In this document: piece by piece, positions 1 through 64,000 of the stretch
Position numbering within the stretch: position 1 is the stretch's first letter
How the letters are laid out: every line of letters starts with the position of its first letter
Source: a virus
Strand: one strand, 5' to 3'
Virus record (IMG/VR): IMGVR_UViG_3300050034_000334
Length of the DNA: 64,000 bases
Notes under the pieces: generated by a model
What the model was told of the DNA's origin: nothing
The model's input: only the letters and a program-made list of their open reading frames with translations
Databases searched by the model: none
Made by a program: the position numbers and the translations under genes

Positions 1-2
1 AA

Positions 3-248
3 GACGGAGAAGAACGATCCAAAGCCACCTATTCCGATGGAACTCCTTGGGTTGGAGATTACTGCAGTTCCGAAGATGCTCTCAAATTGGAGGAGTGTCT
101 ACTACAAGTTCTCAACTTCATGGAAAATCCAGCGATAGGCACTTGGCCTTATATGGAAGGCACTGGATTTTACGACGACCTTGCCAAGCAGAAGAAGGCG
201 ATCCGTAATGTACTGACCGATGTAAGAAAGATTGTGTTCAAGGGATGA
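3..248 (+). CDS. hypothetical protein, 5'-truncated by window edge
   Basis: Frame 3 is open from the window start (DGEERSKATYSDG...KIVFKG) to TGA at 246-248, 3 nt before the next ATG. Confidence 0.6.
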   Translation, partial: DGEERSKATYSDGTPWVGDYCSSEDALKLEECLLQVLNFMENPAIGTWPYMEGTGFYDDLAKQKKAIRNVLTDVRKIVFKG

Positions 249-251
249 ATC

Positions 252-473
252 ATGGCCGAATGGAACCAGTGTTTCTATTGTGGACGCACACTGAAGAACC
301 GCAGAGAAATCACCGCAGATCACGTGGAACCGAGTTCGATCGGAGGAGAGAAAATGGTGACCTCGTGTCGTGAATGTAACAACGCGAAGGGGTTTGAAAC
401 GCTGGATTGGTTTCGCGAGTTTTTAGGGGTAGAAAGATTCTTCGGAGAAAAGCGTGGATGGAAATCGTGGTAA
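252..473 (+). CDS. small HNH endonuclease
   Basis: CFYCG...TADHVEP..GG....VTSCRECNNAKG is the canonical HNH zinc-finger motif. Confidence 0.85.
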   Translation: MAEWNQCFYCGRTLKNRREITADHVEPSSIGGEKMVTSCRECNNAKGFETLDWFREFLGVERFFGEKRGWKSW

Positions 474-641
474 TCAGTTTGACGTTACTCGCCCCTATCC
501 ACGATCTGCTCTTCGTAACTTAGCAGATGAGCTCGAGCGGGAAGTGGGATCAAATGAAGCGTGACGAACATGAGATGCGCGAGTGGATCGTGGGTTTCAA
601 CTAACCCAGGAGTATTATAGGCCAATGGAGAGTGCCTTAAT

Positions 642-1292
642 ATGCTCATTGAGAAGTTCTTTGAACTAGCACCGAACCCCAACCAGGTCGAGGTCACAGC
701 TGTCCTCTCAAAACTGCTGACTCAGTACAGTGCACCCCATCGTCACTACCACAATCTCATCCATCTTGAATGCGGACTGCACACCTATTTCATGATGTAC
801 AGCAAGATCGATGTCACCGATTTCTTCGCATGGGCATATCACGATGTGGTGTACCATCCTCTCGATTCCGACAATGAGAACAAGAGTGCCGGATACTTCC
901 TCAAGGATTCTGTCGCGCTGGGATTCAACATCGCTAAGAAGGAACAGTGGGAAGTGGCTGATGTGATCTCCAATAAGATCCTTGAGACGGCTCATGCATC
1001 GAAGAGTCACTCTTTTGTGAATGACATGGACCTGTCAACCTTGGGCATGGACAAGAGTCAGTACGAGCATTATGCTGATCTCATCCGGCAAGAATACGTT
1101 CCTCCTCTTGCCGAAGAAGCCTTCATTCTTGGAAGAATCCAAGTATTGGAGCGACTGCTGTCTGATGAACACAGTCCAATTTTCTGGGACAGAGAGTTCA
1201 AGGACAAATTCGAGGATCAGGCACGGATAAACATGAGTGTGGAAGTAGCCCAGTTGCAACTCAAGAAAGCTGCAATATCGGAGAAAGTGTGA
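642..1292 (+). CDS. HD-superfamily metal-dependent phosphohydrolase (COG4339-like)
   Basis: YSAPHRHYHNLIH, AYHDVVY, DNENKSA, DMDLSTLG and IRQEY motifs; GGAG RBS upstream. Confidence 0.85.
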   Translation: MLIEKFFELAPNPNQVEVTAVLSKLLTQYSAPHRHYHNLIHLECGLHTYFMMYSKIDVTDFFAWAYHDVVYHPLDSDNENKSAGYFLKDSVALGFNIAKKEQWEVADVISNKILETAHASKSHSFVNDMDLSTLGMDKSQYEHYADLIRQEYVPPLAEEAFILGRIQVLERLLSDEHSPIFWDREFKDKFEDQARINMSVEVAQLQLKKAAISEKV

Positions 1293-1299
1293 GGGAAAG

Positions 1300-2421
1300 A
1301 TGGGGAAAGCAAAAGTAACACCGAAGTACCAGCAGTATCTTGGAATCGTCCGAGATCACTCCGGCTCGATGAGTCATCTTGCTCACGCGGCGGCCAAGGA
1401 TTACAACACCATCATCGAGGCTCTGAAAGGCGCGGCAGAGTCCAACGGCGTGAACTCGAATGTATGCGTCGTTCGCTGTGGAGTGGGTCATAGCGGCACC
1501 TTCAACTTCGAGAACCTGAACACTCCTCTCAAGGAAATCCAGCCGGTGGTCAACTACCAGACCGATGGCGGATGGACTCCTCTGTTCGATAGCGTGAACT
1601 CTGCCATCGACCAGGTCTCAATGAATGCTGACTCCGACTCCATGCCTGACGCCTCCTTCCTCGTCATGGCAATCACTGACGGAGTGGACAACAAGTCCGC
1701 GATGACGGCCTCTGGTCTGGCGAATCGCATTCAGTCCTTGCAGACCACCGACAAGTGGACCTTCGTGTTCCGTGTTCCTATGGGATCCAAGAGGAGACTG
1801 GTCAATCTGGGTATCCCTGAGGGCAACATCCTCGAGTGGGTTCAGACTGTTCAGGGCCTCGAAGAGTCATCGGTCAAGACTGTGGCTGCTGTGTGGACCT
1901 ACATGGATGAGCAGAGCAGGGGCATCACATCCACTCGCAGCTTCTATGCAAACCTGGACGACGTGAAGCCGGCAGAGGTTCGCAAGGAGATGACCAACAT
2001 CACTGCGAAGGTCAAGTTCTTCAAGGTCGGCAAGCCCAAGCTCGTTATCGGAGTTTCCACCGGCTCCTATCCGACTTACTCCGTTCGCGACTTCATGGAG
2101 CGCAGGACTCGGAGACCCTATCAGCCTGGTTCGGCCTTCTACCAGTTGACCAAGAGCGAGATTGTTCAGGAGTACAAGCAGATCGCCATTCGGAACAAGA
2201 AGTCCTTGGCTGTCTACGTTGGCTCTGAGGCTCGTGAGTTGCTGGGCATCCCCACGGTAGGCAGCATCCGGTTGAAGCCTGGAAAGACGAAGGAGTTCAC
2301 CATCTTCATCCAGTCAACCTCCTACAATCGGGTGCTCGTTACTGGGACGGAAGCCATGTACTACAAGGGTGCGACCTATCAACCCCGGTTGCGCTTCAAG
2401 AAAGCTGTCGCCGCCGCATGA
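1300..2421 (+). CDS. von Willebrand factor A (vWA) domain protein
   Basis: MIDAS-type motifs IVRDHSGSM, TPLFDS and MAITDGVDN; GAGG RBS. Confidence 0.85.
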   Translation: MGKAKVTPKYQQYLGIVRDHSGSMSHLAHAAAKDYNTIIEALKGAAESNGVNSNVCVVRCGVGHSGTFNFENLNTPLKEIQPVVNYQTDGGWTPLFDSVNSAIDQVSMNADSDSMPDASFLVMAITDGVDNKSAMTASGLANRIQSLQTTDKWTFVFRVPMGSKRRLVNLGIPEGNILEWVQTVQGLEESSVKTVAAVWTYMDEQSRGITSTRSFYANLDDVKPAEVRKEMTNITAKVKFFKVGKPKLVIGVSTGSYPTYSVRDFMERRTRRPYQPGSAFYQLTKSEIVQEYKQIAIRNKKSLAVYVGSEARELLGIPTVGSIRLKPGKTKEFTIFIQSTSYNRVLVTGTEAMYYKGATYQPRLRFKKAVAAA

Positions 2422-2756
2422 TCACAAAAGTCAGCATGATCAGGGAGTACAAGAAGGTCGTCCGGGAGTGCAAGGCTGAACTCAAGAATTGCTCTCCTGA
2501 CGACTTGGGCATACCGGCCATCCAGGGGAACATGGCGGCGGCTGAACATTGGATCAAGTTCCTCTCTGACCCGGATGTACCTGAACAGGGCGATCCGGAA
2601 TTCGATGCAAAGATGGCGAAGCTGAAAGTCAGGGATGCTGCTCGAGCCAGAGAGTCCAAACTCGTCAAGAGGGCGGCGGCCAAGGCGGCTGCAAAAGCTG
2701 CCAAGGCGGCTGCAAAAGCTGCCAAGGCCAAGAAGAAGTCAGTCACAGTGGGATAA
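2418..2756 (+). CDS. hypothetical protein with Ala/Lys-rich histone-H1-like tail
   Basis: ATGA overlap with upstream gene; C-terminus AAAKAAAKAAKAAAKAAKAKKK. Confidence 0.75.
   Translation: MITKVSMIREYKKVVRECKAELKNCSPDDLGIPAIQGNMAAAEHWIKFLSDPDVPEQGDPEFDAKMAKLKVRDAARARESKLVKRAAAKAAAKAAKAAAKAAKAKKKSVTVG
2679..2728 (+). repeat. 21-bp tandem coding repeat (about 2.4 copies)
   Basis: GCCAAGGCGGCTGCAAAAGCT twice, followed by GCCAAGGC. Confidence 0.9.
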
Positions 2757-2975
2757 CGAATCCTTCACGGATTTCAGTTCTCCCATCAGGACTTGTTCAC
2801 GCTGTGTGAGTAGAGTGCGATTGAGTTCTGCTGCTCGGATCTTCTCTTCTTCCAGAACACGAATGGGCTGGCCTTCCACGGTCAGCCCTGAAAGATGAGC
2901 AAGTGCCTTACAGATAAGATTGAGGTCTTTGCTGGTGAATTCCAGGGAGTACTGTGCTAGTGCTGAGATCTTCAT
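2739..2975 (-). CDS. hypothetical protein
   Basis: 78-aa ORF with GAGGA RBS before ATG. Confidence 0.65.
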   Translation of the reverse strand: MKISALAQYSLEFTSKDLNLICKALAHLSGLTVEGQPIRVLEEEKIRAAELNRTLLTQREQVLMGELKSVKDSLSHCD

Positions 2976-3276
2976 TTTTGTATCCTCTACCTTCTAGGGT
3001 GTGAGAACAGCGATCCGTTACGCCATCAGCAAAAATAATTCTTCTCAGACCCTTTATTTTTCCCAGTAACCGAGTAACAATCAGAGTGGCACCAAGAGGT
3101 ACACGAGTGGATTGAGGTTGGTCATACAGAAATGTGGACTGACTACGCTTGTGCTTGTGGTGCTCGTCATGAGTGCGATCATCTAGGATGCAACGATCCT
3201 GAAAATTGTCCGATCAGGATTATTACTCAAAACGAGAAGAAAGTAGTATACTGTTGAAGTGGAAATCGGTAACATT

Positions 3277-3300
3277 CGACTGAGACTGAGATTGAGATTG
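3277..3300 (+). promoter_or_regulatory. tandem hexamer array abutting the RBS (putative translational operator)
   Basis: CGACTG AGACTG AGATTG AGATTG directly before AAAGGA and the ATG at 3315; TATACT -10-like box at 3247-3252. Confidence 0.6.
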
Positions 3301-3314
3301 AAAGGAAAAGCAAC

Positions 3315-4100
3315 ATGCCAAAGCTCCACGAACTGCTGGCTGTCCAGGGAAACTTGAGCGGACAGTCTACCAAGCTGAGAACTGATCTGTCGGTGCTCTT
3401 CAAGAGCAAGAAGCACCACTTCACGGAGACCACGAAGATCTTCATCTCCAGTGAAGAGGGAACTGCGAAGGAACCAGTTCTCGAAGATCAGCAGAACATT
3501 CAGACCACGGTTCTCAAGGAGATCACGTGGATTTGCCCACATCTGGCCAAGTCTCTCGATGTGGCGTTCCAAGTCGACATGGCCAACACCAAGGCGGCTG
3601 CTGACGTCATTCCCGAGGAAGGCGAAGAGCCTCTTCTGCGTAACATTCCAGCGACCACTCTCCTGCAGTTGGAGAAGAGGGTTGTGGAGTGGAAGGCCAT
3701 GATCGCAGACATCCCCACCCTGGACCCTGCGAAGGGTTTCGAGGTTGATCCGAACCACCGGGAAGCCAAGCAGGGCAAGGGCATCTACAAGGCTCGCGAA
3801 GTCAAGAAGCCTCGTACGCGCAAGGTCAAGGAAATCATCACGCTGTCGCCGGCAACGGACAAGTTCGCGGCCAACGTCCAGGTGTATGATGCTGACAAGA
3901 CCATCGGCCAGACTCAGGAAACTGAGTGGAGTTCCATGATCACCCCGGCTCTCAAGGCGGATTTGCTGGATCGAGTGGAGACGCTGTTTCGTGCCGTGAC
4001 CAAGGCTCGCGCCAAGGCCAACGAGTACTCCCTTGAGTCCAAGGAAAAGATTGGTTCCACGCTGTTGGAGTACGTTTTCCAGCCGCTGCTTGGAGCCTAA
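3315..4100 (+). CDS. uncharacterised helical/coiled-coil protein (resembles the family I recall as DUF7873), candidate partner of the downstream ncRNA
   Basis: KLHELLAV..., NTKAAADV, IPATTLLQLEK, IPTLDPA, RTRKV, WSSMI, LLDRVETL..AV.KAR.KAN pattern; family name is from memory and needs an HMM check. Confidence 0.8.
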   Translation: MPKLHELLAVQGNLSGQSTKLRTDLSVLFKSKKHHFTETTKIFISSEEGTAKEPVLEDQQNIQTTVLKEITWICPHLAKSLDVAFQVDMANTKAAADVIPEEGEEPLLRNIPATTLLQLEKRVVEWKAMIADIPTLDPAKGFEVDPNHREAKQGKGIYKAREVKKPRTRKVKEIITLSPATDKFAANVQVYDADKTIGQTQETEWSSMITPALKADLLDRVETLFRAVTKARAKANEYSLESKEKIGSTLLEYVFQPLLGA

Positions 4101-4421
4101 CGAGTTGGGTGGACCCGAGAGGGTCAATCCAGGCTAAGACTAACACTCAGGTGTTTTGGCCTCCCCTCAAAGGGAGTAACCCCAAGACACCTGATCAGAC
4201 TAAGGCTCAATCCGGCTTCGGAAACCGGACTTAGGCTTTCACCCAAAGGCTCATCGCGGAGGTAACGATAGTCAATCTAGCAGAACCGACTCTTCAGAGG
4301 TCGCTGGTTCGAATCCGGTAGGAGGCCCCACAAAAATTCATGCCTCCTTAGCTCAGCGGTAGAGCATCTGACTAAGACTTATGGTTCTGAGATGAAAGAC
4401 GAGACGTTTTCCGCACCCAAC
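4101..4421 (+). ncRNA. ~320-nt structured ncRNA containing a circularly permuted tRNA-like domain (YrlA-like topology)
   Basis: Terminal stem GTTGGGTG(4104-4111)/CACCCAAC(4414-4421); hairpins GACCC-GAGA-GGGTC, TCAGGTGTTTTGG/CCAAGACACCTGA, TCCGG/CCGGA and CAGAACC/GGTTCTG; embedded tRNA halves at 4294-4330 and 4342-4373. Confidence 0.85.
4294..4373 (+). other. permuted tRNA-like element (3' half, CCA, 11-nt linker, 5' half)
   Basis: TCAGA GGTC GCTGG-TTCGAAT-CCGGT AGGAGGC C CCA, then CAAAAATTCAT, then GCCTCCT TA GCTC-AGCGGTA-GAGC A TCTGA CT; acceptor, D, T and anticodon stems all pair, with no closed anticodon loop. Confidence 0.9.
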
Positions 4422-4449
4422 ATTATCGACTCGATATCGATGATACTTG

Positions 4450-4477
4450 GCGCCAGTCGCGTGGTAGCGGCTGGCGC
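4450..4477 (+). terminator. GC-rich hairpin closing the ncRNA locus (terminator or processing stem)
   Basis: GCGCCAGTCGC-GTGGTA-GCGGCTGGCGC 11-bp stem; no U tract. Confidence 0.5.
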
Positions 4478-4498
4478 GTCAGTGTAAGGAGACAGATT

Positions 4499-4690
4499 AT
4501 GCTAGGTCCAGCGTTCTACCTTCACGTCAAACACGCCACCAACGACACCTGGGTGCAAGTTGGCCCGAACCCCACTCATTGGGGTTTCTTCCACTTCAAG
4601 GAATCGGTAGAGAGCATGGAAAAGCTCTTCAAGTCTCTCGGTCTTGAAACCAGGATTGAAGAGTTCCAGACAGACTACGACGACAGATGA
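4499..4690 (+). CDS. hypothetical protein
   Basis: 63-aa ORF with AAGGAG RBS. Confidence 0.7.
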   Translation: MLGPAFYLHVKHATNDTWVQVGPNPTHWGFFHFKESVESMEKLFKSLGLETRIEEFQTDYDDR

Positions 4691-4861
4691 TCACTTGAAG
4701 CGATCTCTCTGAAGACGAATCAGTCGGGTAATCAGCAAGTCCAGTCTATCCATAATTGGAGTTGGAACATTGTCTCTATGTGGTAGATCTTGGACTTCTT
4801 CGTGAAGAACGTCGAAATCGTGTAACAATACCTTTGCTTCTTCTTGATCCTCTACTCTCAT
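4691..4861 (-). CDS. small hypothetical protein (not in ORF track)
   Basis: Manual translation MRVEDQEEAKVLLHDFD...RLQRDRFK (56 aa) fills the gap exactly. Confidence 0.55.
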   Translation of the reverse strand: MRVEDQEEAKVLLHDFDVLHEEVQDLPHRDNVPTPIMDRLDLLITRLIRLQRDRFK

Positions 4862-4876
4862 GATGTCACCCGTTCC

Positions 4877-5365
4877 CTAGAAGGAATATGGGAGATGAAA
4901 GGTGTCTATGAGTCCTGGTGTTCCTGACGCCACTCTTTCCAGAATCTCTTCAGCACCAGGTTCGTATAGACTCCATCCCATTGTGTTTGATTCATGGTCA
5001 GCGATCGTGTTTGCTGCTCGATTTGGGGAGTACTCCATGAGCAACTTGTTAGGAACTTTCAAGTTCAGCAGTTGGAAAAGTCGAGGAGAAACCGGATACG
5101 GAATTGGAAGACTGTCTGATTTACGAATCATTGCCATAATTCTTTTTGCACATCTTGAGACCAGTTTCTTGTAGACAACACGATCCACCTGATCGAAGGG
5201 CAGCTGATAGAATCTCCCGTCGTACATATTGTGTTTCACGTATTGGACAAACCCATCCTCGTCAAACTCATCAATTATCCTGGCGAGTTCTGGACTCCAA
5301 TCCGCCAGAGTACCTGAGTGTTCGATCTTGGACTTCTTCAGCAAAATGCTGTGGAAATTACTCAC
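4877..5365 (-). CDS. hypothetical protein with FxSxLL-type leader
   Basis: Likely GTG start at 5365 overlapping the upstream gene end, preceded by GGAGG; begins MSNFHSILLKKS. Confidence 0.65.
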   Translation of the reverse strand: MSNFHSILLKKSKIEHSGTLADWSPELARIIDEFDEDGFVQYVKHNMYDGRFYQLPFDQVDRVVYKKLVSRCAKRIMAMIRKSDSLPIPYPVSPRLFQLLNLKVPNKLLMEYSPNRAANTIADHESNTMGWSLYEPGAEEILERVASGTPGLIDTFHLPYSF

Positions 5366-5651
5366 TGGCTGCCTCCAGCTTGCTCTTGTTTGCATAGGCA
5401 TCCAGCCAAGCATTCATCACATCGTCAAGTGTATATCCTTTTTTGATCTCACATTTGGTGAGAGTAGGAGTTGTCCCGACAAAATTGCATTTGCAGGTGG
5501 CAATCTGCTCTCCAGTTGGCTTGTACAGAGTCAGGCTGCTGGGTAGAGTAGGCTGTACCACGGGAGCCTTCTGAACGAAGACTGGCTTGACCACCGGCTG
5601 GCTGGCGTGGATTGGGATGCTCAGTATAAGCGCAAGCAAGAAATGCTGCAT
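5358..5651 (-). CDS. secreted or periplasmic hypothetical protein
   Basis: Signal-peptide-like MQHFLLALILSIPIHA; AAGGAGG RBS. Confidence 0.7.
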   Translation of the reverse strand: MQHFLLALILSIPIHASQPVVKPVFVQKAPVVQPTLPSSLTLYKPTGEQIATCKCNFVGTTPTLTKCEIKKGYTLDDVMNAWLDAYANKSKLEAASE

Positions 5652-6532
5652 AGGGCGGCCTCCTTATGGGCTGATTTCTCCTTCATTTGTTCACTCTTCT
5701 TCCTTCTAGCTTCTGCATTCCACTGCTTGATCGCTATTTCCTTCTGTTTTAGTCTCATCTCAGGAGTGTAACTAAGCAAGTTACCTCTAGTCCAGCCTCT
5801 AGAGAGATAACTATCCAATTCTTCTTTTAGAATTTTCTTCAATTTTCCTTCCCTATTGACAAGTACACCAGTGCCTCTGAGAGAAGTACCACGTTTCCAG
5901 CCTTCCTGTAAGTATGAGTTCAAACTGGTCTGAGGGATTCTCTCCGTTAGGCTTCCTCTAGTGACTAACACCGTGCTCTTCATCTTCTCATGGATAACCT
6001 GAAGAGCACCCTTGGCAGCTTTGCTACTCTTGATGATTTTGCTTTGTCGTACTCTGACCTCTGGATCAGCAAAGTATCGCTTGATCCTGTCACTTTGGAC
6101 CTTTCTCTTTTCCGGATCTTGAAAATACTCGGTATTCTTACGTCTAAGAGTAGAGAGAGCTTGTTCAGTGTGATGATATCCTGAAATTCCTTCTCCTCCC
6201 TTTGTTAGATTGTACCCAAATCTAGAGTCAAATGTCTTTAGAGTAGCAATGAAGTGAACTTCCATTTCATTTAGTTCGGAAATAGGTCCTGAACCCAGTA
6301 TGGCAACTTCAAAGTTTTCTCTTCCGTGTTTCTTCACTGCATTTCGAAAGTACACCGTACAGAAACCTAGTTTCTTCAAGCACAAACCATGCCTTTCAGC
6401 CAAGGTTCTTTCTGTCTTCCCCACGTAGATTTTACCACTTTGGATATGTCTAAAACCGTACACGACGTTACTGATATTCCAGATTTCACTGGTACTGAGA
6501 ACAGGTATCCAGACAGGGTCATTGATGATCAT
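5621..6532 (-). CDS. GIY-YIG homing endonuclease (Seg-like)
   Basis: VVYGF...IYVGKT..TLAERH, NEMEVHFI, GYNLTKGGEG and NUMOD3-like tail; AT-rich; start inferred at MIIND after AGAAAGG. Confidence 0.85.
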   Translation of the reverse strand: MIINDPVWIPVLSTSEIWNISNVVYGFRHIQSGKIYVGKTERTLAERHGLCLKKLGFCTVYFRNAVKKHGRENFEVAILGSGPISELNEMEVHFIATLKTFDSRFGYNLTKGGEGISGYHHTEQALSTLRRKNTEYFQDPEKRKVQSDRIKRYFADPEVRVRQSKIIKSSKAAKGALQVIHEKMKSTVLVTRGSLTERIPQTSLNSYLQEGWKRGTSLRGTGVLVNREGKLKKILKEELDSYLSRGWTRGNLLSYTPEMRLKQKEIAIKQWNAEARRKKSEQMKEKSAHKEAALCSISCLRLY

Positions 6533-6595
6533 TGTGAATGCCTTTCTACTTATGAATCCGGTAGTCGAAAGACCAAACATTGGAAGACGAAAGTC

Positions 6596-8845
6596 CTATT
6601 CTGTTTCCACAACGACAATAGCTGGGAATTCTTTGATTCCCATAAGCAGAAGGGCATCAAATCTGTGGCCGCCTTCAAGAATGTAGTAGTCCTCAAGGTT
6701 ACTCAGATTGTCTATCACTACAATGAGAGGATTAATCTCCATAGACTCTATAATTTCACTCTTGAGTCTTTTCGTATACCGATCTTCACTGCTTGAATGT
6801 GGAACATACTCGTACTCCTTCTCGGATTTCATTTTCACAACACGAACACCTGGAAGTTCAGTCCAATCCTCATCGTTGTTATAGCCAGCTGAAATGGACT
6901 CAAGATTAGGAATCGTTCCTCTGACCTTCAGACTACCACAGGTGTCTCCCAGCATCTTCGGATAGAGCTTGTCGAGTTCTGACAGGGTCTCGTCATCGTC
7001 ATCAACAGCTGCAGTCTTCGAGATGCAAGGGATCCTCCAACCCATGAGGTTCAAGTTGTCCACCTTGAATCCGAGCCTCTTCACCATCGCCACATAGAGA
7101 GGAGTTTTGTCCGGGTTGTGACTCGCGATCACCAACTCGCCATACTTCTGCAGCCAGTGATTGAGGACCCTCTTGACTTCTGCCAACGATCCCTTGCCCC
7201 TCGAATTCGGAGTCTTGGTCAGCTGCTGCATGGGATCAAAAGCATCCATGCCGATCCGCTGCAGTCCGACCTGGTAGATGTTGGGAATCATCCCACTCTT
7301 GACCACCATGAGTTCGTACTCTCCAATGGTGGCCTCTTCCACGATCTTGTCTCCCGAGAGAGCCATGTAACGCTGTCCTGTTTCAGAGACGGCCACGGCC
7401 TCCTTGTGAGAACCTCCCATGTTGAATTCGTAGTAGGATCCCTGGCCATTGTAGGAGTCAGGAACCTCCGTCCCTCCGAGTTTCTTCACCATGGCCTGAG
7501 AGGCATAGTTGTCATTTTCGATGTAGGTCTTGGCGTGCTTGTATCCCATCTCAGCAATCTTGCCGAGAGCACTCTTCATGAGTTCGGGACCAAATCCTCT
7601 GTAGCGAATGTCGCTGTCAAGTCTGTTGAGATAGGCTTCACCATCTGCTCCAAGATCCACTGTGAAGTTTACCACAACCTTGTCAGTGAAGTTGACCTTG
7701 GTCAGCCAGTCATGTGCTTCCGGCTTCAGAGTACCCTCGAAGAAGAGACGCTGTGGAGATCCTGTGACCTGGACCTTGAGCCGGGGAGTCTCATAGTCCT
7801 CGACAATTTTGGTGCTGGCGACCTTTGCAGGCTCAATCTCCTTGAGCTTCTTTTCAATCCCATATTCATTGCTGAAGTACTCTACGGCAGCCTTCTCATC
7901 GAAGTCAGCGAATCCGTAGTTTGGTTCCTTCATGACTATTCGATGATCAAGATCTCCATCTCCTCCATCCATTCTTGAATTCTGACCTGTGTCATTGATC
8001 AGATCAGCAGCTTCGGAAAGAGCAAGATTCTGAGCCTTCTCGTTCAGTGTCTTTTTATCAGTGTCTTTCTCTTTCCCAAAATACGTGTAAGCCTTGTTAG
8101 AACCCATCTGTATCAGCTCCAGCTTGGCCCAACGCAAAAACCATACGATGCGATAGTTCTTATGAAGATTGTTCTTGGCCCAGTTGATCTCATCCTGGAT
8201 GTCCTGATGAAGAGAGATGGCAACACCGGACTTACCATCCACAGGAGGTAGAGCATTCTGAATTATGCTATTCAGGCCGGCAAACATCTCGTCATAGTTG
8301 GCCTCAGCTTCGATCTGAAAGCTGGCTTGCTTCTCAGGCGGAGGAGTCGTGTGCAGTAGATGATCCGCAGGCAACTCACAGGCTTTGCATTCTGGACTAC
8401 CCTCTTGAGGAACGAACTTGTGACGACCGTAAGGCCACCACTCTCTGTGGGCGGCGGCTGTCTTAGGATCCTCATCCATGTTATCTTCCGCGACGTCAAG
8501 GAACTCCTCGACCGGAACCTCATGGATGGCCTGTACCCGCGTCTCCCTCCAACCTGGATCAAATTGGGCGAGATAGACCGCTTCAGCTTCAGGCAAGGAT
8601 TCGAAGCCCAACATCACCTTGTACTCATCGAAGGAACCATCCTCCTTGAGTTGCTCCACCACATAAGCGTGCGGGGAGTGGTGATCATCTCCGACATACA
8701 CGTCCACGGCCTCTCCATCGCCTCTCCCGGTTGTATCGGGGATGAAGCCATAGTCGGCTTGCAGGATGCGATTGTGCCGGCGCTCGCCCTTCCACTTTTC
8801 AACCGTTACGGGAAGCCCTCTAAAGAGGTAATCGTGATCGTCCAT
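6596..8845 (-). CDS. polyvalent modular protein: InPase (inorganic pyrophosphatase-like), Zn module, GNAT, ParB-like
   Basis: ADYGFI..T.G.DGEAVDVYVG/FDEYKVMLGF; YRGFGPELMK...NYASQAMVKKLG; NPLIVV...ILEGGHRFDALLLMG. Confidence 0.8.
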   Translation of the reverse strand: MDDHDYLFRGLPVTVEKWKGERRHNRILQADYGFIPDTTGRGDGEAVDVYVGDDHHSPHAYVVEQLKEDGSFDEYKVMLGFESLPEAEAVYLAQFDPGWRETRVQAIHEVPVEEFLDVAEDNMDEDPKTAAAHREWWPYGRHKFVPQEGSPECKACELPADHLLHTTPPPEKQASFQIEAEANYDEMFAGLNSIIQNALPPVDGKSGVAISLHQDIQDEINWAKNNLHKNYRIVWFLRWAKLELIQMGSNKAYTYFGKEKDTDKKTLNEKAQNLALSEAADLINDTGQNSRMDGGDGDLDHRIVMKEPNYGFADFDEKAAVEYFSNEYGIEKKLKEIEPAKVASTKIVEDYETPRLKVQVTGSPQRLFFEGTLKPEAHDWLTKVNFTDKVVVNFTVDLGADGEAYLNRLDSDIRYRGFGPELMKSALGKIAEMGYKHAKTYIENDNYASQAMVKKLGGTEVPDSYNGQGSYYEFNMGGSHKEAVAVSETGQRYMALSGDKIVEEATIGEYELMVVKSGMIPNIYQVGLQRIGMDAFDPMQQLTKTPNSRGKGSLAEVKRVLNHWLQKYGELVIASHNPDKTPLYVAMVKRLGFKVDNLNLMGWRIPCISKTAAVDDDDETLSELDKLYPKMLGDTCGSLKVRGTIPNLESISAGYNNDEDWTELPGVRVVKMKSEKEYEYVPHSSSEDRYTKRLKSEIIESMEINPLIVVIDNLSNLEDYYILEGGHRFDALLLMGIKEFPAIVVVETE

Positions 8846-9576
8846 TAGGCGGCCTCCAATGAAGACTGGTACTTAACAATCCGATGAACCCATTCCATGA
8901 ATTCTTCTACTGGGCTGTTCATTTTTGCTCTGTTGCATCGTCCACAACAGGACACTACATTTCCTTCTTGATAGGGCAACGAGTTATTAACCCTATCTAT
9001 TCCGTTTCTCGTAAACGAAAACTTGTCAGTCTTGTAGCGAGCTTGGGTATCTCCTCCCGGAGAATAACTGTAGACTTGACGAGGTTCCACTCCGCAGTAG
9101 TAACACTTTCCCTCAGCTAGTTCTCTGGTCCTCTCCTCAGAAAGACCCCAGTCAAGACCTCTATCCTTGGCGTTGCCTTGTAGAGTTTTGAATAGCATGT
9201 GAAAAGCAGCTTCATGAGGAGGTAGTCTGTTCTGGTACTCCTCCAGTAAGCATCCACAACTTCGAGTATTCCCATTTCGTAGACGGTGGGCCAGAACTCT
9301 GACTTCTTTCCCACAGTCACACTCGCAGCGCCAAATGGCACCGCCGCCAACTTTGTCTGATCCAGTTCCAATCCTCTCAAGTGCGGTCAACTTTCCAAAC
9401 TTCATACCGATCATGTCCTTGTGACGGAAGTAGGGTTTGGAAGGCTTTCTGGTGAGAATTATGCGACGGTTAGTACATCTTCGACAAGTTATCTTCGCCT
9501 TTTCCGCAAATTCATACGCTGCCTTTGTCTTGTAACTGATCTCAGATGAGCACTCCGGACAACTTCTAGTGAACAT
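8845..9576 (-). CDS. HNH homing endonuclease
   Basis: WRCECDCG...TRSCGC zinc domain; CYYCG...NGIDRVNN...Y..GNVVSCCGRCNRAK. Confidence 0.9.
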   Translation of the reverse strand: MFTRSCPECSSEISYKTKAAYEFAEKAKITCRRCTNRRIILTRKPSKPYFRHKDMIGMKFGKLTALERIGTGSDKVGGGAIWRCECDCGKEVRVLAHRLRNGNTRSCGCLLEEYQNRLPPHEAAFHMLFKTLQGNAKDRGLDWGLSEERTRELAEGKCYYCGVEPRQVYSYSPGGDTQARYKTDKFSFTRNGIDRVNNSLPYQEGNVVSCCGRCNRAKMNSPVEEFMEWVHRIVKYQSSLEAA

Positions 9577-9606
9577 AGATAGACCTCACTATTGAGGCTG
9601 GTAGTC

Positions 9607-12591
9607 CTAATGTTCGAAAGCACTAATGAATATTCTTCTGTTTTTAGTTGGCAACTTGATTGCAACATTAGCTGCTTCTTCTAAGATTGCTTCCTTTCGA
9701 TGGAACTTGTCAGCGCAGTCAGGACAGACGACCTTCTTGTTCACTTCGAGGACATCGTCACCATTGAGATGTTCACCACATTCCTGACAGTTCTCGACGC
9801 CTTCCCGGGGATCGCTGGCCTTCTTTCTAATAAAGGTTGGCATCTTGGTCTTTCTGCCAACGAAGATGTTCATTCCTTCCAGCTTGATTCCATCAGAGGC
9901 TGATACATATTCGTCGTCGATAGGATTCAACTTCCAATCAACCGAACTGTTCTCCACTATCTGCTGGGTATCCGCATCCCAGCCACGACCTCCTTGGAAC
10001 TGCCCTTCGAGTACCTGACCACCTTCTACTGGAACAGCAATGACTCCATAATCGTGATAGTAGTCAATCAGAGAACGCTGCTCCTCATTGAAGTTTTTAG
10101 GGTATTCTTCATCATTATCTCCATTATTCATGCTCTCCATCCAGACATTGTACTCTGCGTTGGTGGTCCTCTCAAAATTCTCGAGCCACTCTCTGATCTG
10201 GGCTGAAGTGCCGTTCACTCCTGACGAGACAAGGGTTCCTGCGCTTGCTCCATAGTACCTGAAGTAGAGAGCATAGATCTCTGGTTCTTCACTAGCCTTT
10301 TTGGTGGTCTTGATCTTTGGGCACTTCAGTATTCTACCCACAGCTAGTGAGTTTAGTGCATCGATCTTGATTCCTTCTGAAACAGATACCTCGAGGGAAG
10401 ATGGCTCCAATCTCCATGTTCCGTATTGCCCCTGGCGCCTGGTCATGGGACTGCGTTCTCCACTGAAAGTGCCTGTGTATATCCGGCCTCCTTCAGTGGG
10501 CACAATAGCAGGATTTAGACCCTCAGCATAGTAGTTGCATAGCTCTTCCTGATCATGAGCCAACGTGTCTTCATTGAGGTATTTGTTGAATGTGGTCTTG
10601 TCAAAATCATCATCTAGCCACTGCTTGATGGCTTCAAGAGACCCAGAAAACCCAGTTGCGATCCCATCAGTAACTCCCAGCAGTTCCATGAACAGCAAGG
10701 AGTATTTTTCCTCCTCGTCACTTCCATTCAGACGGAACTTGGGAAGGTGGATCTGCTTACCCACAAAGTTGGCATTCATCCCCTCAATCTTGATGCCTTC
10801 AGAAGCAGTGACCTTTGTGTCAGAGGGGAACATCCTCCAACTGGTGCTGGCATTCCAACGCATCTCTTGGACCAACCCTCCCTCTGCAGGGATGGCGATT
10901 GCATCCAAGGTGCCAAACCTCTTGCACAGTTCCTTCTGATCAGGAGTGAAGTTGAGAGGAAACTCATCAGAATCTTCTGGTCTGTTTCCTGGCCAATCCA
11001 GGCTCGTGTTGAGGGCCTTGACATGTTTGTCGTATATGGAATATGTGGTCTTTTCGAAGTTGTTGACCCACTCCACGATCTGTTTGGCAGTCCCGTTGAA
11101 CCCGGTCGTATAGATGGTGTCCGGCTTCCTACCATTGAAGCACAGAGCATAGACCGTGTCATCTTCGGGAGTGAGAGGTTCCTCAGGAGGATTGTTTCTC
11201 ATCACTTCGGAGTCTCTCAGTTCCCCGGCTTGCTTGGCTTTTCCTTCAACCAAGCCATGAATCAGATCCTTGGACTCTTCGAACAGAGTGACAATGCCTG
11301 GATGGTAATCTTTCGGGTTGTCCTTGATGTCCTGCTCAATCTCTTCCAGGGTAAACCACTCGATGCTGTCATTCTCCCACTCATGACCGAAGGTCGGCTG
11401 GAAGGCGAACTCCTCGTCCACCACACCGATGAAATTTGAATATGTGAAATCTTCTTTCTTAAACACGAAGGCAGCATGAGTCTTGATGGGACCTGAATAC
11501 CCGGTCTCTTCCTGCAACTCAGTCCTAGCACTCTCTTCGGGAGACATATCCTTCTTGACCGCTCCACCCAGGGTGCCCCAGCAGTTGCCCTCTTCGACCT
11601 TATCGCTTCTCCATGCCAGACAGATCCGCTTGGTCTCGCTGCAGATCGGAACGACACCAGAGGACTGAGCTTTCCAACTGTCGTCTGAAGCAGTCCTCTT
11701 GATCACTTCATTGAACGGAATGAAGGAGTCCTTGTCACCCTTGTTCTTCATTTCCAGACGAATCCCTTCAGCCGTCGAAACAGTATTGCCTTCATCCGAT
11801 TCTTTGAAGTTAGGAGATATCCATGCACGGACTTTTCCACCCTCTGTGGGAAAGGCATACAGAGCGAAGTATTTGGCCGTGAACTGGTTCTTCTCACTGT
11901 CACGTGCCCACTCAGTGATCTCAGGTAGCGTCCCGGTCATGCTTGTGGGCTGCAGCATGGGAGTTCTCTGGTCTTGCATGGTGACATAGAACAGAGAGTA
12001 CCGATCATCCTCTTCCTCGCCAGCCGTATGAGGTCCTCCCTTTTGGGTGCGGACCATTCCCTGTCCTGGCTGGTTCTTCGTGGTGTGAGCACAGAACTTC
12101 AGGGCCTCGTCGTTGGACAATGGGACTCCGAACCAGACATCATTCACGCTGTTTTCACCAGAGGACTCGACTACCTTACCATCTTTCAATCCCCAGGTGT
12201 GCTGATGCCAGCCTTGAAAGTTGTGGCCATACCCGATGACGATGGTGTCTATCTTCCCCTTTTCATAGAGAGTCGCGATGTTCCAGTGACAGTCGCCTTC
12301 AGACATGGGGATAAGAGATGGACGTCCTCTGTAAGCAACTCCTCTATGAGCGATAGCTGTTGAGTCGGGATCGTTCTTTAGTTGACCTCCACTTGTAGTG
12401 TCTCCTGGCGCCAGACTACGAAGTTTCTTGGTCAGTTCTGCTGAAGATCCCTCCTTGAATAGAGCAGGATTCATCTCTTCAAGAGGCAATATCTCGTTCT
12501 CATCCTGGCGGTTGTCAGGATCTAGAGCCCATCCGTTAGACATTGGTTCGAATTCTGGACGGGTAGCGAGAGGAGGATTCTTTCTGCTCAC
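9607..12591 (-). CDS. modular protein with NUDIX hydrolase domain, four copies of an unknown ~100-aa domain and Zn ribbon
   Basis: Nudix box GGAVKKDMSPEESARTELQEETG; repeated TGxNG..QI.EW / PxEGG / SEGIKIE; N-terminal GDCHWN..WHQHTW (transglutaminase-like). Confidence 0.8.
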   Translation of the reverse strand: MSRKNPPLATRPEFEPMSNGWALDPDNRQDENEILPLEEMNPALFKEGSSAELTKKLRSLAPGDTTSGGQLKNDPDSTAIAHRGVAYRGRPSLIPMSEGDCHWNIATLYEKGKIDTIVIGYGHNFQGWHQHTWGLKDGKVVESSGENSVNDVWFGVPLSNDEALKFCAHTTKNQPGQGMVRTQKGGPHTAGEEEDDRYSLFYVTMQDQRTPMLQPTSMTGTLPEITEWARDSEKNQFTAKYFALYAFPTEGGKVRAWISPNFKESDEGNTVSTAEGIRLEMKNKGDKDSFIPFNEVIKRTASDDSWKAQSSGVVPICSETKRICLAWRSDKVEEGNCWGTLGGAVKKDMSPEESARTELQEETGYSGPIKTHAAFVFKKEDFTYSNFIGVVDEEFAFQPTFGHEWENDSIEWFTLEEIEQDIKDNPKDYHPGIVTLFEESKDLIHGLVEGKAKQAGELRDSEVMRNNPPEEPLTPEDDTVYALCFNGRKPDTIYTTGFNGTAKQIVEWVNNFEKTTYSIYDKHVKALNTSLDWPGNRPEDSDEFPLNFTPDQKELCKRFGTLDAIAIPAEGGLVQEMRWNASTSWRMFPSDTKVTASEGIKIEGMNANFVGKQIHLPKFRLNGSDEEEKYSLLFMELLGVTDGIATGFSGSLEAIKQWLDDDFDKTTFNKYLNEDTLAHDQEELCNYYAEGLNPAIVPTEGGRIYTGTFSGERSPMTRRQGQYGTWRLEPSSLEVSVSEGIKIDALNSLAVGRILKCPKIKTTKKASEEPEIYALYFRYYGASAGTLVSSGVNGTSAQIREWLENFERTTNAEYNVWMESMNNGDNDEEYPKNFNEEQRSLIDYYHDYGVIAVPVEGGQVLEGQFQGGRGWDADTQQIVENSSVDWKLNPIDDEYVSASDGIKLEGMNIFVGRKTKMPTFIRKKASDPREGVENCQECGEHLNGDDVLEVNKKVVCPDCADKFHRKEAILEEAANVAIKLPTKNRRIFISAFEH

Positions 12592-12600
12592 CAGTTCCTC

Positions 12601-15273
12601 CTACTGTCCGTGTCTCCACAAGCCATAGGCTTCCATGGGATCGTCGACGATTTCAACTTCGTCGGGATCGTCATCCAGAGTCAGGTCATATCTGCGACAT
12701 TCCGGATTCATGCATTTGCGGACCCGCTTGTGATCAGGAGTGCCCGAGGGTTCCCACTCGAGCTTGTGTTCGCAGTCAGGGCAGTAATCGCAGTTGGGGC
12801 ACTCACCTTCTGCCGTGTCTCCCTTGCAGTTTTCACACACATCACAGTTGGTGCAACGACCCTGCTCATCGAACTTCTTCTCACCGCAGTTTGCACACTC
12901 GCCTTCACTGTTGATGGCGGCCTGCTTTAGAAGTGGATGTTTCACGTTTGCCTCTTTCTTTGCTGATGCCATCGAAAGTTGTGTCCATCTCATCTGGTTG
13001 TAGTCATCATCTTGGCTGCTGCGCGGCACTTCTTTCTTCTTCACATGTACGATCGAATCCGGATACATGTCTTGATACATACCAGCAACTTCTTCAGCCG
13101 TTCCAGGATTGGTAACAACCTTGTCTTCGGCTGGGAAGTCAGCATTCTGGAAGTGGACATGCCACTCACCCGGCTTGCCGTCAATGATGATGTGATCAAC
13201 TGGTCCAGACTCTGCCTTCTTGGTGCTGGCGTTCATCTTGATTTTCACCATGTCGAGTTCGCCGGTGATTGCACGACGTTCCGACATATCCAGCATCGGA
13301 TCAGCTAACTCTCTTTCGAGGAATTTCTTCCGTCTCTTGAGTTCTTCTGGATCCATTTTCGAAACCTTCTTCTTCATTCTCCTGAACTGCTCAGGATTCA
13401 CGTTGTCATTCCAATTCCACTGCAAACTGGGATGATTGACTCCTGTCTCATCTTTCTTTTCGACAGGGTCCGCATGGACGACCGGATCGGCGATCTTGTG
13501 AGACTTGCCATTCTTCCGAACTTGGATGTCACTGGCAAACTTGACTGGAGCGGCATCGTGACTTGGCATGAACCCGCCACACTTTTCTCCACAGATGTCA
13601 CAATCTCCTCTCTCGTCATGATCGTAGAATCCATGACCACAAATGCAAGAGGGATTGTCCTCGTTCCGCCAGGGAGCATCCTCGTTCATGGTTCTATGAG
13701 GGTGACCCTCTGGTAGCTTCTTGCGAGGCACATGATACTGTTCACCACTGGCATCTGTGAAGCCGGCAACATTCTCGTCGCTGATCATGGGATCGTATTC
13801 AGCTTCAGGATGCTTGGGATGGGATCCTGCCTGCTTGGCGTTCATGCGATAGATCTCTTGAAGAGTGTCTTCATCCTGATCAGTGATGGGATACCGCTCT
13901 TCCACCGGAGTCTCCTCATCTTCCCATCTGTTCAGAAGTTTGTGCTTCGTAGCAAAGGGGTTCGACTCCCTCTTCTCAGAACGCTGACGCTGTGGCATCG
14001 GAGCCTGACACCAGTCACAATACTTGTTTTCTGGGTTGTTGGGATGCTCACATTCCTCGCAGTAATTGGGGTCACCTGGACCCGGCTCCCAATTGGGATC
14101 GATGACGGCCTTCTTCGGAACGAACGCAGCGAAACGAGGTCCACCCTGTGGCTCTTGTACTCTTCGTTCCTCTTTCTTCTGCTCGTCTACATAGGCTGCA
14201 TAGTCGGAGGGACGTTCCCACAGAGTCTTGTTGCAGTGCTGAAACTGTTCAGGAGTGGGAAGAGGAGCACCAGCGAACAGCCGATGTTGCAGCAACTTCT
14301 TAGACCCGAACATCTTCATGTCTTTGAGTTCCTGCTGGTCTGCATCACTGAAGGGATTGTCGTAGTTTGTTGCCTGCTGTTGAGGCTTAGGAAGCATCCT
14401 CTCCAGGTACTCAATGGCATCATCGATTGATCCCCAGTCGACATCAAGCTGATTTGCAAGATCCTTCTTGGCCTCGATCTCCTTCTTGATCTGCTGAAGG
14501 CGAGAGATGGTGATGGGGAGATACCGGGGATCGTCTGTACCAGCCTTCTTGAGACTGCCGTTCTTGGGTCCTTCGAATTCCCTCATCCCTGGATACATCT
14601 TCTGGAACTGCAACCAGGCTCTCTCCTCCGCTCCCTGGTACTGTCTTTGAGCATGGCTGACGCCCATGTACTCTGATCCCAGATTGTTCATTTCCCGAGA
14701 CAAGAGGTTCATGTATGTGCGACGTTCTTCAGGACTCAACACGACCAGCTTCTTGCGATTGAAGATGCCGCCGGACTTGGTGCGAACCATCTCGTCTCGT
14801 GGAACAGACGTGGTCGTGAATGGCTTGGACTCTTTCCCGTGAGCGCGATTCCAAAGCTCTGATTGAATCTTCTGGAACTCACGAAGTTCGTCCTGTCTGT
14901 ACAGAAGCACTCCCCAGCGACGCTCTGCTCTCTTGTTGATCTCCTCGAGCCGTGCAAGCAGTTCTTCAGTCGTGCTGCTGGAAACCTGCTCGTGTTCAAC
15001 ATCCCGGTCCTTTGGTTCAAAATCGCGACTTGTCCAATTGACTCCTGCAGTCTTCTTCGGGCACTTGCAGTGTTCCTTCAGATAGTCGCATTCGGGGCAA
15101 TAGGCTTTCTGCTCAGCCTCGTACTCCTTCTTGCATTTATCATTGCAGAAGTGGGGTCCACGCAGGGATTCGGAGTGGCTGTAGGTGGTGATGTGACGAC
15201 CACACTGTTCACACTCAGCAGATCCTAGGATGGCTGCGGTCCGGCTGTTGTAACTTCTGAGAAGAGGATTCAT
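12601..15273 (-). CDS. modular protein with many CxxC zinc-binding modules (probable virion internal protein)
   Basis: Start inferred at MNPLLR after GGGAG; many CxxC pairs; modules separated by KTA/KKA/KQA/KFA motifs. Confidence 0.7.
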   Translation of the reverse strand: MNPLLRSYNSRTAAILGSAECEQCGRHITTYSHSESLRGPHFCNDKCKKEYEAEQKAYCPECDYLKEHCKCPKKTAGVNWTSRDFEPKDRDVEHEQVSSSTTEELLARLEEINKRAERRWGVLLYRQDELREFQKIQSELWNRAHGKESKPFTTTSVPRDEMVRTKSGGIFNRKKLVVLSPEERRTYMNLLSREMNNLGSEYMGVSHAQRQYQGAEERAWLQFQKMYPGMREFEGPKNGSLKKAGTDDPRYLPITISRLQQIKKEIEAKKDLANQLDVDWGSIDDAIEYLERMLPKPQQQATNYDNPFSDADQQELKDMKMFGSKKLLQHRLFAGAPLPTPEQFQHCNKTLWERPSDYAAYVDEQKKEERRVQEPQGGPRFAAFVPKKAVIDPNWEPGPGDPNYCEECEHPNNPENKYCDWCQAPMPQRQRSEKRESNPFATKHKLLNRWEDEETPVEERYPITDQDEDTLQEIYRMNAKQAGSHPKHPEAEYDPMISDENVAGFTDASGEQYHVPRKKLPEGHPHRTMNEDAPWRNEDNPSCICGHGFYDHDERGDCDICGEKCGGFMPSHDAAPVKFASDIQVRKNGKSHKIADPVVHADPVEKKDETGVNHPSLQWNWNDNVNPEQFRRMKKKVSKMDPEELKRRKKFLERELADPMLDMSERRAITGELDMVKIKMNASTKKAESGPVDHIIIDGKPGEWHVHFQNADFPAEDKVVTNPGTAEEVAGMYQDMYPDSIVHVKKKEVPRSSQDDDYNQMRWTQLSMASAKKEANVKHPLLKQAAINSEGECANCGEKKFDEQGRCTNCDVCENCKGDTAEGECPNCDYCPDCEHKLEWEPSGTPDHKRVRKCMNPECRRYDLTLDDDPDEVEIVDDPMEAYGLWRHGQ

Positions 15274-15343
15274 CGAAACTCCCGAACACACGATGTTCTA
15301 CAATGTATTTAGAAGTTGGAGCGGTGTGCGGTATTATGTAGAT

Positions 15344-16180
15344 ATGAGCGTAGATACCCTGAATTCCTTCATAGAAGAGCGGGAAGAGATTCGTGTGAGG
15401 AAGGAATCGGGCCAGCCATGGCCCTGGACTTCCAACGTGATTTTCTTGACCTACAAGTTCTGTAACGTCTGTCGCGAGGATGATCGAACCACGCGGTGGA
15501 TTGCCAAGAACTGGAGAGAACCACATGCTGACGACCCCGATCTTTGGTTTGCCCTGGTCATAGCTCGCCGCGTTCTCAACTGGCCCTGGAGCATGCAAGC
15601 TCTTGGATACCCGGTGCCCTGGGATTCAGCTTACTTCACCTCAGTCACCACATCCCTGATGACCTCTGGCCAGAAATGCTACGACACAGCCTATCAGCTT
15701 CTCGTTCAAGGACAGAAGGGTGACAAGGCTGAGAACATGATCAAGCACATCCTCAATCCTCTCTGGGAACATCGTGAACACATCCGACCCAGGCAGTACG
15801 ATGAGTTGCGAACCTTCTTCAATCGACTCTCAGCCTTCAAGTACATGGGTCTGTTTTACACCGGCCAGGTCGTGGCTGATCTGAAGTATGCTCAACTGAC
15901 GAATGCTCTAGACTGGGATTCGTTTGCTGTGCCAGGTCCTGGAAGCGAACGCGGCCTCAATCGAGTTCTCGGCAAGCCCAAGGAGTGTGCTTGGACTGTC
16001 AAGGGTTGGACCGAAGCACTAGAAAATCTGAGACCTCAGATCAGAATGAAGATCCATGCTCAAGATCTCCAGAACTGCCTCTGTGAGTTCGACAAGTATG
16101 AGCGCATCAGACTGGGAGAAGGTCGGGTGCGTCCATATCACCCTGCTCCTCCTATGGTGACTGACGGGAGTTCGTCATGA
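15344..16180 (+). CDS. 5-hmdU DNA kinase / alpha-glutamyl-putrescinyl thymine pyrophosphorylase clade 1-like DNA base-modification enzyme
   Basis: FIEERE.IR..K..G.PWPWT...F..YKFCNV.REDDRTTRW, FY.GQVVADL.Y, GPGS.RGL.R and QNCLCEFDKY.R motifs. Confidence 0.8.
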   Translation: MSVDTLNSFIEEREEIRVRKESGQPWPWTSNVIFLTYKFCNVCREDDRTTRWIAKNWREPHADDPDLWFALVIARRVLNWPWSMQALGYPVPWDSAYFTSVTTSLMTSGQKCYDTAYQLLVQGQKGDKAENMIKHILNPLWEHREHIRPRQYDELRTFFNRLSAFKYMGLFYTGQVVADLKYAQLTNALDWDSFAVPGPGSERGLNRVLGKPKECAWTVKGWTEALENLRPQIRMKIHAQDLQNCLCEFDKYERIRLGEGRVRPYHPAPPMVTDGSSS

Positions 16181-16446
16181 GTGAATCCCAGAAGACTATC
16201 TATCCCACTCTAATCGCTGCCTACGGTCGGAGATCAACGGTTACTGTCAAAGAGGCCATCTTTTTCCTCATTGATCGCAACTCTAGTGAACCCTTGCGTC
16301 CCACTGAGCTCTTGAGAGATCTCACTACCAGGTTTGTTCCACCGTACACATACAGCGAAGTTCAGGATGAGATTTCGAAACTGCTGGAGGAAAATGTCAT
16401 TCTGCTAACCCCGAACCTCCGTGTTGTCAGACAGAAATCCTCTTAG
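16177..16446 (+). CDS. hypothetical protein, possible winged-helix
   Basis: ATGA-coupled; C-terminal YSEVQDEISKLLEENVILLTPNLRV. Confidence 0.65.
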   Translation: MSESQKTIYPTLIAAYGRRSTVTVKEAIFFLIDRNSSEPLRPTELLRDLTTRFVPPYTYSEVQDEISKLLEENVILLTPNLRVVRQKSS

Positions 16447-16877
16447 AACCAAGCATCGTCACCAAAGTTATCAGCATTTCCGTTCATCCATGGCGGAGGG
16501 TCATCGATAAACAGAGGGAAGGGATTCTCCTGAAACTCCATCTGAACTCCCAGTGAAACTCCTACAATTGGCCTGACACTGATCAGAGTCACCATTGCCA
16601 TCTTGTAAAGAACAAAAGGGAAGGGGATCTTGCCATCCATACGAATGTCGAATCCCTGTGTTGGATTGATGTAGAAGGCGCGCATCTGATCCCACTCCAT
16701 GGTGATGCCCGCAAGAGGCTGAGTCAGGAGTAGAAACGAGTTCTCAGGTGCATTATCCTGACAGTTGCCAGGGTCTGGAACTCCAATGAGCAAGGTTGTA
16801 TTATTGGCCGTAGTCGTCATGCTTTGAACGACCATGATCGGTCGATATCCTTCGAATTCTTTGACGGCTAAGAGCAT
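16443..16877 (-). CDS. hypothetical protein
   Basis: Start inferred at MLLAVK, immediately after the upstream stop with AAAGGA. Confidence 0.65.
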   Translation of the reverse strand: MLLAVKEFEGYRPIMVVQSMTTTANNTTLLIGVPDPGNCQDNAPENSFLLLTQPLAGITMEWDQMRAFYINPTQGFDIRMDGKIPFPFVLYKMAMVTLISVRPIVGVSLGVQMEFQENPFPLFIDDPPPWMNGNADNFGDDAWF

Positions 16878-16878
16878 G

Positions 16879-18360
16879 TTATCCTTTGTAGATGTTGACC
16901 TCATCCTGAGGATTGAAGCGACGAACCTGACCTGGCTCGCCCAGAAGTGCAACCTTGCCACCTTCCAAAGTCGCTTTCTTCACAGCCATGAAAGTACCTG
17001 ACATGGCAAGAATATCGCCAGGCTGAATCATGTCAGCTGTCACCCAATGAAGTTCCTTTGATCGAGTTGAAGCATACAAACCCCAGTCAACAGTATGATT
17101 CAGCTTCTCTCCTCTGGGCACGTCGTTCTCTTCCAGTCCAGGACGGAGGACTCTGTTGTCAGGACCAGTGGTGGTGAATTTCCATTCCTTGGTATCTGGG
17201 AAGGAGTACTGAATGTCCTCCACCATATCCTCAAGAGCTTCATCGATGTTCTCGCTAGCACCAGAGACCGATATTCGAATCCACTTCTTGCTTGGGTCAC
17301 TGAAGACATACCCGCGATCAAGGCGGTCAAAGGAATATCCATGAGAGGGCAGTCCATTTGCACTGCAGAACTTCTCATGAAGACACATTATCTTGAGACC
17401 ACGATCGTTCTTCGTATACATCCTGTACATGGGGAAGACGTATGGTCCGTTGTCAGGAGTCCAGAGCCACTTCATCTCAGGTGCGAGAGCCGTGGGTGTC
17501 TTGTATCCTTCGGGGATGTAGTAACTGGCCTTCTTGCTCATCGAACCGAGCTTGGGTGGCTCATTGATTCCCTTGACGATGCCGTGATCCCAGTTCTTCC
17601 CACAGTCGTTGCACTTGGCTGTCTCAAAGTCAGTCGGCATCAGGCTGTAATCAGAGGATCCACAGTTGGGACACTTTGGTTTCTTTGTAGACTGTTTACG
17701 GGCACTGGGCTTGTTGAAATCTCCATAAGTATACTTGTGGCATGGACGCATGTTCTTAACCTGAAGACGAACACCTTGCTCCGGAGTGATTTCTCCACCA
17801 GCACCCTGAACTTCAGGTTCCCAGAAAGTACCACCCCATCCACGCAGAACTGTTCCGCCATCGACTGGGAAGGCCAGCAAGGGATAGTTTTCACTGAGAT
17901 AGCTAGCAAGATTTCCTTCTATTTCTCCAACACGTTGAATCCAGCCTTCTCCAAGATCTGCAGTTGATATGGTGCGTAGTTTTGTGATCCATTGATTGAT
18001 TTGTTCTATTGTACCATTCATTCCAGTGGAGATCATGGGATACTGATCTCCTCTAGGACCATGGTCTAGTGCTTTGCCAAAGTAGACTGCATACTCTTCT
18101 CCAGAAGCCGTCTTGTTGCCATCACGAACGGAGATCAGAGTGATGCCCTTTTCCCTGGCCTTGAACGGATCGACGATGTGGTCTTTCCAGCGCACCGTCC
18201 ACAGGGCCTTCTCATCTGCCTTGGTGGGAGACTTGACGATGTCGACCATGGGGCCAAACACATCCACCAACTGAAAGTTACGCTCTTGCTCAGTGGGGAG
18301 CAGACCGATGATTTCAGCATGATGCCAAGGATTGGCCGCCAGCAATAGCTTAGAGATCAT
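16879..18360 (-). CDS. modular protein with SKLLLA leader, one copy of the unknown repeat domain and Zn ribbon
   Basis: MISKLLLAA; KTASG linker; STGMNGTIEQINQW..PVDGG..EQGVRL; CPNCGS...CNDCG. Confidence 0.75.
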   Translation of the reverse strand: MISKLLLAANPWHHAEIIGLLPTEQERNFQLVDVFGPMVDIVKSPTKADEKALWTVRWKDHIVDPFKAREKGITLISVRDGNKTASGEEYAVYFGKALDHGPRGDQYPMISTGMNGTIEQINQWITKLRTISTADLGEGWIQRVGEIEGNLASYLSENYPLLAFPVDGGTVLRGWGGTFWEPEVQGAGGEITPEQGVRLQVKNMRPCHKYTYGDFNKPSARKQSTKKPKCPNCGSSDYSLMPTDFETAKCNDCGKNWDHGIVKGINEPPKLGSMSKKASYYIPEGYKTPTALAPEMKWLWTPDNGPYVFPMYRMYTKNDRGLKIMCLHEKFCSANGLPSHGYSFDRLDRGYVFSDPSKKWIRISVSGASENIDEALEDMVEDIQYSFPDTKEWKFTTTGPDNRVLRPGLEENDVPRGEKLNHTVDWGLYASTRSKELHWVTADMIQPGDILAMSGTFMAVKKATLEGGKVALLGEPGQVRRFNPQDEVNIYKG

Positions 18361-18361
18361 G

Positions 18362-18583
18362 TCAGTCCTTTTGTTCCTTCTGCTCTGCCCGCAAACCTGC
18401 GATCACTGGAAGCAGGACCTCTTGGATTTGATACATGAAGAAAGAAACCAGTTTCTGAGCACCAGGTTCAGCTATCTGTTCTTCAGTGACTGCATCCCAG
18501 ATGTCCTCAATGACCAGATTATACCCTTGATCCTTGGTCACATCATTGTGCTGAAGAAAATCAACAAGTTCAGTGGTTTTCAT
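18362..18583 (-). CDS. hypothetical protein
   Basis: GGAGG RBS before MKTTEL. Confidence 0.7.
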   Translation of the reverse strand: MKTTELVDFLQHNDVTKDQGYNLVIEDIWDAVTEEQIAEPGAQKLVSFFMYQIQEVLLPVIAGLRAEQKEQKD

Positions 18584-18639
18584 GCTAACCTCCACCTGTT
18601 GGAGTAACCGCTATTCGGATTTCTTCCGTAGAATAAAGC

Positions 18640-19650
18640 ATGCCTCTGATTTGCTATACTCCGAAGACGTTCAATGCTGACAAGCTGGATCTGATCGCCA
18701 AAGCCAATGTCATCTTGAACCAGTATGCATCAGACGGTTACGATCTCACCTTGCGCCAGCTGTACTATCAGTTTGTGTCCAAGAACTACATCCCCAACTC
18801 AGTCAAGGAGTATGTCAAGCTCGGAGATCTCATCTCCGATGCCCGACTCGCTGGACTCGTGGACTGGTTCATGATTGTAGATCGCGGTCGTGGAATGGTC
18901 AAGAACAATCACTGGCAGAAACCCAGTCAGTTGGTCGAAGCGGCGGCGGACCAATTCGCTACCGACAAGTGGGACAATCAAGCACACTATGTAGAAGTCT
19001 GGGTGGAGAAGGATAGCCTCCGTGGCATCATCGCCAGAGCTTGCCAGCCTCTCGATGTTCCACATTTCAGTTGCCGTGGATACAACTCTCAGTCGGAAAT
19101 GTGGGTCGCTGCCCAGCGTCTACTGGTTGCCCGGGAGAAGGGCAAAGAGGTTCACATCATCCACCTTGGCGACCATGACCCAAGTGGAATCGACATGTCT
19201 CGGGATATGGAAGACCGGCTCACAATCTTCACTCGTGACCCAGTCCACATTGATCGTATCGCGCTGAACATGAACCAGATTCAGCAGTACGATCCTCCTC
19301 CGAACCCGGCCAAGATCACCGACTCTCGCTATGAATCATATCGCAAGCACTTCGGTGAGAGTTCCTGGGAACTGGACGCATTGGCTCCGGAGATCATCGT
19401 TGATCTCATCGAAACTGCTGTCAAGAAGTATCGCAATCAGGAACTCTGGGACAAAGCTGTCAAGGATGAGAAGCGTGGCAAAGACACACTTCGCTACATC
19501 CACCAGTATTTTCCAGAGGTTGTGAAGTTCATTCGTTCCGAGCGCGAGAAGGACGACTCTCCGGTCATCTGCCAAGGATGTGGAGCTACTCAGGCCAACC
19601 CTCGCTGCCTGTGCCATGACGAACCTCGACCCAAGTGGATTCTGGAGTAA
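18640..19650 (+). CDS. Toprim-domain protein (topoisomerase VI subunit A / JetD-like)
   Basis: LTLRQLYYQ winged helix; VWVEKD; HLGDHDPSG; WELDAL. Confidence 0.85.
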   Translation: MPLICYTPKTFNADKLDLIAKANVILNQYASDGYDLTLRQLYYQFVSKNYIPNSVKEYVKLGDLISDARLAGLVDWFMIVDRGRGMVKNNHWQKPSQLVEAAADQFATDKWDNQAHYVEVWVEKDSLRGIIARACQPLDVPHFSCRGYNSQSEMWVAAQRLLVAREKGKEVHIIHLGDHDPSGIDMSRDMEDRLTIFTRDPVHIDRIALNMNQIQQYDPPPNPAKITDSRYESYRKHFGESSWELDALAPEIIVDLIETAVKKYRNQELWDKAVKDEKRGKDTLRYIHQYFPEVVKFIRSEREKDDSPVICQGCGATQANPRCLCHDEPRPKWILE

Positions 19651-19651
19651 A

Positions 19652-19990
19652 ATGTCTACCCTCGATGCTTTGAAAGGTTTCTACGAGCAAGAAAAGGATC
19701 AGCCTCTCAAACTGATGTATCTGTCTGTTGGCAGCTTGAAGGGTTGGCTTGGAGCATTCATTGTACTTGCTCATGGACCTAACGATGCCGTACTGAAACT
19801 GACTCTAGACCACCCGGACATTCAGCCTGATCATATCCTGGGATCGCCACTTTCAGACGATATGATTGTCTCTGAGTCCGATCGGAATAGACTTCTCACC
19901 AAGTCAGAAGTGGAAGCTATTTTCGGAAAGCTCGAACATCTGAGAACAAACCTTTGTTGTGGCCATACTCGTGTAGTGGAGGATCAATGA
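19652..19990 (+). CDS. hypothetical protein
   Basis: ATG at 19652 after GGAG, directly following the upstream stop. Confidence 0.7.
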   Translation: MSTLDALKGFYEQEKDQPLKLMYLSVGSLKGWLGAFIVLAHGPNDAVLKLTLDHPDIQPDHILGSPLSDDMIVSESDRNRLLTKSEVEAIFGKLEHLRTNLCCGHTRVVEDQ

Positions 19991-20199
19991 GCCTAGCACC
20001 GCAGAATCTCGTAGACAAGAAGTGGACCACAGAGATTTCTCTCACTCAACCAGAGATGAGGGAACTACATGAGTCCGTGGACTTCTTGAAGACCATGCTC
20101 AAGGATGCACTAGAACAGGGTCCACTTGTCATTCATCCCACCGGCGCTGCAATCAAGTACATTGAACTTCTGACAAAATTCATGGATAAGAACTTCTAG
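19987..20199 (+). CDS. hypothetical protein
   Basis: ATGA overlap; GGAGG RBS. Confidence 0.7.
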   Translation: MSLAPQNLVDKKWTTEISLTQPEMRELHESVDFLKTMLKDALEQGPLVIHPTGAAIKYIELLTKFMDKNF

Positions 20200-20240
20200 A
20201 TTCCTAACCGTTTGAAACTCGCATCAGGTAGAGAGAAGGT

Positions 20241-20501
20241 ATGAGTCAAGCATATTCTCACGCCACTGTCGCCGCTGCCTTTGAGATCGCCGCCAAGACC
20301 ACGACGATCGCCCTGACCAAACGGGCCTTCGAATTCGCCATCCTTCGCGACAACCAGATGTACTCTTACGATGGCTGGTCTTTCATCCAGCACATGAACG
20401 AACTCTGGATCGAAGGAGAAGTTGACGGTCAGAAACGCTATCGCATGGCAGAGCACCTGGGATTCGGATGGGTGTCTGGTGCCAGTTTAGAGGTAGTGTA
20501 A
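20241..20501 (+). CDS. hypothetical protein
   Basis: 86-aa ORF directly after a GGTAGA promoter-like motif. Confidence 0.7.
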   Translation: MSQAYSHATVAAAFEIAAKTTTIALTKRAFEFAILRDNQMYSYDGWSFIQHMNELWIEGEVDGQKRYRMAEHLGFGWVSGASLEVV

Positions 20502-20692
20502 TGCTGACAGTCACGACCACCTACACCATCGTGCCAGTGAACTACGTCATCAAGACTGAGTTTGTAAATCCTCCCATACCTGACCGCAGCAAAGACTGGT
20601 GCGCGTTCCCAGAAGGTCAGGAAGAAGCCGGTCCCTATGGATGGGGACGCACCGAAGAGGAAGCGATCGAGTCCTTCATGGAGAATCTATGA
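20501..20692 (+). CDS. hypothetical protein
   Basis: TAATG coupling; PPIPDRSKDWCA...GWGRTEEEAI motif typical of small phage proteins. Confidence 0.7.
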   Translation: MLTVTTTYTIVPVNYVIKTEFVNPPIPDRSKDWCAFPEGQEEAGPYGWGRTEEEAIESFMENL

Positions 20693-20841
20693 ACGTCGCC
20701 GAATACCTCTCCGCTCGCGGCTGGAAACTCTACCGCACAAGGTTTGAAGGAAAACCGGCTCAGTGGTCCTCTCCCTACGAGAACAAGGTATACGATCAGA
20801 AAGAAGCATACAAGACCGAGAAAGCAAAGTGGGCCAAGTGA
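20689..20841 (+). CDS. hypothetical protein
   Basis: ATGA coupling; GGAG RBS; MNVAEYLSARGW. Confidence 0.65.
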   Translation: MNVAEYLSARGWKLYRTRFEGKPAQWSSPYENKVYDQKEAYKTEKAKWAK

Positions 20842-21110
20842 GCCAGTACCTTACATTGCGCGATGTAGACGAGATGCCCATCTCGGATTTCGAAGTCTAC
20901 AACGAATGGATGGAGGCAGTTCGGCACTTCGGTTACACGATTGCTCTCGCCAATGCCCGGCCTCGTATCGCGCTTCTGCTCAGCATGACTCCTGAGCGAG
21001 TTCAAGGTTTCATGGAGAAGTTCGACCTGGAACACAATCCTCCTCGCTTTCCAATAGGTTCTGAAGAAACAGAAGAAATGGAGCTTACAAATGAACAGCC
21101 ACAATTTTGA
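20838..21110 (+). CDS. hypothetical protein
   Basis: GTGA coupling with the upstream gene. Confidence 0.6.
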   Translation: MSQYLTLRDVDEMPISDFEVYNEWMEAVRHFGYTIALANARPRIALLLSMTPERVQGFMEKFDLEHNPPRFPIGSEETEEMELTNEQPQF

Positions 21111-21252
21111 ACTGATCACGAAGTGCATCGAAACTCAGCGTCGTTGGATGCACGCGGCAAGCAGGATCACGGAAGCTAACCCATCGACCGTCCAGCAATA
21201 TGGGTTCGCCTCCGTTTGTACAAGAACATTTTGGAGGATTCTTCACTCTCAT
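21085..21252 (-). CDS. small hypothetical protein (not in ORF track)
   Basis: Manual translation MRVKNPPKCSC...DPACRVHP (55 aa); ATGA-coupled. Confidence 0.55.
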   Translation of the reverse strand: MRVKNPPKCSCTNGGEPILLDGRWVSFRDPACRVHPTTLSFDALRDQFKIVAVHL

Positions 21253-21422
21253 TTATGTTTCCTCATCTGCGCAACTACTAAGTTGACATGCTCATGGCTG
21301 TAGTCCAGCGTTCCATCGTCCTGCCAGAGCGTGTCTGCGATTGCTTTGGCTGTCTCATGGGCTTTCGGGGAATGGTCCCGCAGTACGTCGAGCGCGTGTT
21401 CAATCATGCGGTGACGCTTCAT
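21249..21422 (-). CDS. small hypothetical protein (not in ORF track)
   Basis: Manual translation MKRHRMIEHALDVLR...QMRKHK (57 aa); ATGA-coupled at both ends. Confidence 0.6.
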   Translation of the reverse strand: MKRHRMIEHALDVLRDHSPKAHETAKAIADTLWQDDGTLDYSHEHVNLVVAQMRKHK

Positions 21423-21502
21423 TTGCCGTCATCCTTGAGCATCATCCAAACGACAAAGCCGAGAAACAGAAAGACAATCAGGGTATCCAATACTTCACTC
21501 AT
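21419..21502 (-). CDS. 27-aa single-pass membrane peptide (not in ORF track)
   Basis: MSEVLDTLIVFLFLGFVVWMMLKDDGK; GGAGG RBS. Confidence 0.55.
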   Translation of the reverse strand: MSEVLDTLIVFLFLGFVVWMMLKDDGK

Positions 21503-21875
21503 GCTCAGCCTCCGGTGTCTGCGCGGGCAACGCTATAGCAGCGTCGCGTAATTCCTTTGCTCCTCGCCATGCATCACAGCAAGCGCAATTATCTTCTGGA
21601 CGGCATCCTTCCCATCCTCCCAGTTCTCCTGCTGCGTGCGCTGCTGATAAAGCCATCCTCAGCCGTTGGTTCTCAGCTTGAAGCCTTCCGTTTGCCAGTG
21701 CCGTTGCCTCGTACTCAGACTTGATGGACGCGAGTTGCGCCTCGGCCCGCGAGAGGTCATAGACCAGCATTTGTACTGTAGATGCGCCGCTACCCATTAC
21801 GCCGCCTTCGCCGACAAGCGCCTGATTGTAAGTACCAACCAGGCGTTCCGCGATCTCCACGCCGTTAATTTTCAT
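21495..21875 (-). CDS. hypothetical coiled-coil protein
   Basis: ATGA-coupled 126-aa ORF. Confidence 0.7.
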   Translation of the reverse strand: MKINGVEIAERLVGTYNQALVGEGGVMGSGASTVQMLVYDLSRAEAQLASIKSEYEATALANGRLQAENQRLRMALSAAHAAGELGGWEGCRPEDNCACCDAWRGAKELRDAAIALPAQTPEAEHE

Positions 21876-22183
21876 TTCGCCACCGACTTGTCCTTCACAA
21901 CCTCATGCGCCTTGACGCAGACGATGGTAAGCGTGTCATCGTTCACCGTGCCGTAGCAACGGTACTCGTTGTTGGGATCGTCCACCGTAAAAATGTAATG
22001 TCCGTCGGAAGTCACTTTCTCAGTGGCCGTGGCGTACCTCGTGATAACCATGGTGCCTGAATTCATATACCAAACATCCTCTGGGTATATTGCCTTCGTC
22101 TCTGGCTTGGCTACTGGCAAGGCTGGCTTGACCGTCTGCGCCGAAAGCGCTGCTGCGAATAGGAACACTGCGAGTGTCTTCAC
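21872..22183 (-). CDS. secreted hypothetical protein
   Basis: GTG start at 22183 (GTGA overlap, AAGGAG RBS); signal peptide MKTLAVFLFAAALSAQ. Confidence 0.7.
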   Translation of the reverse strand: MKTLAVFLFAAALSAQTVKPALPVAKPETKAIYPEDVWYMNSGTMVITRYATATEKVTSDGHYIFTVDDPNNEYRCYGTVNDDTLTIVCVKAHEVVKDKSVAK

Positions 22184-23052
22184 TTCGTCTCCTTTGCGAT
22201 CTCTTCCATAACAGTTGCTGCTAGCGTATTTGGGTCCCACGCTGCACCGTTAACCAGCTTCGCCTGCTGGAACCGCTTGGTGATGCGCTCCTGGAGGGTG
22301 GGCGGCAGTGATCCGTCCTCTACGCGTGCACGAATCTTGCTGGATGCGAATAACGCATCGCTAACGTTCCATCCGTGCTCATCTAAGAGGTATGCCGCCG
22401 CCGCCTTCGACCACCGCGCATTGCTGTCCTGCTGAATTAGGCGGATTACTGCATCCACCGCTTGCCGATTTCGTCCTGCTTCTTCTGTCCGAAGATGGTT
22501 AGCCTGTAAGAATGCAGACATTGCCCTATCAGCCAGATCGCCGTCTACCGGAGCGGGCTGCGTTCCCCTGTGCTGGTCTTCCCAGTCGGCTTGAGCGACG
22601 GATGCAATGGAAGTAGGAGCCGCGACATCGCATTTGTCGCGTAGGTCGCGCAGTCGGGTACACGTGTCGTTCCATGTCGGACTATTACCTGCCTCGTCTA
22701 TGTAGCGCCCCTGAACCCATTTGTTGAGCATATCTACTGCGTCTGCGAGAGCGTCCCAGTCAGCTTTGGTAAGCATCGCGGATGGTTGCATAGCGGGTCG
22801 CTTGGCGAGAACTTCGTCTACGCGAGAGAATACGACATCTCTGCACGGTATGCACAGATCGTGCCAAATCTCATCCTTTTCCTGAGGTGTCAGCGGCGCA
22901 GCCGGTTCCGTGGGAGCGTACTGCACGTGTGGGGCAATAGCTGTAAGAATCTCGTCAGGGTCTAGAATTTTGACTAAGCTCTGCTTTGCCAGCGCCGCTT
23001 CGTTCCATGCCCGTTTTGCATTCTGCCTCATTGTTTCCGTCAATTCCATCAT
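22180..23052 (-). CDS. hypothetical protein
   Basis: 290-aa ORF in a coupled minus-strand run. Confidence 0.75.
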   Translation of the reverse strand: MMELTETMRQNAKRAWNEAALAKQSLVKILDPDEILTAIAPHVQYAPTEPAAPLTPQEKDEIWHDLCIPCRDVVFSRVDEVLAKRPAMQPSAMLTKADWDALADAVDMLNKWVQGRYIDEAGNSPTWNDTCTRLRDLRDKCDVAAPTSIASVAQADWEDQHRGTQPAPVDGDLADRAMSAFLQANHLRTEEAGRNRQAVDAVIRLIQQDSNARWSKAAAAYLLDEHGWNVSDALFASSKIRARVEDGSLPPTLQERITKRFQQAKLVNGAAWDPNTLAATVMEEIAKETK

Positions 23053-23140
23053 GCCCTTCCTTTCGACTCCCGGTAAATCTCTTTCTGTTTATCCAGCCAC
23101 TTTTTCGATACTACTGGAGGCGCAACCTTCATATGTATTC

Positions 23141-23449
23141 CTACCATTTTATTTTCTCTTCCTGTTTACTCCGCAGATGTTTTCCCATGCGCGTTAGGAT
23201 ACCGTTGATCCTACCGACTCTGTTCTTCAGTATCTTCTTCGCTTTATATGCGGCGTACTGAGCACCACAAAGAGGGCAATCATTCATTTCGGCTTCTTCA
23301 TCATCGCACTCCCCAAAGCCGTATTCCTTTCCTGCCGCCTTCCAGTTTCCGATATGGTCATTTCCTACATTATTCTCTTCTAGCAAAGAGCATTTCAAGG
23401 CTTTTGTACGTTCGTACTCATTGAGATGATCGATCGCACGCAAGAGCAT
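23141..23449 (-). CDS. hypothetical protein (true start possibly GTG 23505 across a frameshift)
   Basis: 102-aa ORF with CPLC; upstream AGGAG-GTG lies in another frame. Confidence 0.55.
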   Translation of the reverse strand: MLLRAIDHLNEYERTKALKCSLLEENNVGNDHIGNWKAAGKEYGFGECDDEEAEMNDCPLCGAQYAAYKAKKILKNRVGRINGILTRMGKHLRSKQEEKIKW

Positions 23450-23807
23450 AGAACGCCAAAGATATTGAAGGTCTTAGGAAATGCTATGTATTTTATGGTG
23501 CTCACATCACTCCTGAAGATTACGCAGTTCTCAGAGGATCGTATACTGGACCTGTATACCCCTATTGGGAATATATCAGGAGATTGGCAATCAAAACATC
23601 TCTCTTGTTACGATCTCTCAATTTCTTTTCCGCATCACAGCATTTCCCAATCCACAGTTTTCGCTCGGAGTCGTACTTGATGATCTTCTTGTTCGCCGAT
23701 GAAAAGACGCAGCGCAGGTTGATCACCCAGGAAGACTGTATAACGCAGTGGAAAACCAACCTGCGCTATCAGGACACTAAAGTACCAACAGTGTGTGGGT
23801 TGAAGTT

Positions 23808-24491
23808 TTAGGACTTTTTTAACCAAGATCCAGTCTCAGGATTTCTTGACCTGAGAGCCGCCGCTGCTACCATCTTCTTTGAAATTCTTTCTCTGTATTC
23901 AGGATCCTTCCATCTTTCTCTGGTACTCTTACCCACGGCCACCTTGAACTCTTGTGTATCCCAATGCATATTTTCTCTTGCATTGGGATCCTTAAAGTAC
24001 TCTCTCACTCTTTCTCCCACCACCTTTCTCTTCGAAGGATCGTCTTTGTAGTATTCATCCCACATTTCTCTCATGTGCTTCTTATGCTCCGGACTTCCTA
24101 TCACTAATCGGAGTTTCGCTGGCATTCCTCGTTTTACAGCTTTTCTAGACTGGAGTTTTCTACTCTCCTCCGAAAACTTGAATCCTAGCATGGAGAACGC
24201 TGTTCTACACAGATTGTAGCCGAACTCAGTCAGGTAGCATTTCGTTTTATCTATCCAGTGCTGCTCTCTTTCTACCAATTTATCCTTTTCACAGTGCTCG
24301 ATGATAGAGAACACAAACTTGTCTTCTCCATACTTATCCCAGGCTCTCTGAAATTTGCTGTTAGGGTGAATGCCTCTTCTCAGATCCTCTATATGACATT
24401 TCCTCCGCCGGTCAAGTTCAGTGGATGACCCAACGTATCTCTTATTGTTCACGATGTTTAGAAACTGATATACTCCTGATGATTCTCGCAT
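23808..24491 (-). CDS. GIY-YIG homing endonuclease
   Basis: SGVYQF.N.VNNKRYVGSS..L..R...H...L..G.H.N..FQRAW.KYG; EREQHWID; GYN. Confidence 0.9.
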   Translation of the reverse strand: MRESSGVYQFLNIVNNKRYVGSSTELDRRRKCHIEDLRRGIHPNSKFQRAWDKYGEDKFVFSIIEHCEKDKLVEREQHWIDKTKCYLTEFGYNLCRTAFSMLGFKFSEESRKLQSRKAVKRGMPAKLRLVIGSPEHKKHMREMWDEYYKDDPSKRKVVGERVREYFKDPNARENMHWDTQEFKVAVGKSTRERWKDPEYRERISKKMVAAAALRSRNPETGSWLKKS

Positions 24492-24534
24492 GAGCTCATT
24501 ACCCCAAATGTTATTTGACTTGGTAGATCTAAGT

Positions 24535-25557
24535 ATGGATACGAAAGTTGAATCAATAATAAGACGTATACAGAAGCTGTTCAACATGGCGAACAATGCC
24601 GCCGGAAATGAAGAGCAGGCATCATCCGCACTTGCCAAAGCGCATGAACTCCTGATGGCTCACAATCTGAGTCTGGCTGTAGTTCAGGACACCGTCGTGA
24701 AGGGTGGAGTCCAGAACGGCACCGCCGTCACTGAGGAAGTCCGCAAGCCTGTCACCATCAAGCGCAGCGCGATGTACAAGTGGCAACGCCGGATGTGGGG
24801 CACCCTGGCTCATGTCAACCACTGTTTTCACTGGGTTCACGATGTCAAGGATGGGAATCACAAGAGCCGTTGGGATGACGGATACAAGACCGCTCGCTGG
24901 GTGAAGCGCCACGTCATCTTGGGTCGCGAGAGCAACGTGATCGTCGTCAACCTGATGGGCGAGTATCTCTGTGACACCATTGAACGCCTATGCCCCTATG
25001 CTCCGGTCGACCGTCTGAGCCGCGCTGCGGTCAGTTGGCGGGAAGGGGTTGCCGACCGACTCACTGAACGTCTGGTCGATCAGCAGGAGCAAGAAGAGGC
25101 AGACAATCGTCCTCCCTGCCCTGAATCTCCAGGCCTCAAGAAGAAGTGGATGGCTCAGTATGCCACCATGGCCCTGGCTCTCAAGGATGTCCGCAAGACG
25201 GAGTACGAAGCCAACTATGATGCCGTCCGTGGCGAAGGTGCCTACAAGAAATCTCAGGAAGCACGCAAGGTATCCGCAGTCGAAGCTGAGAGAATTCAGC
25301 AGGAGCGGATCGAGTTTCTACAGAACGAAAGTCCTTCGGATAAGAGGAAGCGCGAAGCTGAAGAAGAGCGCAGACGCATTCGTTCGAACGTGGAAGCGGA
25401 GCGCAGCTATCGCCGGCAAGAGCGTGAACGGCTGGACGATGCGGCTCGTACCGACTGGCGCGCATATGACAAGGGCAAGAAGGTTGGTGATGGCATCAGC
25501 CTTACAACTCAGGTGGGTGGTTCAAGCTCCAAGCCCACTCCGGCACTGGAGGGATGA
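24535..25557 (+). CDS. DUF2786-family protein
   Basis: IIRRIQKLFNMA.....NEEQASSALAKAHELLMAHNLS N-terminus; SWREG; AYDKGKKVG. Confidence 0.8.
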   Translation: MDTKVESIIRRIQKLFNMANNAAGNEEQASSALAKAHELLMAHNLSLAVVQDTVVKGGVQNGTAVTEEVRKPVTIKRSAMYKWQRRMWGTLAHVNHCFHWVHDVKDGNHKSRWDDGYKTARWVKRHVILGRESNVIVVNLMGEYLCDTIERLCPYAPVDRLSRAAVSWREGVADRLTERLVDQQEQEEADNRPPCPESPGLKKKWMAQYATMALALKDVRKTEYEANYDAVRGEGAYKKSQEARKVSAVEAERIQQERIEFLQNESPSDKRKREAEEERRRIRSNVEAERSYRRQERERLDDAARTDWRAYDKGKKVGDGISLTTQVGGSSSKPTPALEG

Positions 25558-25937
25558 TGGCTGACGATTTTGTAAACGAGCACTGCGACTTCTGTTACTC
25601 AACAAACGTGGTCCACCATTTTCCTTGTCTGGACTTTGACAGTGAATCAAAGAACTCGGGTGTGGTATTCCTTCATCCAACGGATCACCTGCCGGTCAAT
25701 GTCGTCCTTGCAAGCAGTGACTACTGGGCTGCCTGCCCGGCTTGCAAGGAACTGGTCGAGAAGGAGGATGTCCTCGGGCTGGTGAAACGAGCGATTGAGG
25801 AAGACGAAGAGGGAGAAAGGCTTTCCATCACCAGCAAGTTGAAGGTTGCCATTCACCTGCGCCAGACCTATGAGATGTTCTTCAAGCTGCGCATCCGCGA
25901 TGGGAAGAACAGGGTCGTCCCTGTCCCTGAGTCTTAA
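25554..25937 (+). CDS. zinc-binding hypothetical protein
   Basis: CDFC...WAACPAC; ATGA coupling. Confidence 0.75.
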   Translation: MMADDFVNEHCDFCYSTNVVHHFPCLDFDSESKNSGVVFLHPTDHLPVNVVLASSDYWAACPACKELVEKEDVLGLVKRAIEEDEEGERLSITSKLKVAIHLRQTYEMFFKLRIRDGKNRVVPVPES

Positions 25938-25978
25938 AGGAAAATCTCACTACACAATCCTATCTTAGAGGATAGGTC

Positions 25979-26479
25979 ATGAAATTTGCGTCGAAACTTC
26001 TTCTTGCTACTTTCCCCACGAGGATTGACATTCCCGAAGAGCAGCGTGTGGCACTTGTAGCTCTGATGAATGCGACTTTGAAGAGCACCATTTGCGCCTC
26101 TTTGGCAGTCAAGTTTGCTCACTGGAATGTGAAGGGAGGAGGTTTTCATCCCACCCATAAACTCTTTGACGACATCTATGAGCATTTGCTTGATGCCGGC
26201 GACACAATCGCAGAGCGCATCACTGCCTTGGGTGGAGTGGCAGAGGGCCTTTACCAGATGTTGGGAGAGCAGCCTGTGTATCAGGCCATCCAGCCTGGAC
26301 AAGACGTGACCTCTCACATCCAAGCCGTGGCTGACACTCTTGGAAATGTGATCAATCAGTATCGGAAAGCCTCTGAGCTATCCGGAAACATGGATCTGAA
26401 CACCCAGGATGTGTACATTTCCCTGGGTCGTGACATCGAAAAAGATTTGTATTTCATCGAAGCGACAGAGAATGGTTAG
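25979..26479 (+). CDS. dps: Dps DNA-protecting ferritin-like protein with SKLLLA leader
   Basis: KFAHWNVKG..F..THKLFD, DTIAERITALGG and D.NT.D...IEKDLYFIEA ferroxidase motifs. Confidence 0.9.
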   Translation: MKFASKLLLATFPTRIDIPEEQRVALVALMNATLKSTICASLAVKFAHWNVKGGGFHPTHKLFDDIYEHLLDAGDTIAERITALGGVAEGLYQMLGEQPVYQAIQPGQDVTSHIQAVADTLGNVINQYRKASELSGNMDLNTQDVYISLGRDIEKDLYFIEATENG

Positions 26480-26511
26480 CCGATCCTGGCTCTCTGATGG
26501 TAGAGAGTATC

Positions 26512-26790
26512 ATGGCTCAGTGCATTATTTGCGGTGCTAAACGGTCAATCGGTCGCGGTATCTGTATGAATCAGTGCTTCTGGATCCTCCCCGGATGGGT
26601 GGGATTCAATGTCAGCACAAGCGAATACAAGATCGTCGATCACCGGGCCACAGGTCTGTCCAGCCTCTACAGCTTCAATCGCAAGACCGGAAAGGTCACT
26701 CCTCCCACGTTTCCGAAACTGGTGGAGTGCGCTCAGGCTTTGGGCTGGCCAGGCAGTACCTCTTCGCCAAGCCAGCCAACTTTCTGCTAG
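26512..26790 (+). CDS. hypothetical Zn-ribbon protein
   Basis: CIICG...ICMNQC; start inferred from GGTAGA motif spacing. Confidence 0.65.
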   Translation: MAQCIICGAKRSIGRGICMNQCFWILPGWVGFNVSTSEYKIVDHRATGLSSLYSFNRKTGKVTPPTFPKLVECAQALGWPGSTSSPSQPTFC

Positions 26791-26906
26791 TAGTCGTTGT
26801 CGTCATCCCACCACATCACATCCGACGAATTCTTGCTGGAGTACCTGACCAGCCAGATAAATCCAACTAGCAGTGCTCCTGCAACGATCAAGCCTACAAC
26901 CTTCAT
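26787..26906 (-). CDS. 39-aa membrane peptide (not in ORF track)
   Basis: MKVVGLIVAGALLVGFIWLVRYSSKNSSDVMWWDDDNDY; TAATG coupling. Confidence 0.6.
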   Translation of the reverse strand: MKVVGLIVAGALLVGFIWLVRYSSKNSSDVMWWDDDNDY

Positions 26907-27580
26907 TACATTCCCTTCTGTGAATTGTACCGTCTCAAGTTGATCTTATTTTGAGTTTTCTTCAGACAACCGCAACTCCGAGTGTGACCACTACGCAGAT
27001 TGCTCCCATAAGCAGGAAATAATTTTCCACAACGACAGCGACATAGCCATCTTGCGTCACCTTCGGAATTATTCTCCAATCGTTCTAGTACATTAATACC
27101 ACCAAAATCCACTCCTGACAAGTCTTTGAATGGTGCTCCTGGCCAAATTCCTATATTTTCTTGAGTTTGTTTCCTGACGCGAATACTTTCTAGAGTCGCC
27201 TCAGTAGAAGGCTTGTATCCCTTCTCTCGGAAATTTCTACTCATGAACTGTTTCCACTCAGGAGTATGTGGTCCTGTAAATCCTTCCCCACCTTTGCAGA
27301 TGTTGTATCCAATCTCATGATCACGAGTTGAGAAGATCTCAATCAGCGTCTGTTCCCAGACACAAAGAGCCTCGTTGCTAGTGCAATCATTGATAAGCGG
27401 AAAGATTTGAAAGTGTTCCTGACCATGCTTGCGAATAGCAGCATACAGGTGAGAGCGCAGCGAAAGATAGTTCTTTGCGTCGTAGAATTTCTGCTTCAAA
27501 TATCGAGAAAGACAAGACCCGGTAGTCTTTCCAATATAGCATTTTCCATCAACATCATTGACTATCAGGTAAACAAACAT
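26906..27580 (-). CDS. GIY-YIG homing endonuclease with C-terminal Cys-rich DNA-binding domain
   Basis: MFVYLI.N..DGKCYIGKT, GYNICKGGEG, then RWLCRCRCG...SGHTRSCGC; AGGAGG RBS. Confidence 0.85.
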   Translation of the reverse strand: MFVYLIVNDVDGKCYIGKTTGSCLSRYLKQKFYDAKNYLSLRSHLYAAIRKHGQEHFQIFPLINDCTSNEALCVWEQTLIEIFSTRDHEIGYNICKGGEGFTGPHTPEWKQFMSRNFREKGYKPSTEATLESIRVRKQTQENIGIWPGAPFKDLSGVDFGGINVLERLENNSEGDARWLCRCRCGKLFPAYGSNLRSGHTRSCGCLKKTQNKINLRRYNSQKGM

Positions 27581-27624
27581 TTCTGACCTCCTAGTCTGAT
27601 TCAGGAAGTCAGAAACGTAAGTTG

Positions 27625-30192
27625 CTACATTCCCTCTCCGGATCCTTCGAGGTTGGCATCGTCTTCCTCTTCGACTTCGTCGAGGCCCATACCCTTTGCC
27701 AGTCTCTTCCACAGATCGGTCTTCTTGATGATGACGTCTGTGATGCTTCCGTACAATGAACCGAGTAATTCATTAAACTTGGAATCGTTGACAGTGAAGA
27801 GGTCGTCTTCTAGTTGGCGCTTGACTGTCTCGGCATCGATGTTCAGGAAGTCCAGAATAATCGATACTGGGAGAGAGCCTTTTGAGTAGATATTATACAA
27901 CATGTCGTAGAGGTCACCACTATCCCTCAAAGCCATACGAGAGAAGGTTACGTGCGGATACACCCACCTGGGTCGTCCAAATTTATCAACTTCATAGAAT
28001 CCCTTCTTCATAGCGATGGGCTTGAAGATCTGATCCTCAATCAGTCCACTGATGAGATCACGGAACTGGACATATCTGGTGTTAAGGATTTCGAGCTGGA
28101 TGCGGTTTCCAGAATACATTCCTTCACCAATGAGGATCTCAGGAGAAAGTCCAAGTCCGATTGCGAGATCGGAATTGGTGTGAGCCCATTCTCCGTCCAG
28201 AGATAGGAGCCGTCCTTCACTTCCAATTTCATTCCACTGACAGTCATAGTTCACCACAATCGTATAGTCTGGATCGGCAATCGCTTCGTCCACGTGAGCA
28301 CGAAGGGCTGCCAACTCGGAGGTTGGGCATTCAGGAGCGATGATCAGCCGCTTTGGCGTCATGTTACGCGAAGCGATCATGGTCTGCGCCTGACGCAGTT
28401 TGTCACGATAGAGAATGGTGCGCAGTACCGGCTGCAGGCTTGAACGACCGTGCAGTTCATACCCGCTCTTCTTGCGAGCGAAGTGAATGACGTACGATCC
28501 TTCGAAGGGATCCTGATTCAGGTTGATGGCGCCAGTAGCCTGCAGTCCATCCTTCACACTCTGAGGAACATTGATGTCCTCGGTGTACTGCTGCTTCTGC
28601 TGCTCTGGTGGCTTGTAGTAGATGGAGGGACCGTCGCCTTCCATCTCACCATCGTTTTTGACTTCAATCTGCTCAGGAGGAAGAGTTCGGATGCGATCAA
28701 TGCCCAAGTAGTCCGGATTGACCACGTGACTGAAGAGCTCAAGTTCTTCGCCGCGCTGCTTGCTGACTTCCTTGAGTTCCTCGAGCAGTTCCTTCTTTTT
28801 CTTGAGGAGCTTCAGGTAATGCTTGAGTTCCATCAACTCTCGCTGGCGAGCCACCGACTGACCGATAGCCATGGCAGGAGACCCACCAACTTCATCGGCT
28901 GAAACTCCACCGCCGCCTCCACCACCGCCGGAAGGAATGGGGCCACCGTCATCGCCCATGACTCCTGCGCCACCGCCGCCACCCATGGGAGCACCTTCAC
29001 CACCGGCTTCGGGGTTGCCATCCTCATCCTGACCACTGGCGCCAGGAGCATCATCGGACATCTCTTCGTTGGCTTCACCGGACTGAGCACCAGCCGCCTC
29101 AGCATCAACAGGAGGTTCAGCAGGCGGAGCAGCCATCTTGTGGATGAGCTCAAGTGTATCCGAAGATCCGTTCGCGATGATCTTTCCCTGCTTGTCGAAC
29201 TTCAGGTGATGCTTGGCCATGAAATCAGCCAGAGACTGGGCACTTGCGAGCAGTCTCTTTTGAAACTTGTAAATCTGTGCATCTACCAGCGTCAGGTTCT
29301 CTTTGGGATTGAAAGAGATGCCGGCTTTCTTGATCTTGAGGATGTCCTTCTTCATGCTTTCAGAGGACTGATGGAGGGCCGGAGTCAGCCAATCCATGCC
29401 ATGGCTTTCACCGCCAAGTTCGGCATTCTGAGATTCCTTCATGGGATCGTTGCTGGGACCGCCGCGTTTGTTCTTACTGAGAGCCTTCTGGGCTTCCTCG
29501 CAAACTTCAACTTTCTCTTCTGGTTCCTCAACAAAGAGGAATGCCTCGCCGATGGTCCAGTATTCACGGACTGCATCGATCAGGGTTTGGAACATCTTGG
29601 TATCGTTCACCATGCCCTGGTAGAAGTCGAAGACGAAATCAGCAAATTCTTCCGATGTGCACTTGGGCTTCTCCAAGGTCATCTTGGACATCGGGAGTTC
29701 TGTGTGCAGGTTGATGGCGGAGTTGACCACAGGGTCGCGGTCATAGGCGATGCGATAGTAGCGAAGCTCTTCAGGTCGGGAAGCAGGAAGCTCGAGGGCG
29801 TCTACCGGGAACTCGAAACCCATGTACCCGATGTTGCCTGAGTCTCCAATGTTCGCATATCCCAGATTGCCATCACTGAACAGGCCTGCTACTTTGCTGG
29901 CAGCACCGCCGCCTCGAGCAGCTTCACGGATATTTCGAATCCGATCCCGATAAGCAATGTCTTCTCCCAGTCGTCCTTGACCATCGACCGCACTGTAACG
30001 TCCAGCACTGCCATACTCGCGAGTGCGGGTGGTCGTGGTTCCATTTGCATCAACAGTTGTAACGACCTGCGATGCTATCTTCCGAGGAGTCACCACCTGA
30101 GAAGGATTGACTTCCACGTTGGATCTGTTCCTAGCTTTGTCCTGTGGAAGCGGAACCTTTGCCACTTTCGTGACTTTTTCATCATTGGGCAT
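27625..30192 (-). CDS. phage portal protein with large low-complexity insertion
   Basis: R.YYRIAY..DPVVNSAINLHTELP, EYWTIGEAF, VIHFARK..YE.HGRS.L, DLAIGLG..PEIL.GE pattern; near terminase. Confidence 0.8.
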   Translation of the reverse strand: MPNDEKVTKVAKVPLPQDKARNRSNVEVNPSQVVTPRKIASQVVTTVDANGTTTTRTREYGSAGRYSAVDGQGRLGEDIAYRDRIRNIREAARGGGAASKVAGLFSDGNLGYANIGDSGNIGYMGFEFPVDALELPASRPEELRYYRIAYDRDPVVNSAINLHTELPMSKMTLEKPKCTSEEFADFVFDFYQGMVNDTKMFQTLIDAVREYWTIGEAFLFVEEPEEKVEVCEEAQKALSKNKRGGPSNDPMKESQNAELGGESHGMDWLTPALHQSSESMKKDILKIKKAGISFNPKENLTLVDAQIYKFQKRLLASAQSLADFMAKHHLKFDKQGKIIANGSSDTLELIHKMAAPPAEPPVDAEAAGAQSGEANEEMSDDAPGASGQDEDGNPEAGGEGAPMGGGGGAGVMGDDGGPIPSGGGGGGGGVSADEVGGSPAMAIGQSVARQRELMELKHYLKLLKKKKELLEELKEVSKQRGEELELFSHVVNPDYLGIDRIRTLPPEQIEVKNDGEMEGDGPSIYYKPPEQQKQQYTEDINVPQSVKDGLQATGAINLNQDPFEGSYVIHFARKKSGYELHGRSSLQPVLRTILYRDKLRQAQTMIASRNMTPKRLIIAPECPTSELAALRAHVDEAIADPDYTIVVNYDCQWNEIGSEGRLLSLDGEWAHTNSDLAIGLGLSPEILIGEGMYSGNRIQLEILNTRYVQFRDLISGLIEDQIFKPIAMKKGFYEVDKFGRPRWVYPHVTFSRMALRDSGDLYDMLYNIYSKGSLPVSIILDFLNIDAETVKRQLEDDLFTVNDSKFNELLGSLYGSITDVIIKKTDLWKRLAKGMGLDEVEEEDDANLEGSGEGM

Positions 30193-30233
30193 AACAGAAC
30201 CTCATATATTGCACCGAATAGCCAGAATTTGAG

Positions 30234-30875
30234 CTATTTGGAGTCAATCTCTGCTTTAGCTGCCTGGAACAGAGATTTGATATCGACCGCATCCTCTGGT
30301 GGAGTGTTGGGTAGATCTGCAAGAGGTTCGTTTGTGATTTGATGTTTGATGGTGGTCGCCTTCTTGCGACGCTGGACTCTCTTATGTTTCTCGTGAGCCT
30401 CTTCCATGTGTCGGGCTTCTTCGATCTTCATCTTCCTGAGTCCGTCCAACTCGTCAAAGACAACTCTCATCTCTTCGGCGATTGGCTTCAACTCATCCAT
30501 CTGAACTTGAGAGTGTTCCTCAAGGAATCGTTTGAACCAGGACATGGTGATGCGAGAGGCTTCGCATGCGTTGGTCAGGATTTGTTTCTGGAGATCAGAG
30601 CGAGAAGATTTCAGATGGAGGGCGAGTCGGAGGATTTCCTGTGACTCATTGGCAACTGCATCGGCCCTGGCTGCTAGAGCCTTGCCCAGACTGTTTTCTT
30701 CTCGAGTCAGGATGATGTGATCCATCAGGCTGACCATCGCGACATGACAGGTTTGAACAGCCTGCACTGCATAGGCCATCTGCTTGTAGAGAGTGGAAGC
30801 ATCGTACTCGAGAAGAGGACTGTTGCGGATCATCTTCACGTTGTTAGTTGGTGCCTTGGATTTCTTAGCCATCAC
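30234..30875 (-). CDS. hypothetical helical protein
   Basis: 213-aa ORF coupled to the upstream gene. Confidence 0.7.
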   Translation of the reverse strand: MMAKKSKAPTNNVKMIRNSPLLEYDASTLYKQMAYAVQAVQTCHVAMVSLMDHIILTREENSLGKALAARADAVANESQEILRLALHLKSSRSDLQKQILTNACEASRITMSWFKRFLEEHSQVQMDELKPIAEEMRVVFDELDGLRKMKIEEARHMEEAHEKHKRVQRRKKATTIKHQITNEPLADLPNTPPEDAVDIKSLFQAAKAEIDSK

Positions 30876-31096
30876 TTCTCCAGAATGTTCTCAACTGGAC
30901 ATCCCATCCAGTAGTGACACCGGCCACAGTAGGGGACTCCATCAACATCATAGATGCCGTTGTCCTTCTCATCATGCAAGTAACCATTCTTGCCAGAGAC
31001 ATGAGGAGCTTTGGGACAATCTCTACCATGCACAAGCAGACCTGGATCGTGAAGAACTTTTGTCTCTTGAGCAATTCCAAATTTCAGAAAACTCAT
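30872..31096 (-). CDS. small Cys/His zinc-binding protein
   Basis: HGRDCP...YCGRCH; GAGG RBS. Confidence 0.65.
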   Translation of the reverse strand: MSFLKFGIAQETKVLHDPGLLVHGRDCPKAPHVSGKNGYLHDEKDNGIYDVDGVPYCGRCHYWMGCPVENILEK

Positions 31097-31103
31097 GTCG
31101 TCC

Positions 31104-34100
31104 TCACTCCCTTATGAATGAGTCCGGAACCCGAATCGCATTGACGTCTGTGAAGGTGACGACCTGTCCTTGGTACATCGCCTTGACCTTGTTGGTTCCG
31201 ATTCCCAGAGACTCGCGCAAAGCCTTGGCGTCAGCCGCCGTCAGGTTCCGAAGTTCGGGAATATCAGCCTTCGCCGGCAACTTGAGGTTTGGTTTGGGTT
31301 CAGGCTTCGCCTCAGGAGGCTTTACAACAACCTTCCGTACAGGGATATCCAGTAGAAGCTCGTTCTCGTCGATCTGAGTGCCTTCTGCCTCAGCGATTTG
31401 TTTGTGTAGTTTACCGATCTCGCTGCGGAGATTGTCCTCGTCATCGAGTTTGGTGTCGAGTTTCTTGTTCAATTCCTCAACGATGCTGACAACTTGCTTG
31501 CGTTCCACGATTTCCCTGGCCTGTTCTGCGATCTGCTCTCTATCTTCAAGAGTAATCGGCTTGGGAATGTCCGTGGTGAACTGAATCTCCAACTGCTCAT
31601 CCTCTCCTAGAATCGGAAGCTCGGGACGCTTGACATTGATGTCAAGAGGAATTGCACCGATATATCCGAACACCGGCATCAGGCCGCGATCAGCAGGAGT
31701 GAGACCACACCGGGCTTCGAACTGCTCGAGGGTCTCCAACTTGTCATCCTGATCCTCAGGGATTTCATCAGTCTTCCAGAATTCATGAAGCTGGAGTCCG
31801 ATGATGAGATACTTGCGCATCTCCTTGCCATCCTTGGCCGCGAAGATGTGCTTGGAGGCTTCCTCGAAAGCACGAGTGTGCAAGTTCTCCTTGAGCCAAC
31901 CCTTGACCTTCTCGCGACGTTTCTCATCACCAGACTTGAGAGCAGTGAGCAGTGCCCTGACCGTGTCAATGTCGAACTCTTCCGGAACATAGTTCTCCAT
32001 GCCAGGGATCTCCGACCAGCCGGCAGGCTTGTGGCCGTCATCGCCGGTCAAGTGGTGTTCAACATCCCAGCTGCGACCGTACTCAGTGTCACACTCCAAA
32101 GGGACGCGCCAGTTCATCGAGGCATGATACTTCCTCAACTTCATGAGGCGAGTCAGCCTCGGCAGAATGAATGGAGCGTACTCGTTCTTGAATGAGAAGT
32201 CGATCTCATCGTGGACCGAACCATGCATCAACAACACTGCTTGTACCATAGGATCCTTTTCTGCTGCCCACTTGCGGATTCGATTGAGCGTGATGCGCAT
32301 GAAGTCGCCAGCGAGACCCTGCATCGGGACATTGACAGCAACTCTCTGAATCTTCCCCATGAATTGGTTGTAGTCACCAACATTTCGAACGCCAGTTTCT
32401 GGCGTCTTCCACATTATGTCGGCGCGGTCGCGAAGTTCCCGGAAAGTCTCCTTGTCCTTGGACTTCTCAGCCAGGGTGGCCGCCTTATCCAACCGACGAT
32501 ATTCCCAATAATTGTCCATCTCGTGCTTGGTCGGATTGTGAATGCCCAGGGCTGACATCGCTGAATCAAACTTGATGATTCGTCCAGTCGCTGTCTGACA
32601 CGTCATCTTCTCCTTGGCAATGGCTTGCTTGCGGTCGCAGTACTCGCGGAAGACCGGCACTCCAGCCCAGTAGGCATCCACCATCTCCTGTGCATGCTCA
32701 AAGGTGATGTTGGGATCCTTCTTCTTCATGTTCTCGAAGATCGTGTAAGCCGTTCCGCCGTACAGCAGGGCGAAGTTGAGGATCTTGGCGAGAGCACGAT
32801 AGCTCTTCTTGGTCGCCTTGTCGATGTTCGGGTCGTTGAACTCAGGGAAGACCTTGCTGGCGGTCAGACTATGGAAGTCTCCTGATCCCTCCAAGAATTC
32901 CTTGATGAATTCCGGCTCGCCTGAGATGTTCGCTGCCACACGCATTTCGACGTTGCTGTAATCGATAGTGGCGAACGTCCAACCCGTAGGAGCCTTGAAC
33001 ATGGCGCGGAGGTTGATGACCTCATTGGCATCCATGCGCCCATTCTCGATGAGAATGCCATAGTTCTTTGCGCAGGTCTTACAACCGGGCACCAGGCAGA
33101 TCGCATATCCCAGGTACTGCCCGATGTGATTCTTGATGATGTTCGGAGCCTTGACCTTGTACTCTTCCTTCTTACTGTCAAAGATCTCCTTGACAATAGC
33201 TCGCCCATCCTTGTCGACCATGGGCTTGGTATCCCAATCGAGGACCGGCTCCTCCCCAATCTTGGTCTTGATTGTCCTCTCTTCCGTCTTCCAGCACGAC
33301 GGGTGAAGGTCTTCCGGAGCGTGCTCCTCGACGCTCTCGGGGTCTACGTTGTCTGGCTCGAGGACATTACCCTTGACCCACCAGTTGCCTTCCACGCGCT
33401 TGATACCCTGAATGTTGAGACCGAAGCCGCCGTCGACTTCGTACTTGCCACCTGTCGCTGACAGACGGCCACCGGCCACGACGCAGGATCTCAGATAGAT
33501 TCGAGCGGTGTGATCCTTGGGGTCGAAGTGAAGGTTCTCAGGGTGGAGGGCGACATATGCCTTGTACTTGCCATAGGTCTTGAGGAAGATGTTATCAGGG
33601 TAGATCTTCGCTAGATCCGAGATGGTCTCAGCATCACACGAAGGATCCTGGGTCTTCTTGGAGCGCCGCAACACACGGAGCTTCATGGTCTGGAACAACA
33701 GCTTGGCCATCTGTTTGTTGCTGTCCGGGTTGAACTGCTCTCCATCCTCTTCCTTGTACCCGGCTTCGATAGCAATTCCACGCAGCCGTGCCCGGTCAAC
33801 TTCCAGCTTGGCTTGGTGCCACTTCACTGTACGCTTATGGCGGTCCGTGTCCACGATGTACCGCTGCCGCTCAATCCACGTGAGCGAGTCTACCAGTTCG
33901 TGGTCAATGCGATGTACCAGCTTCAGCTTCCGGGCCTCATCCTTCAGCTGCCACCAAAGTAGCCAGGTGCAGATTGCGTCACTGGCAGCGTACCAGTATG
34001 CGATGTCAGTCGGAATCCAAGTGAACGGGACATACTGAATGCGAGTCGTGGTCTTTCCGGTCTCTGGATTGAAGAAATCTGCACTGACCTTGCCGATCTG

Positions 34101-35012
34101 GTCCAGTTCAATCTGGTCGATGCCCAGCTTGATGAGCGAGAGATTCTTCAAGCCGCCTGTGTCGCCGGTGTACTGTCCCTTCTTCTGGTCACCAAGGTCT
34201 GCTTTGGGGTCGTTCAGATAGTTGAAGACCTGAACGTCCTCGAAGAATGGATAGGGGCGCATGTCTATGCCCAGGGTCTGACGGATGACCTCACGATCGA
34301 ATTTCGCGTGGTAGAACACCAGGTGACAGTTATTGAACAGATGCTGGAGGATCCTGTGGCAATCTTCACGGGAGACGTTGTGGCCATCTGCGTGATTGAT
34401 GGGAACGTAGATTCCCTCAATGCCATCGGCTGAAAGGCAGATGCCGGCGATCTCCATCTTCACTTCATAGATGGGAACCCAAACCTCGTTGCCACTGGTG
34501 TCTCTGGCCTGCACCAGATCGATCATGACACGAGTGTCCAGCGTGATGGTCTCAGTGTCGCAGGCGACTACCGGGAGAACCTGACCAGAGGGCGTGGGAT
34601 GATGGAGAGAAGTGTCATGCAGAATCTTCTCCACCCATCCCTCAAGTTCCTGGGCTGAGTCGACCCGGCGAAGCACCTTGGAGGCCATCCACGGTCTCTT
34701 CAACTTCTCAATGTCGAGGGTCTTCAGCAGAGCGCGGAACACAGTCCGTAGATCCTTGGGCTTCTTCTTGGCCGCTGGCTTCTTGGATGCTGCCGGAACA
34801 GTTACCTTGACATCGTCGTCACTGATATTCTCTTTCTTGACCCGCGTCTTGCGTGGCTTCTTGAGCTCAGTTACAGCACTGACCAGCTTGTCCACAGCTT
34901 CGACGATCTCTTCTTTGAGAGCAACCTTCTGCTCCCGTTCTTCCCAGTCTTCTTCCTCTTCGTCATCCGTCCATTCAGGATGAGCTACCTCATCAATGTC
35001 ATCTTCACTCAT
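31104..35012 (-). CDS. polA: family A DNA polymerase with 3'-5' exonuclease
   Basis: Exonuclease motifs ACDTET, HAKFD, YAASDA; polymerase motifs GRLS, DYSNVEMR (A), RALAKILNFALLYG (B), VHDE (C). Confidence 0.95.
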   Translation of the reverse strand: MSEDDIDEVAHPEWTDDEEEEDWEEREQKVALKEEIVEAVDKLVSAVTELKKPRKTRVKKENISDDDVKVTVPAASKKPAAKKKPKDLRTVFRALLKTLDIEKLKRPWMASKVLRRVDSAQELEGWVEKILHDTSLHHPTPSGQVLPVVACDTETITLDTRVMIDLVQARDTSGNEVWVPIYEVKMEIAGICLSADGIEGIYVPINHADGHNVSREDCHRILQHLFNNCHLVFYHAKFDREVIRQTLGIDMRPYPFFEDVQVFNYLNDPKADLGDQKKGQYTGDTGGLKNLSLIKLGIDQIELDQIGKVSADFFNPETGKTTTRIQYVPFTWIPTDIAYWYAASDAICTWLLWWQLKDEARKLKLVHRIDHELVDSLTWIERQRYIVDTDRHKRTVKWHQAKLEVDRARLRGIAIEAGYKEEDGEQFNPDSNKQMAKLLFQTMKLRVLRRSKKTQDPSCDAETISDLAKIYPDNIFLKTYGKYKAYVALHPENLHFDPKDHTARIYLRSCVVAGGRLSATGGKYEVDGGFGLNIQGIKRVEGNWWVKGNVLEPDNVDPESVEEHAPEDLHPSCWKTEERTIKTKIGEEPVLDWDTKPMVDKDGRAIVKEIFDSKKEEYKVKAPNIIKNHIGQYLGYAICLVPGCKTCAKNYGILIENGRMDANEVINLRAMFKAPTGWTFATIDYSNVEMRVAANISGEPEFIKEFLEGSGDFHSLTASKVFPEFNDPNIDKATKKSYRALAKILNFALLYGGTAYTIFENMKKKDPNITFEHAQEMVDAYWAGVPVFREYCDRKQAIAKEKMTCQTATGRIIKFDSAMSALGIHNPTKHEMDNYWEYRRLDKAATLAEKSKDKETFRELRDRADIMWKTPETGVRNVGDYNQFMGKIQRVAVNVPMQGLAGDFMRITLNRIRKWAAEKDPMVQAVLLMHGSVHDEIDFSFKNEYAPFILPRLTRLMKLRKYHASMNWRVPLECDTEYGRSWDVEHHLTGDDGHKPAGWSEIPGMENYVPEEFDIDTVRALLTALKSGDEKRREKVKGWLKENLHTRAFEEASKHIFAAKDGKEMRKYLIIGLQLHEFWKTDEIPEDQDDKLETLEQFEARCGLTPADRGLMPVFGYIGAIPLDINVKRPELPILGEDEQLEIQFTTDIPKPITLEDREQIAEQAREIVERKQVVSIVEELNKKLDTKLDDEDNLRSEIGKLHKQIAEAEGTQIDENELLLDIPVRKVVVKPPEAKPEPKPNLKLPAKADIPELRNLTAADAKALRESLGIGTNKVKAMYQGQVVTFTDVNAIRVPDSFIRE

Positions 35013-35664
35013 AGACGAACTCCTTGGCCTTATGCCGTCTTACTCGAGCAACGATATCTGAGCCTAACACTTCCGCCAAGGCTTTCACTCGTTTTGTCTC
35101 GTCATGCTCTTGCTGGGCTTCGAAGTAAATACGCAGGTACTCTTCAGCTAACTCGTAACTCTTGTTCGCCATAACATCCTTGCGTGCGAAGACTATGTAC
35201 AAGCTCGATAAATCCTCGAACTTGAGAGGTACGATGATGTCCTCGTCTTCAGGAGGTAAGTTAGACTGTAGAGGAGGCAGGTTATAGGATCTCTCCAGCC
35301 ATTCCATCGCTTTGGGCCGGGAGATGCCACGTATCTTTGCCACAAAAGTGACAAGGGTGTAGGCAGCTGAACAGCCAAAGCAGTAACCCATGTTGCCGCG
35401 TGCTGGAGGATAGATGTAGAACGATGGTGTAGAGTCCGTTCCGTGGAAGGGGCAACTAATGGCATGCCCATGCTTTCCAGTTAGGTCTTCTACAACATCC
35501 GAGAATAGAATCTCTGTCTGTACCCGCTCGTTTCGACGTTCCCACAGTTCGGGGTCACTTACACGAACCGACCTGTCGTACAATTTCTTCAGGTTTTCTT
35601 TGCTGAATTCGAACTCTTCGAAAACTTCGGAATCAGACAGGTTGGGAGTGCTGTCTTCTGGCAT
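35005..35664 (-). CDS. stand-alone CHC2 zinc-finger (primase Zn-binding) protein
   Basis: CPFH.TDSTPSF.IY......YCFGC; no Toprim domain. Confidence 0.85.
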   Translation of the reverse strand: MPEDSTPNLSDSEVFEEFEFSKENLKKLYDRSVRVSDPELWERRNERVQTEILFSDVVEDLTGKHGHAISCPFHGTDSTPSFYIYPPARGNMGYCFGCSAAYTLVTFVAKIRGISRPKAMEWLERSYNLPPLQSNLPPEDEDIIVPLKFEDLSSLYIVFARKDVMANKSYELAEEYLRIYFEAQQEHDETKRVKALAEVLGSDIVARVRRHKAKEFVYE

Positions 35665-35724
35665 CTCAATCCTCTAGTTGACTAATACTTACCCGATTCT
35701 CAGATAAGATTGGTAGAGAAGTGT

Positions 35725-35907
35725 ATGGAATACTTCGTCTACAAGACTGGCGTGCAGGTATCGAAGGTCTACTACGCTCTTCGTTCCAATGGAGATCAGT
35801 ACTGGACTCCTTCATTCAAGAAGAAGGCCACCTTCTGCCTGACTGCGGCACGCAAGTTAGCTCGTGCTGAGAAGGCTGAATTCAGCATCGTTCCAATTCT
35901 GGGCTAG
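35725..35907 (+). CDS. hypothetical protein
   Basis: ATG 12 nt after the GTA of a GGTAGA motif. Confidence 0.6.
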   Translation: MEYFVYKTGVQVSKVYYALRSNGDQYWTPSFKKKATFCLTAARKLARAEKAEFSIVPILG

Positions 35908-36328
35908 ATCAGTTCAGATCCAGCGAACCAGAAACTGATCTCGACTTGTGCGGATGAACTGCTGTCTGACCCATGGATGGCGTTCTCACGCACGACAGCA
36001 CCGCCGAATTGAATTGACGACGTAGAGTACCCTCTGCAGCCTTTGCCGGATCTGTAGCTCCCATCAGTTTCCGCAAATCGGCAATCGCATCTTCTTTCTC
36101 AAGCACCATGAGGAATAGCGGTCCCGATGCCATGAACTCTGACAGTGGCTCGAAGAAGGGTTTGCCAGCGTGCTCTCGATAGAAGTAGTCAGCCTGAGAT
36201 CGAGATATTGTAGTTTTCTTGATGGTGATGATGGAGAATCCAGCCTTTTCGATTGCGGCTAGGATTGCACCAGTGAAACCTCTTCGCACAGCATCAGGTT
36301 TGATAATGCTGAAAGTTCTCTCTATCAT
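35904..36328 (-). pseudogene. ndk: nucleoside diphosphate kinase, frameshifted by a 5-bp duplication
   Basis: [12 protein letters not shown]...FY.EH.GKPFF..L..FM.SGP...GAT.P..A..GTLR; catalytic ENAIHGSD lies in another frame after GAATTGAATT at 36006-36015. Confidence 0.9.
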
Positions 36329-36338
36329 TTGTGCTCTC

Positions 36339-36518
36339 CTAGGCTGGAGTCATCTCATTTGCCAACTCAGTCATAGTCTCGACTGAATCAGCCGTACCTG
36401 ACCACACCAGTCTCATCCATTTGTCGTTCTCACAAGATTCTTGATACTCAGCATCTGTGAGAACGACATAGAATGGATTGTACGAGCACGGTATATGAAC
36501 GATGTGGAACCGTTTCAT
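36339..36518 (-). CDS. hypothetical protein
   Basis: ATGA-coupled; GGAG RBS. Confidence 0.6.
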
Positions 36519-37963
36519 ACAACAGACTCCAGGCAAATGGTCAAATCGTCAACTGTCTCGATAGTCACATTCGTAGTGACTTCCCTCTTCTTGTAGGGCT
36601 TCCGCTGCTTGGGAACAGTCGATCCCTTGAGGAAACAGTCCTTGAGCACCCGCATACGATTACGAGCACGATTGAACTCCTGCTCTGTCATGCTCATGTC
36701 TTCCATAGCCTCCCGATAGTTGCCGGCTTGGGCAATGGCTGCCATGACTTCCAACAGTTCAGGATCGGTCTTGTTCACGAAACAACGATACTCCTCCAAG
36801 AAGATCTTCACATCCTCGGAGACTGGCTTGAAGGGCTGAACGCAGTGGTGGTGGACATACTCATCGTCGACAACTTCGGAGTACTCCTCTGCCGGCATGC
36901 CCAGGACCAAGTTGCCCATTGTACAAATGGGATTCTTGGACTGCTTGCTGTAGATGGTGCTGTACCGATTGCTCAAGCAGTTCTTGACATAGTTGAAGAA
37001 ACGACGAGCAGAAGCTCCATACTGGAGGATCGGGTCAAAGATCTGTATGACATCCTCACAGCCTTCGGGATGCCAGCGGTGACTACCGGGCTGCCTGTAC
37101 TTGCTGCTCGGAGGAAGGTAACGAAGGTGCATGAGCAGGTCAGCTTCCCAGTCTTCAACATCCATGTCGACCGAGATCCTGTGAATCCGTTTCATGACCC
37201 AACGACGGGTGTATTCAGGGTATTTCATGTAGAACTCGCCAAAATCGCGAGGAACCACGAAACCGTCATCACCAACGAAGTGTCCATCCTCATCAGTAGT
37301 GAAGGAATCCCCAGAATAGGGCTTGGTTTCCTCTTCAACAGCGGCCTCAACCTCGAGATCCTCATCCTCTTCATCAGGAGGAGCAAGTGGAGTGACCACA
37401 ATCACAGTTGCCGCTGGTTCCAGTTTGTGGAGCAAACGTGTGAGCCACTCTCCCTCTTGAATAGAAGAGCAGGGGCCTCCTCTGGGTGGCCAGCTTTTCT
37501 CGCCTTCCAGCAGGAGAAGATCCTTGGTGAGTTCAGTAGAAGAGACAGGAATCCACTCGACATCGTAGAAATGAGAGTAGTTGTCATTCCCGTTGCCGGT
37601 ACTGTCATGCTTGTCTTTTTGGTACTTGTAGCCAGAGGTGATACGACCCAGGCCGTGTAGACCATACTGCACGTTGGGCACCACCACAATCATCCCAGGT
37701 TTCAGTGAGAGAAAGTTGGTGAAGTTGCGCTTGGCCTTGTTCTGATTCTTTAGAGCAGAGATGACCACCTGCTCGTTTTTGTCGTTGAGTACAGTTTCCT
37801 CTTGAATGTTCTGTTCGATGAGAGCGTGAACTTCGGCTAGTGACTTGCCCGTCAAATCGAATTCTGGCAGCCATCCTATGGCGGCATAACCACCATCAAG
37901 GAAACGCTTGAAGGCAACCTTCTGGTTGCTCCCGGAAGGGGCGATTGTTGCATAATGTGACAT
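36515..37963 (-). CDS. fusion of restriction-associated N-terminal domain (PUA-like) and sigma-factor-like domain
   Basis: GYAAIGW...FLSLKPGMIVVV...GLGRITSGYKY...YDVEW; acidic linker; DVEDWEADLLMHL..FDP..FFNYVKNCL.N; HTH YREAMEDMSMTEQEFNRAR. Confidence 0.6.
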   Translation of the reverse strand: MSHYATIAPSGSNQKVAFKRFLDGGYAAIGWLPEFDLTGKSLAEVHALIEQNIQEETVLNDKNEQVVISALKNQNKAKRNFTNFLSLKPGMIVVVPNVQYGLHGLGRITSGYKYQKDKHDSTGNGNDNYSHFYDVEWIPVSSTELTKDLLLLEGEKSWPPRGGPCSSIQEGEWLTRLLHKLEPAATVIVVTPLAPPDEEDEDLEVEAAVEEETKPYSGDSFTTDEDGHFVGDDGFVVPRDFGEFYMKYPEYTRRWVMKRIHRISVDMDVEDWEADLLMHLRYLPPSSKYRQPGSHRWHPEGCEDVIQIFDPILQYGASARRFFNYVKNCLSNRYSTIYSKQSKNPICTMGNLVLGMPAEEYSEVVDDEYVHHHCVQPFKPVSEDVKIFLEEYRCFVNKTDPELLEVMAAIAQAGNYREAMEDMSMTEQEFNRARNRMRVLKDCFLKGSTVPKQRKPYKKREVTTNVTIETVDDLTICLESVV

Positions 37964-38353
37964 GGCGTGTATCCGTTTCGTGAATTGTGGAGATAACGGA
38001 CACGTGTAGCGAGGGGACTGAGAGTCAGTCAGCACACTGAGAATGATTCAGCCGAGAGGCACACATGTAGTGATTGGTTTGTTTTGGACCTGTTATCAGT
38101 CAGGTTGCGCCAGAGCATACAGTTAGTACTCGGAAATCAGAAAACTGGGCAATACACGATTTGCCAAAGTTTACTGAAGAGATACCGGAGGAGAGTGCTC
38201 AAGAGGGAACATTAGGACTCTCTCATGGCCTGATGAATAGTGATTCATTTTGACCTACTTCTGTTTGATGAGAAACTATCATAGTTCTTATATGCGGGTT
38301 ACGCCGCAAATTTGAATGTTTATTTTCTATTTATAAGAACCATATCACCATGG

Positions 38354-40285
38354 TTATCCTCTGCGGTGATAAGGATTGACGACTGGTTTTACACCGTTCG
38401 TTCCGGACATATGGGAGATTTTCCTCATGCGTTCGAGCACCTGGAGATCACGCGAAGATACTGCCTCAATGTGTAGGATTGGCTTGGGTGGAATAGAGGC
38501 TTGTTTCTGCATAATCAGGCTCTGCCCAGTTGGGTCCAACCTCAGTCGTCCATCTGTATCCAAGTACTGCTGAGCTAACAAGGCAACGAGGGCTGCGGAG
38601 TCGCACATATCGTCGTGGGCACCCTTCTCTTCCGGGGCCTCAACTCGAATCTGGTACTTGTTGATCATCTCAGCTTCAACGTTCTTCAGTTCATTGAAGA
38701 ACTTGGGCACGTTGGGAAGCTGACATAGTCCCTGATCAATATAACCCTTCAGGGTGAAGTACATTTGAGAGTTGATCTGGGAGTTGAGGTGGACACCCTC
38801 CATGGTGGTGATTCCCAAAATGTGAAGCAACTGTACGAGAAGGCGACCACCATGCTGGTCAGTCTGGCCACGGAAGCAGGGTAGTACATTATGCATGTAG
38901 ACGAGCCAGGAGGCAATCTCCTCAAGGACAAGCTCTTTGTGATTGACATACCGATTCATACCATCCCCAGTGGGAACACCGGGGCCTTCAAACTTCTCAC
39001 CAACCATCATGCGATCGATGTAGTCGTACACCAGCATGATGCCCTTGGGAGTGACTTCGAGGTGTCCAATCGCCAGAGCCGTGGCGTCATTCTTCATACC
39101 CAGATCAAGTCCCCAGAAGTAGTTGTATCCCAGACATTCCGGAGAGAACTGGATGATGTTGTCTCTTTCGACCTTGCACTTCTCAATTGAGATTCCAGAG
39201 ACATACGTTTCAGACGATTCTAGGAACTGACCTCCATACTCTGCTTTCCATGTCAGAGGAGCGGTCTTCAGCTTGTTGTACAGGAACTCACTATCTGCGC
39301 GGGGGTTCATTTCAGCCGTTCCCACACGCATGGTGAAGATGCCTGATCCTACACCGCCTTCCATGGCGATGGTGTGAATGTCGTACATCTTGCCCATCTT
39401 CTTCCAAGGTGAAGAGATGGATAGAATCAGGGCCTCGCGCTTGCCATCATGCGTGAACTGCATGGTCGCGGGGTTGGCAGCTTCGTACACTTCTTCGGAG
39501 CTTGATCCCTTGTCACTGCGGAAGTGAGCGAACTCATCCAGAACCAAGACAAGTGACGATGGACCACGCACCGCTGTGGAGGTACAAGCCAGAGACATCA
39601 CGTTGACGGTTGGGGTGATCTGAGTCTTGTGCCGGTCAGCCTCGGTCACGAACCCCAAGGAGGTTGTGCTGCCTCCCTTGAGATATGGCTTGAAGAACGG
39701 AGTCTTGTTTACCTGTTCGCGGAGTTTCGCAAAGATGCGGCCTGCACCATCTTCATCCTGAGCGAGGAACGTGAAGTCGATGGGTGAACCCTCGTCCAGA
39801 TCGTAGTATTCCTGTGGGGAACGAACATGGAGCAGCTTGTAGAGTTCGAAAGCTCCAATGGCTGATACCAATTGGCTCTTTCCACCTCTGCGACCAGCAA
39901 AGACAGTAGACTCACGGAAACCATTGGGTGGGAGATCTCGCCAATCTCTTACATTGCAGCGTCCCTCATCATACACCCACTTGAGATAGTCCTCTTCAGC
40001 CGTTGGTCCGGTGAACTCATGAAGCAACTTGTCACGGAACTTGTCATAGATGGGAACTGATTTCCAGACTTTATTGGATTCGCAGATGGGCTTGTAATCG
40101 AAAGGGATGGCATAGATGCAGCGAACGATGACTCTCTGGACTGGATACAGAGACATGTTCAGACCAGAGGAAGACTCAATGAAATCCAGGGCATTCAGTA
40201 TGTCACCCTGATTCAGTTGCTGGTCGACCAGCTGTCCTAGGACTGAGTCCTGCGCTGCTTTACTGAAGCGATTTGTAACTGCCAT
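38354..40285 (-). CDS. terL: terminase large subunit
   Basis: LYPVQ Q-motif, Walker A GRRGGKS, Walker B LVLDEFAHF, ISSP, nuclease GLDLG and HDDMCDS. Confidence 0.95.
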   Translation of the reverse strand: MAVTNRFSKAAQDSVLGQLVDQQLNQGDILNALDFIESSSGLNMSLYPVQRVIVRCIYAIPFDYKPICESNKVWKSVPIYDKFRDKLLHEFTGPTAEEDYLKWVYDEGRCNVRDWRDLPPNGFRESTVFAGRRGGKSQLVSAIGAFELYKLLHVRSPQEYYDLDEGSPIDFTFLAQDEDGAGRIFAKLREQVNKTPFFKPYLKGGSTTSLGFVTEADRHKTQITPTVNVMSLACTSTAVRGPSSLVLVLDEFAHFRSDKGSSSEEVYEAANPATMQFTHDGKREALILSISSPWKKMGKMYDIHTIAMEGGVGSGIFTMRVGTAEMNPRADSEFLYNKLKTAPLTWKAEYGGQFLESSETYVSGISIEKCKVERDNIIQFSPECLGYNYFWGLDLGMKNDATALAIGHLEVTPKGIMLVYDYIDRMMVGEKFEGPGVPTGDGMNRYVNHKELVLEEIASWLVYMHNVLPCFRGQTDQHGGRLLVQLLHILGITTMEGVHLNSQINSQMYFTLKGYIDQGLCQLPNVPKFFNELKNVEAEMINKYQIRVEAPEEKGAHDDMCDSAALVALLAQQYLDTDGRLRLDPTGQSLIMQKQASIPPKPILHIEAVSSRDLQVLERMRKISHMSGTNGVKPVVNPYHRRG

Positions 40286-40323
40286 ACAGATGGGTTCTGT
40301 ATTTCATTTTCAATGGAAAATGA

Positions 40324-41508
40324 TCAGAATCCGTACTTCGATCCTGGAGGAAATGCCTGTTGCATGATCCAATCCCGTTCCGCCGGTGTCAAAGCATTGA
40401 ACTTCGCCAGCAGTTCCGGAGGGAGATTGCCATAGGAATCCATGTGATTGGCATCTTGCACGATTTCAGCTACATGTTCAGCAGACAAGGTGATCCTCTT
40501 GTTGTTGTACATGTTGAGAATGTCGGTACCAATCGCATCCCAAGTGAGCTCAGCCGCTCTCTCTATCTCCTTGATCTCCTGAGGAGTCATGTTCTTGGGC
40601 TGTACGGCAGTGGATTTCCGTGTCTCAGTGCGCTCTTCACGCAACCGCTCAAACTCTTCCTCGTCCTCATCTGTGATGTTATCGATGAACTCCTTGCGGA
40701 GTGCATCGGTCACCTTCTCATAGAGATCACGATTGTAGTATTCGTACTCAAGATGGAACTTGTCGCGGATGATATCAGTGATGTAATCCCAGGCGCTGTC
40801 GCGACCGCCTTCGGATAGAGCTTCTCCGTACTCGAGCTCACCTTCTCCATGAAGGTACTCAGAGATGCGAGTGATGTATCCAGCCGCCTCTTCCTCTAGC
40901 TCCTGTGCAGCCTGTGCTTCGTAGTCTTCTGGCTCTGGCTCGGGCTTCAGAGCTTCAACAAGATCTTCGAGGCCATTGCCTTCCTTCTTGGACTCCTCGA
41001 ACAGCCAGTTCCCATTTTCGGAGATGTAGAGAGTTTCCCCTGGTTCTCTGGGGACGGTCTTCTTCAGGTTGAAGGTCTTGCCATCTTCGTCTTCGTCGAA
41101 AAGACCTTCCCACTTGAATCCGTCTTGCTGGGCAGCCTCGCGCATTTCCTCGACATTCTCAGGAACTGAGACATCAGAGAAAGTGTTGGGTGTACCTTCA
41201 ACCAAGTCTGGATCGTCTTCGAAGTCGTCGGCTTTCTTTCCCACTGACCCTGTTTTGGAGGACACTGTGCTCTCAGCACCCGCCTTATCCGGATCTCCAT
41301 GCCAGTGACCATCACTGTGTTCGTAACAGCAGTAGTCTCCGTCATTCCGATTCGCGTAGAAATCTTCTCCACATCCTGCACAAGTCTTAACTTCTAGGTG
41401 GTCGTCCTGGCGCACGTTTAAGTCGTGCTGATCACGCAACTCTTGATAGAGTTTAGCTCGCTCTTGAGGAGTCCTCTCAAATCCAGTTTTGACTGATGGG
41501 ATCTTCAT
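40324..41508 (-). CDS. acidic modular hypothetical protein
   Basis: AGGAG RBS; KTG/KKA/KST.A linkers; CAGC..CC module. Confidence 0.75.
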   Translation of the reverse strand: MKIPSVKTGFERTPQERAKLYQELRDQHDLNVRQDDHLEVKTCAGCGEDFYANRNDGDYCCYEHSDGHWHGDPDKAGAESTVSSKTGSVGKKADDFEDDPDLVEGTPNTFSDVSVPENVEEMREAAQQDGFKWEGLFDEDEDGKTFNLKKTVPREPGETLYISENGNWLFEESKKEGNGLEDLVEALKPEPEPEDYEAQAAQELEEEAAGYITRISEYLHGEGELEYGEALSEGGRDSAWDYITDIIRDKFHLEYEYYNRDLYEKVTDALRKEFIDNITDEDEEEFERLREERTETRKSTAVQPKNMTPQEIKEIERAAELTWDAIGTDILNMYNNKRITLSAEHVAEIVQDANHMDSYGNLPPELLAKFNALTPAERDWIMQQAFPPGSKYGF

Positions 41509-41516
41509 GTACTCTC

Positions 41517-42416
41517 CTACCGGATTACAAAGTTGAATTGATATCCTGCATCAAGACATGCTTGACGTTTTGCTTTGTTTACGAGCCACCAATCATCACA
41601 TCCAAACAAAGTCCAGTTGGATTTCACTTCTATCAACCAGTTCAACCTGGGAAGGTAGAAGTCGGGATAGTAACAGCTCTGCCTGCCTGTAATGGGATTG
41701 GTATACCATATCTTAGGTACGTTACCCTTTCCAGAAAGCACCTCTTTCTCAGCAAAACCAGATTTCAGCAATTCCAATAATACTCTGAATTCATATCCTT
41801 GAAGGTAGCGAACCTCTCCTGAAGGGGTTGTGTACGGTTTGGCCTGTAACCTGGTTCTGAGACTTTTCTCATAGATTTCAGCATCCTGTGATGGGTTATC
41901 TACTCCATATCTTTCTCTACAAGAGGCTACTATCTTCCCTTTCACTATTTCTGATTGAAAAACAAATCGAGTACCATACTTTCTAAGACAAGTCTTCTGA
42001 ATTTTTTGTTCTACTTGAACACTTTGTCTGACATTGTCAACACCATACACCCTTTGGCAAGTATCATCACGCTTTTTCATCACTTCTTTTGAACACATTG
42101 GTGAATTACCACCATATCTATCCAAGCAAGTCCTACTCTTTTTAGCACGAACATCCGAGCTTGCTAGCGGATTAGTACCTCCAAATTTGTTGATAAAATA
42201 CTGGTTTCGTTTAGCAACTATTTCAGGCATTAATGACGGGTTTCTAGAACTCAAACAAGTCTTCAGTTTCCATCCGTTACAGCTGTTGTGTCTGGAACTG
42301 CAACACGGACGTCTCCCCTTTCCAAGAAAGAACTTGGCAGGTAGTGTACATCCATAGTTACAGATAAGGTTGATTTCTGGTGGTATAACTTCGACATGCG
42401 GCTTCCCAATGCTCAT
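41517..42416 (-). CDS. putative homing endonuclease with YG.xNP repeats and PD-(D/E)XK domain
   Basis: Repeated KT..CL.RYG.xN/S; YYPDFY.....WLIEVKS; AT-rich. Confidence 0.8.
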   Translation of the reverse strand: MSIGKPHVEVIPPEINLICNYGCTLPAKFFLGKGRRPCCSSRHNSCNGWKLKTCLSSRNPSLMPEIVAKRNQYFINKFGGTNPLASSDVRAKKSRTCLDRYGGNSPMCSKEVMKKRDDTCQRVYGVDNVRQSVQVEQKIQKTCLRKYGTRFVFQSEIVKGKIVASCRERYGVDNPSQDAEIYEKSLRTRLQAKPYTTPSGEVRYLQGYEFRVLLELLKSGFAEKEVLSGKGNVPKIWYTNPITGRQSCYYPDFYLPRLNWLIEVKSNWTLFGCDDWWLVNKAKRQACLDAGYQFNFVIR

Positions 42417-42461
42417 ACTTAGAGTCAGGAAGTCGCAATGTACGAAGTAATAGTCAGAGGA

Positions 42462-45400
42462 CTATTCCGCTTCTTTTGTTCCTGTAATGAACTCATACTC
42501 CATAGTAAGAGTGTCTTTGTTGATCTTATTGCAGCGGACGAAAACTTCGTAAATGTATCCATCTACAGGATCATTTCTCCAAACCGCACTTTGTGCCCAT
42601 GCCCCGTTGATGATGTCCTGAAGATCTGTGTCATTGAGATCCGCCAGCAGTGAACGAATCCTGGATCCGTTGCTAATACCAGGCCCAGCACTCATGCCAA
42701 CTGAGGATACCGGGGAAGTTGAAGACTCGACAAACTCCAGGCTGATTGATCCCTTGCCTGGAACCTTGTTCAGCACTGGGCGAGAGGTCACCTTGAAAGC
42801 TGAAACGAATGCTGCAGCGATCTCACCAACCAGCAACTTGATGAACTCGGAGAACTGCTCCTTGTCCTGAGTCTTGTTGGCTGTCTTCTTCAGTCTCATA
42901 GAAGCCAGTAGAGCAGAGGGAATACCATCGTCAAGTTGACCATGGTACTCGTCCATGAAGTCTATACCTCTTATACCTTGCTCATTGCGAAGCGGAAGGC
43001 TGTCATTCAGGATCTGAGGCTGGCCCTGGATTCCCACACCCACCGCGCTGGGAGCCGTGGAGACATACTTGCCCGCATCGCTGACATCAAAGTCGTTGAT
43101 CATCGGGTTGTTGGCCTCGTTCGGAGCAGGGTTCGGCATGGAGTCTACGATCTCTCCTTGAATTTCAGGGTAGAACTCCTGCAGAGCCTGACCAGGATAG
43201 AAGAAGCTGAATCCGGCTGTGATTGGACGTTCGGAATTGGTTACCCAATCCTCACGCTCGTCCTTGCGAACTGTCTCAGGGTTCTCGGTCTTTCCTTTGG
43301 GAGCACCTTCGACTACCACAGGGAGGTCTTCTTCAGCCGCCACAAGGACGAATGCAGAAGCCTTCTTGGAAGGATCCGTTTTAACGAAATCCTTGATGTT
43401 GAAAGAAGCACCACTGGGCTTGGACTGTTTGGGCTTAGGATCAATCGCGTTTCTCAGATCGTAAGGTTTGGAGTCAAGTGGATGCTTGGCTTCTTCGGCC
43501 TTCTTGGACTTGGCCGCCTTGGCGTGTTCCTCTTCCTCGCGCAAAGCCGGGCAGCCATCGTAGTGCTGTTGAATTCCCTGAACGCTGGTGCAATTGCAGT
43601 CAGGGCACTTCTTCTCAGGAGGAGCCTGCTCGTCACGAGCAGCATGATGACGTTGGCCTTCCTCGCGCTCAGACTTCAGCCGCTCGTCGAACTCAGGAGT
43701 GTGAGGCTCGTAACCCTCGGAGAAGTAGGGAGCCTCGCCGGCATTCTCTCCATAGACCGCTCCACAAGCGCAGGTGTAGACGTTCATGCCATCAGGAGCA
43801 CCCTTGTCCTCTTCCCACTCATGACCTTCGGGAAGAGTGGATGAACCTGGATCCGGGTATGCCTTCTTGGAGGAAGCCATCCTGCCTTCTTGTGAATGTT
43901 CGTTGTTCCACATATCCGCTTCGCTACGATCTTCAGCAGCTGCATCAACAGCCTCGAGGATTTCGTAGCTGTTGTATTCTTGAATGAGAGTTCTGATCAA
44001 CTCGTCCATGAGATCGCCGGTGCGAGCATCGAGGCCAAAATCATTCCATCCGCTTCCCACGACTTCATCTTCGCCATTGATGGCTCCAAGAGCCGTTTGG
44101 AAGATTAGATGAATCGTTTCGGCATCGAATCCATCGGCCTTCATCTCCTCAACAAGACTGTCGAGCTCGGTGAATTCCATGGCCGTCTTCACAATACCAG
44201 CGAACTTGTCCAACTTCTCGGTGGCAGGAATCTTGATTCCAGTGTGATCTTCTTCCTCACTGCTGGCGTCATTGATGGAGGTATCACCTTCGAGCCGCTT
44301 GGCTGTGTCCTGATCCTCCGGAGGATTAGACAGGGCCTTCTTGACACTTCCGCCCTTGTGAGTCACTTCGTTGTGGGGATCGTTGTCTTCATCCTCATCT
44401 TCGTCTTCGTAGATCCCCGACATGGACTCATCAGTCTGTTCTTCCGGCCACTCAATCTTCTCTTCACCGTAGTCCTTGCCATAGTTCGCGATGAAGTCAT
44501 CGACCCAGGAAGCATTGCCAAAGCTGATGCGCCACATCGCCAAGGTGCCAACATTGGGCTGGCTTTCCGGGGAGAAGATCAGGGCAAGATCAGTTCTACC
44601 CTCCTTGCCAGAGACGTTGCCATCAATGATGAATGCTTCCGAGAACACCGGGGCCTTGGCAATCCCTTCCTCTACCAGCATCTCTGCAATTCCGTTGACC
44701 CATGCCTGCTGAGGAGCTCCTGCTCCCATGATTACCAGACCAAGGTCCTTGTCGTGTGCCAGGAGTGCTGAGAATGGCTGATTGGATACCTGAGGCTCAC
44801 CAGCTGTCTTCTTTACAGAAGCAGACTTCTCTTTTTCATGATCCTCAACCTCAGCTTCGTGATCGTCTTCTTCCTTCTCGTGATCCTCAACCTCAGCTTC
44901 GTGATCTCCTTCTTCGTGAGCTTCCTCCTCAGCCTCGTGTTCGTGACTCTCTTCCTTGTGCTCTTCCTGCTCCTCAGCGAAGTAGTCCGCATTCCAATAG
45001 TCGTCTTCCTTGGGCTCAGCCTTCGGTTCGGACTTTGGCTCTTCAGATTTCGGTTCAGCAGCTGGTTCTGTTGACTCAGCCTTCGGTTCGGTAGATTCAG
45101 CCTTTGGCTCGGACTTCTTGGTTTCCTTGAGTTCTACCAGCGGGGCCGGTCCAAGGTCCTCAGTGATGGCATTCCAAATGCTGTCAAAGTCCATGTTGAC
45201 ATCAGCCGTCTTGGCATCCACCACACCAGCGGGACGGAGCTTGGCAAGGCGAGCTTCGCGATCAGCCGCCTTCTTGCTCGCCTTGCTTGAGAATCCTCTT
45301 GAATGAGTGGCCGCCGTCTTTCCGCAAATGCATTCAGAGGCTGGACGATCACAGGCATCACAGTAACCATCATCAGGAACGTCTTCTTCTGGTTTCTGAT

Positions 45401-46670
45401 ACGGAGCAGTGAATGCGGAAACCTTGGGAGCCGGAGCTTCAATCCTGTCCACTTCCATGGAGTGAAGCCGACTGATGGCATCGGCATCATTTGCGACACC
45501 GGGGGTCCTCAGCATTCCAGCGCCCGCATTGCCACTGGTGTTCTCGCCGCCGTTGCCAGCCGACTTGAAATACTCATGTGAACGGAGGGCCTTCTCAGCT
45601 TCCTCCTTGGATGCGTGAGAGTCAAGAATCTTCCCATCCTTGACATTGCACCACGGGGCTTCCTTACCCTCTGAATCCTTGTGACCAGGCTTGTGCTCGA
45701 TGGTTGCGAACTTGGACTCGAACTTGACTGAAGCACCCTTGCTGTTTTCGATGTTCATGTCAGAGGTGAATGATCCAGGCTCTCCGTAATCCGGATGGGC
45801 GCGAATTCCTTCAGGTTCCTTGATTGTGGTCTTTCCCACTTCCTCAGGAGCCTTGATCTCCTCGCCCTTGACTGTGAAGTCCTTGGTCAGTTCAGCCAAG
45901 ACCTGAGTCTCACCAGGTTCCAGACCGTTATTCTCGGCCAGGATGATGGCTGCAGTCTTTCTGCTGAGCACAGCATAAGGCTTGCGAGCCGATGCCTTCT
46001 TGTTGACCTCATCACCCTTCTCCAACTCAGGGAAATTCTTGAGAGGATTTTCAGTGATGAACGGATACTGCATCTTCGGAGTCACGTCACAGACATCCAC
46101 GCGAGCGGTGTCGATGTCAGTGGTGAGTGTTTCGAAAGCACTGGACAAGGCTGGATCGAAGTAGCAAGAGAAGATCAGGTGGCGAACCAGGTTGGCCAGT
46201 TCCTGATCATCCTTCGTGTACTTGAACATGACATATTCGCGAGGATTGGTCCAGGCCGGCAAGAACATGACGATGGATTCATACTTGCCCGACTGTTCGT
46301 TCTTGAAGAGCCGGTCTTTGATCTCCTGGTAGTCGGCCTTGCTGTATTCATCGAACTCGGACTCACCAATCTTGTGCTCGAGAAGATCTGAAACCTCCTC
46401 GCCACCGAACTCACGGACAATTGCTCCGTAGAGGAGAGCCAGAGGGAAGTCTTCAAGGTTGTCTGCCACTGAAGCAGGAACAATCATGACGCGCCCAATG
46501 ACAATGTGCTGACGAAGACCCTCGTAGAAGACCTGAAGAGACTGAATCGTTCCAGAACTCTTGGCCTTGTCCTCGCCCTGTTTGATAGCGGCGACGACTT
46601 TCGCGAGTAGATGATCTCCGATCATGAATGACTGCCAAGATCTTGCGGAGACTGTTCCCATTGGTTGCAT
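42462..46670 (-). CDS. very large acidic modular protein (probable head/internal protein)
   Basis: 1402 aa; more than 15 K-x-A/S motifs; PKAESTE and HEAEVEDH repeats; small Zn modules. Confidence 0.75.
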   Translation of the reverse strand: MQPMGTVSARSWQSFMIGDHLLAKVVAAIKQGEDKAKSSGTIQSLQVFYEGLRQHIVIGRVMIVPASVADNLEDFPLALLYGAIVREFGGEEVSDLLEHKIGESEFDEYSKADYQEIKDRLFKNEQSGKYESIVMFLPAWTNPREYVMFKYTKDDQELANLVRHLIFSCYFDPALSSAFETLTTDIDTARVDVCDVTPKMQYPFITENPLKNFPELEKGDEVNKKASARKPYAVLSRKTAAIILAENNGLEPGETQVLAELTKDFTVKGEEIKAPEEVGKTTIKEPEGIRAHPDYGEPGSFTSDMNIENSKGASVKFESKFATIEHKPGHKDSEGKEAPWCNVKDGKILDSHASKEEAEKALRSHEYFKSAGNGGENTSGNAGAGMLRTPGVANDADAISRLHSMEVDRIEAPAPKVSAFTAPYQKPEEDVPDDGYCDACDRPASECICGKTAATHSRGFSSKASKKAADREARLAKLRPAGVVDAKTADVNMDFDSIWNAITEDLGPAPLVELKETKKSEPKAESTEPKAESTEPAAEPKSEEPKSEPKAEPKEDDYWNADYFAEEQEEHKEESHEHEAEEEAHEEGDHEAEVEDHEKEEDDHEAEVEDHEKEKSASVKKTAGEPQVSNQPFSALLAHDKDLGLVIMGAGAPQQAWVNGIAEMLVEEGIAKAPVFSEAFIIDGNVSGKEGRTDLALIFSPESQPNVGTLAMWRISFGNASWVDDFIANYGKDYGEEKIEWPEEQTDESMSGIYEDEDEDEDNDPHNEVTHKGGSVKKALSNPPEDQDTAKRLEGDTSINDASSEEEDHTGIKIPATEKLDKFAGIVKTAMEFTELDSLVEEMKADGFDAETIHLIFQTALGAINGEDEVVGSGWNDFGLDARTGDLMDELIRTLIQEYNSYEILEAVDAAAEDRSEADMWNNEHSQEGRMASSKKAYPDPGSSTLPEGHEWEEDKGAPDGMNVYTCACGAVYGENAGEAPYFSEGYEPHTPEFDERLKSEREEGQRHHAARDEQAPPEKKCPDCNCTSVQGIQQHYDGCPALREEEEHAKAAKSKKAEEAKHPLDSKPYDLRNAIDPKPKQSKPSGASFNIKDFVKTDPSKKASAFVLVAAEEDLPVVVEGAPKGKTENPETVRKDEREDWVTNSERPITAGFSFFYPGQALQEFYPEIQGEIVDSMPNPAPNEANNPMINDFDVSDAGKYVSTAPSAVGVGIQGQPQILNDSLPLRNEQGIRGIDFMDEYHGQLDDGIPSALLASMRLKKTANKTQDKEQFSEFIKLLVGEIAAAFVSAFKVTSRPVLNKVPGKGSISLEFVESSTSPVSSVGMSAGPGISNGSRIRSLLADLNDTDLQDIINGAWAQSAVWRNDPVDGYIYEVFVRCNKINKDTLTMEYEFITGTKEAE
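44839..45118 (-). repeat. coding repeats (DHEAEVEDHEKE x2; EPKAEST/EPKSE)
   Basis: TGATCCTCAACCTCAGCTTCGTGATC at 44839 and 44881; repeated CTCAGCCTTCGGTTCGG. Confidence 0.8.
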
Positions 46671-46673
46671 GTC

Positions 46674-47225
46674 TTATTCCTCGTTGTTGTGCCGGTAAAT
46701 CTTCTGAATATGGGACAGAAAGTCTCTTACTCCCATAGCACTCTTCATACGATTACACTGCCAACAACAAGGAACTGCATTGCCTTCAGTGTAACCAAGA
46801 GCACTATTGACCCTGTCTATCCCACCATAGATGAAAAACCCAGTATTCTCTGATTTCTTAAAAACCCTACTTGGAATCTCTCCACAGTAAACGCAAGAGG
46901 AAGTGATCAGAGAATCAAATTCTTCGTCAGACAAATCCCATACAATGTTTCTGTTTCTTGCATTTCTAGTGTAAACCTCTTTGATGCCGTTTCTAGCTGC
47001 TACTCCAAAAGGTTTTGCATTGGATTTTCCTGTACCAGAAAGAGATTCCCTTCTCAAGCAACCGCAACTACGCGCATTGCTACTGGTCAGATTGCCACCT
47101 TGAATGCTGCATTCTTTGCCACAGTCACAACGACATATCCAGCGTGCAGGAGTAATACGTCCGTCTCTCCGCATCACTACAAGTCGTCCATATCGTTTGT
47201 CGGTTAAATCGATGAGACGCGTCAT
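46674..47225 (-). CDS. HNH homing endonuclease
   Basis: DLTDKRYGRL..WICRCDCG..SCGC; CVYCG..GIDRVNS..GY..GNAVPCCWQCNRMK; paralogue of 8845-9576. Confidence 0.9.
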   Translation of the reverse strand: MTRLIDLTDKRYGRLVVMRRDGRITPARWICRCDCGKECSIQGGNLTSSNARSCGCLRRESLSGTGKSNAKPFGVAARNGIKEVYTRNARNRNIVWDLSDEEFDSLITSSCVYCGEIPSRVFKKSENTGFFIYGGIDRVNSALGYTEGNAVPCCWQCNRMKSAMGVRDFLSHIQKIYRHNNEE

Positions 47226-47758
47226 ACTTCTCCTATCCTTGCAGTCTCTCGACGAAGCCGTTCATCATTGGTTTTCACCAAATCAGAAAACTGTTTCATG
47301 ACACTGTCAATTGTAGTTCTGTCCAGTCCTGACTCTTTCAGAGATTTAGTATACAGAGTCATTAGCTCAACAAAAACGAATTGGAATTTTGGGCCGTCAA
47401 ACGACAAAAAATCCTTCTTGGAAAGGATATCACTTTCAGTCAGTGATTTCTGCAATTCCCGAAGCATTTTGATTTCGTCATTCAAACTTCGACGCTGTGA
47501 TATGAAGGTGGGATCGGAGTTGCCCAGCAGCACCAGTTCCTTGAGAGCGATGGTCATCTCAATGGTGATCATCCTGGAGATGTCAGCGACCGATGAAGTC
47601 TGGTCCTGCATCTTCACCAGAATGTCTTCGATGTTCGTTTTCCGGTGCTTCGGCCCATCATCCTTCTCTTCTTCTTTCGGAGGCATAGTATTCTCAGGAG
47701 ACGGAGCTACCTTTCCATCTGAGCCATCACTGAGAAATTTGAACTCCTGGTCTTCCAT
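47222..47758 (-). CDS. hypothetical helical protein
   Basis: TAATG-coupled 178-aa ORF. Confidence 0.75.
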   Translation of the reverse strand: MEDQEFKFLSDGSDGKVAPSPENTMPPKEEEKDDGPKHRKTNIEDILVKMQDQTSSVADISRMITIEMTIALKELVLLGNSDPTFISQRRSLNDEIKMLRELQKSLTESDILSKKDFLSFDGPKFQFVFVELMTLYTKSLKESGLDRTTIDSVMKQFSDLVKTNDERLRRETARIGEV

Positions 47759-49077
47759 TAAATCTCCAATGAGAAGTGAGAGCCAACTTCAATCTCGTAT
47801 CCTTTGGGCTGGATGATGTCAATGTCTCCCAGCTTGGCAGTCGACGAGAGGTCGTATTCATTAAGCATCTGATGACCATCTTTCGGTGCACCAGAAGCAA
47901 TCTTGTGGTTGGAAGAAGCCGTGCTCATCCCAGGGAAGCTCAGCAAAGTCCCGCCAGTGAGACCGCAGTGCATGCTGCTGCGATAAGCACAAGAGGAACA
48001 CTTGGGTGCTCCAACGATGGCGTTCTGGACTCCCAATTTCCCCTTGAGGAAACGGCAGTCAATCTGGGAGAGAGCGATCTTGGTTCCTGCAGTCTTCAAT
48101 CCACCCACGAACTTCTTCACGACATCAGCCGCCCGGACTACGCCAGCGGTCTTGACACCGAATGAATAAATCTTCTCGAGGGATGCTCCAGCAGTGTGAG
48201 CCTTGGAAATTGCAGCAACGGTGAATTCCGGAGAGGTGGTCTTGATGGTAGAAGCTGTCTTGGCCGCCGTGGTTCTCTGGGTGACCTTGTCATCCACTCG
48301 GACGATAGGAGCCTTGTCAGCGGTCTTCTGCTCGGCGCCATCACGGATCTTGGCAAGGTGTTCGGCTGCAGTAAACTGCTTCTTTTCCATGAACTTGTTG
48401 GGTTCCCAATAGTCCATGCCGTTCACATCTTCTGTTCCGCCGGCATCCAGATACTCGTGGGCAGAATTCCAGTTGAAGATGACATTTTCAGCCAGCTTCT
48501 TCTTGAGATAGTTGCTGATCTTCTCCTTGGAGTGACCGGCAGCTATGGCCTTGCGAATGCCCGCCCGGATGCTCTCATCAGAGATACGCTTGCCCTTGGT
48601 TTCGACTGTGGTGCCCTTGGCTTTCTCAAGTGAGATTGAGACATCCGCCAGCGCATTGTCATCCGAAGTGACCGCCGCCGCGCGATTCTTCCAGTCGTTG
48701 GGGACGGAAGAAACTCGAACGGTATCAAACGGATCTCCAAGAGGATCTCTGTCGTCGATTGGTTGCGAAACTTGCGCAGTCAAACCCTCTTCAGAGCAAC
48801 CATTGTTATAGCAGCGAAGTACACCCAGTTGGTCCTTCTGCAATGGTTTACTGCATGCCGGGCAATTCTGGTCGTACCCAGAGGCAAAGTGAACACCACC
48901 GTGGACTTCTCCTCGGTCACCTTCAATGGAACGTGTGAATGCCTTGTCAACCTCGTCATGAGTCAGGTTCAAGAGTTCCTGACCAGAAGCTCTGGCTGCA
49001 TTGAGTCCCACATCCTCATAGTCCGATGGTCCGTCAAGGAACGCGTCGATGATACTCGAATACAGTTTTTCTGCCAT
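47758..49077 (-). CDS. modular protein with KTA motifs and Cys clusters (probable virion protein)
   Basis: GGAGG RBS; CPAC..C...C; KTAD, KTAS, KTAG, KIAS; CSSC...HCGL. Confidence 0.75.
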   Translation of the reverse strand: MAEKLYSSIIDAFLDGPSDYEDVGLNAARASGQELLNLTHDEVDKAFTRSIEGDRGEVHGGVHFASGYDQNCPACSKPLQKDQLGVLRCYNNGCSEEGLTAQVSQPIDDRDPLGDPFDTVRVSSVPNDWKNRAAAVTSDDNALADVSISLEKAKGTTVETKGKRISDESIRAGIRKAIAAGHSKEKISNYLKKKLAENVIFNWNSAHEYLDAGGTEDVNGMDYWEPNKFMEKKQFTAAEHLAKIRDGAEQKTADKAPIVRVDDKVTQRTTAAKTASTIKTTSPEFTVAAISKAHTAGASLEKIYSFGVKTAGVVRAADVVKKFVGGLKTAGTKIALSQIDCRFLKGKLGVQNAIVGAPKCSSCAYRSSMHCGLTGGTLLSFPGMSTASSNHKIASGAPKDGHQMLNEYDLSSTAKLGDIDIIQPKGYEIEVGSHFSLEI

Positions 49078-49868
49078 TACAACCCTCCTTGGTATAGGCC
49101 GGACTTGGACCTATTTCTTTCAGCAATTCGAATTGCCTGAGCAGCGCGACGTTCGGGAGTCCATGCCGATACCATTTTCTTGCAAAATTCGGAAGAACGC
49201 TTCTGACCTAGGTTTGAAAGACGACTTTTTAGACGCTCTTCTTGTGAAACTACCCTTCCCTTGGAGGATTCTCTGTGCTTTCGACGAGTTTCATCAGTTA
49301 CACCTGCTCTAATGGCTGAAGAAGAGTTTTCTCTGTAGTCTGGATCTCTCCATAAACTTTCCATTCTTACAGCAAGTAAATCGTAATTGACAGAAGGAGT
49401 TTTTCCCTTCCTCTGAGCACAAAATAGAGCTCTTGTGAAATTTGAATGAGTCCTGCCGGTACTACTGACCCTGTGTTTCTCTCGTGTATCCTCAGAAACG
49501 AACCTTCCTGTCATTGCTACACGCAGCTTCTGCTTTGTGGATTCTGAGGAAGTTCTCCCACGCATAGGAGCACCTGCTTGAAGAGCGATGTTGTACCCAC
49601 TATGAACAGCATCGAAAGCATCAATGGCTAGCTGTTCTTTCTCCAGAAGTTGCTCTGTAGGACAGTAAATAATCACGTCGAATTCAAAAACGGATTCTCC
49701 ATACTTATTGAAGGCATTCTGAAGTTTGGGGTTGTAATGCTTGTTTGTTTTCAACTCTCCGAAGTGTTCCTGGCATCTCTTTGATAAATCGGCACTGCTT
49801 CCTATGTACACTTTTTGGTTCAAAGTGTTTAGTATCCTGTAAACCCCGCAATTTGACCAATCATTCAT
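49077..49868 (-). CDS. GIY-YIG homing endonuclease with NUMOD3-like repeats
   Basis: GVYRILN.LNQKVYIGSS.DL.KR..EH; H.N.KLQNAFNKYG; SESTKQKL/SEDTREK repeats. Confidence 0.9.
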   Translation of the reverse strand: MNDWSNCGVYRILNTLNQKVYIGSSADLSKRCQEHFGELKTNKHYNPKLQNAFNKYGESVFEFDVIIYCPTEQLLEKEQLAIDAFDAVHSGYNIALQAGAPMRGRTSSESTKQKLRVAMTGRFVSEDTREKHRVSSTGRTHSNFTRALFCAQRKGKTPSVNYDLLAVRMESLWRDPDYRENSSSAIRAGVTDETRRKHRESSKGRVVSQEERLKSRLSNLGQKRSSEFCKKMVSAWTPERRAAQAIRIAERNRSKSGLYQGGL

Positions 49869-50191
49869 CAGAACGTGAGATCTCCTAAGATTTGACTCAG
49901 AAAGTTACCAGGTGAATCCGCTGGTGCTCCAGCTATTGACTCTCCGTTGTCAACTTCATCAACAGACAGTCGTATAATCTTTCCTCCCTGTACTTTCCAA
50001 AAGTTTTTTGTTGATACGCACCTGTATGCATTTCCAGCCACACGAATCAGCCCCATCTCCTTTATCTTTTGGCGGAGTTCTGGGGTTATGGATGCTGTCT
50101 TGAAATGATGTTCAGTAGGAGCAGAAGAGGGTTGTTCACTCACCTGTCGACTTCCGCCCAAACCATGACTGCTATACCGAAATCGATCCAT
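49868..50191 (-). CDS. hypothetical protein with KTAS motif
   Basis: GAGGAG RBS; preceded by the GACTTTC motif. Confidence 0.7.
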   Translation of the reverse strand: MDRFRYSSHGLGGSRQVSEQPSSAPTEHHFKTASITPELRQKIKEMGLIRVAGNAYRCVSTKNFWKVQGGKIIRLSVDEVDNGESIAGAPADSPGNFLSQILGDLTF

Positions 50192-50250
50192 TTTCGGACT
50201 CCTCTAAGAAAGGAGTACGAAAGTCTCTTTATGCTGGAGAAGTATTCCTG

Positions 50251-50991
50251 CTATCGGTTTGCCCTAGATACAAAAACGCTGCGCTCGAAATCTGGATCAG
50301 AAACATCAATGCAAAACTCTCCTAGGATGTCCGGATCCCGGAGTTGAATGTGTCCCTGCTTTGATAGTTTCCGTCTGCTGTATCCCATCCCAGACGCACT
50401 CGCCTTCTCAATGAGACCTTGTAGATAGGCACCCAGGGCCTTGCCTTGTCGATTCTCAGACTGCTCCAGAACTTGAGCAGCGCGACGTATAGCTCGACGC
50501 ACATCAGGGCGATGCAAGTGGAATACGTCAGCGACAATCTGAAAACTTTTGGTCTTCTCGTAAAGTTCGATCGCCTTCGACATCTCCATATTCTCGAGCA
50601 AAGTGGACTCAAGTCCTTCCTTCTCCAAAATGCCCTTCATCGCTTCCTGAGTGGGAGGTCCCAGCAGGATGAAAGTGCCCACTCGTTCTACCGCCTTCCG
50701 GATCAGAAACGAACACAGAGTCTGTGTTGTGCGGTGGATGACCGCCAGCGTGTTCTGTGTCTTGGAGAGGAGATAGTAGCTGAGGAGAAGTTCTTGATCT
50801 TCTTTGGAAAGGTAACGGATGATCCTGAGGAACTCGGTGAAGTTTTCTTCCACATAGGTGAAGATGTCATTCTCAGACAAATCCGCCTGAGTTTCCAATG
50901 AAATAGTTGTAATCCCTTCCAGCGATTGGTCCTCAGAAAGGAGAAGAGATCTTTGTGCGGTAACGGCGTCCATGTAAGGTGATGATTCCAT
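50251..50991 (-). CDS. sigma70 region-4-like double helix-turn-helix protein
   Basis: LSKEDQELLLSYYLLSKTQNTLA....TQ.....IRKA and SFQIVADVFHLHRPDVRRAIRRA. Confidence 0.6.
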   Translation of the reverse strand: MESSPYMDAVTAQRSLLLSEDQSLEGITTISLETQADLSENDIFTYVEENFTEFLRIIRYLSKEDQELLLSYYLLSKTQNTLAVIHRTTQTLCSFLIRKAVERVGTFILLGPPTQEAMKGILEKEGLESTLLENMEMSKAIELYEKTKSFQIVADVFHLHRPDVRRAIRRAAQVLEQSENRQGKALGAYLQGLIEKASASGMGYSRRKLSKQGHIQLRDPDILGEFCIDVSDPDFERSVFVSRANR

Positions 50992-50996
50992 GGTAC

Positions 50997-51704
50997 TTAA
51001 CCCTCCTTCTGCCAAAGAACAGCAGCTCCCTTCATACCAATTTCTGACATGCGATTAGGATTTGAGAGAATTTGTTTCCTAGCTCTTTCAGCCTGAGCCT
51101 TACGGCGTTCAGGAGTCCATGCTGATTTCATTTTTGTTGTGATTTTAGATTTCCATTCAGGATCTTGCCAATTTTCTCTTAACTCTTTTGCAGCACTCTG
51201 TATGCCTTTAGCTGTATCTTCGGCAGTGAACTTGTAGTAGTCCTTATCAGCTTTCCTTCTTACCCAGGCTCTTCTCAGTTTGACAATCGCAGAATCGGAA
51301 TGCTTCTTTCCCACTCTTCTAACTTTGATGTCGTCCTTGAATTTTTGCGATTGAGCACGCTTCTTCCCAGCCGCTCTGCAGGCCTCTACTTGCCCTGGCC
51401 ATGTACCTCCATCCCATCCATTTTGTGCTGCGTTGTACCCAGTGTCTCTCAGATGGGACTGTAATCTAAGTATCCAAGCGGACTCTCTGGCTCTCAACCA
51501 GAGTTCGTCTTCAACTTCTTCTAGAATCTCAAAATCCCAAAAATCTGATTGCTTGTTCCAAGCTCTTTGCAGATAAGGATTTCTGTGTTTACCCGCTATC
51601 AAGTCCTTCTTGTGATTTTGAAGACGATTTTCCACGTCTACAGAGGAACCTATGTAGACCTTACCATTTACCAGATTGAGAATCCAGTAAACTCCAGCAA
51701 CCAT
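50997..51704 (-). CDS. GIY-YIG homing endonuclease
   Basis: GVYWILN.VNGKVYIGSS.DV.NRL..H...L..GKH.N.YLQRAWNK; GYN. Confidence 0.9.
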   Translation of the reverse strand: MVAGVYWILNLVNGKVYIGSSVDVENRLQNHKKDLIAGKHRNPYLQRAWNKQSDFWDFEILEEVEDELWLRARESAWILRLQSHLRDTGYNAAQNGWDGGTWPGQVEACRAAGKKRAQSQKFKDDIKVRRVGKKHSDSAIVKLRRAWVRRKADKDYYKFTAEDTAKGIQSAAKELRENWQDPEWKSKITTKMKSAWTPERRKAQAERARKQILSNPNRMSEIGMKGAAVLWQKEG

Positions 51705-51771
51705 TTGGGTTACTCACCTCCTACCCGATATCTATAATACTTCGGTAGAAGGTAGAAAGGGAAATGTGCAC

Positions 51772-52250
51772 TTACTTGTGCATGTAGTACACGGTTATCG
51801 CCCATCCGATAAGCCCACCGACGCCTGAAGCGAGGAAGCAAGACGCAAGCACCATTCCAATAGTCTTCCAGCGCCATTCATCCAGGACAGCAACTTTTGC
51901 TTCCAGTGCTCCATGGACTTTATCGAACCAGTCTTTTCTACCCGACTTTGCTCAAGGCCGGTAATTCTTACTTCCATCTTCCCATGGTTGGCCTCATACC
52001 ATTCCTTGTCAACGAACCGATGCCGAACGTCGTTCAGCTCGACCATCTTTCCTTCGATGGCGTGGTATGCAAGCTCAACAGCCTTCTGTTCTAGAACATG
52101 CTTATCGTCATGACCCTTCTGCCAGGTTTCAAACGTGGTTTCGAGGACAGCCACCTTCCCTTCGTCTGACATCTTCTGCCATGACTGAAAGGTAGCTTCC
52201 AGAGCAGCAAACTTCAGTTCTAGATCCTTGTCACGGTTGTTGTCTTCCAC
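51772..52250 (-). CDS. coiled-coil protein with C-terminal transmembrane helix in the -1 frame (holin-like)
   Basis: The -1 frame after GAAAAG (51933-51938) reads WFDKVHGALEAKVAVLDEWRWKTIGMVLASCFLASGVGGLIGWAITVYYMHK to TAA at 51772. Confidence 0.65.
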
Positions 52251-52264
52251 AACTGACCAACTTC

Positions 52265-54172
52265 CTACTTCCTGACAGGACGAGCACGAGTGAGCTTCGA
52301 ACCGAACTTCTTCGAAGGATCATCGTTGCCCATCCAGTAGTTGTCGGAGCCAGAGGCTTCCTTGACTTCATCCTCGATAGGCTCCTCTTCGACAGGTGGC
52401 GGTGGCAGCGCAGGCTCTTCTTCGATGTGCTCTTCTTCCATGCCCATGCCCGGCTCTTCCTCGGTGTGAATTTCCACACCAGAGTTTTCGGCCAGGTTCT
52501 CGATGGCGCCAGCGGCTTCATCCAGGAGTCCATACACTTCGCTCAAGGCCTCGCCGAACTGCTCCGGCTCTTCCTCAGCCAGCTTCTTCAGGCCGGCAGC
52601 GAACTTGGAGGCTGCTGCCTTCTTCTCGGTCGGACTCGCTGTCTTCGGTGGATCGGAGAGATTGAGATTGTCTCTCATGTTGAGGAAGGAAGCACGAAGC
52701 GAGCCGAAAACATTGGCCAGTTCCGTAAGGGCTGACTTCACTTCCATGGGTTCATTCTTCGCAAGGAGAACCAACTTGTGCTGCTTGGGTGCCGCAGTGG
52801 CTGTTCTCGCCTTCTTGCGATTCGCGATTTTCTTGAGCAACTCTTGACGAGTAGTTGTTGAAGTTGCGGCCATGATGGGTTTCTCCTGTTTTGAAGCGTT
52901 CAAACTTGTGTGCAAGATCTGATTTGGAAGATCTGGAGGAACGGTCACCCGCTCCTTGCGCTCTTGAGGTTGACCAGGTGTGGGAGGAGCTCCTTCACTT
53001 CCTGGAGGTGGTGTATTCTGAGGTGCCCCATTGGGATTCACCACAGGAATCTCTTCTTCCTGACCGGGAGCAGCTGGTGCTGTGCTCGAACCTGGAGTGG
53101 TGTGGTAGTAATCAGCCGTCTTCAGGGAGCTAAGCAACAGAGAGGATTTCTTGGAAGGAGTCTCAACTCCTCCAATGCGATCACGAATCAGATTCAGAAT
53201 GCTGTGTGATGGATCGTACTCCGAGAACTCCATCATCAGCTTGCCGAACTCCTTGTAGAGTTGCTTGAGACGATCGCCGCCCAAGCCGGTGTCACTCTTG
53301 AACTTGTCGAGGAACTCGGACTTCTTGCCATGTTCAGACTCGACAATGTAGTCGAAGATCATCGCCATCACCTTGGCGATCTTTTCAGACTTCTTGGTCT
53401 CCTTGACAAATTCATAGAACTCGTCGCGGATGGTCTTGAGTTCGTCCTCTTCCTCGATGTCCTTCACGCTCCTGTTGGCCTGAGCATGCTCTTCAGTGTC
53501 GAGGATGTTGAACTCGGTACCATCGTCTTCGGATTCTTGAATCAGTGAGACCTGATGCTGTGAAGGCTCCTCTGAATCTTTGCCTTTCTTCCAATCCACA
53601 TGCCTGTCGATGAAGTCTTTGGCATCACTGAGACGATAGCCAAAAATGTATCTCAGATAGCCAGTTATCTGCTTTTCAAGAGGCTTGGTTCTGTCCTCTT
53701 CTGGGACCCTGTTCGGATCGAACTTGGAAAGAGTCTTGCGATCATACAACTCTCTGACGAGAACGTGAGAGATCGCTTCATCCACCAAGTCCTCATCAAG
53801 TCCACCGGCTGCTCCCTCTCCATAGAGACGAGAGATGTAGTTCTTTTGGAACCACTTGTCCCAGTTCTGGGCTTCGTCAATAGGATAACCGGATTCCTTG
53901 ATTGCCTCCTTGACGATCTTGTCGATCTCCAACCCATAGACTGCGATCATTCGCAATGTTGCCACGAAACGCATCATCTTGGGTGAAGTGATCAATCCCT
54001 TCTTGGCCAACTCGGAGGAGCTCAAGGTCAGCTTTTGTGTTCCAGCTATGTTTGTAAGCTGGTATTTCTCTCCAGATGGGGAGGCAATTTTCGCCTTCAC
54101 CCGGAAGGAACGTCCTTCCCTGGTTGTGATTATCTGACCTGGATCAATCGAAATGTGAGCATTCAGTATCAT
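52265..54172 (-). CDS. sigma-factor-like domain fused via KTA linker to a helical acidic module with internal start
   Basis: DLVDEAIS..L......LSKFDP.R.....ITGYL, VSL...DD....ILD and terminal HTH-like segment; AGGAG-N9-ATG at 52873. Confidence 0.6.
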   Translation of the reverse strand: MILNAHISIDPGQIITTREGRSFRVKAKIASPSGEKYQLTNIAGTQKLTLSSSELAKKGLITSPKMMRFVATLRMIAVYGLEIDKIVKEAIKESGYPIDEAQNWDKWFQKNYISRLYGEGAAGGLDEDLVDEAISHVLVRELYDRKTLSKFDPNRVPEEDRTKPLEKQITGYLRYIFGYRLSDAKDFIDRHVDWKKGKDSEEPSQHQVSLIQESEDDGTEFNILDTEEHAQANRSVKDIEEEDELKTIRDEFYEFVKETKKSEKIAKVMAMIFDYIVESEHGKKSEFLDKFKSDTGLGGDRLKQLYKEFGKLMMEFSEYDPSHSILNLIRDRIGGVETPSKKSSLLLSSLKTADYYHTTPGSSTAPAAPGQEEEIPVVNPNGAPQNTPPPGSEGAPPTPGQPQERKERVTVPPDLPNQILHTSLNASKQEKPIMAATSTTTRQELLKKIANRKKARTATAAPKQHKLVLLAKNEPMEVKSALTELANVFGSLRASFLNMRDNLNLSDPPKTASPTEKKAAASKFAAGLKKLAEEEPEQFGEALSEVYGLLDEAAGAIENLAENSGVEIHTEEEPGMGMEEEHIEEEPALPPPPVEEEPIEDEVKEASGSDNYWMGNDDPSKKFGSKLTRARPVRK

Positions 54173-54335
54173 TCTATAGAGGAGGAGGTAGTCGTTTCTT
54201 TGATATCAAAATGATAAAGTGTAATGTCTGAACTATCAGAACCACTGTAGTGAGTGACCTATCCTTATAGTCACGAGCGCAACATCAGACTACGGGATTC
54301 TCAGATTGAGAGTCACCTTTCAGGAGAAATTCCAA

Positions 54336-54542
54336 ATGGCTAAAATCGCAAAGCAGGATCGGGAAACCATGAACGCTCTTTTCACCAAGGAGCTTTCTCG
54401 GATGACAGGCACCAAGATCGCCGGGGAGAAAGACCTCCAGGCCTTCAAGGACCATGAGGAGTACATGGCAACTCTGTCGTCTGTGCTGGCTGATGACAAG
54501 ACCGAAGGCGGCCAGGACCCTAACGCGAATTTCTTTGAGTGA
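54336..54542 (+). CDS. small hypothetical protein (KIAG motif)
   Basis: CAGGAG RBS; own promoter motif and terminator. Confidence 0.8.
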   Translation: MAKIAKQDRETMNALFTKELSRMTGTKIAGEKDLQAFKDHEEYMATLSSVLADDKTEGGQDPNANFFE

Positions 54543-54560
54543 TCGAAAAACGTACTTTCG

Positions 54561-54598
54561 ACCTCCACCAGTATCAGATCGGACTGGTGGAGGTTTCT
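54561..54598 (+). terminator. intrinsic terminator, possibly bidirectional
   Basis: ACCTCCACCAGT/ACTGGTGGAGGT 12-bp stem followed by TTCT, between convergent genes. Confidence 0.75.
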
Positions 54599-54701
54599 GG
54601 TATGTTTGTCTATGTGATAGTCAATGCGGATTGAACTATCGGACTCATCGCTTCACCTGCTCTGCTGCGCGGGAGACTTCCTTCCCCGTATTCAACTACG
54701 A

Positions 54702-57700
54702 TCAAAGCACCGTAACATTGTATGCCAGACTCGCTGGCGTGCCTGTTCCACAAACATACACAGTCACTACCCCTGTTGCAGTGACGGAGGCCCGCACGTT
54801 GAATGCACCGCCTACATCCACTCCCGTCGTGCTGCTCACTGCTACTGGATGCCCTACAACTGCTCCTGTCACCGTCGCCGTGCCTGAATCGCAGGTTGCC
54901 GTTAGCGCCGTTCCTGTGATTGTCCCGGTCGTGCCAGTCAAGACGAGTTCAACGTAAGCCGCCCCTGTGTTATTGGCAGATTTATTACCGAGAGCCGCCG
55001 AGGGTAAGAGTATGCCATTGGCGTTGTAATAAGCCCCCGGAGTCTTTACTCCATTGCCATTTGCAAAGGCTCGGAAAAGCTCGGACGGGGAAGTCGTATT
55101 GGTCGTCGAAACAATGAAATCGTCGGTGGTTGCGTCCTTTCCGTAGAACATATCAACAAGGTAATAGCCCGCCGCTGATGTACCGCAGAAAATCCCCACT
55201 CCTCCATAGCAGCGCGTCGCCTCTGTCGTGGCTGATCCGGTTCCTAGCGAAGTCTGCGTGCTGAAAAGGCTGAAAAGACTATTTCCCGCATTTGCGGTGC
55301 TTGTGGATACGGTTAGCTGGTCGATGTAGCCGTTGCCGTTCGATGGATCAATACTGAATAACGTTACCGCTGGAAGAATAGGAGTAGTTTCTGTAGAATA
55401 AATCAGCTTATCAGTTGCAGCATCTTTACCAAAAAAGGTGCTTCGAGAATAGTTCCCATTTAGGTTAATTCCGGCATAGCTTCCAGGGGCAGAATATATC
55501 GCCAGACCAGCTATATTCGAAGTCCTGGGTGCTAGAACGGCGGTCGCTACTGCTGCCGTTCCTGTTCCACCTGTAAAGGCCACGCTCGGCGCGGACGAGC
55601 CGTATGTCCCCCCATTCGTTACGGTTGCGTTGATTACTTGCAAAGAGCTTCCCACTGTGGCGCAGATTGGCGTTGCGGCTGCTGAACCTGAACCGAAGGT
55701 AATGCCGGTGGGACAAACCGTGTATGAGCCACCACTACTTATATTCAAGTTGACCACTTGCTCTGTGTTATCGAGTGAAGTCTGCGCCGGGAAGAGAGAC
55801 AACAGACCTGCGCCCGTAGTACCAGCAGCGTTGGTAGTCGCGGATTGCAGCCCCCATGTGGCGGAGTTTGGATTGTAGTATAGGTGACAGTCCTGAGAAA
55901 TCCCGTTTGATTGCTGTGTGGGATAGGTCGAGAACGGAACTTCGAGGGTTGAAATATAGGTCGAGCAGTTGAGCGAATTTAGGTTTTGCGCTCCGTTAAC
56001 TTTCACCTCCGACCACCAGTTATTTTTTGCTCCGTTCATAGCATTTGAAAGCCCCGTATAGCTGATCGTCGCGCCCTCGTCCGTACCTACCAAATCGTGC
56101 AGAGAGTATGGGGCGATAGATACTTCAATGTTTCCTGAGCCGACAAACTGCTCGGTCACGTAGGAGTTATAGAGGTATGTCGCGCTTCCCACCTGAATCA
56201 GCACCGGATTAGCGACTTGCCCCCCAAGATTGTTTGCGCCTTCCCACAATGCAATGCGCGGAAACGTTAGAGTATTGGCCGGATTCTGCGTCCAGGTGTT
56301 GAAGTCTGTCGAGACAAAACGCGCAATATCGGTGGGGAGATCACCCACACCCGCCCCAGGATAAGCCACGTGCGCCCATGCCCAATAGAAGCCAGTCACG
56401 GCGTCCTTCCACAAATACGACCCGCTAACCATGTACGTTCCGTCTGCCCCCATCACAGGGTTGCCAGAGTACTTTACCCAGTTGATACCGTCGGTAGATG
56501 TAGCGGTTCCGGTTAGAAAATCTCCCTGTTGACCCTGAAAATATCCGTTTGTGTGAACTCCGTTTGCCTGATAAAGCATCCTCCATGTAGACCCATCTAC
56601 GAGAATTGATCCGGTTGCAATAACATAGTCATCCCATGCTCCACTCTGCAATGTTCCGCCGCTTAATACGGATGTTACGGTTCCCGGTGTGCCTCCGGCG
56701 GTCGCGGTGAAGGTTGGCAGGGTTGCGTAACCGGAACCAGTGGCGGATACGGTTGCGATGACGATGGCCCCACCGGATATTGTGACAGTAATCTGAGCGC
56801 CAGTACCCCCTCCTCCAGCGCCGTTGATCGTATATGTTCCGTCCGTCTGCCCCGAACCCGGTGTAAGGATTGTCGCGCCGGTTTGCCCGAGCACTACTCC
56901 AGAAAGATTCGCAGTGGTAAGAATTCCCGCCGCAAGATTGGCGGCACTGCTGGCGGTGTAAACCTCAATCCTGTTTTGCAGGGGCATCGGCACTGCGTAA
57001 ACGTAGTAAGTTGAACCCTGATGTACAAGCTGCGAACGTGCGTGATTCAAAAGTATAGGAGTGGCCGCGCTCACCCATCCATTTACACCGTTCAGCGATT
57101 CTGCATAGCAGATGTTCGACGTGCTGCTAGTGCCCGTAGTTTTGAATACAACCGTTCCCGACGAGAGTCCTAACAGTTGCGAGTTCGCATCCTGAATGAC
57201 GGACGGTTCGCCGACAACGTTACACGGATTGGAGGTGTAGCCTATTGGTCCTTTGCGATCCCACACGGTAGACATAAGAATCTTCGAGGTTGTGCCTTCG
57301 GCAATGCTTGGGGGGGTAAATCCATCATCGGATGTGGTGCCTGCTGTAACGCTCGGCGCGCTCACCGGCCCGGTAAACGCCGCGCCGGTCAGAGCCGCGC
57401 CGCCCAGGTTCGCCAGCGCCCCGGCTGCTGTGGTTGCGCCGGTGCCGCCTGCTGTTATTGGTACTGTATTCTCGCCGGATACAGCCGTGCCGTTCGCCGG
57501 ATAGTAGGCAATCTGCCCCGTTGTGCCACTGTTCACCGTGCCGCTGCCACCTGGATTGCCGCATCCTGTGCCGTCTGCCTTGGCGTAGAGCCCAGTGCAA
57601 GAACCGCTTGCACCGCCGATAGTGACAGGGTCCGTAGCGCCAGCCGCTAGGGTACTTGCAGTAATCTGCTTTGTAGTGGTCATATTGCCTTGACTATCTA

Positions 57701-58349
57701 CAGTGAGATTAGGAATCGCAGGCTGGGCAGCGTTAGCTGTTGACTGAGCATTTGAAGCGGCAGAACGAGCCGTTGAATCGTCGGCACTTCCAGAAAGTGC
57801 GGTGCGTGCAGTTGAATCGTTAGCTGAACCAGACAAGGCAGTTCGTGCAGTGGAGTCATTAGCTGAACCGGAAAGAGCTGAATTGGCACTTGACTGAGCA
57901 GTAGCTGCAGCAAGTCTTGCAATGGAGTCGTTAGCCAAACCACTTGCAGCATTTTCTTGTAAAGAAGCACGAGCATCTGTAATTCCTGTGGTGGGAACAA
58001 TAGCAGTGCCATTGGTCACTACAACAGCAATTGGAATATCTGAAGCTGTAAAGGAGGTTGTTTTCACCGCTGGAATACAAGAAGAGGATGTGTTCAGATA
58101 CACGTAGTTGGTTGTAGAAGCACTCATAGTTAGAGTGCTTGCTGTATAGGTTACGATTGTTCCTGTACAATTAGCAGTTCCACCACCTAAGTTGAGGACA
58201 AGTCCAGTTCCAGGTGTTGGATCATAGCTTCCTTGAACGTACTTGGCTTTTAGAGCGGAAACTGGAGCATTGGGATTTTGAGGTTGTTGAGCAACAATAG
58301 CAGTAGTCACAACCATTGCGAATGTTAGGAAAGCCAAGAGGGTTTTCAT
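54702..58349 (-). CDS. tail-fibre / receptor-binding-like protein with 5-bladed beta-propeller glycoside hydrolase domain
   Basis: Gly/Thr/Ser-rich; GGTGATTAAGALANLG fibre motif; EPSVI, YAES.NG.NGW, WD...I....ILVDG..WRMLY, ATSTDGINWVKY.GNPV blades; N-terminal signal-like peptide. Confidence 0.75.
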   Translation of the reverse strand: MKTLLAFLTFAMVVTTAIVAQQPQNPNAPVSALKAKYVQGSYDPTPGTGLVLNLGGGTANCTGTIVTYTASTLTMSASTTNYVYLNTSSSCIPAVKTTSFTASDIPIAVVVTNGTAIVPTTGITDARASLQENAASGLANDSIARLAAATAQSSANSALSGSANDSTARTALSGSANDSTARTALSGSADDSTARSAASNAQSTANAAQPAIPNLTVDSQGNMTTTKQITASTLAAGATDPVTIGGASGSCTGLYAKADGTGCGNPGGSGTVNSGTTGQIAYYPANGTAVSGENTVPITAGGTGATTAAGALANLGGAALTGAAFTGPVSAPSVTAGTTSDDGFTPPSIAEGTTSKILMSTVWDRKGPIGYTSNPCNVVGEPSVIQDANSQLLGLSSGTVVFKTTGTSSTSNICYAESLNGVNGWVSAATPILLNHARSQLVHQGSTYYVYAVPMPLQNRIEVYTASSAANLAAGILTTANLSGVVLGQTGATILTPGSGQTDGTYTINGAGGGGTGAQITVTISGGAIVIATVSATGSGYATLPTFTATAGGTPGTVTSVLSGGTLQSGAWDDYVIATGSILVDGSTWRMLYQANGVHTNGYFQGQQGDFLTGTATSTDGINWVKYSGNPVMGADGTYMVSGSYLWKDAVTGFYWAWAHVAYPGAGVGDLPTDIARFVSTDFNTWTQNPANTLTFPRIALWEGANNLGGQVANPVLIQVGSATYLYNSYVTEQFVGSGNIEVSIAPYSLHDLVGTDEGATISYTGLSNAMNGAKNNWWSEVKVNGAQNLNSLNCSTYISTLEVPFSTYPTQQSNGISQDCHLYYNPNSATWGLQSATTNAAGTTGAGLLSLFPAQTSLDNTEQVVNLNISSGGSYTVCPTGITFGSGSAAATPICATVGSSLQVINATVTNGGTYGSSAPSVAFTGGTGTAAVATAVLAPRTSNIAGLAIYSAPGSYAGINLNGNYSRSTFFGKDAATDKLIYSTETTPILPAVTLFSIDPSNGNGYIDQLTVSTSTANAGNSLFSLFSTQTSLGTGSATTEATRCYGGVGIFCGTSAAGYYLVDMFYGKDATTDDFIVSTTNTTSPSELFRAFANGNGVKTPGAYYNANGILLPSAALGNKSANNTGAAYVELVLTGTTGTITGTALTATCDSGTATVTGAVVGHPVAVSSTTGVDVGGAFNVRASVTATGVVTVYVCGTGTPASLAYNVTVL
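57770..57945 (-). repeat. degenerate 13-aa coding repeat SGSANDSTARTAL (about 4 copies)
   Basis: Visible in translation; codons diverge between copies. Confidence 0.85.
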
Positions 58350-58354
58350 GAGAG

Positions 58355-58674
58355 TTAAACTCCAAACACAAAGAAATTTTCAGTGGTGAACTGGTCTGGT
58401 GGAAGGTTAGAGAGAGAGGCAGAACTGGTTGAACATGCCATCCTATTTGATAGTTCCCTTTCCAATTTATGGGAATGGTGAAGCTGGCATAGTAGCAACC
58501 TAGAGAAGAACAGGCTGGCATTTGATTGGCAAGGACAGAAATGAGTGTTCCTTCTGAGATCCCCACAATGCTGTAATTTATGAAAAATGGGGATACGAGA
58601 TCACCAGTAGAGTCTAGGACCTGAATAGCTAGGTCAGACGTACCTAGTGTTCTTCCTGGTGTGAATGCTCGCAT
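58355..58674 (-). CDS. Ig-like structural hypothetical protein, apparently frameshifted near the 3' end
   Basis: G.YYASFTIP.NW.G.YQI.W; the alternate frame ends ...PPDQFTTENFFVFGV at TAA 58355, 5 nt before the next start. Confidence 0.6.
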
Positions 58675-58731
58675 CGTTCCCTTCCCCTCACTTTAGATTG
58701 AAAAGTCGTTATCCTAGCAACGGAAGTCAGG

Positions 58732-59094
58732 CTAGTGGAAGCAAGCAGCGATTGCGGTAACGTCTATATCAGATGCAGTCAAGTACAGATAGAGAGCATC
58801 AAACGGAGTACTCTGAAACCAGATTAGCCCTCCAGAGGTCATTTGTAGCACAACTGCTGATGGAGGGATTCCTAGGCTATGAGCAACTGTAAAATTGCCA
58901 GGAGCAGAGGAAGATACGGGTATATTGCTAACCGTAGTGCCAGCAGGTTGAATATGCACCCACGCCAATCCAGTATCGTACCATTCTTGTCCGGTATCTG
59001 TTGCGAAGTACCTTCGTCCTGGAATTCCAAAAGTTGGAAGATTTGCGTAGGGACCAATCGCACTCACTGTTGACAAAAGAACAGGTGAACTCAT
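58732..59094 (-). CDS. structural protein (tail-associated)
   Basis: GRRYFATDTG..W.D.G.AW and FTVAHSLG..P motifs typical of phage fibre/adhesin modules. Confidence 0.7.
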   Translation of the reverse strand: MSSPVLLSTVSAIGPYANLPTFGIPGRRYFATDTGQEWYDTGLAWVHIQPAGTTVSNIPVSSSAPGNFTVAHSLGIPPSAVVLQMTSGGLIWFQSTPFDALYLYLTASDIDVTAIAACFH

Positions 59095-59585
59095 AGGTAC
59101 ACTCCAATCGGTTGCAACGTGCCATCAACATCAGCGTAGACGAAAGGCCCAAATTCAGTAATTTCCAGATACGACAGTACCTTTGGTACTCCACAAACTA
59201 CAGCAAAACCGTAAAGTCTCGATTCAATGGAATCAAGCACCTCAATCAGTTGTGGTACACTACTAATCATTGCGTAAATGAAAGTTCCAGAATTATCAAC
59301 CGCCAGGTAAGGAGAAACTGTAAATGGCGGGTTTGGCATGTGGTGAATCACCTGTACAACATTGTCCGTAGTTAGCGAGATTCCCAAGTACAGCTGGTAA
59401 GTTGTCGTGGCAGCGTCATACAAGAAAGATTTCACCTGAATTTGAATACCATCCACCCAAACCTCAACATCAGTCATGGGATTGAAATTCACCGTTAGGG
59501 CATCCACAGTTCGACTGAATGGTCCTCCTATCGAAGAGATCAGGTTGACCACGTTCCCAAGGAACTCTGTGCTAACCTGTGACAT
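59091..59585 (-). CDS. hypothetical structural protein
   Basis: beta-rich; VEVWVDG; translationally coupled. Confidence 0.7.
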   Translation of the reverse strand: MSQVSTEFLGNVVNLISSIGGPFSRTVDALTVNFNPMTDVEVWVDGIQIQVKSFLYDAATTTYQLYLGISLTTDNVVQVIHHMPNPPFTVSPYLAVDNSGTFIYAMISSVPQLIEVLDSIESRLYGFAVVCGVPKVLSYLEITEFGPFVYADVDGTLQPIGVYL

Positions 59586-61827
59586 CTTCGGTCTCCTCTT
59601 TCTCTTCGTCTAATGAAGACACCCTGAAATTCTGGTTCCTGTTGCGATTCTTCTTCCAGTTGTTGAACTTGTCATCCCGCATCTTCTTCAACCTCTTGCG
59701 ATCGCCTTCTGCTTGTTCTTCGAGCTTGCGCTTTTCCTCCACAAGCATTTGGTCGATGAGGTCGTGATTCTGTGAATGGCTTTCCTCTTCGTCTTTAACA
59801 TGCACTTCCTCTTTTCGAGGTTGTTGCAACTTTTCTTTCTGTTCCGCCGGGGTGGGCTGTGCTTCAACTGCAGCAGGAGCAGTGCGCTCAATTTCACGCT
59901 CGGTCTGTTCGTCAAGCTCAGCTTCTTCCTGCAGAAGACGATCACGCTCCTTGCGCTGCATCTCCTCAAGATCTTCTTTCTCCTTGGGAGTTCTGCGCTT
60001 CTTCTTGAGCAGCTGACGCTGGCGCATAGCCTCCTGCTCACGATCAAGACGAGTAGGAGCTTTGGTAGGAGTCTGCTTGTATTCCTCAACCACCTTCTCA
60101 CGAACCAGGTTCTGAATATTGTGCTGAACAGCCGGAAGGATGCGTTCACACACGGCCTTAATGTGTTTACAAATCAGAGCATTCGTTCTTAAATCGAGCC
60201 TTTCTTTGGGAGCTTGAAGTTTTGGTCTGGGTTCTCCTTCTAAAGCATCACGTTCATGAAGGTTCCACTGATTTCCCCAGTACAGGAACGCCGGGCAATT
60301 ATGTACCACCACTCCGTTAGCAATGAACGATTCGTCTTCTTCTACTGTCAAATCAAAAAATGATGGAGGACAGGATACCTGCTTCGCATAATTAAGGCAA
60401 CGAAGAAATCCTTCTCTCCATTCCAAATCTCTAGATTCAGAAAACACTTTTCCCAGAGATTTTTCAACTCGTTCTTTATCTCTTTCACGTAGCCATTTGA
60501 ACATTCGAAGAACTAGAGCAGGGTACTGTCTGTAGCTAATTCGCAGTCTAGTGTTAGTAAAACTTTGCCAAACTCCTTGGCTAAAGAGGAAAAAAGAGAT
60601 TTGTTGAAGAAGATTTCTAGAGTAAGAAACAATATCTTGAGTGTCGTACTCGATGTTTCCATCCCCTAGAGCATGACTAGAGATCAAATTCCACATTGCT
60701 TCCACATCCCAAGCGAGTATTTCCTCTGATAGTCTCTTGGTTAGACTACCTTGCCCACACAATTCATACATCTGCTTAGCGAACTGGGAATCTTTCACTC
60801 TGACATTTATCCAACTATACTCAGAGTTGTCCTCAATCTCGATTCGAGCATTAGGACCAAGGTAGCGACGTGCTCGTTCTGCTGTATCCTTGACTACAGT
60901 GTCTTTTTCGTTACGATTGTAGGTAAATGTTACTTCGTAGGCAGAGTACTGCTCTCCGTCAACCACCACCTGAGCTGCTTTAACTTTCTTGGTAGACCTT
61001 CTTTTATGTAAATGCAAGCAACCTTCAGCGAGGTAGTATCCTGTCAAAGCAGCAAGATCTGGATCAACTACCTTAGTTCCTGTCCACGCGAACTTAGGGA
61101 AGTACAGTGTCTCTCGGTCAACTATTTCCAAGGGAGTTTTCCAAAAAGAAGAAATCTCTGGTTTAACCAACAGTCTAGTATTTCCTAGAGTGTTATGTCC
61201 GGATAAGAAATTTCTACCAAGTCTCTTTTTAACAACAGAAGAATACTTTCCTGAAGTGGGCCATAGGGGTGCTCCACATCCACAAGCACAATTTTCTCTT
61301 CCTCTGACTACAGCAATAGGATGATCTTCAGACAAAATAAGCGGAGTCTGGTACCCTTTGGCTTTAACCTCCCAAGCCTGTTCTCCTTCTCTAGGTTTTC
61401 TTTCCGACACCGCTGTGACTTTCTTAGCTCTTCCCTTGTGAGTGATGACATGATCACCTACAGATACTTCATCTATTCTCTTCTCTGTTCCATCAGCCAT
61501 CCTAATCATGCTGTCTAGAGCTACACAGCTGCAGTTCACTTTGATATCCAGATCATTGGCTCTCATTTCCGGAGTAACCTTAGACACGTCAAAGTGAACT
61601 TTCACATCATGACCGTTAGGATCGCTAGTTTCAAGATTACATTTGACATTATAACGAAGGAAAAGGTCTTTGGGATCAGAAGCCTCAAGATGGGGAACGC
61701 AACCTGGTCTATTTTTCACAGAAAAACTGTTTGTTTGGGACACTAATTCCGGCAAAGATATAGCCAGCTTCACCTTCTTGGTAAGGTAATCCGACAATTT
61801 GAAAGAAGACCAGATTTCGCTCATCAT
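59572..61827 (-). CDS. SWIM zinc-finger protein interrupted by an intein
   Basis: Spliced extein reads VNCS-CPAFLYWG...ICKH (SWIM CxC...CxH); charged coiled-coil C-terminus. Confidence 0.85.
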   Translation of the reverse strand: MMSEIWSSFKLSDYLTKKVKLAISLPELVSQTNSFSVKNRPGCVPHLEASDPKDLFLRYNVKCNLETSDPNGHDVKVHFDVSKVTPEMRANDLDIKVNCSCVALDSMIRMADGTEKRIDEVSVGDHVITHKGRAKKVTAVSERKPREGEQAWEVKAKGYQTPLILSEDHPIAVVRGRENCACGCGAPLWPTSGKYSSVVKKRLGRNFLSGHNTLGNTRLLVKPEISSFWKTPLEIVDRETLYFPKFAWTGTKVVDPDLAALTGYYLAEGCLHLHKRRSTKKVKAAQVVVDGEQYSAYEVTFTYNRNEKDTVVKDTAERARRYLGPNARIEIEDNSEYSWINVRVKDSQFAKQMYELCGQGSLTKRLSEEILAWDVEAMWNLISSHALGDGNIEYDTQDIVSYSRNLLQQISFFLFSQGVWQSFTNTRLRISYRQYPALVLRMFKWLRERDKERVEKSLGKVFSESRDLEWREGFLRCLNYAKQVSCPPSFFDLTVEEDESFIANGVVVHNCPAFLYWGNQWNLHERDALEGEPRPKLQAPKERLDLRTNALICKHIKAVCERILPAVQHNIQNLVREKVVEEYKQTPTKAPTRLDREQEAMRQRQLLKKKRRTPKEKEDLEEMQRKERDRLLQEEAELDEQTEREIERTAPAAVEAQPTPAEQKEKLQQPRKEEVHVKDEEESHSQNHDLIDQMLVEEKRKLEEQAEGDRKRLKKMRDDKFNNWKKNRNRNQNFRVSSLDEEKEETEDVTG
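60298..61527 (-). mobile_element. intein (410 aa) with LAGLIDADG endonuclease
   Basis: Block A CVALDSMIRMADG, block B SEDHP, LTGYYLAEG and HALGDG, block F/G FDLTVEEDESFIANGVVVHN followed by Cys. Confidence 0.95.
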
Positions 61828-61836
61828 TTAGAATCT

Positions 61837-61866
61837 CAAAGTCTGACTTTCTCATTCTAAGTCAGA
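61837..61866. promoter_or_regulatory. back-to-back divergent GACTWYY-NNAHTC promoter-like motifs
   Basis: Minus strand GACTTTG AGATTC TAAAT before 61827; plus strand GACTTTC TCATTC TAAGT before ATG 61866. Confidence 0.65.
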
Positions 61867-62534
61867 TGGACATCACAATGAAAACCGGGTATGTTTCTCC
61901 GCCAAAAGGACAGTTGAGTCTCACTGTCATCCGCGATGCTCATCCCACTGTGGTCATGACTCTTGATCTCGGAATTCCGAACTTCACAGTCTTCAGTTTG
62001 AAGTACCCATTGGTGGACGACGAGAAGCGAGCCATGAGTGAACTGACAGCCGAAGCTCTCAATGCCCTGAATGACGATGTCATCACGTTCATGCTGAGCA
62101 TGGGATACGCTGAAGAGGTCTGTGTACAGATCTGTGCAACAGTCCTCACTTGCTTCAAGAATTTCAGTCCAAAGAACGACACCCAGGCAAATTTGCCCAT
62201 GGTCGGACATGACGACAGTATTGTGACCTATGAGGGCGAATTTGTAATGCCACAGATCTTTGTGGACGAGACATACGACAAGGTGGTCACAGCTGCTACA
62301 ATCATCAAGAGGTTGCCAATTGTTCGTCACTTGGAATTGACTCATGTGCCTCCCACAAAGAACACGATGTCAGACGCAGCGAGGGCTGTGAAGCTATTCC
62401 GTGGTGTGAGTCTCACAAGCCAACCTCAACCTCTCTATGTCATGGTGTACGATCAAAAAGGTAGATCTCGAGGCGTTTTGCCGATGTCACCAGGTTTCAA
62501 AAATCAAGTCTTGCAAAATCTGAGGAAACGATGA
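61866..62534 (+). CDS. hypothetical protein
   Basis: 222-aa ORF with KTG and TAA motifs. Confidence 0.75.
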   Translation: MDITMKTGYVSPPKGQLSLTVIRDAHPTVVMTLDLGIPNFTVFSLKYPLVDDEKRAMSELTAEALNALNDDVITFMLSMGYAEEVCVQICATVLTCFKNFSPKNDTQANLPMVGHDDSIVTYEGEFVMPQIFVDETYDKVVTAATIIKRLPIVRHLELTHVPPTKNTMSDAARAVKLFRGVSLTSQPQPLYVMVYDQKGRSRGVLPMSPGFKNQVLQNLRKR

Positions 62535-63184
62535 ACAATCCAATCCAGCAGTATATCGATCCTATTCCCTATCGCCTGAATGGTCACATCCGGATCTTCC
62601 CGAAGCCAACCGTGAAGAAGCCAATTGTGGAACCGATCTTTGATGAAAAGAACGTCATCGTGATCACGGTGAAGTCCCTCTTCGCTCGACTAATGAAGAA
62701 CTCTGTCGAGCCTCAGTTCGGCATCTGGGGTCTGGCTGTTGGACTGGGTGACGGATTATGGCAGACTGCTCCACTCGAGAATGCAAGCACTTCTGCCTTG
62801 ATCGGACCCTTGGCAAATCGTCCTCTGTCATCGGCCAACTTCGTGGACATCAGCTATAATCCGCTGCCGGCAGGACAATTCTACGATCCAACTGATCTAT
62901 CCACGGTGCGTGTCGATTTCCAAACGGAGATCACTTCACCTGATGACATTCCGGCTAATTCTCAGATCCGGGAGATGGGGCTGATTGGAGGAGGATCTAC
63001 TGCCAGTGCCACAAACATGGCCTCAGTTGCAACTCCGTATTGGATTCCAGGTGCCACAGGAAACGTATTATTTCCCACGGCTCCAAGTTTGAATAGCGTG
63101 GTGCTTGTGAACTATAAATCACTACCTCCGCTAAATCTTCCTCCGGAAGTACCATTTATATTTTCTTGGATTATCGCCTTTTGA
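62531..63184 (+). CDS. tail/baseplate-associated structural protein
   Basis: KNVIV, LAVG.G, IREMGL.GG, LVNYK..P....IFSWIIAF pattern typical of phage tail-fibre proximal/baseplate proteins. Confidence 0.7.
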   Translation: MNNPIQQYIDPIPYRLNGHIRIFPKPTVKKPIVEPIFDEKNVIVITVKSLFARLMKNSVEPQFGIWGLAVGLGDGLWQTAPLENASTSALIGPLANRPLSSANFVDISYNPLPAGQFYDPTDLSTVRVDFQTEITSPDDIPANSQIREMGLIGGGSTASATNMASVATPYWIPGATGNVLFPTAPSLNSVVLVNYKSLPPLNLPPEVPFIFSWIIAF

Positions 63185-63218
63185 TCCAGTCACTTTCATC
63201 CCACCCATAGCCAGGTTG

Positions 63219-63251
63219 GATCTAGGGGAGTGAAACACACTCCCCTAGATC
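63219..63251. terminator. perfect 14-bp inverted repeat between convergent genes
   Basis: GATCTAGGGGAGTG-AAACA-CACTCCCCTAGATC. Confidence 0.75.
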
Positions 63252-63262
63252 ATCGTTCAGGA

Positions 63263-63946
63263 CTAGATGGGGACTTCTTCCCACGTGATGCGACCATAGA
63301 CGCTGAAGGTGGTGGTGGAGATAGTGTTCAGCAGAGCCAATACACCACCTGGAGGAACGATAAGTCCACCATCAAAATTCTGCACTCCACCTATGAGTGG
63401 CGCTATGGAAGTGTTGGCGATGGTGCCGTAAGCCAGAGATCCGGGAGTCGGAATATCAGATGCCGCGAAAATAACGAGGTTGTTGGTGAGACCAGTGAGG
63501 GCCGTCGCTGGTGTAAAATACTTGGCCTGAGAACCAGAACCAGTGAGCGTCTTTACGTTTGTTGGTGTAGTACCAGTAGAAATACCACCATTGCTGGCTG
63601 ATGCAGCCCAAACCAGAGCACCAGGAGGTGCTGGAGTAGTGGCAGTGTTATACATCATCTGCAACGATGCCTGCAGAAGTACCAAGTTTACGGTGTTGGA
63701 CAAATTGTTCCACAACCCAAGAATCGGAGTTGCAGTGGCCGTCAACCCGATGGTGTTGGCAGACAAAGCTGTGACTGCGTTGATGCCACCTGTGAACACG
63801 TTGCCACGATAGGCCTGTTCATAGAATCTGCCGTGCAACTCCGACATAATGACGTCGCCAAGGTTGCCTGAACGCATGGCCGCGACTGTGCCGGGAGCAA
63901 TTGAAGCTGTGGTTGCAATTGGACCAACCTGAGTTTGAACCTGCAT
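63263..63946 (-). CDS. beta-rich virion structural protein
   Basis: AAGGAG RBS; Thr/Gly/Ala-rich; LIVPPGG...ITWEEVP terminus. Confidence 0.75.
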   Translation of the reverse strand: MQVQTQVGPIATTASIAPGTVAAMRSGNLGDVIMSELHGRFYEQAYRGNVFTGGINAVTALSANTIGLTATATPILGLWNNLSNTVNLVLLQASLQMMYNTATTPAPPGALVWAASASNGGISTGTTPTNVKTLTGSGSQAKYFTPATALTGLTNNLVIFAASDIPTPGSLAYGTIANTSIAPLIGGVQNFDGGLIVPPGGVLALLNTISTTTFSVYGRITWEEVPI

Positions 63947-64000
63947 ATGACTTTCTCCTTAACCGAATACAGTCGCGATCGGATCGTTGCGGAGTGATGA

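Follow-up and report, generated by a model that had tools for sequence, protein, structure and literature searches.

What does an RNA that carries the two halves of a tRNA in reversed order do directly behind a phage protein gene, and which protein does it serve? To our knowledge, tRNA-mimicking Y RNAs have so far only one known protein partner, Ro60. The window that we analysed is a stretch of 64,000 nucleotides (64 kb) within a viral record of 143,574 bases that is 46% complete (IMG/VR record IMGVR_UViG_3300050034_000334). Its plus strand, on which all features described here lie, encodes a 261-amino-acid DUF7873 protein (3315–4100; Pfam PF25283, E = 7.4e-57), and a non-coding RNA of about 320 nt begins 1 nt past the stop codon (4101–4420, the 3′ limit being approximate), with an architecture common to its relatives. 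The 321-nt fold has a free energy of −112.7 kcal/mol and a z-score of −3.57, equalled by none of 100 shuffled sequences; given this fold and the compensatory changes in the cloverleaf of its relatives, the permuted arrangement is far beyond chance.

The core of the RNA is a permuted tRNA cloverleaf (4294–4371) placed on an extended stem, in which T arm, 7-bp acceptor stem, C-CCA, an 11-nt linker and D arm follow one another. It starts with the 3′ strand of an anticodon-like stem (TCAGA, 4294–4298) and continues through a T arm with the canonical UUCGAAU loop (GCTGG-TTCGAAT-CCGGT, 4303–4319) and the 3′ strand of the acceptor stem (AGGAGGC, 4320–4326) to a discriminator C at 4327 and an encoded CCA at 4328–4330, the latter coinciding with the 3′ end observed in RNA data. 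The A/U-rich linker (4331–4341), whose removal is predicted, joins the 3′ and 5′ acceptor ends and leads into the 5′ acceptor strand (GCCTCCT, 4342–4348), with a predicted RNase P site before G4342, and into the D arm (GCTC-AGCGGTA-GAGC, 4351–4365), which carries A14, G18 and G19. The anticodon-like stem, completed by TCTGA at 4367–4371, is not closed by a seven-membered anticodon loop anywhere in the RNA, and opens instead into a 6/11-nt internal loop followed by another 7-bp stem. The original prediction, made from the sequence alone, had proposed a large non-coding RNA in which a tRNA domain is permuted and carries CCA; fold and covariation bear this out, and every tRNA element that it named was located in the sequence at its predicted position, including a complete D stem.

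Comparison of relatives provides strong evidence for this head. RNAalifold, applied to 36 sequences chosen by their loop motifs only, returned 20 pairs, 15 of them with compensatory changes, and in a set of 56 sequences the head pairing was satisfied in 94.6% of cells, compared with 60.1% for shuffled and at most 46% for slid alignments. Changes on both sides were seen in 20 of 21 head pairs, in all seven acceptor pairs and in all five pairs of the anticodon-like stem (77.5% paired); the T stem covaries, as does the D stem (for example, GAGC/GCUC in locus L039), while the T-loop letters and the tRNA tertiary letters U8, A14, G18 and G19 are invariant in the 56 sequences. An encoded NCCA occurs in 54 of 62 distinct phage copies, among which the discriminator is C in 20, U in 15, G in 13 and A in 6, with a 1:72 pair that also varies. 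The first eight letters of the linker are 78% A/U, and U stands at position −1 in 35 of the 62 phage copies. With a tRNA model, the window RNA reaches 16 bits, below the cut-off of 29.

Around the head, further domains are shared by the relatives. Stem P1 (4105–4111 with CACCCAA at 4240–4246) closes the 5′ domain; it is paired in 86.7% of cells in 12 sequences, and its partners change together (UUCGGGA/UCCCGAA, CUCGGG/CCCGAG and UUAGGGU/ACCCUAA). The ends of the RNA had originally been expected to pair with each other (4104–4111 with 4414–4421), and the 8-nt complement is indeed present, but relatives do not keep it, 4105–4111 pairing within P1 instead. Hairpin P2 (4112–4125) has a GNRA loop (GAGA here, GAAA, GCAA or GAGA among relatives), is 95% paired and shows two-sided changes in three of five pairs. 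The outer stem (CAGAACC, 4281–4287, with GGTTCTG, 4383–4389) changes on both sides in all six aligned pairs (84.7% paired) and, together with P1 and P2, is retained in the 12 full-length sequences, followed by a 3′ tail with a conserved GCAC motif (4390–4420). A hairpin insertion at 4145–4195 is found only in the window's RNA among the 12 aligned (A5, columns 56–100). Hairpin P3 (4248–4273) has a stem, AUCG/CGAU, that is invariant in the seven closest sequences. Its loop GCGG may tentatively form a pseudoknot with CCGC in the tail (4411–4414), a pairing kept in 95% of cases with one covarying pair only and equalled by 142 of 500 shuffles, hence its tentative status.

The 5′ domain is also rich in a six-nucleotide repeat, RRYUHA. 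Tandem copies lie at 4132–4143 (GGCUAA GACUAA), at 4198–4209 (GACUAA GGCUCA) and, in the internal loop that adjoins the tRNA-like head, at 4370–4381 (GACUAA GACUUA), with more single copies at 4228 and 4248. Across 64 distinct 5′ regions the motif occurs 224 times, compared with 73.9 ± 8.1 after shuffling, and its commonest spacing is 6 nt.

No Rfam family reached its gathering score in the 64-kb window, and the large phage RNAs GOLLD, ROOL and others gave no match there or, at E ≤ 10, in 3900–4700. A blastn search of window positions 3000–5000 against phage records returned nothing, and our literature search found no paper on the DUF7873–RNA pair.

A covariance model, R1, which scores 91.7 bits in the window (4279–4393), captures strong covariation. 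Of 80 related phage loci, 79 have a match to it on the DUF7873 strand, just 3′ of the gene; in the single locus without one, the sequence ends 107 nt past the gene. All 38 whole phage records gave matches, the best scoring 42.6–102 bits (at least 67 in 35 records) and lying at the DUF7873 locus except in G039, and only G017 held a second match above 60 bits. Downstream of bacterial DUF7873 genes, a match was present in 74 of 80 loci. A fold with covariation and a near-constant linkage of gene and RNA are thus shown in both phages and bacteria, and the distinct RNA class proposed at the outset travels with DUF7873, not with Ro60.

The family has 561 homologues. In the viral collection, a DUF7873 relative is encoded in 313 of 397 candidate stretches; this search of viral contigs gave nothing with a single protein as query and worked with an alignment. 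For bacteria represented by one genome per species, we estimate about 780 stretches. In most bacterial copies the loop is short, sealed and devoid of CCA, indicating that cleavage is not common to the whole class; NCCA was seen by eye in about 14 of 66 listed bacterial heads, several of which are stray matches that lie apart from the gene. A scan of 68 ORFs, drawn from 22 of the 80 bacterial loci, showed no conserved neighbours, and, on the phage side, the window's 373-amino-acid upstream protein proved unrelated to a 373-amino-acid ORF of locus L092.

The AlphaFold model of the protein (pLDDT 82) combines a helical bundle and long beta hairpins, and the isoelectric points of the family, mostly 5.7–7.0, are not basic. 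It has no match in PHROGs, PADLOC, NCBIfam or PDB sequences, and sequence and structure searches revealed no recognisable RNA-binding fold or family. Foldseek against the PDB gave a best E-value of 0.012 (Cas7 of Cascade, Rogdi) at TM-scores of 0.12–0.25, that is, no fold relative; the weak Cas7 rows, beside a 6-nt RNA repeat, were treated as coincidence. Foldseek found no relative in BFVD at E ≤ 0.001, the ESM Atlas returned DUF7873 clusters only, and the best hit of a wide VIA-align search, a designed helical protein at Z = 9.2, is within the range for unrelated helical bundles.

The RNA also occurs in environmental RNA data. Contigs cover it in six metatranscriptome runs, including peat RNA samples, and in three of these, from three studies (X15, X19 and X20), high-depth contigs, with depths of 379.6, 296.8 and 207.2, stop exactly at the encoded CCA, ending at 4331, and continue into untemplated (CCA)6 to (CCA)9 or more. 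The tail reads as CACCAC repeats, directly followed by the Illumina adapter in X15, and neither (CCA)4 nor (TGG)4 occurs in the 143.6-kb record. The data thus show that the RNA occurs in RNA libraries and has a defined 3′ terminus at its encoded CCA, extended by untemplated repeats, and position 4330, predicted as an end from the sequence, is matched by the contigs. The three tailed runs share a library label and the years 2024–2025 and may thus belong to one campaign. The data consist of assembled contigs rather than reads and yield neither strand nor counts nor a 5′ terminus at 4342. In the other three RNA runs (X5, X17 and X18), high-depth contigs read through the linker, as do contigs of the DNA runs X1 and X6, so either the uncut form is also abundant or the libraries contain DNA; the X18 contig ends at 4399, where adapter follows. 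The lower depth of contigs past the linker (3–16, compared with 207–380 before it) and the parts of the stretch that no RNA contig covers were left out of the evidence, contig depth being no basis for ranking one portion of a gene against another.

We consider it somewhat better than an even chance, at roughly 55%, that this RNA, with its permuted tRNA-mimic core of the YrlA kind, is the RNA component of a DUF7873 ribonucleoprotein rather than a partner of Ro60, and that it is likely cut in its acceptor loop by RNase P and trimmed to the CCA. In such a pathway, gene and RNA would be transcribed together, RNase P would cut before G4342 and exonucleases would strip the A/U-rich linker, leaving two RNA pieces that the acceptor, anticodon-like and outer stems would hold together. 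The CCA-adding enzyme of the host would re-extend the exposed end; none (PF01743) is encoded in the 143.6-kb record. DUF7873 would bind the RNA, with the 6-nt repeats in the 5′ domain and in the internal loop as plausible sites, and the intact tRNA elbow may be a handle for tRNA-binding enzymes or RNA-decay factors, by analogy with the tRNA-like module of Y RNAs.

The closest precedent for such processing is YrlA of Mycobacterium smegmatis, which has a 7-bp acceptor stem, as does the window RNA, and is described as being cut by RNase P into a two-piece tRNA-like RNA that gains CCA in vivo (PMC4201824; 10.1101/312249). There, nibbling precedes the addition of CA, and Rsr binds the RNA, whereas the window RNA encodes its CCA, bears a tail of six to nine or more units and has no Ro60 at hand. 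Untemplated extra CCA on a tRNA-like 3′ end is also the hallmark of CCACCA tagging, documented in E. coli too (PMC5824355), but the known tags have one extra unit and mark RNAs for decay, in contrast to the five to eight or more extra units, added by a putative enzyme, on an abundant RNA here. A bolder proposal, which we hold to be possible though doubtful, is that of a widespread, undescribed DUF7873–RNA particle of phages and bacteria, in which the RNA would be opened at its acceptor loop and its 3′ end repeatedly extended into a poly(CCA) tail that is functional, as a single-stranded handle or a trap for 3′-end enzymes, and not a decay mark.

It is unlikely that the RNA is instead an ordinary Ro60-dependent YrlA, with Ro60 supplied by the missing half of the genome or by the host and DUF7873 merely syntenic. 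The likeness to YrlA is considerable: in both RNAs, a long closing stem carries the T arm, the acceptor-like stem and the D arm in permuted order, the tRNA tertiary letters are kept without an anticodon loop, and the RNA is encoded beside the gene of a presumed protein partner (PMC4201824; 10.1101/312249). The Rfam YrlA model (RF02553) aligns over its full length (model positions 1–114, E = 2.1e-6), yet at 37.1 bits against a cut-off of 69 and with model positions 13–22 and 91–97 deleted, so that its middle helix is missing; relatives of the window RNA score 33–42 bits. The YrlA-like topology that had been predicted thus holds for the permuted arms and the closing stem, but the family threshold is not reached. 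In YrlA, a loop is described as sealing the acceptor-like stem, so that no CCA end is free (10.1101/312249), M. smegmatis YrlA being the known exception; the window RNA instead encodes NCCA, with an observed free end, and has a long A/U linker where YrlA has its sealed loop, in addition to a 180-nt 5′ domain with 6-nt repeats. The Ro60-binding module of YrlA carries a conserved GNCGAAN0-1G motif (PMC4201824), but GNCGAA is absent from 4101–4425. As a candidate Ro60 site, ACGAUAG was rejected, being a strand of hairpin P3 that is kept in the seven closest relatives only.

The distribution of the Ro60 gene also bears on this question. The original prediction had seen no TROVE gene in the window, and the whole 143,574-base record holds none, although, with the record 46% complete, this phage may have a Ro60 gene elsewhere. 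Among 45 related phage records, TROVE is present in seven, and in only two of the 22 that are at least 90% complete. Where it does occur it tends to lie close by, 0.1–6 kb from the DUF7873 locus in five of the seven records, and in L039 TROVE, DUF7873 and the RNA follow in order on one strand with a gap of 95 nt, which speaks for Ro60 dependence. However, the five loci with TROVE nearby that we checked (G007, G027, G028, G024 and G035, representing four of the seven TROVE records and one near-identical eighth) contain, beside or near TROVE, a separate YrlA-like RNA whose loop is short and sealed and which lacks NCCA, so that phages with both genes carry both RNA types, the type studied here adjoining DUF7873, not TROVE. 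In bacteria the RNA trails DUF7873 with or without TROVE, which is absent from 19 of 40 DUF7873-bearing genomes and, in the other 21, mostly far away.

A decoy or sponge, in which the tRNA-shaped head with its free CCA titrates a host factor for acceptor ends or elbows (a defence nuclease or nucleotidyltransferase, RNase P, the CCA-adding enzyme or 3′ exonucleases have to be considered), seems to us just as improbable as Ro60 dependence. The high depth of the RNA contigs would suit such a role, as would the long CCA tails, which point to a tRNA 3′-end enzyme acting time after time, the enrichment of encoded NCCA in phage over bacterial copies and the position of the phage loci within tRNA gene arrays. 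The pair is, however, chromosomal in many bacteria with unrelated flanks, an ill fit to a purely anti-defence role; anticodon nucleases are not addressed by an RNA with no anticodon loop, PADLOC gave no match and no target is known.

Still less probable is that the RNA is a cis-acting 3′ element of the DUF7873 mRNA, in which RNase P cleavage creates a structured, CCA-capped protective end. It would account for the immediate start of the RNA after the stop codon, for a scan of 2700–5000 that returned no sigma-70 promoter and no terminator (0 and 0 sites), and for CCA-ending high-depth contigs that reach upstream as far as 3355, 3455 and 3695, inside the coding region. A contig spanning two features does not show that they form one molecule. 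The conserved structure, some 230 nt long with protein-like repeat sites, and the conserved part 3′ of the cut (D arm, outer stem and tail) exceed what end protection requires, and 70–400 nt separate gene and RNA in several loci.

Two-piece tmRNA has the same order of halves as the window RNA: its CCA-bearing 3′ tRNA half comes first, and after processing it consists of two pieces held together by base pairing. In the permuted tRNA genes of the red alga Cyanidioschyzon merolae, too, the 3′ half comes first, with the acceptor ends connected by a linker, but these tRNAs mature with anticodon loops via a circular intermediate and eukaryal/archaeal splicing enzymes, whereas the anticodon side of the window RNA is never closed. 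That the locus is a permuted tRNA or two-piece tmRNA-like gene whose aminoacylated product works on the ribosome is highly improbable despite complete acceptor, T and D arms, an encoded CCA, an observed free 3′ end and a U-NAG or U-YAA often found at the anticodon place: these letters, which we considered and rejected as a leucine anticodon, are copies of the RRYUHA hexamer outside any closed loop, position 3:70 is C:G as the predicted lack of G3:U70 implied (G3:U70 occurs in 4 of 69 relatives), the D stem is full, ARAGORN found 0 tRNA or tmRNA genes in the window, no Rfam tmRNA family appeared at E ≤ 10 in 3900–4700, no tag reading frame is known, and aminoacylation looks unlikely given the variable discriminator and 1:72 pair and the lack of an anticodon.

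The linkage to DUF7873 points to a second, Ro60-independent pairing for tRNA-mimic Y-type RNAs. The DUF7873–RNA pair is common and, with flanks that are not conserved, self-contained, and it is carried by culturable genera, including Streptomyces and Deinococcus. Environmental RNA data give direct evidence that the phage form opens at the acceptor loop, and the CCA tails found there are far longer than the known CCACCA tag, providing a natural substrate for work on the limits of the CCA-adding enzyme and on the function of such tails.

The RNA (4101 to about 4420, +) begins 1 nt past the stop codon of a 261-aa DUF7873 gene (3315..4100, +; Pfam, E 7e-57), for whose product 561 homologues were detected. 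Searching the viral collection with an alignment of 33 homologues (A1) as the query, we found a DUF7873 relative encoded in 313 of 397 candidate stretches, and retained the best 80 loci (L numbers). A strict parser, which demanded the T loop, at least 4/5 T-stem pairs, 7/7 acceptor pairs and 4/4 D-stem pairs, detected a permuted tRNA-like head 3' of the gene in 69 of these 80 phage loci. The covariance model of the head envisaged in the original prediction (R1) was built from 56 sequences, namely the window and the distinct copies whose linker does not exceed 45 nt (55 of 58, leaving out the doubtful L050 as well as L075 and L081, near-copies of L073 and L074). It places the head directly downstream of DUF7873, on the same strand, in 79/80 phage loci, the sole miss being L052, a sequence that ends 107 nt past the gene. 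In the scan of all 38 whole related phage records (G numbers), the top R1 match (42.6 to 102 bits, at least 67 in 35) fell within the DUF7873 locus in every record but G039; the copy at the G039 locus scores 41.9 bits in the locus scan and is absent from the matches listed in the whole-record scan. A second match above 60 bits was seen among these 38 only in G017 (61.7 bits, G017:C1:42498-42614, permuted and tRNA-like, 27 kb from its DUF7873 locus), and weak matches of 17-37 bits corresponded to junctions between tandem tRNA genes, one of them in the window's own record (C1:118990-119101).

The parent virus record comprises 143,574 bases (46% complete by CheckV) and has the gene content of a large tailed phage, including a family A DNA polymerase, NUDIX and a primase zinc finger. 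Inteins and homing endonucleases also belong to it, with an intein-bearing gene and several genes for HNH or GIY-YIG homing endonucleases lying at 59572-61827, 5621-6580, 8845-9576 and 49077-49868, all on the minus strand. In relatives (flanks of L003-L048), the DUF7873-RNA unit sits within tRNA gene arrays, a tRNA often beginning about 50 nt past the RNA; the window's phage has six tRNA genes about 93 kb from the unit (C1:117625-119911 of its own record). On visual inspection, a 373-aa protein encoded at 1300-2421 (+), assigned to phrog_26613 and without a Pfam family, has a MIDAS-like D-x-S-G-S ... T ... D pattern, comparable to vWA domains, and its sole homologue among the fetched loci (L031:4131-5105) lies directly past the DUF7873 RNA.

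All elements of the permuted, CCA-bearing tRNA domain described in the original prediction were confirmed in the sequence at 4294-4371. The tRNA 3' half runs from an anticodon-stem strand through a 4-nt variable region and the T arm to 7 nt of acceptor strand and then C-CCA. An 11-nt linker separates it from the 5' half, where the acceptor strand is followed by U8-A9, a complete D arm and the second anticodon-stem strand. The anticodon stem is unclosed and leads to a 6/11-nt internal loop and then a 7-bp outer stem (4281-4287 / 4383-4389); ARAGORN made no calls within the window. Folding of the 321 nt gave a z of -3.57. Comparison of twelve full-length relatives showed a common architecture of P1 (4105-4111 with 4240-4246), P2, a GNRA hairpin (4112-4125), a stretch rich in repeats, the outer stem with covariation at 6/6 pairs, the tRNA-like head and a 3' tail bearing a GCAC motif. 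Conservation of P3 (4248-4273) is restricted to the seven closest relatives, and the P3 loop may pair with the 3' tail, a pairing to which the statistical test gives no support. The helix proposed to join both ends of the RNA exists in the window sequence and is not kept by relatives, so that this element of the prediction falls away. Among the 12 aligned RNAs, that of this phage alone has a hairpin insertion (4145-4195), carrying GGCCUCC, which repeats the letters of the acceptor 5' strand and could pair with 4321-4327. The 5' domain and internal loop contain a hexamer, RRYUHA (e.g. GGCUCA, GACUAA), found in the window at 4132, 4138, 4198, 4204, 4228, 4248, 4370 and 4376; 64 distinct 155-nt regions hold 224 copies, against 73.9 ± 8.1 in mononucleotide shuffles and 47 in coding controls, with a spacing of 6 nt the commonest by a large margin.

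For an unbiased set of 36 sequences, picked by T-loop and D-arm letters only (L008, L050, L061 and L070 dropped from 39 found), RNAalifold predicted the permuted cloverleaf, with compensatory changes in 15/20 pairs and acceptor cells broken in at most 1/36. In the 56-sequence set, 94.6% of cells are paired, against 60.1% after shuffling and no more than 46% when the partners are slid, the high pairing of the acceptor, T and D stems being partly built in by the parser and the variety of pair types not; two-sided changes occur in 20/21 pairs. Since this set shows no variation at U8, A14, G18, G19 or in the T loop, a tRNA elbow should form.

The RNA had been predicted to represent a class distinct from known families, and this held in part: no Rfam family reached its gathering score, and a permissive scan aligned full-length YrlA (Y RNA-like A, RF02553) at 37.1 bits (cut-off 69, E 2e-6), in an alignment that lacks the middle helix of the model. 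The lack of a TROVE (Ro60/Rsr domain) gene, noted for the window, extended to the phage's own 143,574-base record (0 matches; 46% complete). TROVE was present in 7 of the 45 related phage records searched (45 of 80 loci); of the 22 records with a completeness of 90% or more, 2 had it. In 5/7 TROVE-bearing records the gene is 0.1-6 kb away from DUF7873, and in L039 TROVE, DUF7873 and the RNA follow one another on one strand. In or beside the TROVE loci of four of the seven records and a near-identical eighth (G007, G027, G028, G024 and G035), we observed a second YrlA-like RNA with a short sealed acceptor loop (e.g. GCAA) and without NCCA (discriminator plus encoded CCA), and in these genomes the RNA linked to DUF7873 retains NCCA; thus, both RNA types coexist in one genome, each by or near its own gene. 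The sealed-loop RNAs (L048:5098-5202; L087:2437-2551; L084:7-120; L083:525-589; L088:2452-2561) all score under the Rfam YrlA threshold (26-42 bits). The DUF7873-linked RNA is clearly built on the same tRNA-mimic plan as YrlA, but differs in scoring under the Rfam threshold and in having neither a Ro60 site nor a Ro60 neighbour. The finding is real, and by the Rfam threshold the RNA is not a YrlA member; that it is nevertheless a YrlA dependent on Ro60 we consider improbable.

Six metatranscriptome runs (X numbers) from peat, permafrost and wetland each contain at least 63% of the words sampled from 3700-4700, in the form of assembled contigs, from which a 5' end at 4342, strand and proportions are not readable. 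Contigs stopping at 4331 were found in three RNA runs from three studies: in X15 (3355-4331, depth 379.6) the contig continues as CACCACCACCACCAC and then Illumina adapter, and in X19 (3455-4331, depth 296.8) and X20 (3695-4331, depth 207.2) it continues with 24 letters of the same repeat. Counted with the encoded C-CCA-C, X15 has six CCA units, and X19 and X20 have nine or more; the library label is common to all three runs, which may stem from a single campaign. A second, low-depth X19 contig (16.4) crosses the linker, which is also read through in X5 (depth 461), X17 (151.6) and X18 (219.7), the X18 contig ending at 4399 and then adapter. DNA runs X1 (possibly the source sample) and X6 read through the linker without repeats, and neither (CCA)4 nor (TGG)4 occurs in the phage's own 143,574-base record. 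We read the CCA tails as post-transcriptional and as the mark of a genuine 3' end of the RNA, located at the encoded CCA. One T of the run at 4404-4407 is missing in four RNA runs and 42 nt (4794 to 4837) are skipped in two; since the X6 DNA contig spanning 4150-4759 likewise contains one gap, these differences probably reflect strain variation.

Past the acceptor strand, 54 of 62 distinct phage copies carry NCCA (discriminator C, 20; U, 15; G, 13; A, 6), linker letters 1-8 are 78% A/U, and position -1 is U in 35/62 and +1 is G in 41/62. Bacterial RNase P prefers U at -1, and these features fit predicted processing by this enzyme. CCACCA addition proceeds by a refolding mechanism. For M. smegmatis YrlA, whose acceptor likewise comprises 7 pairs, two reports describe cleavage by RNase P RNA in vitro and the presence of CCA in vivo (PMC4201824; 10.1101/312249), and CCACCA tags are known in E. 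coli, the available part of that source making no mention of longer tails (PMC5824355). The RNA could also be a decoy, diverting either defences or the enzymes that act on tRNA ends, a reading that seems to us about as doubtful as dependence on Ro60. Still less probable is a 3' element of the DUF7873 mRNA, a reading that the contigs running from the gene into the RNA would allow; a charged tRNA or tmRNA-like RNA, with an anticodon stem that does not close, is very unlikely.

Searching bacteria with one genome per species, we found a DUF7873 relative encoded in 500 of 600 candidate stretches (collection-wide estimate, ~780), and the best 80 loci retained include Streptomyces, Nonomuraea, Actinomadura, Nocardia, Sorangium, Planctomycetota, Abditibacterium, Deinococcus and Acidobacteriota. 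R1 matches 75 of these 80 loci, 74 downstream on the same strand and one, L104, upstream; L128, L136, L143, L153 and L162, which is cut off, gave no R1 match. Two heads are often present per bacterial RNA, and acceptor loops are mostly short and sealed, with NCCA in ~14/66 heads by eye under a loose parser, several of these being stray matches distant from the gene. TROVE occurs in 21 of 40 bacterial genomes searched, mostly distant from the DUF7873 locus. Flanking genes are unrelated between loci (68 ORFs scanned across 22 loci), the only RNA-related neighbour being a PNPase (polynucleotide phosphorylase) gene directly upstream of DUF7873 and the RNA, on the same strand, in Haliangiales (L126:355-2478). 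In Deinococcus, PNPase is an effector tethered to Ro60 by Y RNA.

The AlphaFold model of the DUF7873 protein shows a long-helix bundle with two beta hairpins (pLDDT 81.9, pTM 0.70), for which Foldseek on PDB and BFVD and a wide VIA-align search returned no convincing fold relative; no protein family except DUF7873 matched, and its pI is near neutral. Linkage of a protein gene to that of its RNA partner is a pattern seen in smpB-ssrA and rsr-yrlA, and by this analogy the gene linkage suggests that DUF7873 may bind the RNA. A full-text literature search on the name DUF7873 found no paper, and the pair is undescribed in the available text on phage YrlA, phage permuted tRNA and Y RNA/Rsr. Phage YrlA RNAs are listed in the supplementary tables of PMC4201824 and might include some from related phages; PMC7824862 and PMC12282133 mention, in their available portions, only Ro60-linked RNAs. 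The best reading, to which we give a probability of roughly 55%, is that DUF7873 and the RNA would form a particle and that, in its phage form, the acceptor loop would be opened.
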